64,000 nucleotides of DNA from NCBI GenBank assembly GCA_051047955.1, contig JBPGPT010000006.1:1-64000 (forward strand). The letters are read 5' to 3'. The position numbers were made by a program, and so were the translations under genes. Of the stretch, positions 1 to 64,000 are shown in pieces (position 1 is the first letter of the stretch; each line of letters begins with the position of its first letter). The notes below the pieces were generated by a model, which worked only from the letters and a program-made list of their open reading frames with translations, was not told the DNA's origin and ran no database searches. Source of the DNA: Cystobasidiomycetes sp. EMM_F5. Taxonomy: Eukaryota.

Positions 1-2
1 AA

Positions 3-1868
3 AGGCAAGCACGCAACAAGGACAAGCCTGGACGACAAAAGCCTAAGCGACAGGTCGCAGAGCCCAATGTTGAACGCTGGCACGAGATCCAGAGTCATCT
101 CCTCGATCCAAGTACTGGCGCAGACATTACAAGGGCCGAATCGCTCCGAGTGGACATAGTAATACGACGATTCATGCTATCACCTAATCTCACAGTGGAA
201 CAGTCTGCTAGTGCTCACACAACCGTACTCACCCTCCTTCTTTCGTATACGTTCCCCGAGATCAACGACGTAGAACTGCAGGGGCGCGTCCGCTTAGCTG
301 AGGAGAATCCTAATATCGAACACCGGACTCTGCTGGCAGATAGGGCATACCTCGCCATTCCTCGCGATCTTCGTCAGCGAGCTGGTGCTGTAGCTCGTGA
401 TATCGTCCGCGATCGAGCGATGGTCATAGCCGCTACGAACGACCACACGCACATCAGCCATGCTTCGCGCTTATTGGCCAGGGGCAACTGCACGTCATAC
501 ATGGACGAGGCAGGACAAGCACCTCCTTACATGGGCTACTCTCACTGCGTCCTCTTTCCTCACACTGTTGCAGTTGCCGACGTGCACCAACCTCAAAATC
601 AGGTGGCTGCATCTACGGCTCAAGTTCCTCTCGACAGTCCGGCACGCAAGTCTCTGCACATGCAGCTCGTCTCCCGTACTGAAGGCCAGCAAGCATCCTG
701 TATTGATCCCGACTTTGCACTGATTCACAATCGTCGCTGCAATCCCACCGTCACATACGCTCTCAGCAGTATCTACTGTGATGCAATGATGTTATATCCA
801 GAAGACGAAGCTTTCCTAAGTGCTACAACGCATCCTATCTCGAAACTGTATCGCGCAGCCCGTCCTTTCACCTTCTGGAACATCAAGGCTTCCGCTACCA
901 AGAAGGGTACCTCGTTCTACAATGCCGGCGAGGCGGAATGCATGATGGTATGGCATGACGAGATCCTTCGGGCTATCGAACGTCTCGAGACGTTATACCC
1001 TGTTACGATGGCCAAGTTTGCCGCCAGCAAGTACAGCGGCAAAGACGTCATGATGGTCGTGCCTTACTCAATACAACGCGAGCGACTCAAGGACATGCAC
1101 GATGCACGCGGACTATCTATCGTTACGGAAAACAAATTTGGCAACATGACTGAACGACAAACTCGATATATTGGCGATCCCCGCACGGTAATGCAGGCTA
1201 TGAGTCTCGAGGCATCTTGGAGCATTGCAGGAGGAGTGAGAGCCGTTGTCGAAGAGGACGAACCCAGAGATGACATCATCAAGGATCTCGACCAAGAGCA
1301 GCAAGGCGAAGCGGCTGCCAATCTCGACGCTGGCCAAAATGGATGGGGGCAGAGGGCAAGTCGTACTCCTGCCGGCTTTGTCGACAAAGCCAAGCTCTAC
1401 GTTGAGATGACTCGCGGCGTCTACGGTACTGCCGTCATGCTCGATGCTGACCTCTATCTATCGGATCCTCGGCACTCTGGCACGGTCCAACGTCTCATGG
1501 ACTGTGCTAAAGAAGCCGGTACCTACTTTGAGGTGGAGCGCGCTGACGACATCAGGCAGGCTTTCGCTGCTGGCAACAAGATTGCTGGACCCAAAGCGTC
1601 AGTGTCGAATAAGTCGAGCCATGGATCGGATGGATTCCACGGCAAGGGCAAGGGCAAGGGCAAGGGCAAGGGCAAGGGCAAGGGCAAGCAGGTAGACCGG
1701 GGCGGCAACGGGGGGTACAACGACAGTCCGTGGGCTGACACTGACGACTCGAGCAACCCACCGGCGGCACGGAGATGGGACGAAGCTGCAGTCACGCGCA
1801 TGGAGGAGCAGATTATAGTGATCAATCCATCGGAAATCGTTCAGACTAGCATGCGGGCTATGCATTGA
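3..1868 (+). CDS. Divergent Upf1/DNA2/NAM7-like superfamily 1 helicase, C-terminal part (5' end lies outside the window)
   Basis: Frame is open from nt 3 to TGA at 1866-1868 with no intron needed. SF1B motifs occur in order: VIAAT, YMDEAGQ (Walker B, 498-518), ADVHQ (motif III), [38 protein letters not shown] (V), KLYVEMTRG (VI). Walker A is not in the window. Confidence 0.7.
1641..1688 (+). repeat. Perfect (GGCAAG)8 hexanucleotide repeat encoding (GK)8
   Basis: Read directly from sequence, within the C-terminal tail of the helicase ORF. Confidence 0.95.
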
Positions 1869-2524
1869 GAGAGTAGCACATCCTGTCAGGTCATGAACTT
1901 TCAGGCACAATTCAATCATCCGGCGTAGACTGGTCTTCATGTAGAACAAAGATGAAAACGTTGCTTTTCTGCGTTCCGACAACTGCACTATTAGGGGGAG
2001 GGGTGCAAATCTGCATTTTTGGTGCAAATGTGTATCTGGTGCAAGTGTATATTCAAACAACGCGGATATCTGGTCTACGTATTCGTTGTAGGTGTTGTAT
2101 ATGATGCAGGCAGTCAACTATCGTCGCTTCTGTTGCCTCTGTCCAGGTCTCCCTTTGCTCGTGTATAGCGGTCCCGAGGCGATCGGCAGCGCCGCGCGGC
2201 GCTGCCACCTTTGAGAGCAATCCAACTCGATAAAGCAGGCAAGCGATGACTGATGCAACGAGAACATGATATGAACGACTATGCACACTGCTGGCATCGC
2301 CGGCTTCCAACGGCTTTTCATATCTGCAGATTGGACTCCGAGGCTGGCGGGGATGTGATGGGCACAGCTGAAGCCATGGTGCATATACCGCATACTGCGA
2401 TACTGGGTCATGGTCTGGTAATCATTGTACTGGCGCGTTTAGAGCTTGGTTACAAAGCAAGAGATTGAATACAACAACGACTACACTGAAATTTGCCAGA
2501 AGCCACACTGGCAAATGGCGCTAA

Positions 2525-4092
2525 TCAAGCGAAATGCAACCTCATATAGAACATGAGCATCTGAGCATACAAAGCCAAGCCTGTCGCTTGCAGATGAACG
2601 TAGTCGGCGACTGCGGGGTGTACGCAATGATCTCGCTTCAGTATCATTCCAGAGCAGACAAGCTCCATCAATCACTTACAATCTCCAGTATACGCCTGCG
2701 TGACTCTAGCGACGTCAAATAAGTCAAACTTGGGGATCGATGGCAACGTCGAATTGATGGCAATCTTGCCCTGCTCGCGGAATAGTGATTGTGTAACGGC
2801 GTTGATCTGCCAGACTTTGGCAGTCGCCATCGGAGTGCGCGGTATAGCTGCGTACGGCTTGCCTGATGCTGACAGCGGCAAGTTTGCCAAGAACCAGTCG
2901 CCAGTCGTAGCCGGCGTGACATGGTGTATCGTCCGATACATAATCTTGCTTTGCGGCCAATGCTGCCGTATGGCTTGCAGTAGTTGTATACTCCTCTCGC
3001 GAATTGTCATTACTGTCTCCAACGGCAATATTTCTGCATCAGGCGCATTGTCTCTGACATCTCGGATATTTGCAGTCGCAAGATCCCAAAGCCTGTGACA
3101 TGCAAACCCATTTCAGTACTGCGCGCCGGGCAGAGACGGAAAGGAATGTAGGCGTACCCAGAAGACGTAATAACGAGGTCCGGGTCTGAAACTCCCTTCT
3201 TCTTCAGCGCTTTATTGAAGAGTTTGAGCTTATTCTCCACTTTTCGTGGTGCGCGCGTCTGGTCCTACATTTCGGAAGTGTGTGTGTAAAAAATCAGCAC
3301 GTTGAGCTGTGTCAACACAACAAGGGAGCCTACCTTGAAGGCCCATTCGTTCTCGCTTGCGGTCAAGACACCGTAAAACATGACTGACCATACCTTGAGG
3401 CCCCCGAGATAGTCCGGCAGCGTGCATAGATGCGGCTCGGAAAACTCGTCATAGTAGTTGTCTGGCGTGACGATGGTGGACAGATCGTTTGGAGGAATAT
3501 GAAGTGCGTTGTAGGTGAGTTTTGCGGCCGGTACAATGTTTCGACAGAAATGATCGACAAAGAAACGATCGACGCTGTCGCCTAGCAGGACAACAGTCTT
3601 GTTGACGAGATGATTGAGCTTGACAGATTTGTGCAAGGCCTGAATATCATCCCATCCGTCTCCGAGCTTGAGGTCCGCTTCGAGTCCAGACTGGCCTCGC
3701 TCCTGGAGACTCATTGCCTGATCCATTTCGAGGAAGCGAGATACTTCGTGCTTGTTGACAGACGCGCCTTTCTGCATGACTAGCAGTCCTGGTTGCGCAT
3801 AGTAGTCTGGTCGAGGGGAAGCATGCCGAATTGCCAGAGAGAGCGAGAGGTCAGGAAAGTATAAAGACTCTCCTAGCCATGCTTGTTGAGCAAATGTGCC
3901 CATCGATATAATGACCGCGGTGAGGACGGCCAGGCTGGTAGTCTTCCATTGACGACTACGGCTCGCCTCTAGAAGTGGACATGAAGGAGATGAATCTGAT
4001 GATCTTATCGAGATAGGTGCATACCCTTCGTGGGTACTGCCTGACGTTTGCCAAGGCAGAGCCGACCGATACGATTTCTCTTCGTGCGTCAT
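2525..4092 (-). CDS. Cap64/Cas3-like SGNH-fold protein with an N-terminal membrane anchor (4 exons)
   Basis: Hydrophobic segment LAVLTAVIISMG, then VVLLGDSVDR. SSGLWDL is rebuilt across an intron, and the last exon gives DYVH (DxxH) before TGA at 2525-2527. Introns are GT-AG (e.g. 3265-3333). Confidence 0.65.
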
Positions 4093-4819
4093 GTTTAGGG
4101 GTTAGTTGACGAGGAGGGTGATACGATAGTGTGGGCAGGTTCAGAGAAGTGGTACAGTTGGCAAAGAAGGTGCATGGCAAACGTAAGAGACGGCGAGTGA
4201 TGACGGCCTTGTTTACACGTTGTTTACGAGGTAAACAGTGCTGTCGGCAACGCATTCCGCGTTAGAGTACATAGGCGCAGCATACGTACGGTCACGGCAA
4301 GCTAGATCAGCGGGTAAGTTGAGTTCATTATGCAAGGAGGCTCAGGCATTAGTTAGTCAATAGCAATCTTGCTTTGAGTGGGCTTGGAATAAGTTAAGTT
4401 AGGTTAGTTTATCTTCCAACTCGCTTTGGGCTCGGCATGCCTTCAAGTACGTACTATAGCCTGGCATGCGCGCAGAAGAAGCTCAGCCTGCAATTCTGCT
4501 GTAAGTTAGAGGGAGCAAGGACACTATACATACAGTACTCTAGCCAAGTCGCAAACATGGACACCGGTTTCGGAATCGAAAGTGGTGCGGAGGCCAGAAG
4601 CAGGCTGGCGCTCAAATCTCAGGCACGTATATGGCACTGTACGCGTCTCAACGCAGACGAAGTGATCTTCTGCTGAATCAACGCCTGCAATACATTACAT
4701 GTACATGACATCGCTCAAAATACAACTGCTGTCGTGCTAGGACATGAAACGAAAAGATCAAGCAAGGCGAAACAGGCACACACATATCCTGCAGGGCCAT
4801 GAAGGTCGGCGCCGCACAA

Positions 4820-7040
4820 TCAGACTGCATTCTTGGTCGTCGTCTTGCTGATAAGCTTGGCCTTCTCAATCTGCGACTTGGAGTTCGCGACCAGTTTCTT
4901 CTTGTATTGCGTAATGTCGATACCTTGCCTTGTCAGATTCACAATCTTCTTGTCTTTCACCTCCCACAGCTCTTCCGCGACCAAGCTCAACAGACGGAAA
5001 TCGTGCGATACGACCACGACGCCGCCCTCAAACTTCTTGATGGCAGTAGCCAGCGCGTCAATCGATTGCATGTCCAAGTGATTTGTCGGTTCGTCGAGTA
5101 GGAGGATGTGTGGATACTCCATTGACAATTGTGAAAAGACGACACGATCTGAAACCCAAAAGGTGAGATCAGCTGCTGCGCTTCTTCATCTCGTTTCTGA
5201 CATTACAACTCACTCCTCAGACCATCAGATAATTGGTTGATGGGGCTGGTCTGATGCGCTCCCGAGAGACCAAATCGTCCAATCTGTTGCCTCCAGAACT
5301 GAAGATCCTTGCTTGGAAACTTGAGCTTGTACAGTGTCTCAAAGTACTCCAATGGCGACTTGTCGTACGGCAGCTGATCGGCAGAGTGCTGCGAGTATTT
5401 CGCCAGTTTGAGCGCAGGATGCCGGCTGACGCTGCCGCGGATGGGAGTGAGGGCACCGGTGATGAGATTCAGTAGAGTGGATTTACCAGTACCATTGGCA
5501 CCGACGATGGCAATACGCGAGTCCATACTGTAGTGGGCGCGTTAGACATTTTCTAGCTTTCGCAAAGAAACGATGGTGACTTACTCGATACCGAGAGAAA
5601 GATCCTTGTACAGTGCATCCTTGATGTCGCCGGAGTAAGCAAACGCAACATCGCTGAAAGCAATATTGGGCGGTGGTAGTTTGGCGACACTCTCAAAGTC
5701 AAACTTGATCATCTTTGGCTTGGAGACGGGCTGAATCAATCCAGCGGCCTCCATCTTGTCGATAATCTTTTGCTTGGACTTGGCCTGCTTGACGAGATTG
5801 GCATAAGTACCAGCCGAGGCAATGAATTGCTTGATGTGGGCAATCTCCTCCTGCTGCTTGGCGTACGCCTTCATTTGGTTTGTCTCGTTGTCAGACTTTG
5901 TTCGTACGTAGGTCGAGTAGTTTCCTCCATAGTAGACGAGCTTCTTTTCGACAGTCAAGTCCATGATGTTTGTGCAAACGGTGTCCATAAAGTCTTGCGA
6001 GTGTGAAGTGATGACGAGAATGTGATTGTAGGTTGACAGGTACGCTTCGAGCCACACGACAGCTTCGAGATCCAAGTGATTCGTAGGCTCGTCGAGCAAG
6101 AGTAGATGGGGCTTGATGAACAGAGCACGGGCGAGAGCGACACGCATCCTCCAACCACCAGACATGTCCTTTGTCGGCTTCTTCATCATTGCCTGATCGA
6201 AACCCAGACCATTCAGGATAGCACCAGCTTTGGCCTCAAAGGTGGACGGATCGAGCTCTTCTAGCTCTTCGTACTTGAGTTCCAGACCGACTTCGTCAAT
6301 GTCATCGGCCATTGACATTTCTTCGATCTGTTGCTCGATACGGGCAACCTTTTCGCGAGCAGAGTTTACGATAAAGTCGACAGCGTTGACGTCGGAAGGA
6401 TCAGCTTCTCCGGCTACCAAGTAGATCTGAGCGTGTGAAATAGTCAGCCTGCCATTCGGCGATATGGATGCCAACCAAAACATACATCAATATGCTCTGG
6501 AATCTCTACATCCCGCTGAGCCAGTGAGCGCAGGAATGTCGTCTTTCCTGACCCATTCTCTCCCAACAGACCGTATCGTTGGCCATAGTTGAGCGCAATA
6601 TCGGCATTCTCGATAAGCAATCTACCGTGAAACGACAGACTGTACGTGTCGATGTGTATATCACGGCTCTTTGGATCCGACGAGAGGACACCAGACCCCG
6701 AACGATCAGTGTCGAGTCGTAGTTTGGCGAGCGCATTCAGGTCTTCTGTTGATCCATTGGCGGAAATGCTCGTCAATGGTGTGTTTGTGCCGTTTGTGCC
6801 AGGGGCAGATCCGTTTTCTGAAGCGGCGCTGCTCTTGCTCGTCGCGCTCTTCTTTGCGGCCTAGAGTGGATGTAGGAGTGTGTACATTAGCACAGCGCCC
6901 ACTTGTGATTTGCAGTCAGATTATCACACCTTTTCAGCCAAACGTTTTTGCTTTGACGCGGAAAGGGCTGTGGGAGGGAATGTAAGCGATACGGGCAATC
7001 TGCGTGCAGTCAGATGAGTGAGCGTACAAGCTGGAGCCAT
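4820..7040 (-). CDS. ARB1: ABC-F ATPase (ABCF2/Arb1)
   Basis: Two ABC domains (GENGSGKT, MSGGW, LLLLDEPTNHLD; GANGTGKS, LSDG, LLLDEPTNHLD), no TM segments. Start MAPA at 7040. Canonical introns join the ORFs. Confidence 0.92.
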
Positions 7041-7328
7041 GTTTGCTAGCTAAAAGTGCAAGATTTTACTTGAAATTGGGTGAAATCTGCTGTAGACGTG
7101 AGCGCGAGGTGGCTCAAATTGGACGAGATGTGCGCTCGAGTCTTGCGCAGGGATGGTGAGGAGTACAGCGGCGTCAGAGGTAGTCCAGGTTGTCAGGATG
7201 GCGGCTACAGAGCAGCAGTTGGCCTGTCGCAAATCATCGAGGGCCCTTTGAAATTTCAAGCAATCGGATGCAGACCTTTACTGGAGTCTTGTGAAAATTC
7301 TGCATGGTCTGCGTTTGAACAATGGACA

Positions 7329-10300
7329 ATGAATGGCTCCCAGACAGGACTCTTACGGGCAGTCCAGCTGAGTCCCGCAGGCTGGCCAGCGAGTAGCAGC
7401 ACTGGGAGCGCGTCATGGTGCTGCCGGACAATATCGACGAGTCCGGTCAGTCTATGGCGGAGTCTGGATGAGCGGCAGGCTGCACTGCATCGCTACGACC
7501 AGAGTCCCGCAGTGGTAGAACGGCGAAGGCAGGAAACCGCCCAGAGAGAACTGCGGAATCAACAAAAGTCTTGGTCGAAAGATGGCTACAACAACGCTCG
7601 AGGCAGCTTTGTGGACGATGCGCCTGCAAGGAATTATAGAGATCACTCGTACGCAAACGATGAATCGCAAGGAGCGCCATTTCTGCAGAGAAAACTGCGA
7701 AGAAATCATCGAAACCGACCGCAGGCGTTAGGGGTTTTTAGTGACGTTCAGGCCATACCGGACGGCGAGGAGACACATGCACTACACTTCAAAGAGCGAA
7801 GAGATGTATTGACCGAGTCAACGCGGAGTACAGCTAGCCAGAAGGAGCGCGACGAGCTCAAGGCCAAAATAAAGCAATCCATGGCAAGTCTGCGTAATTT
7901 TCATACGAAACGCCTTCTCTAACTGCACACATTATTCACTCATCCAGGACGCAGTCGCCTCCCTCCCTCCCTTGACCGATCAAGACTTTCAAGACATCTA
8001 CCAGGACCTCTTATCCTATGACTCCGAACCCATACAGCCCAGTAGCCAGCAGAAGCGACTTGGTAGTGCGACAGATACAAGTGACAATTCATCAAATGAA
8101 ATGCAGAGTGAAGCACGCAAGTCGATTCGCCATCGGTTGGAAGAGGTGTTGCTCCGGTTAGAAGGGCAAACGAGCCGAGCATCAAGCAGTATCAAGCTGG
8201 AACAGCAAGACGACCATGTGATGCCCACTATAACAAAGCCTGGAGACCGCCGTGTCAAGGTGTCGTCTGGTCGGCATCGTAGCTCCTATGCGACTCAGTC
8301 GGAAATGCGTCAACGTATACAGCGAATACTCAACGATGCTTTGCGTACTGATGCGAGCGGACTGACACCGGAACAAGGCTCATACTCGACAAGCTTGACG
8401 CCTCAAGAGTGGGCCGCTGTCACATTGTCAGCTGCCAACGAAGGGGACGTCTCTTCATGCCAGCAGATACTGGATCTCATGCAGGTGAGTGTTCGCGCAC
8501 TACAATTCCCAGAACTCCATCCTGACTGATGGTCAATAGCGCGCCAAGGTAATCGTTTCTGACGAGCTCCTCGTTGCCGTCACGAGGCTTTTGTCTCGTT
8601 ACCCCGCTTCGATTCCTCCTTTCTTGACGCATCTACAAATAAACCATCCGTCAATACCCTCAGTGGTACATCATGAGGTTGTAGCAGGTATGGTGCGCGG
8701 CAGACCTGACAATAAAGTCACCGTCCGCGCCGAGCAGTATCTACGAGCTCTCGAAGAATCGCAGACTCCAGCTCTGCCTGACACTTATGCAATAGTGCTC
8801 AAGACATTATTCCATATCCGACATCTATCACCGTCTGCTCGTGCGAGGGCCTGGAATCTGTTTGGACACGCAAGACTGGTTGCACATCCTGTCCCCTCTG
8901 CAGAAATGTACAATGCCATGATCTACGGGTGCGCATTGGATGACGTGTCTGCTCCTGAGCGTGCACTCGACCTCTTCACAGAAATGGTGACGGAAAACGG
9001 CGTGTCGCCTACCTACGAAACGTACGCTGCCTTAGTGAGGGTCTGTGCGCGTTCAAGAAACGATACATTCTTCTTTGAGGCTCTACGACTCCTTCAGGAA
9101 CTACTAGATCGAAACTTTAGACCTGCAAAGGATATTTTCAATTCGGTGCTGGAAGGAACGAGATCTAGGGGAGATCTGCCACGAGCAAAGTGGTTAGTGA
9201 GATCGATGATGAGTCTGGCGAGTGAGGGAAGGCTGGACTCATCACCCACTCCCGATGCAACCATCTTTGCGAATCTGCTGCTCACGTATGCAACGTTTAA
9301 ACCTATTGCGCCGGACATCGCGAAAGCCAAAGACGGACTCGATCCACAGCAGCCTGCCGACGTGTCGACGATTGAGGCGCAGCCCGATGTCTCTGGCGAC
9401 GTCAAGTCGCACGACTTACAATCTTCAAATGACGGGATAGCTCGACATCCTGTCAGCACAGTGGAGCTACAAGGGGAGATGCCAACTTTTTCAGAGCCGT
9501 CGGCGACAGAGACGACTGCAGATATTCTTGCGCAGATCATGGCGTCCGGCAACCCAACAAGTCGAGAACAAGTCATCAAGCAGGTCAAAGCCTTGATGCA
9601 TTGCATTCTGTATCCGTGGCATTCAGCTACGCACGCTGAAGCCGGTAGCGCTACTTCCGAATCTCCTTCAATTAACGACGATGCAGAGCAAGCGCTGGAG
9701 AAAACCGATAGTATGCGATCTGCAGCGCACGGCATTTTGCCTACGCCTCTCCTCCTCAATGCATACCTCAGCGTTCTTCTCGCTCATTCCGATGTTGACA
9801 GTACCGTCTCTGCGTTCTCTACCCTTTTCGACCAGTTCAACGTCCCGTATTCCCATGAATCTTGGGAGATTGTGTTGAATGCGCTCGATAAGCCGACTTC
9901 TGGGAAAGGGACATTGCGAGGGTCGAAAGCCGAGACTGCCGAAAAGCTGTTTGACAAGTGGCAAACATGGTTGCGGGAGGAAAAGGCCTCTAGACCGCCA
10001 GGACAGGTTATTCAATGGGTGAATAGACACACGGAGTTGATCTGGGCTCGCATGATCAGTATCGTAGCGCGGTGGGTGTTCCAACTGATCTTTCGAAGCG
10101 CATTCACTAATTTCCGAATGTGATACTCAGAGCACGCAACCTCGAGCGGGGTGTGCAACTCGTAAACGATTTCTGTAGCCGCTTCCGACCGGATGATATC
10201 GTCATGCATGCCAGTGCTGCCGTTGAACAATCAAGCACGTCACCCGGCTACCTCATACAAATGTCTTCCCACCTCTATCCTGAGACCAGCATCGCCTTTG

Positions 10301-10728
10301 CGAACAGCACGTCTACCGCAGTACCACTTGTCCATCGCCGTCTTCCGCCTGCCCCTACCAAGCCACTGCCAAAGACGTCTTGCACGACCAGACAGGGCGG
10401 ACCAATGGACTCTCCGCCTGCACTCCTCTTCTCGCACGTCTACCCGCTCTTTGCACGTCTGCGCGAAGAAGAAGAGAATGGCAAGGCAGAGTCGATAATT
10501 GACAGACTTGCAGAGTATGCAAAAGCGATGCGTAGAGCGAATGAGATACGGTCCAGAAGAGAGTGCCAAATCCAACAGACGGCTAGGAAAGAGGCTCGCA
10601 AGAACCTACTGACGATGCCGGTTGTGCAACGTCAAGAAGTGGGCAAATCGAGACCGAAACTTGATTATTCGGCTTCGGCAAATCTCCCACTCCATGTGGA
10701 TGGCATATCTAGCGAGCTACACGCTTGA
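7329..10728 (+). CDS. Pentatricopeptide repeat protein, probably mitochondrial (Ccm1-like)
   Basis: PPR-type repeats PSAEMYNAMIYGCA, ERALDLFTEM, PTYETYAALVRVCAR, IFNSVLEG, PTPLLLNAYL. Four exons, the first intron being GC-AG (7884-7947). Start codon is inferred. Confidence 0.8.
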
Positions 10729-11016
10729 CCCAGCAAGTGTAGCCATAGGAGTGACGCCTGTTGCGAGTTGTGATTTCTTGGGAGTTGCTGGAAGTGCACT
10801 GCTGATCTCATTCGCCCGCCGTTTGAACGATATCGTGTTTTGTAACGAAGGAAAGGATGCTCGTAGTGGTACAACAACATGGCACGGACACAGAGAGGTG
10901 GGAATGGTCGGCGTCAAGCAGTAGCTTCGAAAGTACTAGGGTGTCAGAACGTAGTTTGCCTATCAAGGCAGACAATCCGACATACTGAGTGTAGGCCAGT
11001 CTAGATTTGAACACCC

Positions 11017-11482
11017 CTACCGGACCTGCCTGTCCAGCAAATCTTTTGCCTCGTTGATCTTTGACGACAAGTAGGGCGAACCGCCTCTGTCTGGATGGTT
11101 TGCAAGCATAATCTTTCGGTGTGCGTCCTTTATTTTATTCTTTGTCAGATCTCGTTCCCTGCGGTTGGCGAGGTCAGTCTATGAAGGAATATCACTTCAC
11201 CACAATCAAAGATACCCACCTCAGTCCCAATATCGTCGCCGCTTCCTTTCTGTCCATCTTTGCCTGGAATCCTCCTACAATCCATTCCTGCCCGTTTGGC
11301 GCTTTTCCGAGCCTGCTGCTACCCGCTACGCCCGCACCACCGCTGCTTCCGCTGACGTTTCCAGCGATACTCTGCATCAGCGGCGATAGTCTTGCCCCGT
11401 TTCTCGCAGCCGTTCTCAGTGAAGCTCTCGCTGCGACTCCGACGCCCAACAGGGCTCCAGTAGCGAGCAGGAGGGTGGTCAT
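11017..11482 (-). CDS. PAM18: Mitochondrial import motor J-protein Pam18/Tim14
   Basis: [18 protein letters not shown], then after one intron [34 protein letters not shown]. Confidence 0.95.
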
Positions 11483-12084
11483 TTGTGATATCGATAGTGG
11501 ATGTAATTTATGCTCGTTGTCTTTGAAGTCGGTACTCGTCTTGTCGTCGTCTTTGTCGAATTAGAACAAAGCCAACCCTAGTTTGTCCTGGAATCGCAAT
11601 TCAAAGCTCTTCGTCATTGTTGGGTTCAGACTCGGAAGAACATCCTGCAAACTGCGCTGAACTCTGCAAATACTGGGTAATATACTGCTCAGTCAGTAGC
11701 CTCAGCTCAGACTAGCCAGGTCACCGCCAGACTGTGCGACAGGTTATCCAAGTCACCGTACAATTTTGACGAGAGAAAGAACGGCGGGCAAGGCTGTTTA
11801 GCTGCGAACCGGGCAGCTGGAATACACCAAATACGCTCATTGATATCGTAGACACCCGCCCAGCCTCGCCAGTTTACTGCAGCCAATTGATGCCGGGTGT
11901 TTTCGCGTGAAGACTTTCGAGCCGGGTGGACGCGAAACTGCTGTTGGGCTACGTGCAAGCAAGACTGGTACTGCTCAGAAGCTGAATACAGGATCAAGAA
12001 CGACAGAACCGCATAACCCAGGTCCGGCTTGGAGATTGCTCGGTCCGTTTGCCCACCGAAAGAATCTCCAATTTGTCGTAAAAC

Positions 12085-15000
12085 ATGGATCCGACAATTG
12101 AAGCTTTCGTGCCCTCCCGTGGGCGAATGCTGCACGGCGAGGGTAGCAGTACATTTGCACCGCACGTCCGCAGCGATCTCGACCCTTCAACATCGGCGTT
12201 TGTACCGGCAAACGGTACACCGCACCAGCAGTTATGGGCTTCTCCTCAATTAAATGGCACCGAATTCTATCCAAATGCGGCACCCTTTGCATACCCGCCT
12301 AATGGCTTTCAGATTCCAAACGGTGCTCCTGTGTCGTACGTGGAAGGCCAGCCGTTTGTGGGTGAAAATCAACATCCTGCTGCACACTCGCAGAAGAGAT
12401 CGCACGGTTCCAGTCAAGGTCGCTCGCAATCTGTACCTGGAGGTAGTTCAGCGCATCCGCGAGGCGGAGGATCAAACGGACGTGCGTACATCTCTGCTGT
12501 ACCTCGCGCGTGCATCTAGCTAAATATTCCTTTTCACGCCGATACAGGTGGCCGAGGAGCGAGTCGCGGTGGACGAGGTCGCGGAGGAGCACACGGGCCT
12601 CCTTCGTCCCATGCGCGAAAGTATGGAGGAGATGACGCTTTCCACAATACAGAGCCCAAAAAATCGGCGCCAGAAATTTCACTAGATTCAATCGCAGATT
12701 TCCCTGCTCTTGGACCGAGTCCACCTACTTCGAACAAAGCGACCTTCTCTCCGACTCTACCGATCACAAAGGTTTCATCGACAAGCAATGACGGCAATGA
12801 AGAGCCGTCGCATTCTGGCGAAGAACCTTCCCCTGTCAGTCAAGAGAAACCCGCCGCGGCACCATCAGCAACCCCAACATCTCCGAAGTCTCAAAAGAAG
12901 CCCGTCCTATCATTCGCTCGAGTAGTCGCGCCCGTCCCACCTCCACAACCACAAACAGTGGTCTCATCTACTGCAAAGTCTGCTTCCTCCAGTACGGACC
13001 CTACTCCCTCTACCTCGTCAGCAGTACACACCGCTCCATCGAAACCAGGTCGGATCGGCGAGCGAACCAGCTCAGGCTCTTCAACGTCCGCTTCTACCAC
13101 TCCCTCGACATTATCCCACTCTTCCGATTCGAAACCGGCTTCTCGCGCACCTTCATCAACATCGTACCACAATTCTGGAAATCGCAGTCCGATAGACCGC
13201 TCAAATGCAAGCGAACCATTCGCACAGCAGCATCACAAACCGAGACGAGCGTCCGCTCATGCACCCTCTCGCCGGTCAGAGTATCCGTATCAGCAAGGAC
13301 CACAACAACTGCCGTATGGGATCGAGCCCCAGTACTGGTCTGTTCCTCAGCCGCCAGTCCAGTCAGGCCTCTCTGCAGTCCAAGCCGAATTTCTGCGTAC
13401 GAACGGGTTTGCCGTTGAAGGTCTCGATATGTCGGCCCTTGATCCTGCTGCGCCTTTGCACGATAATGTCCCAGAAGGTAGTATTGACGTTATGCAATTA
13501 CCCGGGTATCACAATCCGCAGCCGACACACGAACCAGGCTACCAACCCAGAGTCCCGAAAGGTAGCAATGGCCATCTTAATGGTGATCACAACCAGCCTA
13601 TGCCCAACAAGAAGGACCAAGCGAAAAGGAATCGTCAGATGCAACGAGAACAAGAGCAGTATATGCACTGGTACAACAATCAATCACAGAATGGAGTGCC
13701 GTCACAGCAGGAGACCGAGGCAGCGCGGTCGTCTGGAATGTCGAAATCTCTGTCTGCTGGATCATTCAACCCAGATGCACCTGCCTTTGTGCCTACATGG
13801 GCAGCAGCTAAGCCTGTCTTGCCGGAAGCGACAGCAGCAGGCAATCAGAACACGACAGAGGAGCACAGCAAGGAAGAAGCTCCGCAACATGATACTGCAT
13901 CTGCAATCACCGCACAATCAGAACAGGACGCCGGGACGACCGATGATACTGCAATAGCTATGCACACGATTCCTGCGGTCGCAAGTACGGCGGAGACGTC
14001 AGAAACTAATATTTCAGAGCCAGTTCCAGAAGAACAGCAAACTGAAGATACGAAGTCTTCAGCGGCACCTCCAAGTATTGAAAACGGTACGACGCAGGAT
14101 GAATCGGACACGCCTGCAGAGGAGAGTATCAAAAGTGAAGAGCAGTCTGACGAACAAAGTCTTCAAACTGCGAGTCAAGTGGATATCGCAACGCATGCCG
14201 ATCCTGCAGGCGGGGCTGCCGAGCTGCCAGAAGACCAACCAGATAACAAGCAAGATGCGCTGCTAGCCGTACCTGAACGCAGCGATGCTGTTGCAGCCTG
14301 CGAAGAGAACATTGACCCGGAAGACGCGCCGTCAGTCGTCGAGGCTGTAGCTAGCACCGTCTCCACCGCGGCTGCCACTGTATCGGATACAGTCGCACAT
14401 GCTGTCGCACCGATAGTCGAGACACTATTGCCGAACGCGGCTTCGCAAGACGTCGGCGACGAGGAAGCCGAAAGTGATATAAATATCGACCAACCTCAAG
14501 GCGACGTTGCGGCGGAGTCAACACTTTCCGCCGAACCCGCTGAACCCGCTGCGAGAGATCCCGCAGTGTCAAGATCTACAGAAGAGGAAGACTCCAGTCC
14601 GGCATGCACGGAGGAGTCCACAAGCGAACCTGGCCACAAGGAGCAGTTGACATCCGAGGAACCTATTCCTGCCGATGACACCATTGCAGCTGAGTCGCAA
14701 CCGCACTCGACATTTTCGCTGCTTCCGCCAGTCACCGTGGCCGATGTGTTGGACAAGGCGAAGGAGTACGTAAGCGATATCGTAGCTGCCGTACAGCCTG
14801 CTGCAGAATCAACGGATGAAGACTCGTCTGCGGACAGCATTGGGGCCGTCGATAGAGTCGGAGCTGGAGCAGGCGTTGACGCTGAACATACTAAGGCGGA
14901 ATTGGATGAGCTAGACTTGTCGGAAGGAACCACTGCTGGGCATGAGGCGTCTCCGTTGGAGTCCGCGCTAGGGGATGAGGTCGACAAGCAAAGCTCAGAC

Positions 15001-16393
15001 GTTCGAAGTTCGCCAGTAATGCCCGATGCCTCGCAAGAGGTAGGAACAGATGATGCTTCACACATTAAAGATGTCTCTGCGTCGTCGACAATTTCTGCTT
15101 CCAGCATTGACAGCGAGACTGCTCAGCATTCTCTTACTCCAAGCGAAGTCGAGAAGGTGCTAATTCGCCAAAATGAGGTAGAAACAGGACGAGACGTCTT
15201 GGAAGCAGAATTGGCTCGAGCTGAGCCGCCTGTGAAGCAAGCCGAAGACTATTCCAAGACGGTCGAGCCCCATCCATCTGGAGAAACCACCGAAAACACT
15301 GCGGGAGATGCAGCGCCAGACTCTACAAGTGCTATTCAGATAGTTCTGTCTTCCTTCGACCGATGCTCGTCCGACGGCCAAAATGACTTCCTGTCCACTG
15401 TGCCGAAAGACGGACGCTCATCCCCTTCGCTGGTGTCTGAGACTTCTGCAGATGATGTGGAAGAAAGGCGATTTGAGCGGTCTTCTGCACCTTCACCGCC
15501 AGTCCTGCCAGTCGACGTGCAACTGCAAGGTGCACCTAGTGAATCATCGACGTCTTTCCTGCCACGATTATCGTTGGCACATCCGCAGGGGGCAGATGAG
15601 ATGGAATCGTTACCGTCGCCAGCGTCGTCTGTCAATCTCACCGCACCACCGGAACTTTCCCGGCGCGCCAGTATGGAAGAAAAGGAGGCAGCCATCAGAC
15701 TTGTTCAAGAGTTGCGGTCCGAGCCTCCCACACCGAAGGCTACTGATTACAGCGACGCCGGCGTTGGCGCTGCTCAGGATCCGCAAGCTACGCCGATATT
15801 TGACATGGCTAGCGTACTGCGCGACCTGCAGGCATCAAAACGTAAACGATCAGGGAAAGAGGTTGATCGCAACGATGACACTCCCATGGAACCTGAACCC
15901 AAAAAGGAGCGGCCAAGCGCTGAAGGCGACGACCCGAAGAAGCCTGCGCAGGGAGACGCACCTTCCCTGACGCTAAGCATTTTATCTGGCAGTATAGTTC
16001 CCCGGAAGCAGCTGGTCCTCTCTATCTTAGCGAGTCTCGGTATCAACTTCCTCCTTCCATTTGTCAATGGAGTCATGTTGGGTGAGTTTGATTGTTTCGA
16101 TCTTCAGCCAGATACGCTTACACTTGCATTCGTCTTGTCATACAGGCTTCGGCGAGATTTTCGCTCGCGATTGGCTGGGCCCCTTCTTTGGTTTTGTATC
16201 GTCACGCAATGCATCTACCGTCCAACAGAATCAAACTTCGTCAAGTTTCAGCTCGAGTAGCCTTGGTTTACGCGGAGCTGGGCGTACTACACCCAACCAG
16301 CGCGGCGGCGCGCAAGACGTACCAGGCCATGCAGCTGCCAAAACTGCACTTGAAGCCGCAACTGAGGGCGCCATCAAGCTTGCAGAGTCGTAA
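12085..16393 (+). CDS. MIM1: 1392-aa protein: PAM2-like motifs, RGG box, long acidic low-complexity region and C-terminal Mim1/Tom13 domain
   Basis: Exons 12085-12481, 12548-16081 and 16146-16393 join without stops. The C-terminus reads ILASLGINFLLPFVNGVMLGFGEIFARDW (Mim1 signature INxxLPFxNGxMLGFGE). PAM2-like motifs: MDPTIEAFVP, LDPSTSAFVP, FNPDAPAFVP. Confidence 0.75.
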
Positions 16394-16822
16394 CGGCTGA
16401 AGTCTTAGACCCTGAGTGCGCAAGCATCTACACGGGAACAACCTCTATGATCCCGCTGGTGATGTTTGCGTTGCCTGTTCTCCGCATAAAGACCTTAGCT
16501 GGAAAACAAGCTTCAAGCAATTTTTGTCCGCGTGAGGATCCGCAAAAAGCGCTATGCATGCGTAAGACCCTTTTCCTTCGATACGCAATCAAATCTGTAA
16601 AGTCGCCTTTCGTCTCGCTCAAGTCGTGTTTTGTCCTGTTGCAAAATTGCATCATAAAGTAGTATCTACATCATACATCATAAAGAAATTTGCGTTTTGT
16701 CGTCCCACTTCGTTGTCAGTATGTCACAGCAGGTAATTTCAAACTGTCCTCCACAGAATCTGCATTATGTCGTGACTGCCTTCTGTTATTGCTGCATTTC
16801 GTTCTTCCAATGAGTTGATTGC

Positions 16823-18261
16823 CTATCTGCGAAAAGCCAGCAGTAGCAGCTGCAAGCATAACCTGTACATCAATCTGTACACCACTGCCACCGTGAATTT
16901 GCCTAGCCAGAAACCCGCCAGAAAGCTTACGCACAGACCAACGAGGTCGCTAGTCTTCCGGAGACGTATAGGGATATCGATATATTCCGAATCGCTCATC
17001 CGGCCCGACTCGATAAAGTTTCCTAGTCTTTCGTCCTTTTCCCTCCACAGATTTAGTACCCAATCATCGAAAATTTTGCGCTCTTCTGGGCTAGCTTTAC
17101 CGGCCGTCGTAGTTGACGTAGACAAGCTGTCCCGGCCAATGGGGACATCGTACTTGACAACGTAGCTTCGGAGATGCATGTGTATGATCGGAGGAGGTAC
17201 ACCAGCTCCGTATATAGACTGCAGGGTGTAATAATCCTGCCCGTATCCGCCGGCTGGTATGCCAGGGTATCCAATCGTCACGTCTAGCAAGCGCAACGTC
17301 GGAACACGCGGAGACAGGGTCCGGAGGGCAAAGAGTAGACCAGTCGACCTCGGAAGCAGAGTATGTTTGCAGTCCTCGATGGAAGTCTTTTTTGCATATG
17401 CTGTGGAAACAGGCCGGGTGATGGGAGATACGAGGGTACCTTCTGGGACTGAGGATAGCATCAGTCGTCAGTCATGACATTTGTGATCTGACTAAGTCAG
17501 GCGAAGACTGACAGATCATGAGCACAAAAGGCTTCAAGCTCCTGTTGGCAGTCTCGGCGAGTTTGACAAACGCCTTGCCTAGTATCTGTTGGTCGCTTCC
17601 CCAGGACCGGTTAACAAATATGAAACGGTAAATCTGCATAGCGGGGCCGACGAGGGGCACCCATTTCAGAGACGCTTTGAGGATTATGACAATGGAAGAC
17701 TCGAGCGAGGCAAAATACAGGAGATTCCTTTTTGAGGACAAGTTCAATCATGCATCAACGCGACGGTATGCAAACTGCGTACCATATGTAAGACCAGTCA
17801 CAGTACACCTACGGTGTGATATTATGAGCTGCCGTTTTGATTGAAGAGCGCGAAAGCACACTTACTTGATGATTCGACATCAGTACCATTCTGTCGGGCA
17901 AATCAATCCCCACAACGATCCCTCTTTCATCTCGCTGAACAATTTTCTTGAGATCTAGCTCGTCCAAATCATCCTTATCGACAGTAATGCGCAGAGTGGT
18001 TGGCGCAAAGAATTGGGATATGAAGACGAGCAACCGTCCAAACATGGTTTTCGAGTAGTCTGCTAATTCGTTAAAGTACGGCAGGGTCTGCTTGCTGAGG
18101 TGGAGGGGAAGGATGGTAAGCTGTGCTCCGTGCAAGCACAGCATGCCAAACTGAAAGACGACATTGAAGGCCAAGAAGTGCAGCCATCCTATCGGGTTGA
18201 GCGGAGCTCGCTGTTTGACGGGTATGGCGAATGTCGGAGTGGATGTCGAGTATTGGGACAT
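16823..18261 (-). CDS. Lysophospholipid acyltransferase (PlsC/LCLAT1/Cst26-like)
   Basis: SNHQVYCDW (via a micro-exon), LKASLKWVPLVG, FIFVNRSW, IFPEGT, LLPRSTGL, DVTIGYPG. Confidence 0.88.
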
Positions 18262-18550
18262 GTTGAGACAGGTTTCAAAAGTATGAGGTATCGCGCTGAG
18301 ATGTTAGATGAATCCGACGTTGATATATGACGTTTGTGACCGAGCAGCGCCCGAGTGAAAGCTGAGACGGCTCAAAGCTGAGTGGGGATCTCGAATGGCA
18401 GCCTAGTCAGTGTTGTATGCTCCCAGTCAGTGTCCCGCCAACATCGTCAGAGTCAGTCACCGCTTGACCTGCTCAATCGAAACAAGGACTTGGATCCAAA
18501 ATATTTGATTTAGAAATTTGGAAACGGCTTTGACGGCGAGCAGTTTGGCA

Positions 18551-18568
18551 GACGACGACGACGACGAC
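18551..18568 (+). repeat. (GAC)6 microsatellite upstream of eIF3e
   Basis: Read directly from sequence. Confidence 0.85.
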
Positions 18569-18603
18569 AGCAGACTATCCGAATCACTGCCAGCTGGGCA
18601 ATC

Positions 18604-20340
18604 ATGGTGGACGCCAGCTCAGCAGCAGCTGCATCCACGTCGGCCGCCATGGACGCCAACGAAGAAATCAGCAGGCTCGTCCTGCCCCAGCTCGACAGGC
18701 ATCTCGCAGTACCGCTCGTCAGGTTTCTCGAGGACAACGACGTGTACCCCCGACATGACCTGCTGCACGCCCGGCTCGAGCTCCTCAGCGGTACAAACAT
18801 GGTCCACGAGCTGCAGAATGTGCGGATTGAGCTCGACGGACAGTCCAAGCAGGCCGAAATTGTAAAGGAAACAGAGTCAAAGCTCGAGCAGCTCTTCAAG
18901 CGCAACGACGAGCTGCGAGGCCGCGCAGACAAGGTCATCGAAATCATCTCGGATCCCAACGTCGCCGCAGCCCTCGGCCAGGACAAGGAACGCAATTTGA
19001 CGACGCTGCGAGAAAAGTACAGTGTGCGTGGGAGGGCGTCACCACGAGTCGTCCACATAAGCGTCTAATATGCTCTGCCCATTTTCAGCTCGACGTCAAG
19101 CAGATTGACGCCCTCTACGAATATGGCCAATATGCATACAGTCTCGGAGACTATGCCGCTGCGTCCGACTACCTCAACTCTTTCCGCATCCTCTCCATCG
19201 ACCCGGTCCTGACTCAGTCTGCCTACTGGGGCAAGCTCGTCTCCAACATTCTCGAACAGCCGTCCGAAGGCGAAGAAAAAGACTGGGAGGGTTGCATTGC
19301 CGAGTTGAAAGTCTTACGAGACGATATTGAAGCACAAAAGCACTCTCGAGCGCCTGCTGTACAACTTCAACAGCGTGTCGCATGGTTACACTGGTCGCTC
19401 TTTGTCTACTACCGCTTACCCGACAAGTCCAGAGGCATGCGCGCTCTCGTCGATGCTTGGACAGAAGCCAGTCTTGAACCCGGTGCTGGCGACAAGAGGA
19501 GAGCACACTACCTCGATGCCATTCAATCTGCTGCTCCATGGCTGCTTCGCTATCTCGTCACCGCCACCGTCATTGCTCATCAAGGTCCAATCAAAATCAC
19601 AACCAGCTATACGCAAAACAACTCTGCTGTGCAGAGTCGGAGAGCTATGCTGGCGCCAAAACTTTTCCAGGTTTTGCGAGTTGTTGAACAAGAAAAGTAC
19701 CAGTACGCGGACGCCATTACCGAATTCTTCCGTCTGCTCGTCGGTGCAGTCGATTTTGAGGGTGCGACGGCGTGCTTGAAAAAGGCAAATGAAGACGTTT
19801 TGCGCAAAGACTACTTTACGCATATCTACAAGGCCGAGTTTGTCGACCGGGCAAGGCATTTCATGTCGGAAGTGTACTGCCGGATACACCATCGGATAGA
19901 TATTGCGTAAGTCGCGAATTGCTCAGTGATGTCGTCTTCGAGCTAAGCTCCAACTTGTTTACAGCGACTTGTCCTCCCGACTGGGACTGTCGGCCGACGA
20001 AGGCGAGAGGTGGATTGTCGAACTCGTTCGCGATGCGCGGCTGGACGCCAAGATTGATTTGCAAAAGAACATTGTGACGATGAACAAGTCTGCACCTTCG
20101 ATTCATCAGACCATCTCTGATCGGTCCAAGATGCTATTGGAGCGAGCCCAGTACATTCTGCCTGCTCCTGCTCAGGGCCAGAACGTAGCGGGGAGCGGAG
20201 GCTTCCAGGACGAGCAGTCGGGAGAGAGGAAGCAGAGACAAGGTGACAGACCGGGAGGACAGAGACGGGATCAGCACAATGCTTCTGCTGGAATTGGGAG
20301 CGGTCAGACACCAAAGCCTGTAGAGATTCGTGCGCAGTGA
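18604..20340 (+). CDS. INT6: Translation initiation factor eIF3 subunit E
   Basis: LDRHLAVPL, WGKL, WLHWSLF, PWLLRYL, YCRIH and GERWIVELVRDARLDAKID (PCI domain). Two canonical introns. Confidence 0.92.
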
Positions 20341-20877
20341 GCTTGTACTCGATACGGTAGTCGGTGTACGAGGATGCATTCGTAGTACTCACTATTCCGT
20401 TGCCTCGATCCACAAGACAAGTCAGGATGTCCTGTCACTTGACCTTTGCATTCAGCATTCCACGACTTGCATTCGCTACGCCGAAGTTACAACACCGTTC
20501 TTACGCCGTAACTACTTGTCCTCAGGCATCGGTGCAACAGCTGCTACGCCCTTAGCGTGTGATGCGCGTGTCGCTGCACCGCCAGATTTGAAGTCTCGCC
20601 AGGCACAGGCACAGCCGCACTGCTTTTTTCCCCTGGACCTCTCTACGTCTACGCTGCCATTCTCGCAACGACTGGCAGACTTTTGGCTACTAATTGAATG
20701 GCTTGCACTGCAGCACACTAACGGACTACTGACTTGCTGACCTTCATCAGAGGCTGACATGGCTGAGTCCGCTCGTTGACTTTGCACGTACATCTTGCGA
20801 TTTGAGAGCTGGACTCTGAAGTTCCATTTGCAGCATATTGCAAGGACATACACATCGTAATTTTCACCCACAAGTCA

Positions 20878-21849
20878 ATGCCCACCCCGCAACTTCGCCA
20901 TAGCGTCGCTTCGACATCATCCAGCAGCTCATTCCCTCTGGATCCGCACACTCCGAAAGATGATCCGCACCGATCCTTCACGTCAGCACTTGAATTGTCA
21001 TTCGCCGACTTTTCGCTGTATGATATTCGAGGCTCAAAATCGACCTATCAGCCATCGGAAGGATACGTTGACGGCGCTCCACTCCATCGTTGTCGAGAAG
21101 ATGATGTCCCGCTCTCACCCTATCGACGAGCTCTGCTTCGAGCTCAGGCCGTGCTCCATCGTCCGGTAGCTATTCCCGCAGAATCCTTAGCTCGTTTATG
21201 GGATCGTGAAGACGCTAGCGAGACTGCTGTCTTCCTCCGGGCATATTCTGAAGAACTCCGCGATACTGGCATACATGCCGACGCGTTCATTTCATTCATC
21301 GATCTACTCAACGAAGCTATGCTCTCGCACCCGTCAATACGCGCTCAAAAAGTCCACGATTGCTTGGACATTGTCAATTACGAAATTTTTACTCCACGAG
21401 GCCTGGAAGCTTCGTAAGTCGTCTGGACATACACATCACACATATCATACATGCAAACTGAAACTTGCTTATAACAGACTCTGCTCAACGCAGCATTTGG
21501 ACGCTGTTTGCAATGACAATTCTTTTGGCTTCGTGCAAGACCATTCTCTTACCGATGCCGACATCCCGCACTCACTGCGTGCTTATCAAGGCAAGATAGC
21601 ACACCTGGACACAATCCTGCCCTCAATCGTCAACAATGGTCGCCCTCGCTCGCAACAAAGCCTGACACGACGTGATAGTGGCCGTATCTCGCAATTCTTT
21701 CGTCGATACCGCTCCGGAAGCGATATCAGACTACAAAAGCCCGATCCTCCAAGCATTTGGGTGAGTCTGCAAATAAATGGCGTGCAGACAGCATGTCGCT
21801 TATACCTGTCTTTTCTTAGTTGATTATCAACAACAGGGTCATTCGATAA
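20878..21849 (+). CDS. Conserved fungal hypothetical protein
   Basis: Three exons with canonical introns. The pattern PVAIP..FLRAYSEEL..GI..FISFIDLLN..N.EIFTPRGL resembles an uncharacterised fungal family; function unknown. Confidence 0.55.
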
Positions 21850-22010
21850 GCTGCAGAGCAGCTTCGAAATCGTGAAAAAGGAGTGTAGCAGTCATGATGA
21901 AATCAAAGCGATTGTCGTGAAAGGCGGTAGCCCAGTAATGCTATTGTACTCAAAATTAAGAGCAAAATGTATCGGACAACCGTTTGCCTTCTCTAATCCT
22001 TCAGACAGTC

Positions 22011-23184
22011 TTACGAATTGAAGATACGAGAATGTAGCTGGTCGTGTCGTGCGGCTAGAATCTCTGCTAGTGGCCAGGTTGTAGCAGGACCACCTTCATC
22101 GTCGCTGTCCCATTCTCCGTCCTTGTAAATGTATTTTTCTGCCGGTTCTGCTGCGAGTCTTTGTGAATTTACTCGGCATCTGTCCTGATAGTCGTTGATG
22201 GCACTTGATACCGCTCCTTTAATATCCGTAAGAAGGACCCTCTGAGCTGCGTACGGTCCTAGCATGTTGAGCCTTACAGCTGAAGACAGTACTGCTCGAG
22301 CTTGGAGGAATAGATGCAAGTGCATCGAGCGATCTTTTGTTGTACGCCAGTCAGCAACAACCGACATCACAGAATGTTGCGGCCTACCGAGTGACAGACC
22401 CAAAGCGGCGCATACTACCGCAAAGCATATCGGTAGATGTCCTTGCAATTTTACAGGCCTACGGGAAGCTGCTTTGAGCGCTTCAACGAGGCTCGTCATT
22501 CGTTGGTGTTTTGCGATTTGCTCGTCAATTGCGATATTGGTAGTTTCGGCTGCTCGCCTTGTTTGAAGGGGTGACGCAAAGGCTCGTCCATAGAGCGTAA
22601 GTAGAGCAATTCCCTGTGCTTTGCTTGCTCGTCGGGTAACGTGATTGAGTAGCATGGCTTCGAGGGATGTATCCAGGGCGATGATACGCTCTACAGCTTG
22701 TTCGAGCCGTACCGCATCACCTTCTTGCTCCGTCTGCCTCACCTCCCACACTTCGTTATGAGCATCGCGAAAGAAGGGTAGATTGAGGTGTGAATAGGAA
22801 ATGAGGGATTGCTGTAGAAAAGTGATGAGGGAGAATTGCGGTAATTCGGAGCCTGTCGCGGCGATGGAGGCTGAAGGCCCAGATGGGACAAAGGAAGGGA
22901 CGAGAAAGCCATGCTGTAGAAAGGACTCGAGGCCTGAAGAAGCTACGAAACCGCCAGTTGGTAACGCAGAGTCGGATAAGCTGTTACGAGTGGGGATTGT
23001 GTCAGAATCGTTCGATAATCGGGACGAGTAAGCTGTTATGGCCATACATTAACAGAATATAAGTCTCGAGCTCGTCGTCGTTGTCGGGACTGGCTGGGCC
23101 GTCGAGGCTTTCGACCATGGGGTGGCCGTTTAGCTCTCGATCGGCCTGGAGCGAAGCGCAAACGGCTAAGTCTTCGCTCGACAT
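22011..23184 (-). CDS. ureF: Urease accessory protein UreF
   Basis: LSDSALPTGGFVASSGLES, RRASKAQGIALL, GHLPICF, LSSAVRL, HDQLHSRIFNS*. Start is 23184 or the downstream ATG at 23119. Confidence 0.92.
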
Positions 23185-23258
23185 TGCCAACTCGCCAAAG
23201 TCTGCACGCCAGCAACTGTCGACGGAGCTCTTCAGTCTTCAGCACAGCGTCTACAGTC

Positions 23259-23950
23259 ATGCGGTCGTCAGCCCCAGTTCTGTCGGGCATGCCCACGGGC
23301 AAGAAATATGTGGGCAATACCGGAGGAGACTGAGACGTATGGAGACTTGTGGACTGACTGACGATTGTGTTTGTAGATGGGATGGTGAGATTGCTGAAAA
23401 TGGACTGCAGAGGCACTCTTGGCCCGCCAGCTGACTTGGTCATCTCCGTCAATCTCGATAGGTGGGGAGCCTTCGGTGAGTGGGCTTGAAGGGACGGAAG
23501 TTTGGACTATGGCTGAGAGACTTGTGCTGTATGTTCATCATAGGCGGACCACCCCAGGTTGGAATCACCCAGTACTGTACGGCTCTAAGGCTCACAATGA
23601 CTGCTGGATCGGACTGACCTAGTTTGGCATAGCTCTGTCACACTACCGCCAGAATGCGTTCCAGGGATTCCTCAAGCACAGCGTCATGCAAGGCTACTCT
23701 AGAATCATCGCTCAGGTCCCTTACTTTCTCGTCCCCATAGCTCTCTGTGCGTAGGCCATCGTTACTTAGGAGTTGACCAGCTGATCATTCGTTGCCTTTG
23801 CTAGCGTACGGTGTCATCTCTTGGGCGGTCAAGAAGAATGAATGGCACAAGTAGGTTCATTATGCTGCTTCGCGGTCAGTATGCTGACATGTGCTTTGAA
23901 ACAGCTCGAAAGAAGGCCACCTTGCTGCAGCTGAAAGCGGTGACCACTAA
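23259..23950 (+). CDS. QCR8: Cytochrome bc1 complex subunit 8 (103 aa, 7 exons)
   Basis: Exons 23259-23309, 23377-23384, 23462-23475, 23544-23576, 23633-23746, 23805-23850 and 23905-23950 give MRSSAPVLSGMPTGKKYMGWWGAFGGPPQVGITQYSLSHYRQNAFQG...QVPYFLVP...NSKEGH, which matches Qcr8 (YMGWWG, YSLS..Q, SK.G). Confidence 0.93.
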
Positions 23951-24164
23951 GGGCGCGAGTAAAGGCATTCCGTCCGTCCATTCACATGTCGTTAGTTGAT
24001 TCGCTGGCTAGACCCTCAATATGCATATCGTCTGTTCTTCGTCAATCGTGGCTTGGACCTCTGTCCCACGCCTACCAGACCATGACCAGGCCATGATACT
24101 GAGACTGCCTGCGCACCATGCTGTTTGCTGTTGACCGCACCAGACCAAGCCGCCGTCGCCAGCC

Positions 24165-27100
24165 ATGGGCGCAGCTCAGAGTACTTTCCGACCACCGGGC
24201 GTCGTGCTGGCCGGGTCATCGTACCTCGACGAGCTGGGCGCCGACATCAGCTACGAGAAGAGGTGCGCCAGTTGTAGTTCAATATAAATACATGTACTAG
24301 GATGCTGGTCTGAGCCTGCTTTTGCGACTGCCCGCCCATTGACTGCCCGCATCATTCAGCATCAGCTCGTCGCGATTCCTGAAAGCCATAAAGGCCCGGC
24401 ATCGTCAAGGCGCGCTCGTGGTCAAGGTGTTTGTGAAATGGGACGCCCATATGGACTTGCGCCCGACCTCGAAGCGGATAGCTGGTCAGCCTGCGTTGGC
24501 TGACGGGTGGTGCAATTGACGCTGACGGATTGTATGCAACACGCGCGTATGGTGACCTCGAATGCATACTGGACCTCTCGCAGCCGAAAGGTCTGCTATG
24601 CTCGACTGCCCAAACCTCCTGCCGTACAGTCAGGCTCTGGCCACCGAGAGAGCTGGCTATCTGATTCGACAGTGGGCAGCCAGCAGTCTGTACGACCGGA
24701 TATCCACTAGGCCCTTTCTGGACACCATCGAAAAGAAATGGATTGCTTTCCAGCTCCTGACCGCCATCAAGGACATGCACGCGAGAAAGGTACGTGCAGG
24801 TGTCTCTCCGGCCGAAACAATAACAGTCTCAACCATCGCATGCCCAGATTTATCACGGCGATATCAAGTCGGAGAACGTTCTTGTCACTTCGTGGAACTG
24901 GGTCTATCTCGCCGACTTCGCGTCAGCTTTCAAACCGCCATACTTGCCAGAGGATGACCCTTCCGACTTTTCATACTTTTTCGACACGTCCGGTCGACGA
25001 ACGTGCTATCTGGCGCCTGAACGCTTCTACAGCGCAGACAGCGAGCTTTCCCGAAAGAAGGCAGGTCTGGAAGCTGGAAGGCGGCTCGGGCAATTCACAG
25101 AAGAGATGGACGTTTTCAGTGCTGGCTGCGTCATTGCAGAAATGTTTGTCGAAGGAGCTTCGCCATTCACCCTCGCTCAGCTGTTTCAATACAAATCTGG
25201 TCAATACAATCTTGGAGTATACTTGGCTCAGATCGAAGACGAGGGAATCAGAAACCTTGTCAAGAGCATGATGGCTGCAGACCCTTCTGAAAGACAATCT
25301 TGCGAGCGATATCTCACAGAGTCCTACGGATCCACCTTTCCGACCGCCTTTTACGACTTTTTCCATAATTTTATAGCCGGAACAAACGAAATTAGCAGGA
25401 CCAATTCTGTCTCATCGGCACTTACTCGAGCAATGACGACAGCCAGCCCGTCTGGGTCGTCCACACCGAGCGTTGCAGGTCAGCACCGTCAAGTGGAAGA
25501 GCCAGACAAGGCACCCCTTGATAGTAACGCCGACGACATCATCGCCCAAGTGTGGACAGACTTCGACCAAATCGAGCGGTACTTTACGGAAAGCCGGGCT
25601 GTCAGGCCACAGACACCTGCGCCAGACATGCGAGAAGCCATACACATGACTGATGTAAGAAGTGATGGTGTGTATTTATAGCCAAGCCTCTGAACTGACT
25701 TGTGCGTAACAGACCGTCTTTCCCGTCCACCTCAATATCACCACAGCGGATGGAACACATCATCTCAGTACGGTCAAGGCCCCTTCTGCGGATGGACCAG
25801 CAATCATCGTGTTATCTCTCGTTTGCGCAAACATCCGCAACTGTCTTCGCCCAACGTCTATTATCAAGGCATTTGATATTCTTCTAGCTTTGTCACGCTA
25901 TTTGACCGACGCGACGAAGTTGGACCGACTCATACCGTTTGTTGTCACTTTCATGCAAAACGACGTAGCACTAGTGCGAGCCTCATCTCTGCGTACCCTG
26001 ACTCAAGTAGTGCGTCAGCCGTCTCAGGTGAATGGAGGGGTTGCTGACGGAGTTACGCCAGCTTGTCGATACAGAGAGCATCACCACTGCGAATGCTACT
26101 GTCTTTACAGAATACATATTGCCAAATATCCAGCAGTACATCACCGATCCAGACGAATCGGTGCGATGCGTTCTTGCAGAATCTCTTGCTAGCTTGGCCG
26201 AGACGGGTCAACGATATCTCGACATGGCACACGTTATGAAAGCTGAAGGTGCTTTCAAAGTCGGTCGCGCCCGCGACCACGAAGAGTCGCCCTACGAGGT
26301 ATTTCATGTGATATCATCATGTGATGTTCGAATTAAAGTGTTTCTTGCTAGATGACATATGATGCCAGCCATCAGCAACTGCAATCGCAAATTCATGATT
26401 GTATTAACAACCTGCTCACAGACCCATCCTCCGCCGTCCGACGTGCGCTGGTATCTAATATCACACCGCTTTGCGTATTTCTGGGACGCTCTGGGACGAG
26501 CGATGTCTTCGGTCTAATGGTCACCCATCTCAATGATCGTGATTGGCTGTCGCGCTTTACTTTTTTCGCCGCCACAGTGGGAGTCTCGACTTGCATCGGT
26601 AGCAAAAACGTCGATGAATACGTCCTGCCATTGATGACGCAGGCTCTAGCCGGTGAGGTTGACTTGGCTGACGTGCCATCCTAGACTGATGTATGTTGCG
26701 TAGATAATGAAGAAACGGTAGTTGCTAGAGAACTAAGTTCACTGGCAGTCATTGCGGAACTTGGACTCTACCAGAAGAGTCGACTATGGGAGGTCTTGCC
26801 TACAGTCTTGTCACTTCAATATCACCCGAATACCTGGATCCGGTCCGGTGAGCTGGCGCACAGCTAAGACTGGGCCTGTTCTAACCTTTTGCCTCGGGTA
26901 GCGGCCATTCAATTTTTGGCAGCATCAGCAAAGATGTTGCCAGAAACCGATTTGTGGTGTAGCTTGTATCCGACGTTGCGTACGACGCTAAATGCAGACC
27001 TTGAGCAACTTGATCAATTAAGCATAATGGAAGCTTTGAAGACACCTGTAAGTTGCAGTAGGATTTGATTTGGCTCTCACTGACGCGTACAATAGGTTGC

Positions 27101-29878
27101 GCGGGCGGTGTACGAGGCCGCGGTGATATGGGCGGGCAAGCACGGTGGCGGTAGCTTTTGGACACTTCCGCTACTTGAGCGTAGTTCTACGCTGCAGCAG
27201 ACCTTTGACGAGATGCTCAAACCGCCTTCTTTGACATTAAAGTAAGTCGCCCTTAGCATCACTTTCTTAACTCATACTGACCATGTATGCATAGCGATGA
27301 GGCAGAGTTGAAACGTATGGAGATGATCGGGATGACAGAAGATGACAGCATGAAGCTCGTAACGCTGCGACCTTTTATACTGAATGTTTCTGCTTCTCGT
27401 AATTTGTAAGCGAAGTCGGTCCACAACGGATGCGAAACAGGCATGCTGACCACTTTTTGCCCAGGCGCGGTGCTCCCCAATCCGCAAGCTCAGCACAGAA
27501 AGCGCCGAGTATAGACTTGATGTCAAGTAACGAGGTAGCTGTTACGGCGCTGGGCGCAACACCGGAAAACATTATCTTTTCCTCTGTCGAAGGCCTTGCA
27601 TCTCGCATATCTCGAATGCAGAGTGATGAAAGCACGTCACGTCGGACTTCCATGAGCGAAGCTTTCCGCCCCAGCAACGCTATGCGAGCGAATGGAGGGC
27701 GAAGTCTCAGCGGCACAAGCACGAACGACGGTCTTCGGAGGCGGATAGCCTTGGCTAGCACTTTAACGTCGACTCCAGCCGTTCGTTCCGGATCTTCGCC
27801 TAGGTTTCCGAGTTCGCTATCCGTCGCCGGCGCCTCCACATCTTTTCCATCTAATGCTGCAGCAGACCCGCCATACGCAACAAAGCTCAACTCCACAGAT
27901 ACTGCAACACAAGCTCAGCCCGATATACTGAAAAGACCTGCTCCACCGAGTAGTACTGCTAGCACTTCTTTACGTCAACGGATAGGCGTTGGCGGCGTCG
28001 AAATGACAAAGGGCCAACCCGCTGTGGCATCCGATTTGACCGCTGCATTAGGTACTCTCAGCGTGGAAGGCACCGAAAGTGTGTCGGGCATATCTACGCC
28101 GAATCCAGATCTGTCACGAGGCGCTGCCGGTCAATCGAGGTTGCGCGGCAGACGCTTCGAGACTACGTATGATGGAGACGACCCTAGTATACGTCAGTTA
28201 CTGGATCGTGTGTACCTCGATAACTTCAGGGAGCCGATGCCAGAATTCGGACCATTCATTCCCATAAAAGCCGCTCGCAGACGTACGGCTCGGCCAAGTC
28301 CACGCGAAAGACCACATAAACGCCCTGAGGGCAACTTGATTGCAAATTTGTCTGAGCACAATGCTGCCGTAACGTGTTTGGCTGTTTCTCCAGATCATCT
28401 CTTTTTTGCGTCTGGAAGCACAGACGGAACAGTCAAGATTTGGGACACCGCCCGGCTAGAGAAGAATGTCGCAAGCAAGTCAAGATTGACCATCCGCCAA
28501 GGCGGCTCTATCACAAGCATTGTCATGCTTGAGAACAGCCACTGTATCGCCAGCGCTTCAGATAATGGCAGTCTGATTGTACATCGCATCAACGTATCCA
28601 ATGCGCCTGGTCAACTGCCCAGGTATGCAAAGCCCACAATGGTGCGGCAACACGTCGTCGATACTGGATTCCGCGATTTTGTTACGAGCATGCTTCACTT
28701 TGATACTGGTAAGATCCTACGAGTCCAAGTGAGGACGTCACAAGCTCAATTCAGGTCTAATTACAGATGCTGCGTCAAAGATAGTCTACGGGACCTCCCA
28801 ATCGAAGCTCGTTATTTTAGATATACGCACTCTGCGCACGCTTGAAACGTACGCCAATCCTTCGCACGCTGGCCCTATCTCGTGCATGTGCATTGATCGC
28901 AAAAAGGCTTGGTTGGTTGCTGGGACCCTCTCTGGATGGCTGTGCCTATGGGATCTCCGTTTCGGTCTTCTGGTCCAAATGTGGCGATTGTCAGACGAGG
29001 CTTTCGGCCAAGCGGTTACTTCGATTACGATTCACAAGACTCGCGGTAAAGGGAAATGGCTGGTCATCTCGGCGGAAGAAACGGACGGCTTTGAGGTCTG
29101 GGATATCGAAGCTGGTCGTAGGGTCGAGCGTTTCGCTTTAAACACCGACGCCAACAAGACGATGATTCAGCCCGCGCTGCGAAGACGTACCAGCTCTGCG
29201 ACGACTACCGCTACCTTGCGGCAGGCTGACATTCGAATAAGTGCCAGTTTGCAGCTGAGCCCGGCAGACGCCATTGCCGAACTTCTGGCTGAACCGCCAA
29301 AGCCGATGCTTGGGAATCTGGACAATCCAGATTCCGCAGGGGCTTTGCATGCTCTGCAATACAAGACTTCACGCTCGGCAGTCACAGCCATATTCGTTGG
29401 TAGTGACTTCGAGAACGCTCAGGAACACGCTGTCTTGGCTGTTGGCAGTCTGCCGCCCGTGACAGAAGGAAGTGCTACGTCACAAGAGATAGCGTCACCT
29501 TCTCGGACTCGTCCAATCACAAACGAGACAGGCTTCATCATTACTGGCGGCGACGATCGCAAGATCCGCTTCTGGGACCTGAGTAATGTCGAGCGATCTT
29601 GCGTTGTGTGCGGGAGTGAGGATGGGGAGGAACGGCCCGTCTTCACTGTCAGCAGGATCAACGGTACATCTGGCCAAGAGGGCCTGTACACCGAATCACG
29701 TCCTCACACAAAGTCCACATCGATTGGTGGTAGCAAGCGGACGCAGACGATCGCAAATTCACAGCAGTCTTTGCTTCGCGCCCACCAGGACAGTATCTCT
29801 GCCCTGGCGCTTCTAGAATTGCCCTTCCGCTGCATTGTCAGCGCAGATCGTAGCGGCTTCATCAAGGTTTGGGAGTAG
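24165..29878 (+). CDS. VPS15: PI3K regulatory Ser/Thr kinase Vps15 (kinase, HEAT, WD40)
   Basis: Myristoylation-type start MGAAQS, LYDRISTRPFL, EKKWIAFQLL, HGDIKSEN, FSYFFDTSGRRTCYLAPERF, HEAT region and C-terminal WD40 repeats. Confidence 0.96.
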
Positions 29879-30003
29879 AAGTCAGTTCAATGAAGAAATA
29901 AGAGAAGTTAATATGGCAGTATAGCAGTTCCGTAGTGCGCGTAATCGTGTTGTCAACAACAATTGTGTATAGTAAAGAATAGCATTCACTCAGGCGTACA
30001 CGT

Positions 30004-31059
30004 TCACGCTCTCCGCTTTGCTGTAGAGGCAGCGTTCCCGGACGCAGCTTTCCTTTTCTTGAAAACCGGAGCATCTGATTGCGGTTGTATCGCTTTAGTA
30101 TCTTCGTCATCCTCCGTCTTGGGTGCTATCAAATCCCATGCTGCTTGATTGCGTTCTTGAGCTTGCTCCTCGGTCTCCTCCTCAATGTCACCTGCTTCCA
30201 CTGGCTTGAATGCCATTTTGCCTTTGCCAGCTGCACCTCTCGTCAAGTCAAGTGGAGCAAGTTGTTTGGCTTGTCGTATGGCTTTCGTCACCAAGTCCGG
30301 TGGAGCTGACGCATAATCGTCTCGCTTTTTCACCTTTATTGCTATGTTGGCATAGTCATCGTCGCCATTGTCCGGAAGGGTCTTTTCTTGCAATGAAGCA
30401 TACGTGAACCTGCGTTTGCCTGGTTCACTCTCTCTTTCCCTGGCCGCACTCTGAGTTTCTGCCTCCTCTTCCACAGGGAGCGGGATTGCGCTTGTTGAAG
30501 CGACAGTAACAATCTCCCAATCTCCAGCTCTTCCTTCCTTGTCGCGCAACTCCTTCTCAGCCGCAAGTTTCGCAGCTAGTGGATCTTCAAATCCAAGAGA
30601 TGCTGCATCTGAATAGCTTGGTCCGGTTGGTTTGCCATTTGGTCTGGATTTGGACGGTCCTGCGACTGGTTTACTGGAAGCCTGTTCGATGGAAATACCC
30701 ATAGCTGCAGCGGCGGCCTGCGTTGAGTGAATCAAGTCGTCGTGTATCGTCCCATCAGTCCAGCACTTCACAATCATTGGTTTTGACAGCAGCCTCACCG
30801 CATCAATGGCAGCGATATCTCTCGCTTCCTGGGCTGCATCTTTTTCCTTCTGAATGCCCTTCTTGTAGATGCCACGGATGTACCGCTCGAGGTTGCCTTT
30901 ATGTCTGAATCCAGTCTCATGGTGCGCCCTGGACTGATGACGGCGAGTCAGCCTGGCCGATGAGCTTGGGTGTTTGCGACCTACCGGCTTGTCGTCCGCA
31001 ATGAATACCTTGCAGTACGAGCACCAGTACTTGTTCTTGGAGACCCAGTACTCGCTCAT
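30004..31059 (-). CDS. U1-type (matrin) zinc-finger protein, WBP4/FBP21-like
   Basis: MSEYWVSKNKYWCSYCKVFIADDKPSRAHHETGFRH after removing intron 30934-30984. C-terminal PVFKKRK. Confidence 0.85.
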   Translation of the reverse strand: MSEYWVSKNKYWCSYCKVFIADDKPVGRKHPSSSARLTRRHQSRAHHETGFRHKGNLERYIRGIYKKGIQKEKDAAQEARDIAAIDAVRLLSKPMIVKCWTDGTIHDDLIHSTQAAAAAMGISIEQASSKPVAGPSKSRPNGKPTGPSYSDAASLGFEDPLAAKLAAEKELRDKEGRAGDWEIVTVASTSAIPLPVEEEAETQSAARERESEPGKRRFTYASLQEKTLPDNGDDDYANIAIKVKKRDDYASAPPDLVTKAIRQAKQLAPLDLTRGAAGKGKMAFKPVEAGDIEEETEEQAQERNQAAWDLIAPKTEDDEDTKAIQPQSDAPVFKKRKAASGNAASTAKRRA

Positions 31060-31231
31060 GTTTGTGCAGTTTGTTGGAGCAATATCAAGGGGCAAATGAT
31101 AGTAACAAACAGAAAGTAGTCGCGCAAACGCTTCCATTTTCCTTGCATCTGATGCCAGCACATACAAGATTGGAAGAGGCTGCTCGAATATAAATATAAC
31201 GCCTGCTCCGCTTTTCTCCTGCTTTTCGTCC

Positions 31232-32155
31232 TCACTTTGCAAAGACGTACAAGGCCGCATATTCGACCCTGATGACCTGCCCTTCAGTCGAGCACTGTTG
31301 CATCCGCGTCAGACTTGTTTCGTCTATACACGAGATGATGTCTCACCGTCGCTGGAGCTACCCCACCAACAGTATTGATCCGCAAGCCAGTCGTCGCCAT
31401 CGATCCCTCGACATTGGCGAGCTGGAGCCAGGCGATGTTCGACGCGCCTTGTGGACTAGCTGCGCTGCTTGCTTTGGAGAAGGCAGCATATGAGTGTCCG
31501 GAAGAGCTGGGTATCGAGCTATATCGTCAGCTTTGACATCTCTATCTGCGACTGCTCTTTTAGCTCACCTAAAATCGAACACTGGGTTGGCCGACGCTGC
31601 CGTAGGAGACAGCTTTTGGAAGAAGTGGTCGCCCAGTTTTGCTTTGCCGATGCATGACTGGACCGTAGTGGGCAGGTTGGTCGGGTCAGGTCCCTTCATC
31701 GCCAGTGAAGGCAGGTCTGTGAGCTTGACTAGGGGTGAATTGACGGCTGTCGGGGCAGCATGGTCAGCTTACTGCCTTCAAATCCGGCGACGGTGGGCCA
31801 CTCACCGCAAGAAGCATCAAACAAAGTAGCCACTGCCATGTTCTTTGCAAATGTGCCATTGGTGCACGTATAGTTCTGACGGTGATGGGCACAGTCAGTA
31901 GGTTGTAGCGGAGAAGACAATCCCTCAATTCACCTGCACACCCCGCCCAAGTGCGACAAAGGTCGGCGTTTGTCCTGCTGGGATGGCGACACCGCTAGGC
32001 AGATCGAAGGTGGCTTTCGACACATCGCAGCCAGTGAGTTTGGGAGCGAAGCGATTGCCGCCAAATGATCCACCAGGACCGCCAGGAAAAGGAGGGATGA
32101 AAGCTGCTGAAGTCGCGACGGCGCAGAGTGAAGCAATGAAGATTTTGGAAATCAT
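31232..32155 (-). CDS. Secreted DUF3455-family protein
   Basis: Signal peptide MISKIFIASLCAVATSAA, then LGRGVQNYTC, AVATLFD, LGDHFF, PVFDF, NIAWLQL, RINTVGGVAPATC, VEYAALYVF assembled over 5 exons. Confidence 0.85.
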
Positions 32156-32643
32156 GGTTATAGGGTTGTTATGAAAATGTAGGATCACCAGGATCGCAAG
32201 AGAAGTAGAGAGAATAAGAATTGTTGAGTGAAGGAGTTGATAGAATGAAGAAGAAAGAGCCGCCGAGCCAGTCGCTGCATCAGCTTTTAAAGCTAGTTCG
32301 TGTTTGGTCGTCCGAAGGATTCGGTCGAGTATTCCGATACTCCCACAATCGCCTGAGCGATGTCGACCACACAATGGTGGGCGTATTCAGGTGTTCCATG
32401 TGCTACCTGTGTTGACGCATCGTTGACCGGCTGTGAGGATACGGTACTCTCGGTGGAGAGTCGGGCGGTCTTGGGATGCGAATGGCCGTTAGCGACGATG
32501 ATCTATGCGTTATCCGTAGGTCAGTATAAGTGAATGGAAGTGCATCGTGTATCCTGTATGGAGATATCTGTATGTGAATGTAATCTCCCAGCACCAGTCT
32601 CGAAAGCTGCTGAGCCATCTTGCTTCGTCGCCGCAACACCACC

Positions 32644-34475
32644 ATGTCGAAACCTTTCGTGTGCCGCTGGGGTATTATTGGCTGTGGATGTGCGCTTAAA
32701 AGCCGGAAACTGACGCTGCTGCTACTGACATTGTTGGCTGACTTCTCAACTCGCTTGCTTCCTGATGTTTGTGACGCAACCGGCAATCTGGCAATCCAGC
32801 CATTTCGTCAAAATTTGTGCATGTGAGCATGACGGACACTGATGCCGTTGAATCAGTAGCTGAGCAACTATCGAGCAGGATCTGACCATCGACCCAGCTC
32901 TGCGTGAAGCGTCCGAAGTGGCGCACGCTCTCGTGGTAGCCGGCTCGCGGGACAAGGCAAAGGCAGAAGTAAATCATTCGTCACGCATATCGACTTCAGT
33001 GTCGCAAAGACTGATGTCTACTTTGCCAGAAATTCATCAAAGACTCCGCGCCCGACGGCGGATGGGCACAGCAGATCGGAGCGTACAAGAACAAAGCGCA
33101 AGGCGTAGGATCTTACGAAGAAGTTTACTCGCACAGCGTATGCAACAGCTGCACGTAATAGGGGCTTGGCTGACGCGTCTTTGACAGGATGTCGATATAG
33201 TATACATAGGCGTACCTCATCCACAGCATTTCGAGACTGCGAAAGCTGTGCTCGAGGCCGGGAAAGGAGTCTTGTTGGAAAAGCCGGCAACGTTGAATTC
33301 GAAAGAATCCGAGATACTGATCAAGCTGGCAAAGGAGAAGAAGCTATTCTTCATGGAAGGTGCGCCGGGGTACTGTGTTTAGGGAACTTCGCTGAAGTGC
33401 CGCACCAATAGCTGTCTGGACACGATTCTTCCCTTTAGCATACCGCTTTCAGCAAATCTTGCATGAAGAAAAGGCAATTGGCCATATTCACCACGTTCTC
33501 GTCGATTTTGGCATGAACTTCTATTCCACAAAAGGCGTCGATAACCGTGTATTTGCGCCAGAGCTTGCCGGAGGTGCGCAGCTCGACATCGGTCCTTACA
33601 GTGTACTATGGGTAAGTCGACATGGCCTCGCTTCTTAAGACAGCAGTAAGGTGTTGACGACAGCTCATAGGGCATCCTGGCTCTGTATGAGCATCCGGAA
33701 AACAAGCGACAACCGCCATCTCGCATTACAGCCAGTTCCTTACCTGATCCACGAACCGGTGTCGATCTATTCACAACAATCATTCTAGACTTTGAGAACT
33801 TGAAAGCTCGTGCCAATTGTACGCACGATCACGGCACTGAAGCGTAGAGATTTCAACTAAATTTCTATGCTTGAAACAGTGTGCTGCAATTTCGCCGTGC
33901 CAACGAGTCCCGATGCATGTGTGCGCGTATTGGGTACGAAAGGGTGAGCCGATATCAACAATGCCCACACAGCGTACTGTGCCTGAACCCCGTAGTACAG
34001 AGAGCTATGCGTGACTGGACCTGTCGCAGCACGACCGGAAGGATTGCTTCTCCGCAGATACAAAGGAGAGCATCCCATTGCATCTGCGAAAGATTGGGAT
34101 GAGGAGCGAATGGACTTTCCTCTGCCAGGTACGCTTTGCCCGTATGCACAGAGAAAACGTACTGAGAGGGAATTCTCATGTCAATTTGTAGGTGTCGGCT
34201 TAGGGTACGAAGCAGATGCAGTCGCCAAGCATGTGCGAGGTCAGGCCTTGTCACCACTGCCTTAAGGGTCGGGTACTAACACTCTTTCCTAGATGGCGAT
34301 ACTGTCAGCCCAAGGTGCTCACCTGAGGACACGCTGGCCGTAATGAATGTAAGTCCACGATGTAGTTTCCGTTTGAACAGTAGAAGAGCTGATAGTCTCC
34401 GCTCCTTTCCAGATCATGGATGAATGGCGCAAGCAGTCAGGATACAAGTACCCGGACGGTCTGGAAAAGGCATAG
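32644..34475 (+). CDS. Gfo/Idh/MocA family NAD(P)-dependent oxidoreductase (dihydrodiol/xylose dehydrogenase-like)
   Basis: RWGIIGCG, VDIVYIGVPHPQH, VLLEKP, FMEAVWTRFFP, LAGGAQLDIGPY, and the end MDEWRKQSGYKYP. Many short introns. Confidence 0.88.
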
Positions 34476-34643
34476 ATGCTGCTGCTCGTTGTAATGTAGT
34501 CTTTTTGTCATCCATCGTTTGCAAAGGGTGTCTTTCAGGCACCACCCTAGCTTTTGGTGGCGTGCCTATGACGCTGATCTTCGACTTTCACTGCTTGTGT
34601 GCTTTGTCTCCATACGTGTAGCACGCTCTGATCAATTGCAACA

Positions 34644-35561
34644 ATGACCATCCCAGGTAGGCTGGCTGAATATGATGTGCTTTTTGGTCTGCGATATTGA
34701 CGACGCTCTTGACGGACGGCAGGTGGAACTTCTCGAGCTTGTATGTCTTTATGGCAGTGCATATCAAGCTATTCCTGCGTACTGACACGCTCCTACGACA
34801 GCAAACACCAAAGCTCTGCTGAAGGTATGCTAACGTAATGGCGCTGGTGCCTTTTAATTGGGCTCATCCTGGTGTCCAGGACAAGCATTCTCATGGCGTG
34901 GGCGGCGAGCAACGAATGAAGAAAGATGGCGAAGGGTGTGTGGACATGCTGAGCCCGTGAAGAGCATGCAAAATTAACGCTTTGCCCACGACGCAGCGGT
35001 CACAACTGGTTGGCAGTATTTACTTCCCCGCCTTTGAGAAAGGTGACCTGATGTCGAAGATTGCAGGGGATCTGCGGGTCACGAACTTGACGACGAGCTC
35101 GCTGGCCAAGCTGATGCTCAGCAAGACGCTGCAGATGCAATCGCCGAAGGGGACGAGCATCCACAGGGCAAATCGTTTGAAGAGCGTGCGAGACCCACCG
35201 CGACAGCGGGATCTACCAATACTGGAACCCTGTCAGAGGAGTATGCAGAGAAAGAGGGTATGTTGACGTCTCACAAGCTCATTACAAACAGCTTTCTGAC
35301 AGGTGGAATAGGCGCATTCATCGCACGCTCTACGGCAGATCCAAAGAATATGGACCTTAACGAGATAGCTCGAACGTCCGGAGCGGCTTCATTTCCCTCC
35401 GCCGATGTGGTATCTTCTGGAAGTCACGCTACTATCGCTGAAACGGCCGACCAGATCAACAGAGGCAAAGGGACAGGTAAGCGTCTAAATTGGATGAATT
35501 TTGTTCTCGACTAGTCTGATCCGACCTTGTCTCCCCAGAGGGTGGATTTGGCGGCGTATGA
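34644..35561 (+). CDS. Small Stf2/HABP4(Stm1)-like hydrophilic protein (8 exons)
   Basis: Hand-spliced MTIPGGTSRASNTKALLKDKHSHGVGGEQRMKKDGEGGHNWGS...DLNEIARTSG. KKxGxGxxNWG is the family motif. Micro-exons of 13, 18, 23 and 12 nt keep frame. Confidence 0.7.
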
Positions 35562-35688
35562 GCACCAAAGCGAAAAATCTGCAGTCGAACACCTCAGTCA
35601 AATGTAGCGAAGATGCAATTATTGACAATGGAAGCCTTCGAAAGCATCAAAAGGCACATTGAAGCACTGTGGAAACTGATCTCACATG

Positions 35689-38600
35689 CTACTGCCGGGT
35701 GGTACTATATTGATCTGGACTACCACGATTTTGCAATGGTTCCAGGCAAGAATTGACCATCACGCCTGCAATCCCGCTTGCTACGCGATATTTGCGCTTA
35801 ACCCCACAATATGTCCTAAATGCTGCCTGTTCCGTCATTCTGTGGTATGATTCGCTGTACCGACTGATTGTTTCGGATATAAGTGAGATTGGCTGGCAGT
35901 CGAGCTTTGACAGACAACACACACCTGTCTACGCGCGACCGAACGCGTCGTGCGCGTAGTATTATCGGTATCTGGCGAGATACTATCGGTTCTTCGCTGT
36001 ATAAGTATAACAGTGAGTCAGTCACTTCAACTTGTGTGTTTCTTGGTAACCGAGCAAGGCCTACCAATTTCCTTCCACTGTCACCAGGGCGAGCCAGATG
36101 ACTTCGTGAGATACTACTGCCGCGCGGTGATTCGCATGATTCTAGGTCTGCGCGCCGTTTAGGCCGATTTACAGCTTGGCCAGAAGTTGTGAGGCCTTTC
36201 GTGTCAGCCTGGTACTTCTGCTCGAGCATTGTCGAAGGCTTCGACATCGTGGAGTTCTCGAAAATCTTGTTGACACTAGGGGTGATTGGTGGTTTGGTAC
36301 TCACGGAGTCGACACTGACTTTTAGTGAGACTTCTGCAGGAGGCAAACCTGCACTGCCGTTGACATCGAAAGCCGGAGAGCTCGTGAAAATTGCCGACAA
36401 CGCACTGCAGGAAGTATCAGGGTCTTGCGGAATCGAAGGCTGGCATTTGGAGCGCGAGGTTTCCTCCGACAAAAGCGCAAAACGATCTTGGAGGTCTCGG
36501 TACTTTCTGCTGAGTTTCTTATACTAAACACGCCGAGAGTGAGCACCGAGACGATGTCAGCAGTACATCACTTACTTCGTTCGCCTTAGATGCAACCTCC
36601 TGGTGGTTTAAGTCAGTCGTTGGTACAGGTCGCATGAATTTGGTCCTGACATACTCTGCCATGATGTTCACGTAAAGACTGCAGCTACGATGGAGATGGT
36701 GCTCGTAAGAGAACAGTCCTTATTCATAGTTACGTGTCCTACCTGCTGCGAAGGCTGGTCTGCAAGCGCTTCGAGTTTCTCCCGCACAGCCGCCATCTCC
36801 GCATCGTGCCTTTCCTGAGCCGCCGTACGAAGAGAGGACAATGCGTCGCACTCGGCATTAGCAGCAGCTTCGGCCTTGCGTAGGACATCAATCGAAACCT
36901 GTGACTGTCGTTCCCTGTCTTTCAACTGCTCAATTCTTGCCCATTGATCTTGCCGTCGCTCGAGCTCCGTTCGTAACTGGTCGAGTTGAGTTTGGCATCC
37001 CGATAGTTGGCTTAGCGCGACGGCCTCAGCAGTGACACTTTTCTGGTGATTTATGCTCATTTCTATGATGTCCAGCTTGGCGGCTCGCAACTGGTCCGTC
37101 AACATCCTGGTCTCAGTCGTAAGGCTACTTATCTGATGGACAAGCAGAACCTGAGATGCCGCTCAACTTCTGAGCCGACATGACTCGCCTTTGCTTCGCG
37201 AGTCAAACGTTCCGAAGCCATTTCTTCATGGCGCGCCGTCAGCTGCCGAAATTCTGCATCTTTCGCAATTATACTGGATCCAAGCTTGGAGGTCTCAGCA
37301 ACAGAGTCTTTGATCAGTTTGCCTAAGTCCTCGATACGGCAGCTCAGTTGGCTAATATCCTTCTCGGCTTGGCGAGAGGCTGCCTGCGGAATATCCGTCT
37401 TGAGAACGCTCAGATCACCCATAGATTTCGCCAAAGCAGTAAGATCCTCTTGTATGGACTGCAGAAGCGGTGATACAGCTTCGGCTTCTTCAGTCTTGCG
37501 TTGTATTTCTGCCGACAGGCGAATGGATTCTGCACGAACTGTCGGAAAGGCAACATCCAGTAGCTACACCCTCAAGTCCCAAGCTAACCTACCCGCTGTA
37601 ATCGTGCTTTCGAGGTTCTCCATCTTGCCTGTCTGGACTGCAAAAGCTGCAGAGCTGCTGATAAAGATCGCTTCTATAGCTGCAGAGGCATTCAGCCTGC
37701 GGCTGTTGACAAAGAGATGCATCTCACCGCCTAGTGCAGCTGAGGCTGACTCCGCGATGTCTTCGACTGTGAACTCCTCATCTTCAGTGATTTCCGGCAG
37801 ATCGCCTTCGCCCATTCCTCGGTCGAGACAGGTCGCACGGAAGCTGGTAGGCGCTTTAAGCAAGCAGCCGACACTACCGCATTGAGTGCCTTACGATGTC
37901 CATGAGCCCCTCAGCCTGACAGTCAAGGACCGCCATTGCTTCTCTTTAGTCTCGAGTCCATCTAGTCGTGTGCGGAGATCCGATGTTTCCGCCGCTTTTG
38001 TCTTTAACTTGGTTTGGAACTCCTCCAGAGTCTGCGTGACGTGCGCCTTCTCGCACGTTACGGAAGCCAGCTGATGGAAAAGTCAGGTGGAGTTTCTCCC
38101 AGAAGGGTCATCTCTGACCTGCGTAGCCCGTTGGCTTTCCGCTCGCAGCAATTTGTTTATCTCCGTCTCCAATGCTACAATCCTCGCCAGCGCTTCGTCT
38201 TGCTTCTTTTTGTGCACATGTCTCTCCGTTCTAGCGTCCTCCAGATGGAGGCGAGCTGTGCTAGCATCAGTTTGCAGCTTACTGAAATCGAACGTACTCA
38301 CACTGTTCAGCTAGAGCTCTTTGACATTCCTGCAATCTCATATCACTTTCTGTAAGAGATGTCTACAGTCCGCCAACCAGCAGATAAGCTTCAAGTCAAT
38401 CAAAGTTGAGGAATCCATACCTGAAGACGAGCAACTGCTTCTTCTGCGGAAGAGGACTTCCGACGCTCCTCCGCCAGGTCTAACTTCGATTGATGGATCA
38501 ATTCGTTTGCTTCCTTGAGCTGCAATTGTGCATGACTATTGCTCTGCAGGAGAGCGTCCGCCCGACCCTCTGCTAAATTTATAGCAGTGAGGAGCCCACT

Positions 38601-40732
38601 ACTCCGCGCTTCGTATGTCACCGTGCTGCGACCTGCAGGGAGAGTTACAGCCAGCTTCGACAACCCGACTGCTTCAGCCTAAACTAACCATATTCACGGG
38701 TAGCATTGTCTGCAAATCATCACTCAGTGAGGGCACTTGGCAAGAGGGCATGTAGATCTGCGTACCGAATGACTCAGTCAAAGTCCGCATTCGTGCTTCC
38801 GCCTTGTCCCGCTCTGCCGTCGAGGAGGCTAAGCTTGCTTGAGTTGCGTCGAGTTTCTCCGAAAGAGTCACGATGGTTCGCTGACTTTCACTGTAACGGT
38901 CCTTCACCTCTCTCAATTCGTCTTCAGCTGCAGAGACCCGTATATTATTGCCACGTAGACTTCGACTATAACTCGCTTGTACGCACCTTGTCTCAATGCC
39001 CGTGTGACCTCTTGTAAACTTGTATCGGACTTGCTCACTTGTTCCCGCTTATCGAGCTCAGCTACATGTGCGTTACGAATGTCTACGATAATTCTCAGTC
39101 GAGCTGCCATCGCCTCATCACGTCCGGACGTACCGCTTAGCGCCTCATCAAGCAAGCTCTGAAAGACGACAGCTACGTCTTCTTCGATAGTCGCTTCTCC
39201 TAACCTTGATACGAGTCGAGCGGGATGATCCATGCCAGCTTTCGCCAGACTTGCATCCACACTGAATGTGAGCAAACAATGTAAACGCAATATCCCTGCT
39301 AGGCGCTATTGTATAATTGTACTCACGATGCCAATGCAAGCATGTAAGCCGTCTTGCTCGTCTCCTTCGCATTTCGCTCGCCGCTTTTAGCAGACATAAC
39401 ATCCGTCTGAAGAGAGACAATAGTTGCATCAAGTTTCGCTTTCTCAGCGGCAAATCCAGCGGCCGTTTCTGCATTCTGTCGCGCGCAGTACTCGGCTTTT
39501 GTTGTGTGATCTAATGCAGTTCGCTCCGCTGCGTGCTTCTCCGCTTGCAATTGCTGCACTTGTGCCCGCAGAGTATCTAGCTGAGTCTCAGCTGTTACGA
39601 GGGCCTTTTTGCGCCTCTCTGATTGCGCTAGCTGTTGAAGTCGAAATATTTAGCGTCAGCTCGTTACGAAAATTATACGACTTACAATTTGTGCAATGAC
39701 GCCAGCGTCCCCAGGCGATCCATTGTCTACTGTACGCGCAGGCGGACTCGCTGCCATCGATGTTGTATGAGCAGTGTAATCTCGATGCGGCGCAGCAGGC
39801 GTGAGCGGAGGATCATTCTCCTTGCTTAATGCAGCTGCCAATACAGGGGCCTTGGTATGATTTGTCAATGCAGACGCAGTCTTGACGACATTTGCGTCTC
39901 TTGCTTTCAATGGTGGACCTGCATTTGCCTTGAGCTGCTTGCGCACGGTCGGATCAATCAAGCCGGCAGTCGGAGGCTTCTGAGTAAGAGGAAGAGGCTT
40001 AGACGGCGTGCCCTTAGGAGACGCATCTGACACTGCTACGCCGGACGTTGCCAACGGGTTCTTGTTGCGAATGCCACCTGGCGCCAGAAGATTCGTTCGT
40101 ACTCTTTTGCGATCAGATTGTGAGGCCGGTACGGCTTCAGTATCTACATCCACAAGCGCATTCGGTCTTTTATCTGGTCGGACAATCTGTCCGGAAGGGT
40201 TAGAAGACGCCTTCTTTCTGTCGGTAAGCGCAGCTTGTCGTGCAGTGGTCATCAAACGTCGCTGAGATGCAACAGGTGTCACAATTCGTGACGTAGCTTG
40301 ACTTGGTGCAGCAATGTCCGGCGACAGCCGCTGGACATTGGCTTCGGCGGCGTCCACCAAGCTGGGCTGCTGTAAGGCGTCCGCAGCAACAGACGCTTGG
40401 GGAGAGCTTGTTGGTGGTTCATCTACTTCATTGATGATGGAGAGCGTGGAGGCAGCTTCGTCATTGCGCCGAGGGTCATCGACATCGGTGGGAGTCGAAT
40501 CCTTGCGCCAAGACAGCGGAATCTCAGTCATTGTCGAAGTAAGTCGTCCCGCTTGATGAACATCAGTGATAGGAGAGAAAGAATCCGCATGGCGAGTGTG
40601 CTGAGATTGATGAATCTGCGGCTTCTGCAATGACGTGGGAGGAGTGGCAACGCGAGGCTGTCCCCACTTCAGCTGTGAGAAACCTATTGCTGCAGGTATA
40701 CTAGCTTTGATGGGGCCAGGCTCGTTGTCCAT
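35689..40732 (-). CDS. Large multi-exon coiled-coil protein of unknown function (3' end uncertain)
   Basis: Chain of minus-strand ORFs linked by GT-AG introns. P/S/T-rich N-terminus, then long E/Q/L/A/K heptad-rich segments. No recognisable domain. Confidence 0.55.
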
Positions 40733-41207
40733 ATTACGAAGAGCGGTACGTTTCTGTGAAACCACGCTCCAGCCTCCACAAACTCAACCAAGCGGGCGTA
40801 CGCAGCGCAGTCCCGGTTAGTCTATGTCTGCATGCACAGCGTCAGTGTTGGTGCTGTGTTTGGGGAATGACGGGCGGGAAGAGAAGTTGTTGGTCAGAAA
40901 GAAAGGAGTGAGAAGGTGTTTTGAGTGGCGGAATGACCGTCTCCAACGGCAGAGGCACTGAGACAAATACGTAAAATATGGAAAAGATTGTGGAAAACAT
41001 ATAGACATTGATGCAGGATACAGTCTAGAGGCATAACGACGACCAGAAACTCAGCCCCGTGCCGCATCCGTCGAAACATAGCAAGGCCGGCGGCAAGCCA
41101 GACTACAAGTACATGGACATCGTATTAGCAAGTCAAGTAATAGAGTCGGTATTAGCTGAGATATGCTGTCAAATGTATGGTTCGGTGTCGAGCCAGTAGA
41201 GATCCAG

Positions 41208-42112
41208 CTACATGACAACGCAGCAAGAATTTTGCTGTGAATTGATGGAAGACATTAGTTTAGCAGGACGGTGGGATCACGCAAGACGTACCTTCTTTGC
41301 TGTCTTGTAAAACATCTTGCTCTGCGCGCTGAGAGCATTAGACCGGTCGACCAGACTGTCGAGCTTTTCTCCACGCTCGAGGACTGATTCGATGGTCTTG
41401 TGCTGTGAGCGATGAGATTTCAGCAAAGCGAACGACACCATCGAAAGTTTCTACGTACCAGAATAATCTTTGTCTCATCCAGCTCTTGCTGCACCTTCAT
41501 TATGGTATCTGCCTGCTTCGGGTCTTGGTATTTTTGCAAGTAGGTATGCAATTGCTGCCATTCCAACTCCTTGAACTTGTTTGCCGGATTTGCCCTCGCG
41601 TTTGTCACATCGCTCTCATACCGCTCCTTGGGGTACGTCTGCTGAAATTCGTCTGTGATCTTGTTTAGCACCGAGAATGCTACTCGGACGGGATATTCGT
41701 CGTCGGTGACCATGACCGCCGCCAGGTCTCCAGTATTTGGCGTGCAAAATACATGGAACGTGTATGCTTGTTCCTTGGCAGACTGGCGTTGTCCAGCCTT
41801 GGTCCGGCTGGCAGGTTTGCGGTCATCAGCCATCGCCCGAAGACGGCGTCACAGCCCGGTCGAGCACCTACTTTGCGAGCGTCTTGGAGAAGAAGGTCAA
41901 GAACTCGCTGATGCTGTAGTTTGCTCCCAGAATCAGCCCGATACCCAGCCAAAATGTGGTCTAGGCTGCCCAGTCTCTAGCGATAGGCCACGATGAACCC
42001 ACCTGCCCTTCTGATAGAACGAGTAGGCCGACAGATCCGATGCATGCACCACTGGCACAGCGCTCTCGGCGGCAGCGCTCTTGCTGAACAGCTGAATGTG
42101 CAGAATCTTCAT
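41208..42112 (-). CDS. YKT6: Longin R-SNARE Ykt6
   Basis: [44 protein letters not shown], and C-terminal NSCCVVM* prenylation motif. Confidence 0.96.
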
Positions 42113-42582
42113 GTTTTCAGTATTGGGTTGATGCTGAAGTGACGACAAGGCTGGCCAGGCGGGGCTCGCACGTCACGACCGGGCGAGATAACTCGAATGT
42201 CGCAAAAGCTGACGCAAACGAGCTGGAATGATTACTAACAACCTAATGTAGTCTGTAAACATCTCTAAAGCTTCTCTACTAATTTATACCCATCTCGTCC
42301 AGCTTTACGGGGCACGGTAAGACGATCCATCCGGAACGAAGGGTTTCAGCGGAAGGCCTACAACGCATGCGTACATGCTTGCCTCCACAGCCCTTGAAAG
42401 ACTGATGAACGCTGACCCGAAGCGTGCGTCGGGGTGGTCTGACTTGCGCAACATCGCCGCAACCAAAATGACGGGGATACGATGCAGACAATCTAGTATC
42501 TCGCAGCGCTGAACGTACGCATTCGTGAAGTGAAAAGCTCATTGATGGTCTGCATTATACACACTAATAGTGATCAGCCGCT

Positions 42583-42949
42583 ATGAGCTCGTCAAGAGGA
42601 TCCGCGCGAGTCACCAAGACGACACAGACCAAATACTTGGCACCGATACCACGCAGCAGTTCAGGACGCTCTAGTCGAAGTCGAACTTCAAGGTGAGCAG
42701 TAAACATCGTGCTCAGCGTCAAGTAGTCACACATTCTACCACCAATCCAGGTATTACCCCCAGTTACAATCGCCAAGGCAGTCTCCTTACGACACGCCGT
42801 ATAATCAGGGATACAATAACGGTGGATACCCAGATCAACAGGCATACGCACATCAGCAACAGCAATATGCCGATGAGCACGATTATCCACCGCCTGGCGG
42901 TCGTGAAGGTGGCGAGGGCGGCTGCTGTGGAAGATGCATCATATCGTGA
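42583..42949 (+). CDS. Small (102 aa) Q/Y/P-rich protein ending in a CaaX box (GGCCGRCIIS*)
   Basis: Exons 42583-42692 and 42751-42949 with a GTGAGC...CCAG intron (weak branch site) give an uninterrupted frame ending in CIIS-stop. Confidence 0.6.
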
Positions 42950-43428
42950 AGATGGGTAGCAAGCTACGATTACAGTCGAGACCCCGAGGCGGTAGATGTG
43001 AGTGCTACAGTAGGAGTGCTAGAATGCTTCTTTTTTGTAAGTCCTGGCGCACCATTAGCAGGTACCTTTACGGAGACCGCTTTTACGGCCACAACGCCAA
43101 CACTATCGCCTCAGCGGGTGCCAGTGCGTTACTCGAATGCGAGTGCTTTTCATAGGTATCAAGGGCCTTGTCAGCTTTTACGCGTCAGTGAAGTTTTGCC
43201 ACCATTGCCGAAACCCCACTCAGCCAAAAGTAATGGCAGGAATGCGTTAGACGGTAGATATCCCTGCGTTGTCACTACTTCTACAGTACAAGTAGGACCC
43301 CGTTGTAGCCGAGACGACGGATTCAACAACGGTCGTCTGGCTGAGACTTGCCGTACAAAACAGAATGCTCGAGATGGCAACGACAAGCCCAATTCGCTGA
43401 ACTGTTAAGCAATCGTGTAAAGGATCGC

Positions 43429-46400
43429 TTACAGCTTGCTGTGAAGAGTTGGCAAGCAAGTCAGACAGGCTACTTTTGCCACTGAGGGGAGATATACATA
43501 CTCGTAGTAATCGGCAAGGACGGGTGGCGAGACCTTGAGGCCCTTGCGCTGCCTGATCTCCAACATGAGCGCCTCAGGTTTAGATCCCGGATCCAGAGGA
43601 GATCCTGGCAGAAGTTGCCCTGCAAAAACAAAAAATTAGTCAAAAGTCGGACAACGTTACTCAACAACTTAAAATGTGAGAAAACCATTTGCGGGAAAGC
43701 TTGTCCTCCTGTAGCTTGTCGTAATTCTCCAGTGAAGCCGAAGGACTCGGCGACTGGCAGGTACGCCTTGACCGTGTACATTGGTGTGCCTGGTCTTTGC
43801 TCCTCCGAGAAAACATGTCCACGCTTCTTGTTGAGGGTAGAGTAGATACCACCGAGACCAGTCTCTGGGCAGACAATCTCGACAAGGTAGACCGGCTCCT
43901 GGAAGCCTGGCTTGGCCATAATGGCCGCGGCGTAAATGACGCGGCGCATGGTAGGGATGATCTGACCACCACCGCGATGGATAGCATCGGTATGGAGGGT
44001 AACATCGAGGATATTAAAGCGTGTACCACGCATGTTCTCCTCTGAGCAGACACCTTCCTTGGAAGCCCACTGGAAGGCAGCAACGCAAGAATCCTTGATT
44101 TCGTTCAAGTATTGTACGGCCTTGGTGGTGTCGACAAGCAAATTTGGTCCAGAAGTATCTGGTCCAAAACACCATATCTTTCGGGCTTCCGTGACATCCC
44201 AGCCGTACTCATCAGCCATGAGACGGGCTCGGAGCTTGAAGTCATCGCGCGGAGCGATCTTGCCGGTTTCGATAGCCTTGGAAACCTCCTCGTCCAGAGG
44301 CGCACCCTTGACCCAGATACGGTTGTGCTTGTTCTGCGACTTGGACAGAGCCTGATCGTAAGACTCTTCCTGGACAGTCTCTCTGTAGCCAACGACGGGC
44401 TTGGAGATCTTGAGCGGGATACCAGCGTGGTCCTCTTCGAGATCCTTGAGGCAGATTTCCAAATGCAGCTCACCCGCACCGGCGACAATGTGCTCACCAG
44501 ACTCGGAGATTGTGGCAATTACGCACGGATCGGATTTGGATAGGCGCTTCAGACCTTCGACAAGCTTTGGCAAGTCGTTGGCGTTCTTGACTTCTACGGC
44601 GACCTGTACAACTGGAGATACGGAAAACTTCATGACCTTCAAGTTGTGCGCCACTTCGGATGTCGTAAGGGTACCGTTCTTGAGCAAGAATTGATCAACA
44701 CCGACCAGACCGACGATGTTACCAGCCGGGCAATCCTCAATAGGGTCAACCTTGCCGCCCATCATGAGTACGGTTCGTTGAACAGACTTGACGAACAAAT
44801 CGTCCTTCTTTCCTGGCAGGTAATTTGGTCCCTGAATGCGAATTTTGGGGCCGGCGGATACTGTACCAGAGAAGACACGTCCGAAAGCATAGAATCGACC
44901 TTTGTCGGAAGTCGGTACCATCTTGGATACGTACAACATGAGAGGACCCTTGGCATCGCAATCACGGATAGCGATAGCGCACTCGTCATCCATAGGACCC
45001 TCGTACAGGGTTTCAACACGGTAGCGTTGAGCGGTGACTGGCGAAGGAAGGTTGATGACTATCATTTCCAGAAGCGAATCGCCTGCCGGCAGGAACTTCT
45101 TCATGATTGTCTTCAACAGGGTCTTTCCTTCCTGGTCACGTTCGTCCTGCTTGAGGACAATGTCAAGCTTATCGAGAATCGGGCCAATGTCATCCTTCTT
45201 GAAGTTCATAACGGCTTCGAAAATTTTGAAAATTGGGTCGAGGACGAACATGTTGAAGCATCGCTCCAAAGGCTTGCCTTCGGCATCAATGCCCTTGGTA
45301 GTCCACTTCTTGGTCTTCGGGTTGAAGTAGTTATCACCCCACAGCTTGGGCAAAAGCTGTAGTGGCAATCGAAGCAGGAATAGCCGAGGGTATCAGTACG
45401 ACCGTTGGAATCTACGACTGAGTATTGACTGACCTTCTCCTTGTCTACACCGAACTTCTTGGAGTAGCGGGCTGCGAATTGACGGAGGGTGAAGGCCCAG
45501 CCGTGGAGACCGGATCCGAAGGCTACGGTGCCCTTCTCTGGGTAGACTTGAACATCACCAAGAGCCTTGTCGTTGTAGGTAGCGATTATCACGTTGACGG
45601 ATTCGATTGTCCGATTGAAGGACTGATAGAGATCCTCCTTGGCGACCTGCAATTCAAGTAGGGCTCGGTCGACCTTGTTGATGATGACGACCGGCTTGAT
45701 GCGCTCAGTCAAAGCTTGACGCAGTACAGTCTCGGTTTGCACGCAAACACCATCAACGCAATCGACGACAACGAGGGCACCATCGGTGACGCGGAGGGCG
45801 GCAGTCACTTCGGACGAGAAATCTACGTGTCCTGGTGAATCAATCAGATTGATCAAGAAGTCGGCACCTAAAGAATATATAATGTCAGTACAAGGTTAGC
45901 AGGATGTCGTATGCGTATGACCCACCCTCAGTCTTCTGCTTGATGGCTGGAAGATCGTCCTTTGGCATCTCGAAGTACATGGAAATAGCAGTGGACTTGA
46001 TTGTAATACCACGTTCTTGCTCGTCTGCACGCGTATCCATTGCACGAGCATCACCACCTCTGGCGGAGGCCACGATACCGGCCTTGACCAAAAGCGAGTC
46101 GGTGAGGGTAGACTTGCCGTGGTCGACGTGGGCAATGACTGTGTCGGCTGTTAGCGCAGCTCTCTTGAAGTTGGACGCTATGTGGTCAGGTATGCTCACC
46201 GGACATGTTGCCTGCACGAAACGAGAGCAAAAGATTGCCAACATCAGATGCGCGATTTCAAATCGGTAGGGCCGGCTTGAGACTTACGGATGTTTGATGG
46301 CACATCCATGAGCGCACGCACTTGGCTGTAGCGTAATGAGAATGCAGGTCATCGTCAGTATCATGTTAGGTTCGCCGCTTGGGCGTTATAAGTCAGCGAA

Positions 46401-46503
46401 AAATCGGCATACTCGACGGTGAAGTTAACTAGAAACGGCGGGATCCACGGTTAGCGCGTACTCCACAGCCAATAGGACCCAAATGAGCTCTCAACCTACC
46501 CAT
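43429..46503 (-). CDS. EFT2: Translation elongation factor 2
   Basis: [41 protein letters not shown], diphthamide loop [12 protein letters not shown], end YYDKL*. Confidence 0.98.
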
Positions 46504-47024
46504 CTTGGCGTATTTTCTGTTTTATTCAGTTACGGGACCCTGGTTTTCTTTTTCCTGCAAGGTAAAACTTAGCTTTGAAACGGGCTCAATAAGCCCAACG
46601 CAACCGCGCTGGCTCGCTGTGCTGGCGAACACACCTTGTAATGAAATATCTGCGCTGCCGCCTGGTCTAGGACTGGTTCGCAGTTGGATCGCGGAAGACC
46701 CAGCCAAATCGCCCTCGATTGGCCTTGCAAAATTCAGCGTAGCTTATGGTCGGCAACGGGGCAACACGCAAAACGGTCAAAAAGAGCACGACAAGCCAGC
46801 AGAGCATAGCTGTTTATTGCGCAACAACAACTTGTGAGGAAACCGCGGTCTTCTCCGCTTCTCCGCGTCAGTTTAAGAGCATTTTCCCACCATAAACGAC
46901 ATTGCACCGTCCTGTTTGCGATGTGCTCCCCGACATCAACATTTTGGGACTCCTCAACTTCACTGACTTGCATATGCTCTTGCGAAGTTGACTATCTTAT
47001 TGCCCCGTGACTACGTCTAGATAG

Positions 47025-49069
47025 TTAATCCAGATCCAAATCCAGGTCAGGTTGCGTCTCGTTCGTGTCACGACCACGGTCGTCGGGCCTGTTAGCGCTC
47101 GTTGTTGCATTTGAAGCTCCTGAAGCAGGCTGAGATTGCTCAGCGGCACGATTGACTGCAGAGCGACCAAACAGATTTGAGAAGAAATCGCCGACAGACC
47201 CACTGCTCGGCATTCGAGAGCCACCTTCTATAGGCGGCGAGTTCGGCAATGAAGGAGAGATTGGCGTAGAATTCTGTCTCTGTGGTGCTTGTCGTCCACC
47301 TTGTACTCCCGATGTGCCTGGCGCTTGGGCCGTTTCAGGCTGTTCAACCAGAGCGAAGCGGCACACAGCTGAGGGAAGCGGCCTGAAATAAGTGAAATGG
47401 ACATGCGATGAATAGCCGCTACTTACGACAGGTGCCGCTGCGCTCCAACCATGGGGTGATGCAGTCTGGATGAAAAAGGTGATTACACGGCAACCTGTAG
47501 TGACACCCGGCCCTATCAGAATCGCGGACACGGCATGAATCTGCAGTAATACTTACTTCAGGGCCTCCTCATCCTTTTGAAAGTCGTCTTTGCAAACGGC
47601 ACAATCTTGAATGGTGGCGCTCGATAGGAGTTCGTCTGTCATCTTAAAGCGTGGAAGGTCTCTGATGACTTCCGCGGGAGCTGGCTGTGGCCCATATCTA
47701 CCGTTTGCTTGATTGAGCATCTCAGTTATGAAGCTGTTTACATCACAGATTTAGCATAGAGCCAATGGGGCGGATTTTGCATGTACGTACTTGTCCATTG
47801 CGCCCTGCGAGAAGATGTAATCGCCCATCTGTCCAGGAGCGCCGCCGCCGCCGCCGCCGCCGCCTGGCATCATCATGCTAAAGGGGAATGGCATGCCCTG
47901 CTGCCCTTCCCCGCCTGTGCCTGGCTGTCCTGTTGTGTACGTAAAAACAGTACCACCCGGTCCTCCGAACATTACTCGGCCTTGGAAACCCCCTCCCATC
48001 TGCCGCGGCTGATTGTCGCCTCCTGCGTGACCTCCCCCGATAGGCACACCAAAGCTGGAAGCCAATGTAGAAAGCATTGCCGACAGAGGGTCTTCGCCAA
48101 GGGAATGTGAGGGACCACGCTGGTCTTGCCCTTCACGAAGGGAGGAGGTCTGCGAGCCTGATGGCGAGTTGCCTTGCGCCTGCTGTGTGGCGGCAGATGG
48201 GGCAAAAGCATCCTGCAGGAACGACGCCAGATTTCGTATTGGCACATTCTCATTATTGTCACTGTCTGACAAGGTCTGAAATGCGCGCGGTTCATCTTCC
48301 ACTCTTCTTGTACTTCTAGGAGGTCCAGAATTGCTCGATGTTGACCACACAAATGTCGCTGGTCCAGCCCGGAAGGTACTGGAAGATGAGCCTGAAGGAA
48401 CAGCTTCACTAGGAGGCTCAGGATAGGCCCCTGGCACAGCTGATGTACTTTGTCCTGCTCGTCTTTCAGCAGCTTGCGCAGCCGCCTGAGCGGGATTGAC
48501 AGGTTGTGGCGTATCCGTATTACTGTTGTTTGAAGTATCTCTCGACTGCTGCTGCTGCTGATGCATGCTAGCTTGCATACCATTGAAAAGCTGCTGCATT
48601 AGTTGACCAAAAGGACCCGGCATCTGGCTACCAGGTCTTGCGTCACCATTGCCGGGCATAAAGAAGGCCCCTGCAGGCATGCCATTGTCCACGTCGTGTG
48701 GATTATCAAATTCGTGGGGGTCGTCTACGCTGTCTCTGCGGCAGAGTTCATATTCATCATCGTTAGTTTGTCGCTTGCATCATTCGTCAAGGTTGGGTTC
48801 AGCTTCGGACAATATGCCCAGCGAAGGCCGGCCTCGCAGATGAGGAGGGAGCTGTTTCCGCTTTAACATCAATGCAAAACTCACTCTAGCTTTTCCACAA
48901 AGTCGCTGCGACACCGGGGACACGTCGGGTCTGGCACCCTCAGCAGGTCATTGTCGGGTATATCGAGCTGACACTGATGGCAGAACCACTGCGCTCTCGG
49001 TGGCCGTGCAGATTGACCGCCCTCAGCATACGGGTTATTGCTGTAGTCGTTGGGATTCTGTCGCTGCAT
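47025..49069 (-). CDS. RNF126/RNF115-like E3 ubiquitin ligase (zinc ribbon plus RING-H2)
   Basis: N-terminal WFCHQC..PTCPRCRSDFVE, GQMGDY, and spliced RING CAVCKDDF..LPCNHLFHPDCITPWL..SGTCPVCRF. Confidence 0.88.
47841..47864 (-). repeat. (GGC)8 repeat encoding poly-Gly in the RING ligase
   Basis: (GCC)8 on the plus strand, read directly. Confidence 0.9.
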
Positions 49070-49605
49070 GTCGGTACAGGTGTCAAATAGCGAGTGGTCA
49101 GAAGGCCGCGATGCACTAACTTCACCATCAAACAAGGAGTGTCGCTACTAATTAAGGCGTCAAGTACTGGACATGCAGCACAGAAATTGATTAAAATATC
49201 CGTTTCCCGATATCTCTACGACCCGTAAGAAAAGCAGAAATTGATTAAACCCAATGTCCATTACAAATATAGAGATCATTTCGAAAATTACTACCGCTTT
49301 TCAGCCAGGTCTGTGCGCTCGTCTCAGCCTGGAGTCAGGTTCCTTCAAGATAAGTTGGGCCGAGTGAGCCTGCACGTCTACAATTCGGACAGGCGGGCCA
49401 GACGTATTGCGACAGCCAGGCATTGGCATTCGGCAGCCAAGCGCGCTACATCAGGGACCAGCCGTACAGTAGTCTATGCACGAATTCGCTTACTGTACAC
49501 ACAACTTTGGAGTTGGATTTCAAGGCACCTTTTGATGGCTAATTCAACACACATCCAGATGCACCGTATGAGGACTATCTGCCTTTATAACTATTACGAA
49601 GAATT

Positions 49606-51661
49606 TCATGGCTTGTGTTGTTGGGTAGTATTACTTGTGGTAGCAATTCTTCCGTCCAAGACCACATTTAGCGGGGATTTTGCCTGGGAGATTGTCCGTA
49701 TCAGCATTCTGCACAGCATCAGAGTGTATGGATTGCACTTACTTGTACCCACGAAATAAACACGTCGGCCTGAGCGCCGAGAGCTGATGGGCACGTCTCT
49801 GTCAGATCAGGCACTTTTACCAGGGACAAACTCGGGGCTTACTGGCTCCAGGAGCAGAAGGTGCATTTGGAAATATGAAATCACCTGTGCAAAGGAGGAA
49901 GATCCGGATCAGCCTCCGAAAATCACCTTCACCGAGATGACTGAAGAAGACTTATCCTGTAGCGATGAAATCGAGCGTCACAATGGTGTAGGTTTTGCTG
50001 AAATCGACGTCGGCGCCTCCGATATTAAGCGAGATCAAGCGAGATCCGACTGGATTGGTAGGGTTGTAGGTGAATCGGCATTCGCTGGACACTTGAATGA
50101 AGGAAGTAACTGTTTGCCCGACGGAATTGACCTTGCTGACGACTCCTTCGAAGATACTCCACAATTGACGACCCGTGAATTGTACGTCGACCAAATTATT
50201 GCCGAAAGGAAAGGTGTTGAGCACTTCTCCGCGTGTTACATCAGGCGCATCCATCGGAGCTCTGATGCCGCCGGAATTATGCATTGCGAAATCGACTTGC
50301 GCGCCAACGTTTCTTCGAAAGTAGACCATAGAGTCTGTGACAGCATCCCCAAGCGTACATTCCATTTGCTGGCATGTTGTTTGCACCAACTCTGACGCCG
50401 TTTGACCTACTACTTGCTGGTTGAATGCATCGAAGGGGGTCCTCCAGCTGACAATTTGATTTTGTAATGTCTGATCTGTAACGATTGTAGCGGAGAGTAC
50501 ATCAGCAACACGCTGCATGGCCGCGGAGGAGATTCCCTACTTTGCGGTACGTCTTCAGTCATATTGATGGGTGCGCCAGTATAAGCCAAGATTCTGCCTG
50601 TTGTTTCTTCGTATGTCACCTGGATCTGGCCCAACTGCTGGCCCCATCTCCAAGCAGTGACAACGAAGACGTCTTCTCCATCCAAATTTTTTACAATGGT
50701 AGGGTATGCGCCCGCTGCAGCAGAATCGTTACCGAGTCTTGTGTGTGAGTGTCCGCCGATAATGAGCCCAATGTTTCGGGTAGATTTGGCCAAAGCAATA
50801 TCTTCGTCGTAGCCGATGTGTGTTAATGCAACGACACGCTTTACGAGTCCGTTGCCTGGTCCTAGCCGTGACTGTAACAGGCCATCGACAGTTGGTTGGA
50901 GACTGCTTACGTATGGTTCGAAGGTAGTGCCAGGCCCTGGGCTGGAAATGCCACGAGTGGTGTTCGTCGTAACAGCCACGATGGCGAGGTTGTGTTCAGG
51001 GACGATCAGGTAGGGCTGAAGGCGAGCAGCCAGTGCCGTGTTATTTGTTTTCACATTTGTCGAGATTGTTGGCATCGTCAGGTTCTGAAGGAACCTGGCA
51101 AGGAAATCATCGCCTCCATCGAATTCATGGTTCCCCAATGTGAACGCAGTCATGTTTAGCTGATTGAGCGTGGCTGCAATCTTCTCCCCACCATAGAAGG
51201 AGTAAAATGCGGTGCCCTGATAGGACGTAAGTAAGGCATGGAGTGAGGGAGACAGTGTTTTACGCACCTGGAACTCGTCACCTGCATTCAAGAACAGAGT
51301 GTCGGGTCTTTGAGCTCGAATCTGGTTTGCGCGTGATAGGATTCGAGAGTAGCCTCCAAAACACGGTACTTTGGTAACGTTATTCAATGTCGATGTATTC
51401 CGCGGACAATCTACGCCTGTATGCAGCCCGTACTCAGTTTTTGCTTGAACGAAGTAGACAGGCTTTCGACTTACCTGTCGATCTATATTCATCCAAGTGC
51501 GCATGCACGTCGTTTATATGAACTACATTAATAGTCTTGGTTGCTTGCTGTTGACGCTTGTGCAGAGCATATCGACTAGAGACGAGGTAGTCGTCCGCCA
51601 GTACTGATGCAGATAGAGTCAAGGCTGTTACAGCGGTGTATACTGTTCCAAATAAGAGCAT
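49606..51661 (-). CDS. Secreted 5'-nucleotidase/apyrase-family metallophosphoesterase
   Basis: Signal peptide, HINDVHAH, NAGDEFQGT, LGNHEFD, THIGY, GGHSHT, NSGGIRA, FPFGN, and C-terminal SPLNVVLDGRI. Needs a non-canonical intron at 49887-49955. Confidence 0.92.
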
Positions 51662-52439
51662 GGTGGACAGCAACTCGGAAGGTGTGTGTGTACTTGTGAA
51701 GCTGGATACGGTGTCGTCCTGTCTGGACAGAGAGCTTCAGCTATCTACGGGGCCTGCTCCGGCCTGGTCAGTATACGAAGGCAACGTGTTAGTTTGGACA
51801 CAAATGTCCGTGTGCTTTCCGTCTCAGCAAAATAGCCACTATCAACGTTTCATAGCTCTTTCGTGGGAGAGCACGATGCCAAGCCACCGGCTTCCAAACG
51901 CGTAAAGTAGACTGAATTGACCGGCCAATGCAGCTTCTATCGTATACGGTTGCGGCGCGCCAGTATCGCACAACATTCAATGTGCTTGCGTCAAAGCCTG
52001 ACGAGCTCGTTGTAAGAAGACGGTTGCTTGTTTACGGGTCTTGAGGAAGAAAGATTGGCACGTGCGGCTGTCAGCTGGATCAATACGGACAGCACTGCAA
52101 GATGCGTGAAGCTTTTTGCGCAACGATCCAGCATGGCAACAGTATGCTAGCACGCTACCAGCCAGGTCTTCAGCTCTGGGAGACCCTTTAACGGCCGTAC
52201 TGCGAATTTACCTTCGGCAACGACGGCAAGCCTCCAAAACAACTTCTTCTCGATATGTGGATGTTGGCAGGTCAGAAGCAATGCAAACATGCGCTTGTTA
52301 GCAGCACATAGACGCGCTGTGAATCCTCATAAGCTGCGACTTGAGCTGAACTCCAAATTGCCGTCCGCCGTTATGTCCTGATCGCTAAAGATTGTTGTGA
52401 CCGCTCGGCGAGCTGCCAACAACGAGGGCTGTACCAACC

Positions 52440-53745
<1,306 letters not shown>

Positions 53746-54180
53746 CTGGATTACCATGGTCCATCAAACAAAAAACGCGGATCTACTCCGACAGAACGGG
53801 CCATCGAGCTTACTCTAGACCATCTAGAAGCGTTGTTATATATCATCGAATAGAGTCTGGACCATTACTCTGCCCATTCTTTATTGTTTGCTTTCTCCGA
53901 CATGATACTTCTCCTCTTGACCAAATTGGACCACCTTTCAGACGGAGAGCTGCCTGCTCTTCGGGCAGCCTGAGCCAGTCACTGCGACTGCTCAGAACGG
54001 TCGTCAACGTTGAGCGACGCACCCGCGCACCACGACAAACCGTCAAAACCCAATGACTATGCTGCTGAAAAACCCTTGAAACTGCTGCGAAAGCCTCCGG
54101 GCCCGCAACTGCCAAAGCCTCAGCCGGCCAGGCGACGTTGGCTATACGTTCTGGTCACCAAGCTCGCAGTGGAGGACGCA

Positions 54181-55692
<1,512 letters not shown>

Positions 55693-55986
55693 TGCTGGAT
55701 GCACCGTGCTTCAAAGTAACCCGAGTAGTCGGTATAACATCGATTTGACGGCCGCAGCGGTTGTCAGTCATGTTATCGGAGGTCTTCAGTATACTATTCG
55801 TTTAATCTGTTCAGTCAAGCTACAAGACAGTCTGGTCGCATGTACAGTATGCTGCAAGCAGACTTCCCGCATCCTCATTCACCATCTCGTTGTTGATATA
55901 TTTTGACGGACAGGGGCATCGTCCAATATTCCCCACATCTATCTTCGATCTGTCTATACTGAATGAACAATATTTGTTGCAATTGA

Positions 55987-56930
55987 TTATGATGTCACGC
56001 GCAATTGCATTCTTCCTTTATCTGTCCAGGTTACCAACAAGCTCTCCAAAGTGTCGACAACATGTGTTGCTCCCAACCCTTCCAATTGCTGTCGTGTATG
56101 GCTCGTACACACGCCTATCGTGATCGCTCCAGCTGCTACACCAGCCTTGATGCCGGCTGGCGCGTCTTCGACGACAACGCACGTCTTGATGTCTTTTCCC
56201 AGCGCCGATGCACCGTTGAGGTAGGGTTCGGGATCCGGCTTGCCCTTTTTACAGTCGTCCGAAGCGACGAGATATTTTGGGACGGGCAGACCAGCAGTAG
56301 CTAGAGCTTCAGCTGCAAATTTGCGACTCGCTGAGGCCGTTCGTTTGCGTATTAGTATAGCATAGTGTGTGATCCCAACAGACGAACTCACCGCTGGTGC
56401 AGATTGTGTACGCCTTCTCCCCGCTTGCATGGTTTTGTATTTGGTCCAACAGGCGATGTACACCAGGAAGGACGACGATGCCTACTTTGCCTTGTCTGAC
56501 AAAGTCTTTTGCGTTGTCCAGCAATTCCAGCTCGAACTCGGTCGCGTAATTTTGGATCTCCGTCTGCACACAAGTATGCTCGAAGGAGTCAGCTCTCGTA
56601 TGTCTTTCCTAACAAGAGTCCAATCACTGGAGAAGCTTCCGGGAACCACTTCTTGCAAGTATCGACCATGCGAATGCCCTGCTGGACTGTCAGCAGGATG
56701 CGCATAGGGAGCGACAGTCGAACGCACATGAGGATGATCAGGTTCTATGATATTGTAACGGGCCTTGAATGTCGTGAATGTGTAATCAGCAGCAATCGTA
56801 GAACTGACGAGGGTTCCTGCAGAATTTGGGCAATCAGACCAGACATCCAGTGTACGTCTGATCATGGGATCAGGTGCGCACCGTCCATATCAAATAGGAA
56901 AGCGTCAACAACATGTTCGGAGACCATCAT
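55987..56930 (-). CDS. HAD-superfamily phosphatase (Gpp1/Dog1-like)
   Basis: FLFDMDGTLVSS, LPG, ICTSA, GKPDPEPY, VVVEDAPAGIKAG. Confidence 0.88.
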
Positions 56931-57203
56931 GATTATAGAGACAGAACGAAGAACTTGCGCAGAGCTGTAAAAGCCAAAGCCATCTCGTCAACATCAGTCT
57001 GCAAGTTTGGGCAACATAGATTCAGGCACCAAACAGTCCGCTAACCGAAGCCGGCATAGCTGAAGTACGGGTAGAGGACAGAGTAAGTGTTCAATGTACA
57101 CTGATAAGCACCCTGAGATCCATTCTCAGTCTCCTACAACAGGCTACATGGGCTGGCTGAAAGCAACCGAAAGCGCGGAGGCAAAACGGGAACTCCGACG
57201 GTG

Positions 57204-60200
57204 TCAAGACTGGAACAATTCCAGCACTTTCACGTTCACCCTCACAGCGTTTGAGAACCCTATAAGATAAAGGTCGTCACTTTCTGCAGGACTCTGCTAC
57301 ATGTAACGCCATACCTTCGTGGAATTTGTAGGATACCCGAGGACGCTTCGCAACTGGCTCAACTGGCGCGTCGACTATATATTCCGTCAGCCTTCTCTTC
57401 GCTGTCACCTACTGTTACTCACAGGCTTGCTTATCACCTTCAAGTGTCGGCGCTGCCAAAGCCTTGACCACAACCGGTCTTCCAAAGAAATCCAGAGCGG
57501 CCTGTTTAGACACCTTTGTTTTAGAGACGGCGCATTTAGTCTGCTCGACCAGATCCTTACCGCCTCTTTGCCCGGTTTTGCGTGCTCGTCGGCCTTTCTG
57601 TAAGCATTCATGATACTACCCACAGTTTTCGCGTTCTCAGTGCCGTCGCCTTCCGTGCCAGACGCCTTCCGCATTGCTTCAGCCTCTAGCTCCTTTGAAA
57701 TCAACTGTCGTAGGTTAAAACGAGGAGGTGGGATATCCGCTGGACGCTTCCCCTCAAAGTAGGCGAATGTTTCCAGTCGCGGCTCTAAAGTATATATGAT
57801 CTGCCCTTCCTCATTCCGATCTTGCACGAAGTTAAGGTTGAAATCGGACATCACGCGCAGTAGCTTCTTTAGAGTCAAGCGATCTTCGCCCTTGACGAGT
57901 TGTTGATTGACCTTCGCAACCCATCAGTATCGTGCCACACCGCTACAGTAAAATATTTAAGCGGTGGAGCGTACCGGTTTGAGGTCAGGCGAGATAATGC
58001 GGGCCAAGAGAGGAGCTAGCTCAACAGCGATACTGGTCATCGTGAATGACGCTCGTAAGTGAGGCGGCAGATTCGAGCGAACGGCTTGCGCAATTTCTTC
58101 CTGACTGCTTCGTTGAACGAACATCTAGATCAAGTCGCTTCAGTGCAATATAGCGCAACAGCAATAGCAAGACCTACATCATAGTCCGTTTTGGGCCATT
58201 CGGGTGTCTTGTTTGTTACGGCAGCGAAAAGAGGATTCCACGCCACGAATGCATACGGGATATAGGGCATTACACTATAATCTTGTTCCGATCGCAAACG
58301 CCCATCCAGGCGGTCGTAGAATGCTAGCCAGTCGAGGCCTTTCTCGATAGCTCGCAAGCCATCTGCGGGACTCTTGCCCTTCAAATAGCTCTCGAAACAG
58401 GCTATCGTTGGCAGTCAGTACACACAGGGGTTCGCAGATAGTCAAAGCTTACTCAGAGCCAGCTTGTCATATTCTCCACAGGTTGAAATATCTCGCAATA
58501 GATTGTTGATGTACTTTCCATCGGTCGACTCTTCTGTATGCAGGGTTGAGAAAGGCGCTGCCTGTTCACAAGAAAAGTCTCACCTATTCCCTTCAAACGT
58601 TTCTTAGCTGGAATTTTGAACAGCTTGTCCCAGGTCGCTAATACCGAGGTAGAGGTGTCCTTGAGACCAAGAGCGGTTTGTTTGATGATCCTTACATCGA
58701 GATTATCTGTCTGTCGTCGAATGATTTGCAAGGTATTCAAACAGTTACGGATATCACCGTCGGACGCTTCGATCAGCGTCGTCAGGCTTTTGCTATCCGC
58801 TTTCATGCCTTCCAGATCGCAGATATCGCGTAATCGTTTGGAGAGATGCGCAGTTGTGGGCGGCTGAAAACGTACAATACGAGCCATTTGTCGCAAGGGT
58901 CGTAGAACAGGAGCGTATCTGCAGAGACGTCAGCTTACGAAGAGTGCTGTGCAACAGTCACTGCGACAACGTACAGGTCGTTACAGATGCAGATGATGGG
59001 GCGAACCAGAGGCTGCGCATCCTTCTTCTTACTGTTCTTGTATGGGGAAGTCCTGCTACCGTCTACGATAAGCTTGATCAAGCTCCGCACGAATCCGGAG
59101 GCTCCGCCCCCGGTAGCACCATCTATCTCATCAATAACAAGACACGTAGGCTTGGAGCTTGAGAGCGATCCCAGGTTGGTCAACGCTCGCGATTCCAGCG
59201 AATTCCGAATCTTGTCGTGGACGACCGTACCTGAGCGATCATCTGATGCGTTGACTTCGACTACTTGATAACCAGCTTGTGTCGCTATGACATGAGCCAG
59301 TGTTGTTTTGCCCAACCCCGGAGGTCCTGTCAGGAGTAACACTTTATCGAGTGGTCGCTTCAGTGGATCCTGATTCTCCTTGTTTTGCCCAAACATAGAT
59401 GTGCTCGTTGTAGGGGCAGACCTCTTGAGCGTTTTCTTTTTGGGCGGTGCAGACTTGAAGACGCAGCTATCCCACTCCTTGAGCCATGACATGGCTTGAC
59501 GATGCATCCGCTGGACTCGAAACTGAGCAAATCGCTTCCAAGGCCGATTGCTGCCACTCACCTCGTCTCCAAGCAGATCCGTGAATGTTTTTGGCCGATA
59601 CCTGTCTGTCCAGATATCTGGTCTCTCCTTGCCTTTTCCTTTGGCAGCAGACTTCCACGCCGCATTATGATTTCTTTGCGGAGCTGCATCAGCCTCGCGA
59701 AGAGCCTTCTCCACAAGCTGTTTTTCGATCTTCTCCGTTAGTCTGTGTATCGGCATTGATAAGAGCGACATTGCAAGCTTTCCAAGCTCATTCGGATCTT
59801 TATCATCATCTTCCGGCGTCTGTGAATGTAGGCAGTGTTGTCGGCTTGATTGTGTATATAGCAGAAGTTGCTCCTACTCACCTCGCCGACAAGAGCATTT
59901 CCGCGCTGTCTACGGAATCGCATCTTCTTGCCACTGTATGTAGTGCCAGACAGCAACATGTGCTGATTGTAACGACTTCCCAGGTCTAGATTTGAGACAT
60001 CGATGCTTCGCTTTCCGGCCCCGTTGCGAATCAGCTGTGAGACGCTCGGCAACCCTTCCGACTCGTCATCATCATCGCCGTCCGTCACGAACGCAGATCG
60101 AGGATGTAATTGCGTAGATGTCGAAGCTTGAGCAGCTGTTGTGAAAGCAGGGTCCTCTGCAAAGTCCATATCATCGTCCTCCACGTCGTCTGTAAGGGCG

Positions 60201-60563
60201 GGAGTATGCGTCGTCACGCTTTCGGATGTTAAAGGATGGTGTTCATGGGCATGAGGTGCCATAAAAGACATGTCTTCCTCTAGTTCCTCATCACTGTCCT
60301 CATGCGGGTGCGCCAAATGAGCAGACGGCCTTGAAGGCAAGGCGCTTGGTCTCGGCGGAGTTGGCGCGTACGCAAAGGAGTCATCTTCCTCGAGTACGTC
60401 GTCAATTATTGCAGATTCTTTTACAGGCCGTCTGGAAGGAGTGACGCCTAATTTGACATTGTCAATATACGCGCAGTTTCGAAAGAAAACAAAACATGCC
60501 CAACTCACCGAGCGCATTCAGGGCGTCTACAGCGGACACGGGAGAGCTGAGCATCGCATTCAT
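57204..60563 (-). CDS. CTF18: Chromosome transmission fidelity protein 18 (RFC-like AAA+)
   Basis: WTDRYRPKTFTDLLGDE, WLKEWD, GPPGLGKTTLAHV, EVNASDDRS, IDEIDG, RPIICICNDLYAP, GDIRNCLN, C-terminal FHEGFSNAVR. Confidence 0.94.
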
Positions 60564-60709
60564 GGTTCGAGCATGCACGGGTCAGCGTCGAGCAATCATC
60601 AGCAAATCAGTCTAGGCTGAGCGAAGGATGGCCTCGCAGCTGTTTACGCGACTTCAGACAACGATCGAACAGCCAACAGCTTGTTCGCGAGCCAAACGAC
60701 GAGCGAGTC

Positions 60710-61542
60710 ATGGTCAGCCATGTTTCTGAGTCGGAATAAGAGGATTGACTGTATCGCTGACTCGAACGGCCTCTGCAGTCGGTCACTTTCAAGACGACTC
60801 ACGGCGAGCTCAAGGTGCGTTTGGCTAGACTCGTATGGGAGTCGTGGATTGACGGCTTTTCACAGATTGAAGTGTTCTGTGAGGCAGTGCCGAAAGCTGC
60901 AGAGGTGTGCAGACTATGGACGCCGTCGTGCTTGATCTAGACGCTGATACTGGAGGGTGGCGCAGAATTTCCTAGGATTGTGTGCAGCTGGCAAATACGA
61001 CAATACGAAATGGTTCAAGAATATCAAGGGCTTCATGATCTTAGTGAGTGCATTTCCTTGGAAGCATCCGCCTATCGCTGATGTAGAGCTCAGTCTGGTG
61101 ATCCTTTAGGGACAGGAAAAGGCGGACAATCCATATGGGGAGAACCTTTCAACGACGAGATCAGGTCAACGCTACGAGTGAATACACTTTGCTCGTCATT
61201 CCGCATGCTTTCTATTTCCTGACTCTGTCTACACCAGTTTAACGGCAGAGGGGTAGTGGCCATGTCTAACTCGGGGCCAGATACGAACAAGTAGTCGCGA
61301 GCCTCTCTACACTCGCGTCTCGCAAGCTGACTGGTCTCCTCCCTTCCAGATCCCAATTCTTCATTACGTATGCAAAGCAGCCGCACCTAGACTCAAATTA
61401 TACCATCTTGGGAAGAGTGATTGATGGTCAAGACTCAACGCTGGACTCGATGGAGCGTGTGCCGGTAGACGCAAAAAACAGGCCAAAGGAGGAGATCAAG
61501 ACGTTAGAGGTGGTTGTGCATGCGAACCCGCTTGCGACGTAA
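60710..61542 (+). CDS. PPIL3: Cyclophilin PPIL3/Cyp10 (7 exons; first coding exon is only ATG)
   Basis: Hand-spliced [33 protein letters not shown]...[18 protein letters not shown]...[29 protein letters not shown]...HANPLAT*. All introns are GT-AG. Confidence 0.93.
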
Positions 61543-61825
61543 TACCATAACGATGAGCATACAAGGCAATGACATACGCATCCTCGAAGTTGTGTGGTTT
61601 CAGTAAGTTATGTTGTTGTTCGATAGCGTGGACACGAGAAGTATCGACATCATGGTCGACTAGACTCACCCGATCCCAAGCATTTACGGAGACTGTCGCA
61701 ACTGTCCGAAGGACCATGGCTAACTTTGCCAGATCATAGCGTAGAAGACGCCCAGAACATAAGAATAACCTGCATTATGGGCATACCGATACACACAACT
61801 TTCTTCTGTTCTCGTCTGAAACTCT

Positions 61826-62856
61826 TCATGCACGCCCGCGTAACAGACCAACAAGTTCGCCTTGAAGACCTTTTCTCTTACTCTCCTCGCCCGCCCCTCT
61901 TAGAATTCGAATATCGTTGACTACGTCTCGTGTTTTGGCAAAGTAGACATCCTGCAGCAGTCCGCGCATCTTGATCTCCTGATCCTCAATCATTCTGCCA
62001 ATGTTGCTGATGTGTGATGGGTTGATCGAGGTAGACGTGGTAGCGTATGAAGCTGTGGTATCTAGGGGATACGATTGTTCCATCTGCCGGGTCATCGACC
62101 CGCCCAGTGTTAAATCGCCCAACGTCTCAGATCCGGCTTTGTTCATGTAGAGCATAATCTTGGATGGCACGACAGGCAAGACAAGCAGGTCAGTACAGCT
62201 GCTTTGAAATTGCGGAAAACAGCCTACCGTGCTCGTTAGCTTGTACGTGCCCTGCCTGCTCTTCTCGGAAGCCTCAAAGACGTGTATCGAGTCCCAAGCA
62301 CCGCTCGTCTGCCCATCACCGCCCTTGCTCGTCTTCTTGAGCAGAACTACGCCGGCAAACGAAGTACCACTGCTGTCCTCGAGATCCCACAGATACACGG
62401 ACGAGATGCCTGTTCCTTCGTAGTACATTTCGCGGTACACGGCAAAGGCATCATTCGCGGCCTGCTCGAGGTTTCGCAGCTTTGTAGACGGAACAGTACC
62501 GCTGGGAATAGGTGGGATGTATTCGTTTGTCCAGGGTGATCTGGGCGGAATTGCAACCCACAACCCTACGTCAGTTCGGTGACATCGCAAACAGAGGTCA
62601 ATCCCACGCACCGGTGAGCATCGCCCGAGCCTTGACCATCATCCTCCACCTCTGCAGAGTCGCGGTTGAAGTCGCAGGCGAGAAACTCGCGGCCAGACCC
62701 GTCGACGAGGACCTTTAGCGGCTGGTCGACGGACGACAGCAGCTGGTCGGCCGTCTCATTGTACGGCCCGCCGAGGCAGTCGACTATGCGAGCCATGTGC
62801 TCCTCGAGCTGCCATGGCGGGAGTCTCCGTGCCAGGTCGAGCAGCTCGTCGACCAT
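61826..62856 (-). CDS. CAP2: F-actin capping protein beta subunit
   Basis: LDLARRLPP, LLSSVDQPL, FLACDFNRD, RSPWTN, YREMYYEG, SSVYLWDL, WDSIHVFE, HISNIGRMIED. Confidence 0.95.
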
Positions 62857-62936
62857 ATTTTGCGACTGGGTTGTGTCGCGTTGAAAAGGTGTCCACTTGA
62901 ACTTGATTCAGCTTTCAGTCAAATGCAAACATAAAC

Positions 62937-63921
62937 ATGGCCAGGCCAACGCTGCGGCATGCACCGCTGAGCGAGCGTATACTCCAACTCGTGCGGGCGA
63001 GGCTGTCGGTGCCAGTCATCACATCGCTGCTTTTGCTGCCCATTCTGCCAGCATCGCAGCGCAACCTGGTCTTTGAGGTTTTGCCCTTCTGGCGGTCACT
63101 GAGCGTGCTTCTGGCAAGGGAATCCGCTACGAGCAGTGCGCGGCGTAGAAGGCAACTCGCTGATCTCCAGCAATGGCTCGCGTACTGGCTCATTTACGCC
63201 GTCTTGCGATTCTGCGAACAGACCAGACTGGCCGTGTCGAGGCACAATCGTCCGGCGTTTATCAGTATGCACACCGTCAAGCACCTGGTGCGCCAGTCGC
63301 TCGCACGCATACAACGACAAAGTATACCTCCTTCGATATCTACAGCCGACGTCACACCATCCCCTGCAGCTGCCGCTGTTGCCCTACCTTATCAACCCGT
63401 ACCTACTCTGGCAACGCAGATAGCGGGCACGGCAACGCGATGGACAGTTGTCAAGTGCATACTTCTCTTTTACGCAATGGATAATGAACTGCAAGGCGCT
63501 AGATGGATACTCGAAAAGCTCTTGAAGCCCTTTGCTTCCTTCTTCAAAAGTGTCGACGACCCTGCAGATTTGACGTGGGACGGGACGGATACCAGCAGGG
63601 ACCGCTCACAACGGCGGCATAGACCAAGATCCAGCGTTACAGATGGTGTGGAGAAGACTGACCAATCAGACAAGGACGAGGCGGTACGTACGTCGAGCCA
63701 TCTGGCTGCATATCACGCGCCATCTGAAACTTCACTCTCAGCTATGCACCCCAGCTCTCAGTATCGACATGAGCAGCACGAGCAGCTATGGGACCAGCCG
63801 CGATGAGATACAGATTACGCGAAACGCGTCTTCACACCCATCAGGACATGCGGAGAAAACGGCCAGCTGGACTATCGATGGGCTTGCAGAACATACGGAA
63901 GGCAGTATTTGGGTAGACTGA
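62937..63921 (+). CDS. REEP/Yop1/HVA22 (TB2/DP1)-like membrane protein
   Basis: QQWLAYWLIYA and GARWILEKLLKPF resemble TB2/DP1/HVA22 motifs. The end is at 63921 if intron 63684-63741 (GTACGT...CAG) is spliced, otherwise at 63806. Confidence 0.55.
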
Positions 63922-64000
63922 GTGAAGGTAGACAGATAGCGTGGTCTGTCTGTTGGTGCTTGTTGTTGTTTCAGTCACCATGTATCTTGATCAGTGCTGG

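Follow-up and report, generated by a model that had tools for sequence, protein, structure and literature searches.

A long form of Mim1 carrying a PAM2 motif in a cystobasidiomycete: a candidate link between polyadenylated mRNPs and the mitochondrial surface

Gene structure and splicing

The window analysed here is a stretch of 64,000 nucleotides from Cystobasidiomycetes sp. EMM_F5 (contig JBPGPT010000006.1), and all the features described lie on its forward (+) strand. Between positions 12085 and 16393 it holds a single, genuine three-exon gene predicted to encode a 1392-residue long form of the mitochondrial outer-membrane insertase subunit Mim1. Exon 1 (12085-12481; aa 1-132 plus one base) begins at an ATG immediately preceded by an in-frame TAA, and its N-terminus aligns with that of a 1382-aa "hypothetical protein" of Cystobasidium minutum (P0012), for which the NCBI/JGI model is full length. 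The exon 1 frame meets a stop at 12517-12519, within intron 1 (12482-12547; 66 nt, GT...AG). Exon 2 (12548-16081; aa 133-1311 with a partial codon at each end), for which homologues were found, is contained in an open frame that runs for 1246 codons without a stop (12520-16260), a length far above chance at 52% G+C. Intron 2 (16082-16145; 64 nt, GT...AG) divides the region of the Mim1 membrane helix, and exon 3 (16146-16393) supplies aa 1311-1392 and the stop codon at 16391-16393. After removal of both introns the spliced sequence comprises 4179 nt, that is, 1392 codons and the stop.

Both splice junctions are supported because the model is colinear with the annotated C. minutum orthologue and because, in many relatives, the frame terminates shortly after the membrane helix, at the same place as intron 2. 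The spliced model and P0012 align end to end over both junctions with 38% identity (457 of 1191 aligned positions), the junction at intron 1 being colinear in the two proteins. At the position of intron 2, P0012, P0006 and the closest metagenomic relative (L001) continue through without a break, and L001 is 61.6% identical to the spliced model over 112 aa across this junction. The coordinates and the two introns proposed in an earlier sequence-only reading were all reproduced, together with the 1392-codon frame, and its claim of one gene agrees with the colinear orthologue and with the long relatives, in every one of which a single unbroken frame joins the PAM2 region to the membrane helix, leaving a supposed separate upstream gene without a stop codon.

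The Mim1 membrane domain

The transmembrane segment (16012-16165; aa 1288-1311, split by intron 2) was recognized both by hydropathy and by the Pfam family TOM13, and the complete Mim1 signature, which straddles the same intron, extends over aa 1288-1317. It is the only hydrophobic segment of the protein: in a 19-residue Kyte-Doolittle scan the maximum of 1.95 falls at aa 1288, the next best value elsewhere is 1.17, and spans scoring above 1.6 begin solely at aa 1287-1293. A GxxxG motif (aa 1307-1311) and a GxxxA motif (aa 1313-1317) occupy columns that are invariant across 12 sequences. The curated cut-off of TOM13 (PF08219) is 25 bits, and the exon 2 part of the domain, scored alone as a contiguous piece, reaches 23.8 bits over profile positions 31-58 (28/84), just below it; in P0012 and L001, where the domain is contiguous and shares these residues across the junction, the scores are 44.8 and 43.8 bits. 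The cut-off is thus passed through the orthologues. The C-terminal Mim1 domain of the sequence-only reading is supported, and the unspliced open reading frame of the window carries a precomputed PF08219 label.

The helix is preceded by a conserved juxtamembrane block (15958-16011; aa 1270-1287), which lies within the TOM13 match and contains the invariant columns P1138-S1143 (A1 numbering), and is followed by a C-terminal tail of about 75 aa (16166-16390), in which a block at aa 1350-1378 is conserved and aligns with P0012, P0006, P0004 and L001. In yeast Mim1 the N-terminus is cytosolic, the C-terminus lies in the intermembrane space, and the membrane segment bears GxxxG(A) motifs. By analogy, the tail would be on the intermembrane-space side and, if the yeast topology holds, the approximately 1287 residues before the helix would face the cytosol as a mostly disordered arm. 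The long disordered N-terminal region noted earlier is supported, and would be cytosolic on the same condition.

PAM2 motifs of the arm

PAM2 has been described as a 12-residue motif with a hydrophobic residue at position 3, Asn or Ser at position 4, Pro, Val or Thr at position 5, an invariant Ala at position 7, an invariant Phe at position 10 and usually Pro at position 12 (PMC2854688, section 6). A canonical copy is found in the centre of the arm (13759-13794; aa 537-548), where positions 3, 4, 5, 7, 10 and 12 all conform and Ala takes the place of the preferred Glu at position 9. Pfam PAM2 (PF07145) is the best family for this central segment, with 19.2 bits and an E-value of 9.2e-4, below the cut-off of 20 bits; the cut-off was reached by no PAM2 match in the window or in the relatives tested. 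Two further PAM2-like motifs are degenerate, one at the extreme N-terminus (12085-12114; aa 1-10), with Ile at position 7 and Asp at position 4 and with a counterpart at the N-terminus of P0012, and the other at 12172-12207 (aa 30-41), with Thr at position 7 and Asp at position 4. Of the three PAM2 motifs that had been claimed, all lie where they were placed and the third is canonical, but the two exon 1 copies are devoid of the invariant Ala and gave no Pfam PAM2 match at E up to 10.

The PAM2 cluster recurs among related proteins. It was found at the equivalent place in nine of the 12 open reading frames of at least 558 aa, against 0.006-0.018 (about 0.01) expected per protein from 5000 shuffles, the counting pattern being of the ELM type and not drawn from a tool; in the other three (P0007, P0020 and P0013) it is absent from the available part of the gene. 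In the alignment the cluster is conserved over columns 715-775, with a triple motif at the consensus level in A1, amid an otherwise fast-evolving disordered region. Pfam PAM2 matches at E up to 10 were obtained for five of eight sequences tested, the scores in four relatives being 18.1, 15.0, 12.5 and 9.6 bits, with none in three others. Among the metagenomic relatives, L001 has near-motifs only, with His at position 4, and the PAM2-type motifs of L016, L005 and L011 end in Phe instead of Pro at position 12; none of these four gave a Pfam PAM2 match at E up to 1. Since 0/11 sequences contain a PAM2L or GWW motif, the central motif is, on sequence grounds, of the Pab1 type and not of the Rrm4 type.

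Other regions of the arm

The first zone of the arm is a basic head rich in Ser, Thr and Pro. It includes an RGG/RG tract (12460-12588; aa 126-146) that straddles intron 1 and aligns with P0012, each of the two proteins having seven RG dipeptides in its first 200 residues; the RGG tract described earlier is accordingly present, as an RG-rich tract. Two short blocks of no assigned role follow (aa 178-188 and 253-264, within 12682-12942), which are conserved in P0012, have similar blocks in P0019, P0010, L016 and L005, and correspond to no Pfam family. Another conserved block (13366-13428; aa 406-426; alignment columns 481-600) has Pfam matches at chance level only.

The canonical PAM2 motif lies in the second of three zones, and downstream of it the third zone, an acidic low-complexity region of 620 residues (13831-15690; aa 561-1180) has a pI of 4.05 and 21% Asp plus Glu, and matched nothing in Pfam or the PDB. 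Short conserved blocks are embedded in it, at aa 851-870, 913-924, 992-1001, 1062-1072 and 1110-1116. The block at aa 1062-1072 (15334-15366) is an 11-residue, Cys-terminated motif; nine of 13 sequences carry between one and three copies of it, and the expectation from shuffled sequences does not exceed 0.0015 per protein. Its opening four residues resemble, in relatives, the core of Atg8-interacting motifs (aromatic-x-x-Leu/Ile/Val), eight of the nine carriers having at least one copy that begins with Phe, Tyr or Trp; the copy in the window protein has Ile first (aa 1062-1065) and so departs from this core. Further along the arm lies a stretch of near-invariant columns (15676-15849), comprising a block at aa 1176-1195, read as a helix, and then a basic patch at aa 1229-1233.

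Distribution of the long form

The length of Mim1 relatives ranges from less than 100 aa to 1382 aa, and thirteen longer TOM13 proteins were found, ten of them with at least 638 aa. Among 77 metagenomic Mim1 loci, five are long, with an upstream frame of at least 600 aa, and 72 are short; the PAM2 pattern occurs in four of the five long loci and in none of the remaining 72. The C. minutum protein P0012 shows the same layout as the window protein. These comparisons, together with the counts given above for the longer open reading frames, indicate that the long form of Mim1 is conserved in several basidiomycete-like lineages and is not a one-off fusion. The sequence-only reading had regarded the fusion as singular; the form recurs in relatives, and the C. 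minutum copy is already held at NCBI as a hypothetical protein. The Mim1 relative encoded at another locus (L002) bears a cytosolic enzyme domain of an unrelated kind, an N-terminal glutamine amidase.

Possible functions of the arm

The motifs suggest that the arm may present short linear motifs at the mitochondrial surface and so act as a scaffold there. Poly(A)-binding protein (PABP) would be docked, through its MLLE domain, by one or more of the PAM2 motifs, the two degenerate copies of the head (at the N-terminus and at aa 30-41) might complement the canonical one, the RG tract may contribute contacts to RNA, and polyadenylated mRNPs would be kept beside the MIM/TOM import machinery. Docking of PABP by the arm is plausible from its motifs, and from the same motifs we infer that PABP-bound mRNA may be held there for local co-translational insertion. 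The whole reading, a long Mim1 whose cytosolic scaffold arm docks PABP through PAM2 and so holds mRNPs near MIM/TOM, is the one tentatively preferred, at a little short of an even chance. Against it stand the PAM2 scores below the Pfam cut-off, the single canonical motif retained by the window protein, the absence of PAM2 from the available part of three of the 12 longer open reading frames, the deviating motifs of L001, L016, L005 and L011, and the 72 of 77 Mim1 loci that are without such an arm. Moreover, Upa1 and Upa2 can function without their PAM2 motifs, even though these bind Pab1, which means that the presence of the motif is no proof of a role.

A more far-reaching version is doubtful. 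In it, Mim1 of some basidiomycete lineages would be a 150-kDa receptor for mRNA tails, combining PAM2-PABP docking with RG-RNA contact, so that mRNAs for outer-membrane and import proteins would be translated at the insertion machine; the helix would then serve as a modular anchor, bearing the PABP arm in the window protein, the glutamine amidase in L002 and possibly an autophagy motif.

It is also conceivable, although unlikely, that the arm scaffolds something other than PABP and that its likeness to PAM2 is incidental or secondary. The foremost candidate is then a selective-autophagy (mitophagy) receptor or an organelle tether built on Mim1. The 11-residue motif would fit such a role, through its recurrence, the aromatic start seen in most of its carriers, and a core of aromatic-x-x-Ile/Val followed by Ser and acidic residues. 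In fission yeast, the Mim1-Mim2 complex keeps the mitophagy receptor Atg43 at the outer membrane, and trypanosome pATOM36 unites an insertase role and a tethering role in one factor. The enzyme domain of the L002 protein points the same way, suggesting that the Mim1 helix serves as a general anchor. However, the window copy of the motif begins with Ile, the 11-residue pattern was defined post hoc, after the data had been seen, and the four-residue Atg8-type core is very common among proteins; a mitophagy or tethering role also leaves the conservation of the PAM2 cluster and the RG tract unexplained.

Somewhat less probable still is that PABP is bound for a purpose other than co-translational insertion, be it storage or silencing of mRNPs, coupling to mRNP granules or to endosomal mRNA transport, or sensing of cytosolic translation to tune import. 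The motif evidence is that given for the preferred reading; in addition, the ligands that carry PAM2 include not only activators but also repressors and decay factors, and Pucciniomycotina possess the core proteins of endosomal mRNA transport. A link of the Rrm4 type is opposed by the lack of PAM2L or GWW in the 11 sequences already mentioned, and nothing in the sequence separates storage, coupling or sensing from local translation.

Finally, it is very improbable that a promoter or start codon within the gene, near 15.8 kb, yields a short Mim1 as the functional product, with the upstream frame separate, non-functional or irrelevant to Mim1 function: yeast Mim1 has only 113 aa, its conserved membrane segment is reportedly sufficient for function, and an ATG does occur at 15805, 69 codons ahead of the helix, but neither the window nor any long relative has a stop between arm and helix, the linker is conserved without a break in the alignments, the C. 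minutum model is full length, the 159-187 residues leading up to the helix are devoid of Met in three of 12 relatives, and the column of the ATG, which had been put forward as a possible separate start, holds Met in only one of ten aligned sequences.

Comparison with known systems and significance

The protein shares with Mim1 of Saccharomyces cerevisiae and other fungi (Tom13, PF08219) the helix family, the juxtamembrane block, the GxxxG/GxxxA motifs and a single-pass arrangement. It departs from the small size of the yeast protein (113 aa, about 13 kDa), having 1392 aa, of which some 1287 precede the helix as an arm with RG, PAM2 and other conserved motifs. Upa1 and Upa2 of Ustilago maydis, scaffolds of endosomal mRNA transport, are likewise large, mostly disordered basidiomycete proteins bearing several PAM2 motifs, and Upa1 also couples PAM2 to a membrane anchor. 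Here one canonical and two degenerate copies are present, with the mitochondrial Mim1 helix as the anchor in place of a FYVE domain or a GWW motif; a C-terminal GWW of the Upa2 type is absent from 11 of 11 sequences.

In its proposed role the protein would resemble several outer-membrane proteins that hold mRNAs at the mitochondrial surface. AKAP1/MDI-Larp is one such anchor. SYNJ2BP-SYNJ2, OM14-NAC and Tom20 are further outer-membrane anchors for mRNAs or translating ribosomes, described in a recent review (PMC12852828). Within what these sources describe, the present protein differs from all four in that its anchor is a subunit of an insertase, and from the latter three in that they have no PAM2 on the anchor itself, while in the present case a single polypeptide is both the anchor and the candidate ligand of PABP. 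In Schizosaccharomyces pombe, Atg43 is a cytosolic adaptor that binds Atg8 by a short motif and is held on mitochondria via Mim1-Mim2, but it is a separate protein, whereas the candidate adaptor region described here lies within Mim1 and the window copy of its motif has no aromatic residue. The pATOM36 protein of Trypanosoma brucei likewise adds a structural role to its work in outer-membrane biogenesis. Its sequence is unrelated to that of Mim1, and the additional role is in genome segregation and does not concern mRNA.

A literature search found no published description of a Mim1 and PAM2 architecture. The long, PAM2-bearing form appears to be a previously undescribed variant of Mim1, of which the C. 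minutum sequence was itself already available at NCBI. How fungi retain mRNAs at the mitochondrial surface is understood only in part; the recent review names Tom20, OM14-NAC and, from animals, SYNJ2BP as anchors (PMC12852828). If the preferred reading is correct, an insertase subunit with a conserved PABP-docking motif built into it would tie poly(A) mRNPs physically to the insertion of outer-membrane proteins, in a direct way that is easy to test. Mim1 can no longer be regarded as uniformly tiny, and its cytosolic N-terminus appears as a site to which evolution has attached large additions, which could help to explain differences between lineages in mitochondrial biogenesis; the long forms provide natural constructs for dissecting roles of the MIM complex beyond insertion.

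Gene model and genomic setting

The long Mim1 gene opens on the forward strand with an ATG at 12085, immediately preceded by an in-frame TAA, in a frame that ends at a stop codon at 12517-12519, inside intron 1 (12482-12547, 66 nt, GT...AG). The second exon lies in a frame that stays free of stops over 1246 codons (12520-16260), and intron 2 (16082-16145, 64 nt, GT...AG) joins this exon to the last exon, in which frame reading places the stop codon at 16391-16393. Joined by their coordinates, the three exons (12085-12481, 12548-16081 and 16146-16393) amount to 4179 nt, or 1392 codons plus the stop. Both introns and the 1392-codon frame had been proposed in the sequence-only reading; they are borne out by this joining and by alignment with P0012, an annotated eukaryotic protein of 1382 aa ("hypothetical protein P389DRAFT_169070") from Cystobasidium minutum MCA 4210 (a non-pathogenic yeast of Pucciniomycotina, Cystobasidiomycetes), and the motif coordinates quoted in that reading all agree with an index ruler of the spliced protein. 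The window model and P0012 align all the way from the initial Met to the final block, with 457 of 1191 aligned positions identical and no break at either splice junction. P0012 has "fgenesh1_kg" in its source name, which we read as JGI's mark for models that had transcript-derived genes as seeds.

Used as the query of a word-index search, exon 2 matched the unspliced ORF of the window itself (P0001, 943 aa) together with ORFs of 915 aa and 1002 aa in other assemblies; each of the three has a precomputed label for TOM13, the Pfam family of Mim1 (PF08219). A query of the 92 residues that precede intron 2, run against longer proteins only, recovered 13 proteins, every one with TOM13 and 10 of them of at least 638 aa. 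The arm of P0012, meaning the residues before its membrane helix, recovered only its three close relatives in a search crowded by low-complexity candidates. Several relatives, which are raw ORF calls, end a few codons past one shared point in the membrane helix, as expected from an intron at that site; in P0012, P0006 and the metagenomic locus L001 the frame is continuous over the window's intron 2 site, and in P0004 the gene caller has translated intron 2 in frame. Chance as the origin of the open frame is ruled out by homology and by the 1246 stop-free codons in a window of 52% G+C, and an assembly or annotation chimera by independent assemblies with identical architecture.

Upstream and divergent from the gene, with the start regions about 0.55 kb apart, lies a two-exon gene on the reverse strand (11020-11560) whose product resembles the Pam18/Tim14-type J-proteins in the import motor of the inner membrane. 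Its 11192-11560 frame encodes a hydrophobic segment; an intron follows, and then part of a J-domain that includes an HPD motif (about 11020-11145); the Pfam scores for DnaJ (21.5 bits) and Pam16 (17.3 bits) are both under their cut-offs. With this neighbour, two mitochondrial import genes would share one promoter region of about 0.55 kb. Beyond it, upstream, is a PPR protein gene, and downstream an acyltransferase gene on the reverse strand converges on the long Mim1 gene.

Membrane domain and integrity of the protein

By its membrane domain the long protein belongs to the Mim1/TOM13 family. At the end of exon 2 Pfam TOM13 scores 21 bits with the whole exon and 23.8 bits with a 92-aa piece, below the cut-off of 25; this match covers only profile positions 31-58 of 84, the remainder being encoded by exon 3. 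Where the region is contiguous the family is recognized above the cut-off, with 44.8 bits in P0012, 43.8 in L001, 43.6 in L002 and 48.1 in L004 (the last three being metagenomic loci), and the Mim1 signature claimed from sequence is upheld by the scores of the orthologues P0012 and L001. The last 112 alignable residues of the model are 61.6% identical to L001. Hydropathy reveals one membrane segment (mean of 1.95 over 19 residues at aa 1288; best value elsewhere, 1.17), and a GxxxG at aa 1307-1311 and a GxxxA at aa 1313-1317 occupy invariant columns of a 12-sequence alignment. According to two papers (PMC13254594; PMC6010339), the Mim1 of yeast is 113 residues long (about 13 kDa), spans the outer membrane once with its N-terminus in the cytosol and its C-terminus in the intermembrane space, and oligomerizes through GxxxG. 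Compared with it the long Mim1 fails the trait of being a small protein, and by the same topology about 1287 of its residues would be cytosolic.

An arm encoded by a gene of its own would have to end in a stop codon; none is present ahead of the helix in the window or in any long relative, and in the alignments conservation extends through the linker. A rival explanation holds that a short isoform is the sole functional product. The internal ATG at 15805, considered previously as a separate Mim1 start, fares poorly in comparison with relatives: its column holds Met in one, Leu in eight and Ile in one of 10 aligned sequences, and 3 of 12 relatives lack a Met over the last 159-187 residues ahead of the helix. 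By sequence logic, arm and helix would form one protein, and a short Mim1 isoform may be made in addition.

A different partner of the helix is seen at L002 (15-1157, forward strand), where one 381-codon frame on a metagenome contig places a glutamine amidase domain (PF09764, 154 bits) N-terminal to the Mim1/TOM13 helix. The product would be an N-degron pathway enzyme anchored through a Mim1 membrane segment; P0025 is an apparent fragment of a fusion of this type. The arrangement suggests that the helix of Mim1 acts as a modular anchor in the outer membrane.

PAM2 motif

PAM2 (PF07145), the ligand motif for the MLLE domain that the poly(A)-binding protein PABP carries, has been defined by position (Kozlov and Gehring 2010, PMC2854688): hydrophobic at 3, Asn or more rarely Ser at 4, Pro, Val or Thr at 5, invariantly Ala at 7, preferably Glu at 9, invariantly Phe at 10 and usually Pro at 12. 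Three such motifs had been claimed. The central one (aa 537-548, nt 13759-13794) conforms to this definition, with positions 3, 4, 5, 7, 10 and 12 matched; the two in exon 1 match positions 3, 5, 10 and 12 and deviate at position 4 (Asp) and position 7 (Ile or Thr). PAM2 is likewise the best Pfam family for the central 24-aa segment (19.2 bits, E 9.2e-4; cut-off 20), and three exon 1 segments gave no Pfam match at E up to 10. Across eight sequences tested the profile was found in five (19.2, 18.1, 15.0, 12.5 and 9.6 bits) and not in the other three, so that none reached the 20-bit cut-off. At the aligned site PAM2 motifs are clustered in most relatives, three at most, as the majority consensus of the alignment of long relatives shows, and this conservation is a stronger argument for PAM2 than the Pfam score. 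The PAM2L code of Rrm4 ligands and the GWW motif of Upa2 were both absent from the 11 sequences searched, and the motif is of the Pab1 type.

For counting, a PAM2 pattern of the ELM type was used. At least one match occurred in 9 of 12 ORFs of at least 558 aa (P0007, P0020 and P0013 lacked it) and in none of six shorter proteins tested, the expectation from 5000 shuffles per protein being a mean of 0.006-0.018 matches. Four of the nine positive ORFs are close relatives of one another, leaving about six independent lineages. A looser pattern was composed after inspection of the data and is to be discounted.

Distribution of the long form

Scanned with the profile of long relatives, JGI metagenome contigs yielded 77 distinct Mim1 loci, in each of which the frame was extended upstream of the helix. 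At least 600 open codons were found in five (L001, L005, L006, L011 and L016; the L011 frame runs off the contig end), and 86-330 in the others, values that are lower bounds since upstream exons would escape. Four loci (L005, L006, L011 and L016) have the PAM2 pattern in their upstream frame; the other 73 lack it there. L001, the closest metagenomic relative of the window, contains two frame changes, shares the other conserved blocks and has two PAM2 near-motifs with His at position 4. L016, L005 and L011 constitute a third, divergent long-form lineage that keeps two N-terminal blocks, the long acidic region and the juxtamembrane block; their PAM2-like motif has Phe at position 12 followed by Val-Pro, and Pfam PAM2 at E up to 1 gave no match in them. 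A further divergent form, P0019 (838 aa), bears two near-motifs and one PAM2 pattern match near its N-terminus. Most Mim1 genes sampled are short, and in the agaricomycete Laetiporus sulphureus the annotated Mim1 (343 aa) is without PAM2. As to whether related basidiomycete Mim1 proteins carry PAM2, the motif recurs in most of the long forms, and the PAM2-bearing long form is, from these comparisons, old, conserved and confined to some lineages.

At the intron 2 site the frame is continuous in 72 of the 77 loci, the five exceptions being the L005/L016 group. That group and most long-form ORFs have either this intron, by which the Mim1 helix region is split, or a frame break in its place; L001, though of the long form, has no intron at the site.

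Organization of the arm

The whole protein has a pI of 4.65 and a GRAVY of -0.71. Residues 1-330 are basic (pI 9.5; 66% Ser/Thr/Pro/Ala/Gly/Gln/Glu) and residues 561-1180 acidic (pI 4.05; 21% Asp+Glu), and seven RG dipeptides occur in the first 200 residues of both the window protein and P0012. Pfam found no family in the arm beyond TOM13 and PAM2, and no credible match for five blocks conserved in the arm or tail; a PDB sequence search with a 40-aa PAM2 piece returned no match, a PDB search with the profile of long relatives only chance-level ones (E of at least 0.99), and the ESM Atlas no usable match to residues 1-640 of P0012. From the composition and the absence of domain and PDB matches we infer that the arm is disordered.

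In the 12-sequence alignment the arm consists of short, strongly conserved blocks alternating with variable spacers, the signature of a short-linear-motif scaffold. Two N-terminal blocks, aa 178-188 (12682-12714) and aa 253-264 (12907-12942), have no Pfam family and could represent a further docking site; both recur in three divergent long-form lineages (P0012; P0019/P0010; L016/L005). They are followed by a block of 21 residues before the PAM2 site (aa 406-426, 13366-13428), kept in most long forms (alignment columns 481-600) and of no known family, by the PAM2 site itself, and by blocks at aa 851-870, 913-924, 992-1001, 1062-1072 (15334-15366), 1110-1116 and 1176-1195, a basic patch at aa 1229-1233 and a juxtamembrane block at aa 1270-1287. 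The block at aa 1062-1072 is an 11-residue motif whose last residue is Cys; 9 of 13 family members carry it, with as many as three copies (P0012 aa 987, 1023 and 1051; L001 frame 3 aa 428), and in eight of the nine carriers at least one copy opens with an aromatic-x-Ile/Val-Ile/Val core, then Ser and acidic residues. Past the block at aa 851-870 the relatives have acidic segments of helical, amphipathic appearance (P0012 aa 809-845; P0011 aa 532-568; P0003 aa 477-513; P0019 aa 381-510), the window version being much shorter; these match the profiles of YtxH, apolipoprotein and ApoO weakly, with scores far under cut-off, and that they might bind membranes or lipid droplets is pure speculation.

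Proposed role

The best-supported reading is that long Mim1 would act as a scaffold on the mitochondrial surface and dock Pab1 through its PAM2 motif or motifs. A precedent is Upa2 of Ustilago maydis, and P0012 has the same layout as the window protein. Like Upa1 on endosomes, long Mim1 would combine a PAM2 adaptor with a membrane anchor; unlike the Upa proteins, it is without PAM2L, FYVE and GWW. The PAM2 motifs of Upa2 are dispensable for its function, so the presence of a motif is no proof of its importance, and PABP might also be bound by long Mim1 for a purpose other than local insertion.

Alternatively, the arm could be a scaffold of another kind, built on the Atg8-interacting-like motif at aa 1062-1072. 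This motif resembles an Atg8-interacting core in eight of nine carriers, and the Schizosaccharomyces pombe mitophagy receptor Atg43 is held by Mim1-Mim2 (PMC7609059); however, the window's copy begins with Ile and lacks the core.

Literature searches on Mim1 with PAM2 returned no relevant paper on a long or PAM2-bearing Mim1, though supplementary tables of the Ustilago PAM2 screens could list a relative; those on Mim1 in Basidiomycota gave nothing relevant, and those on PAM2 with the mitochondrial outer membrane no anchored PAM2 protein. A 2025 review of mRNA anchoring (PMC12852828) names only SYNJ2BP, Tom20 and OM14. The sequence-only reading knew of no description of this architecture, and none was found in these searches; the protein itself is already public as "hypothetical". 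The key step is PABP binding, here inferred from the motif: docked through the PAM2 motif or motifs of the arm, Pab1 would be held at the mitochondrial surface, where the RG tract may contribute RNA contacts.
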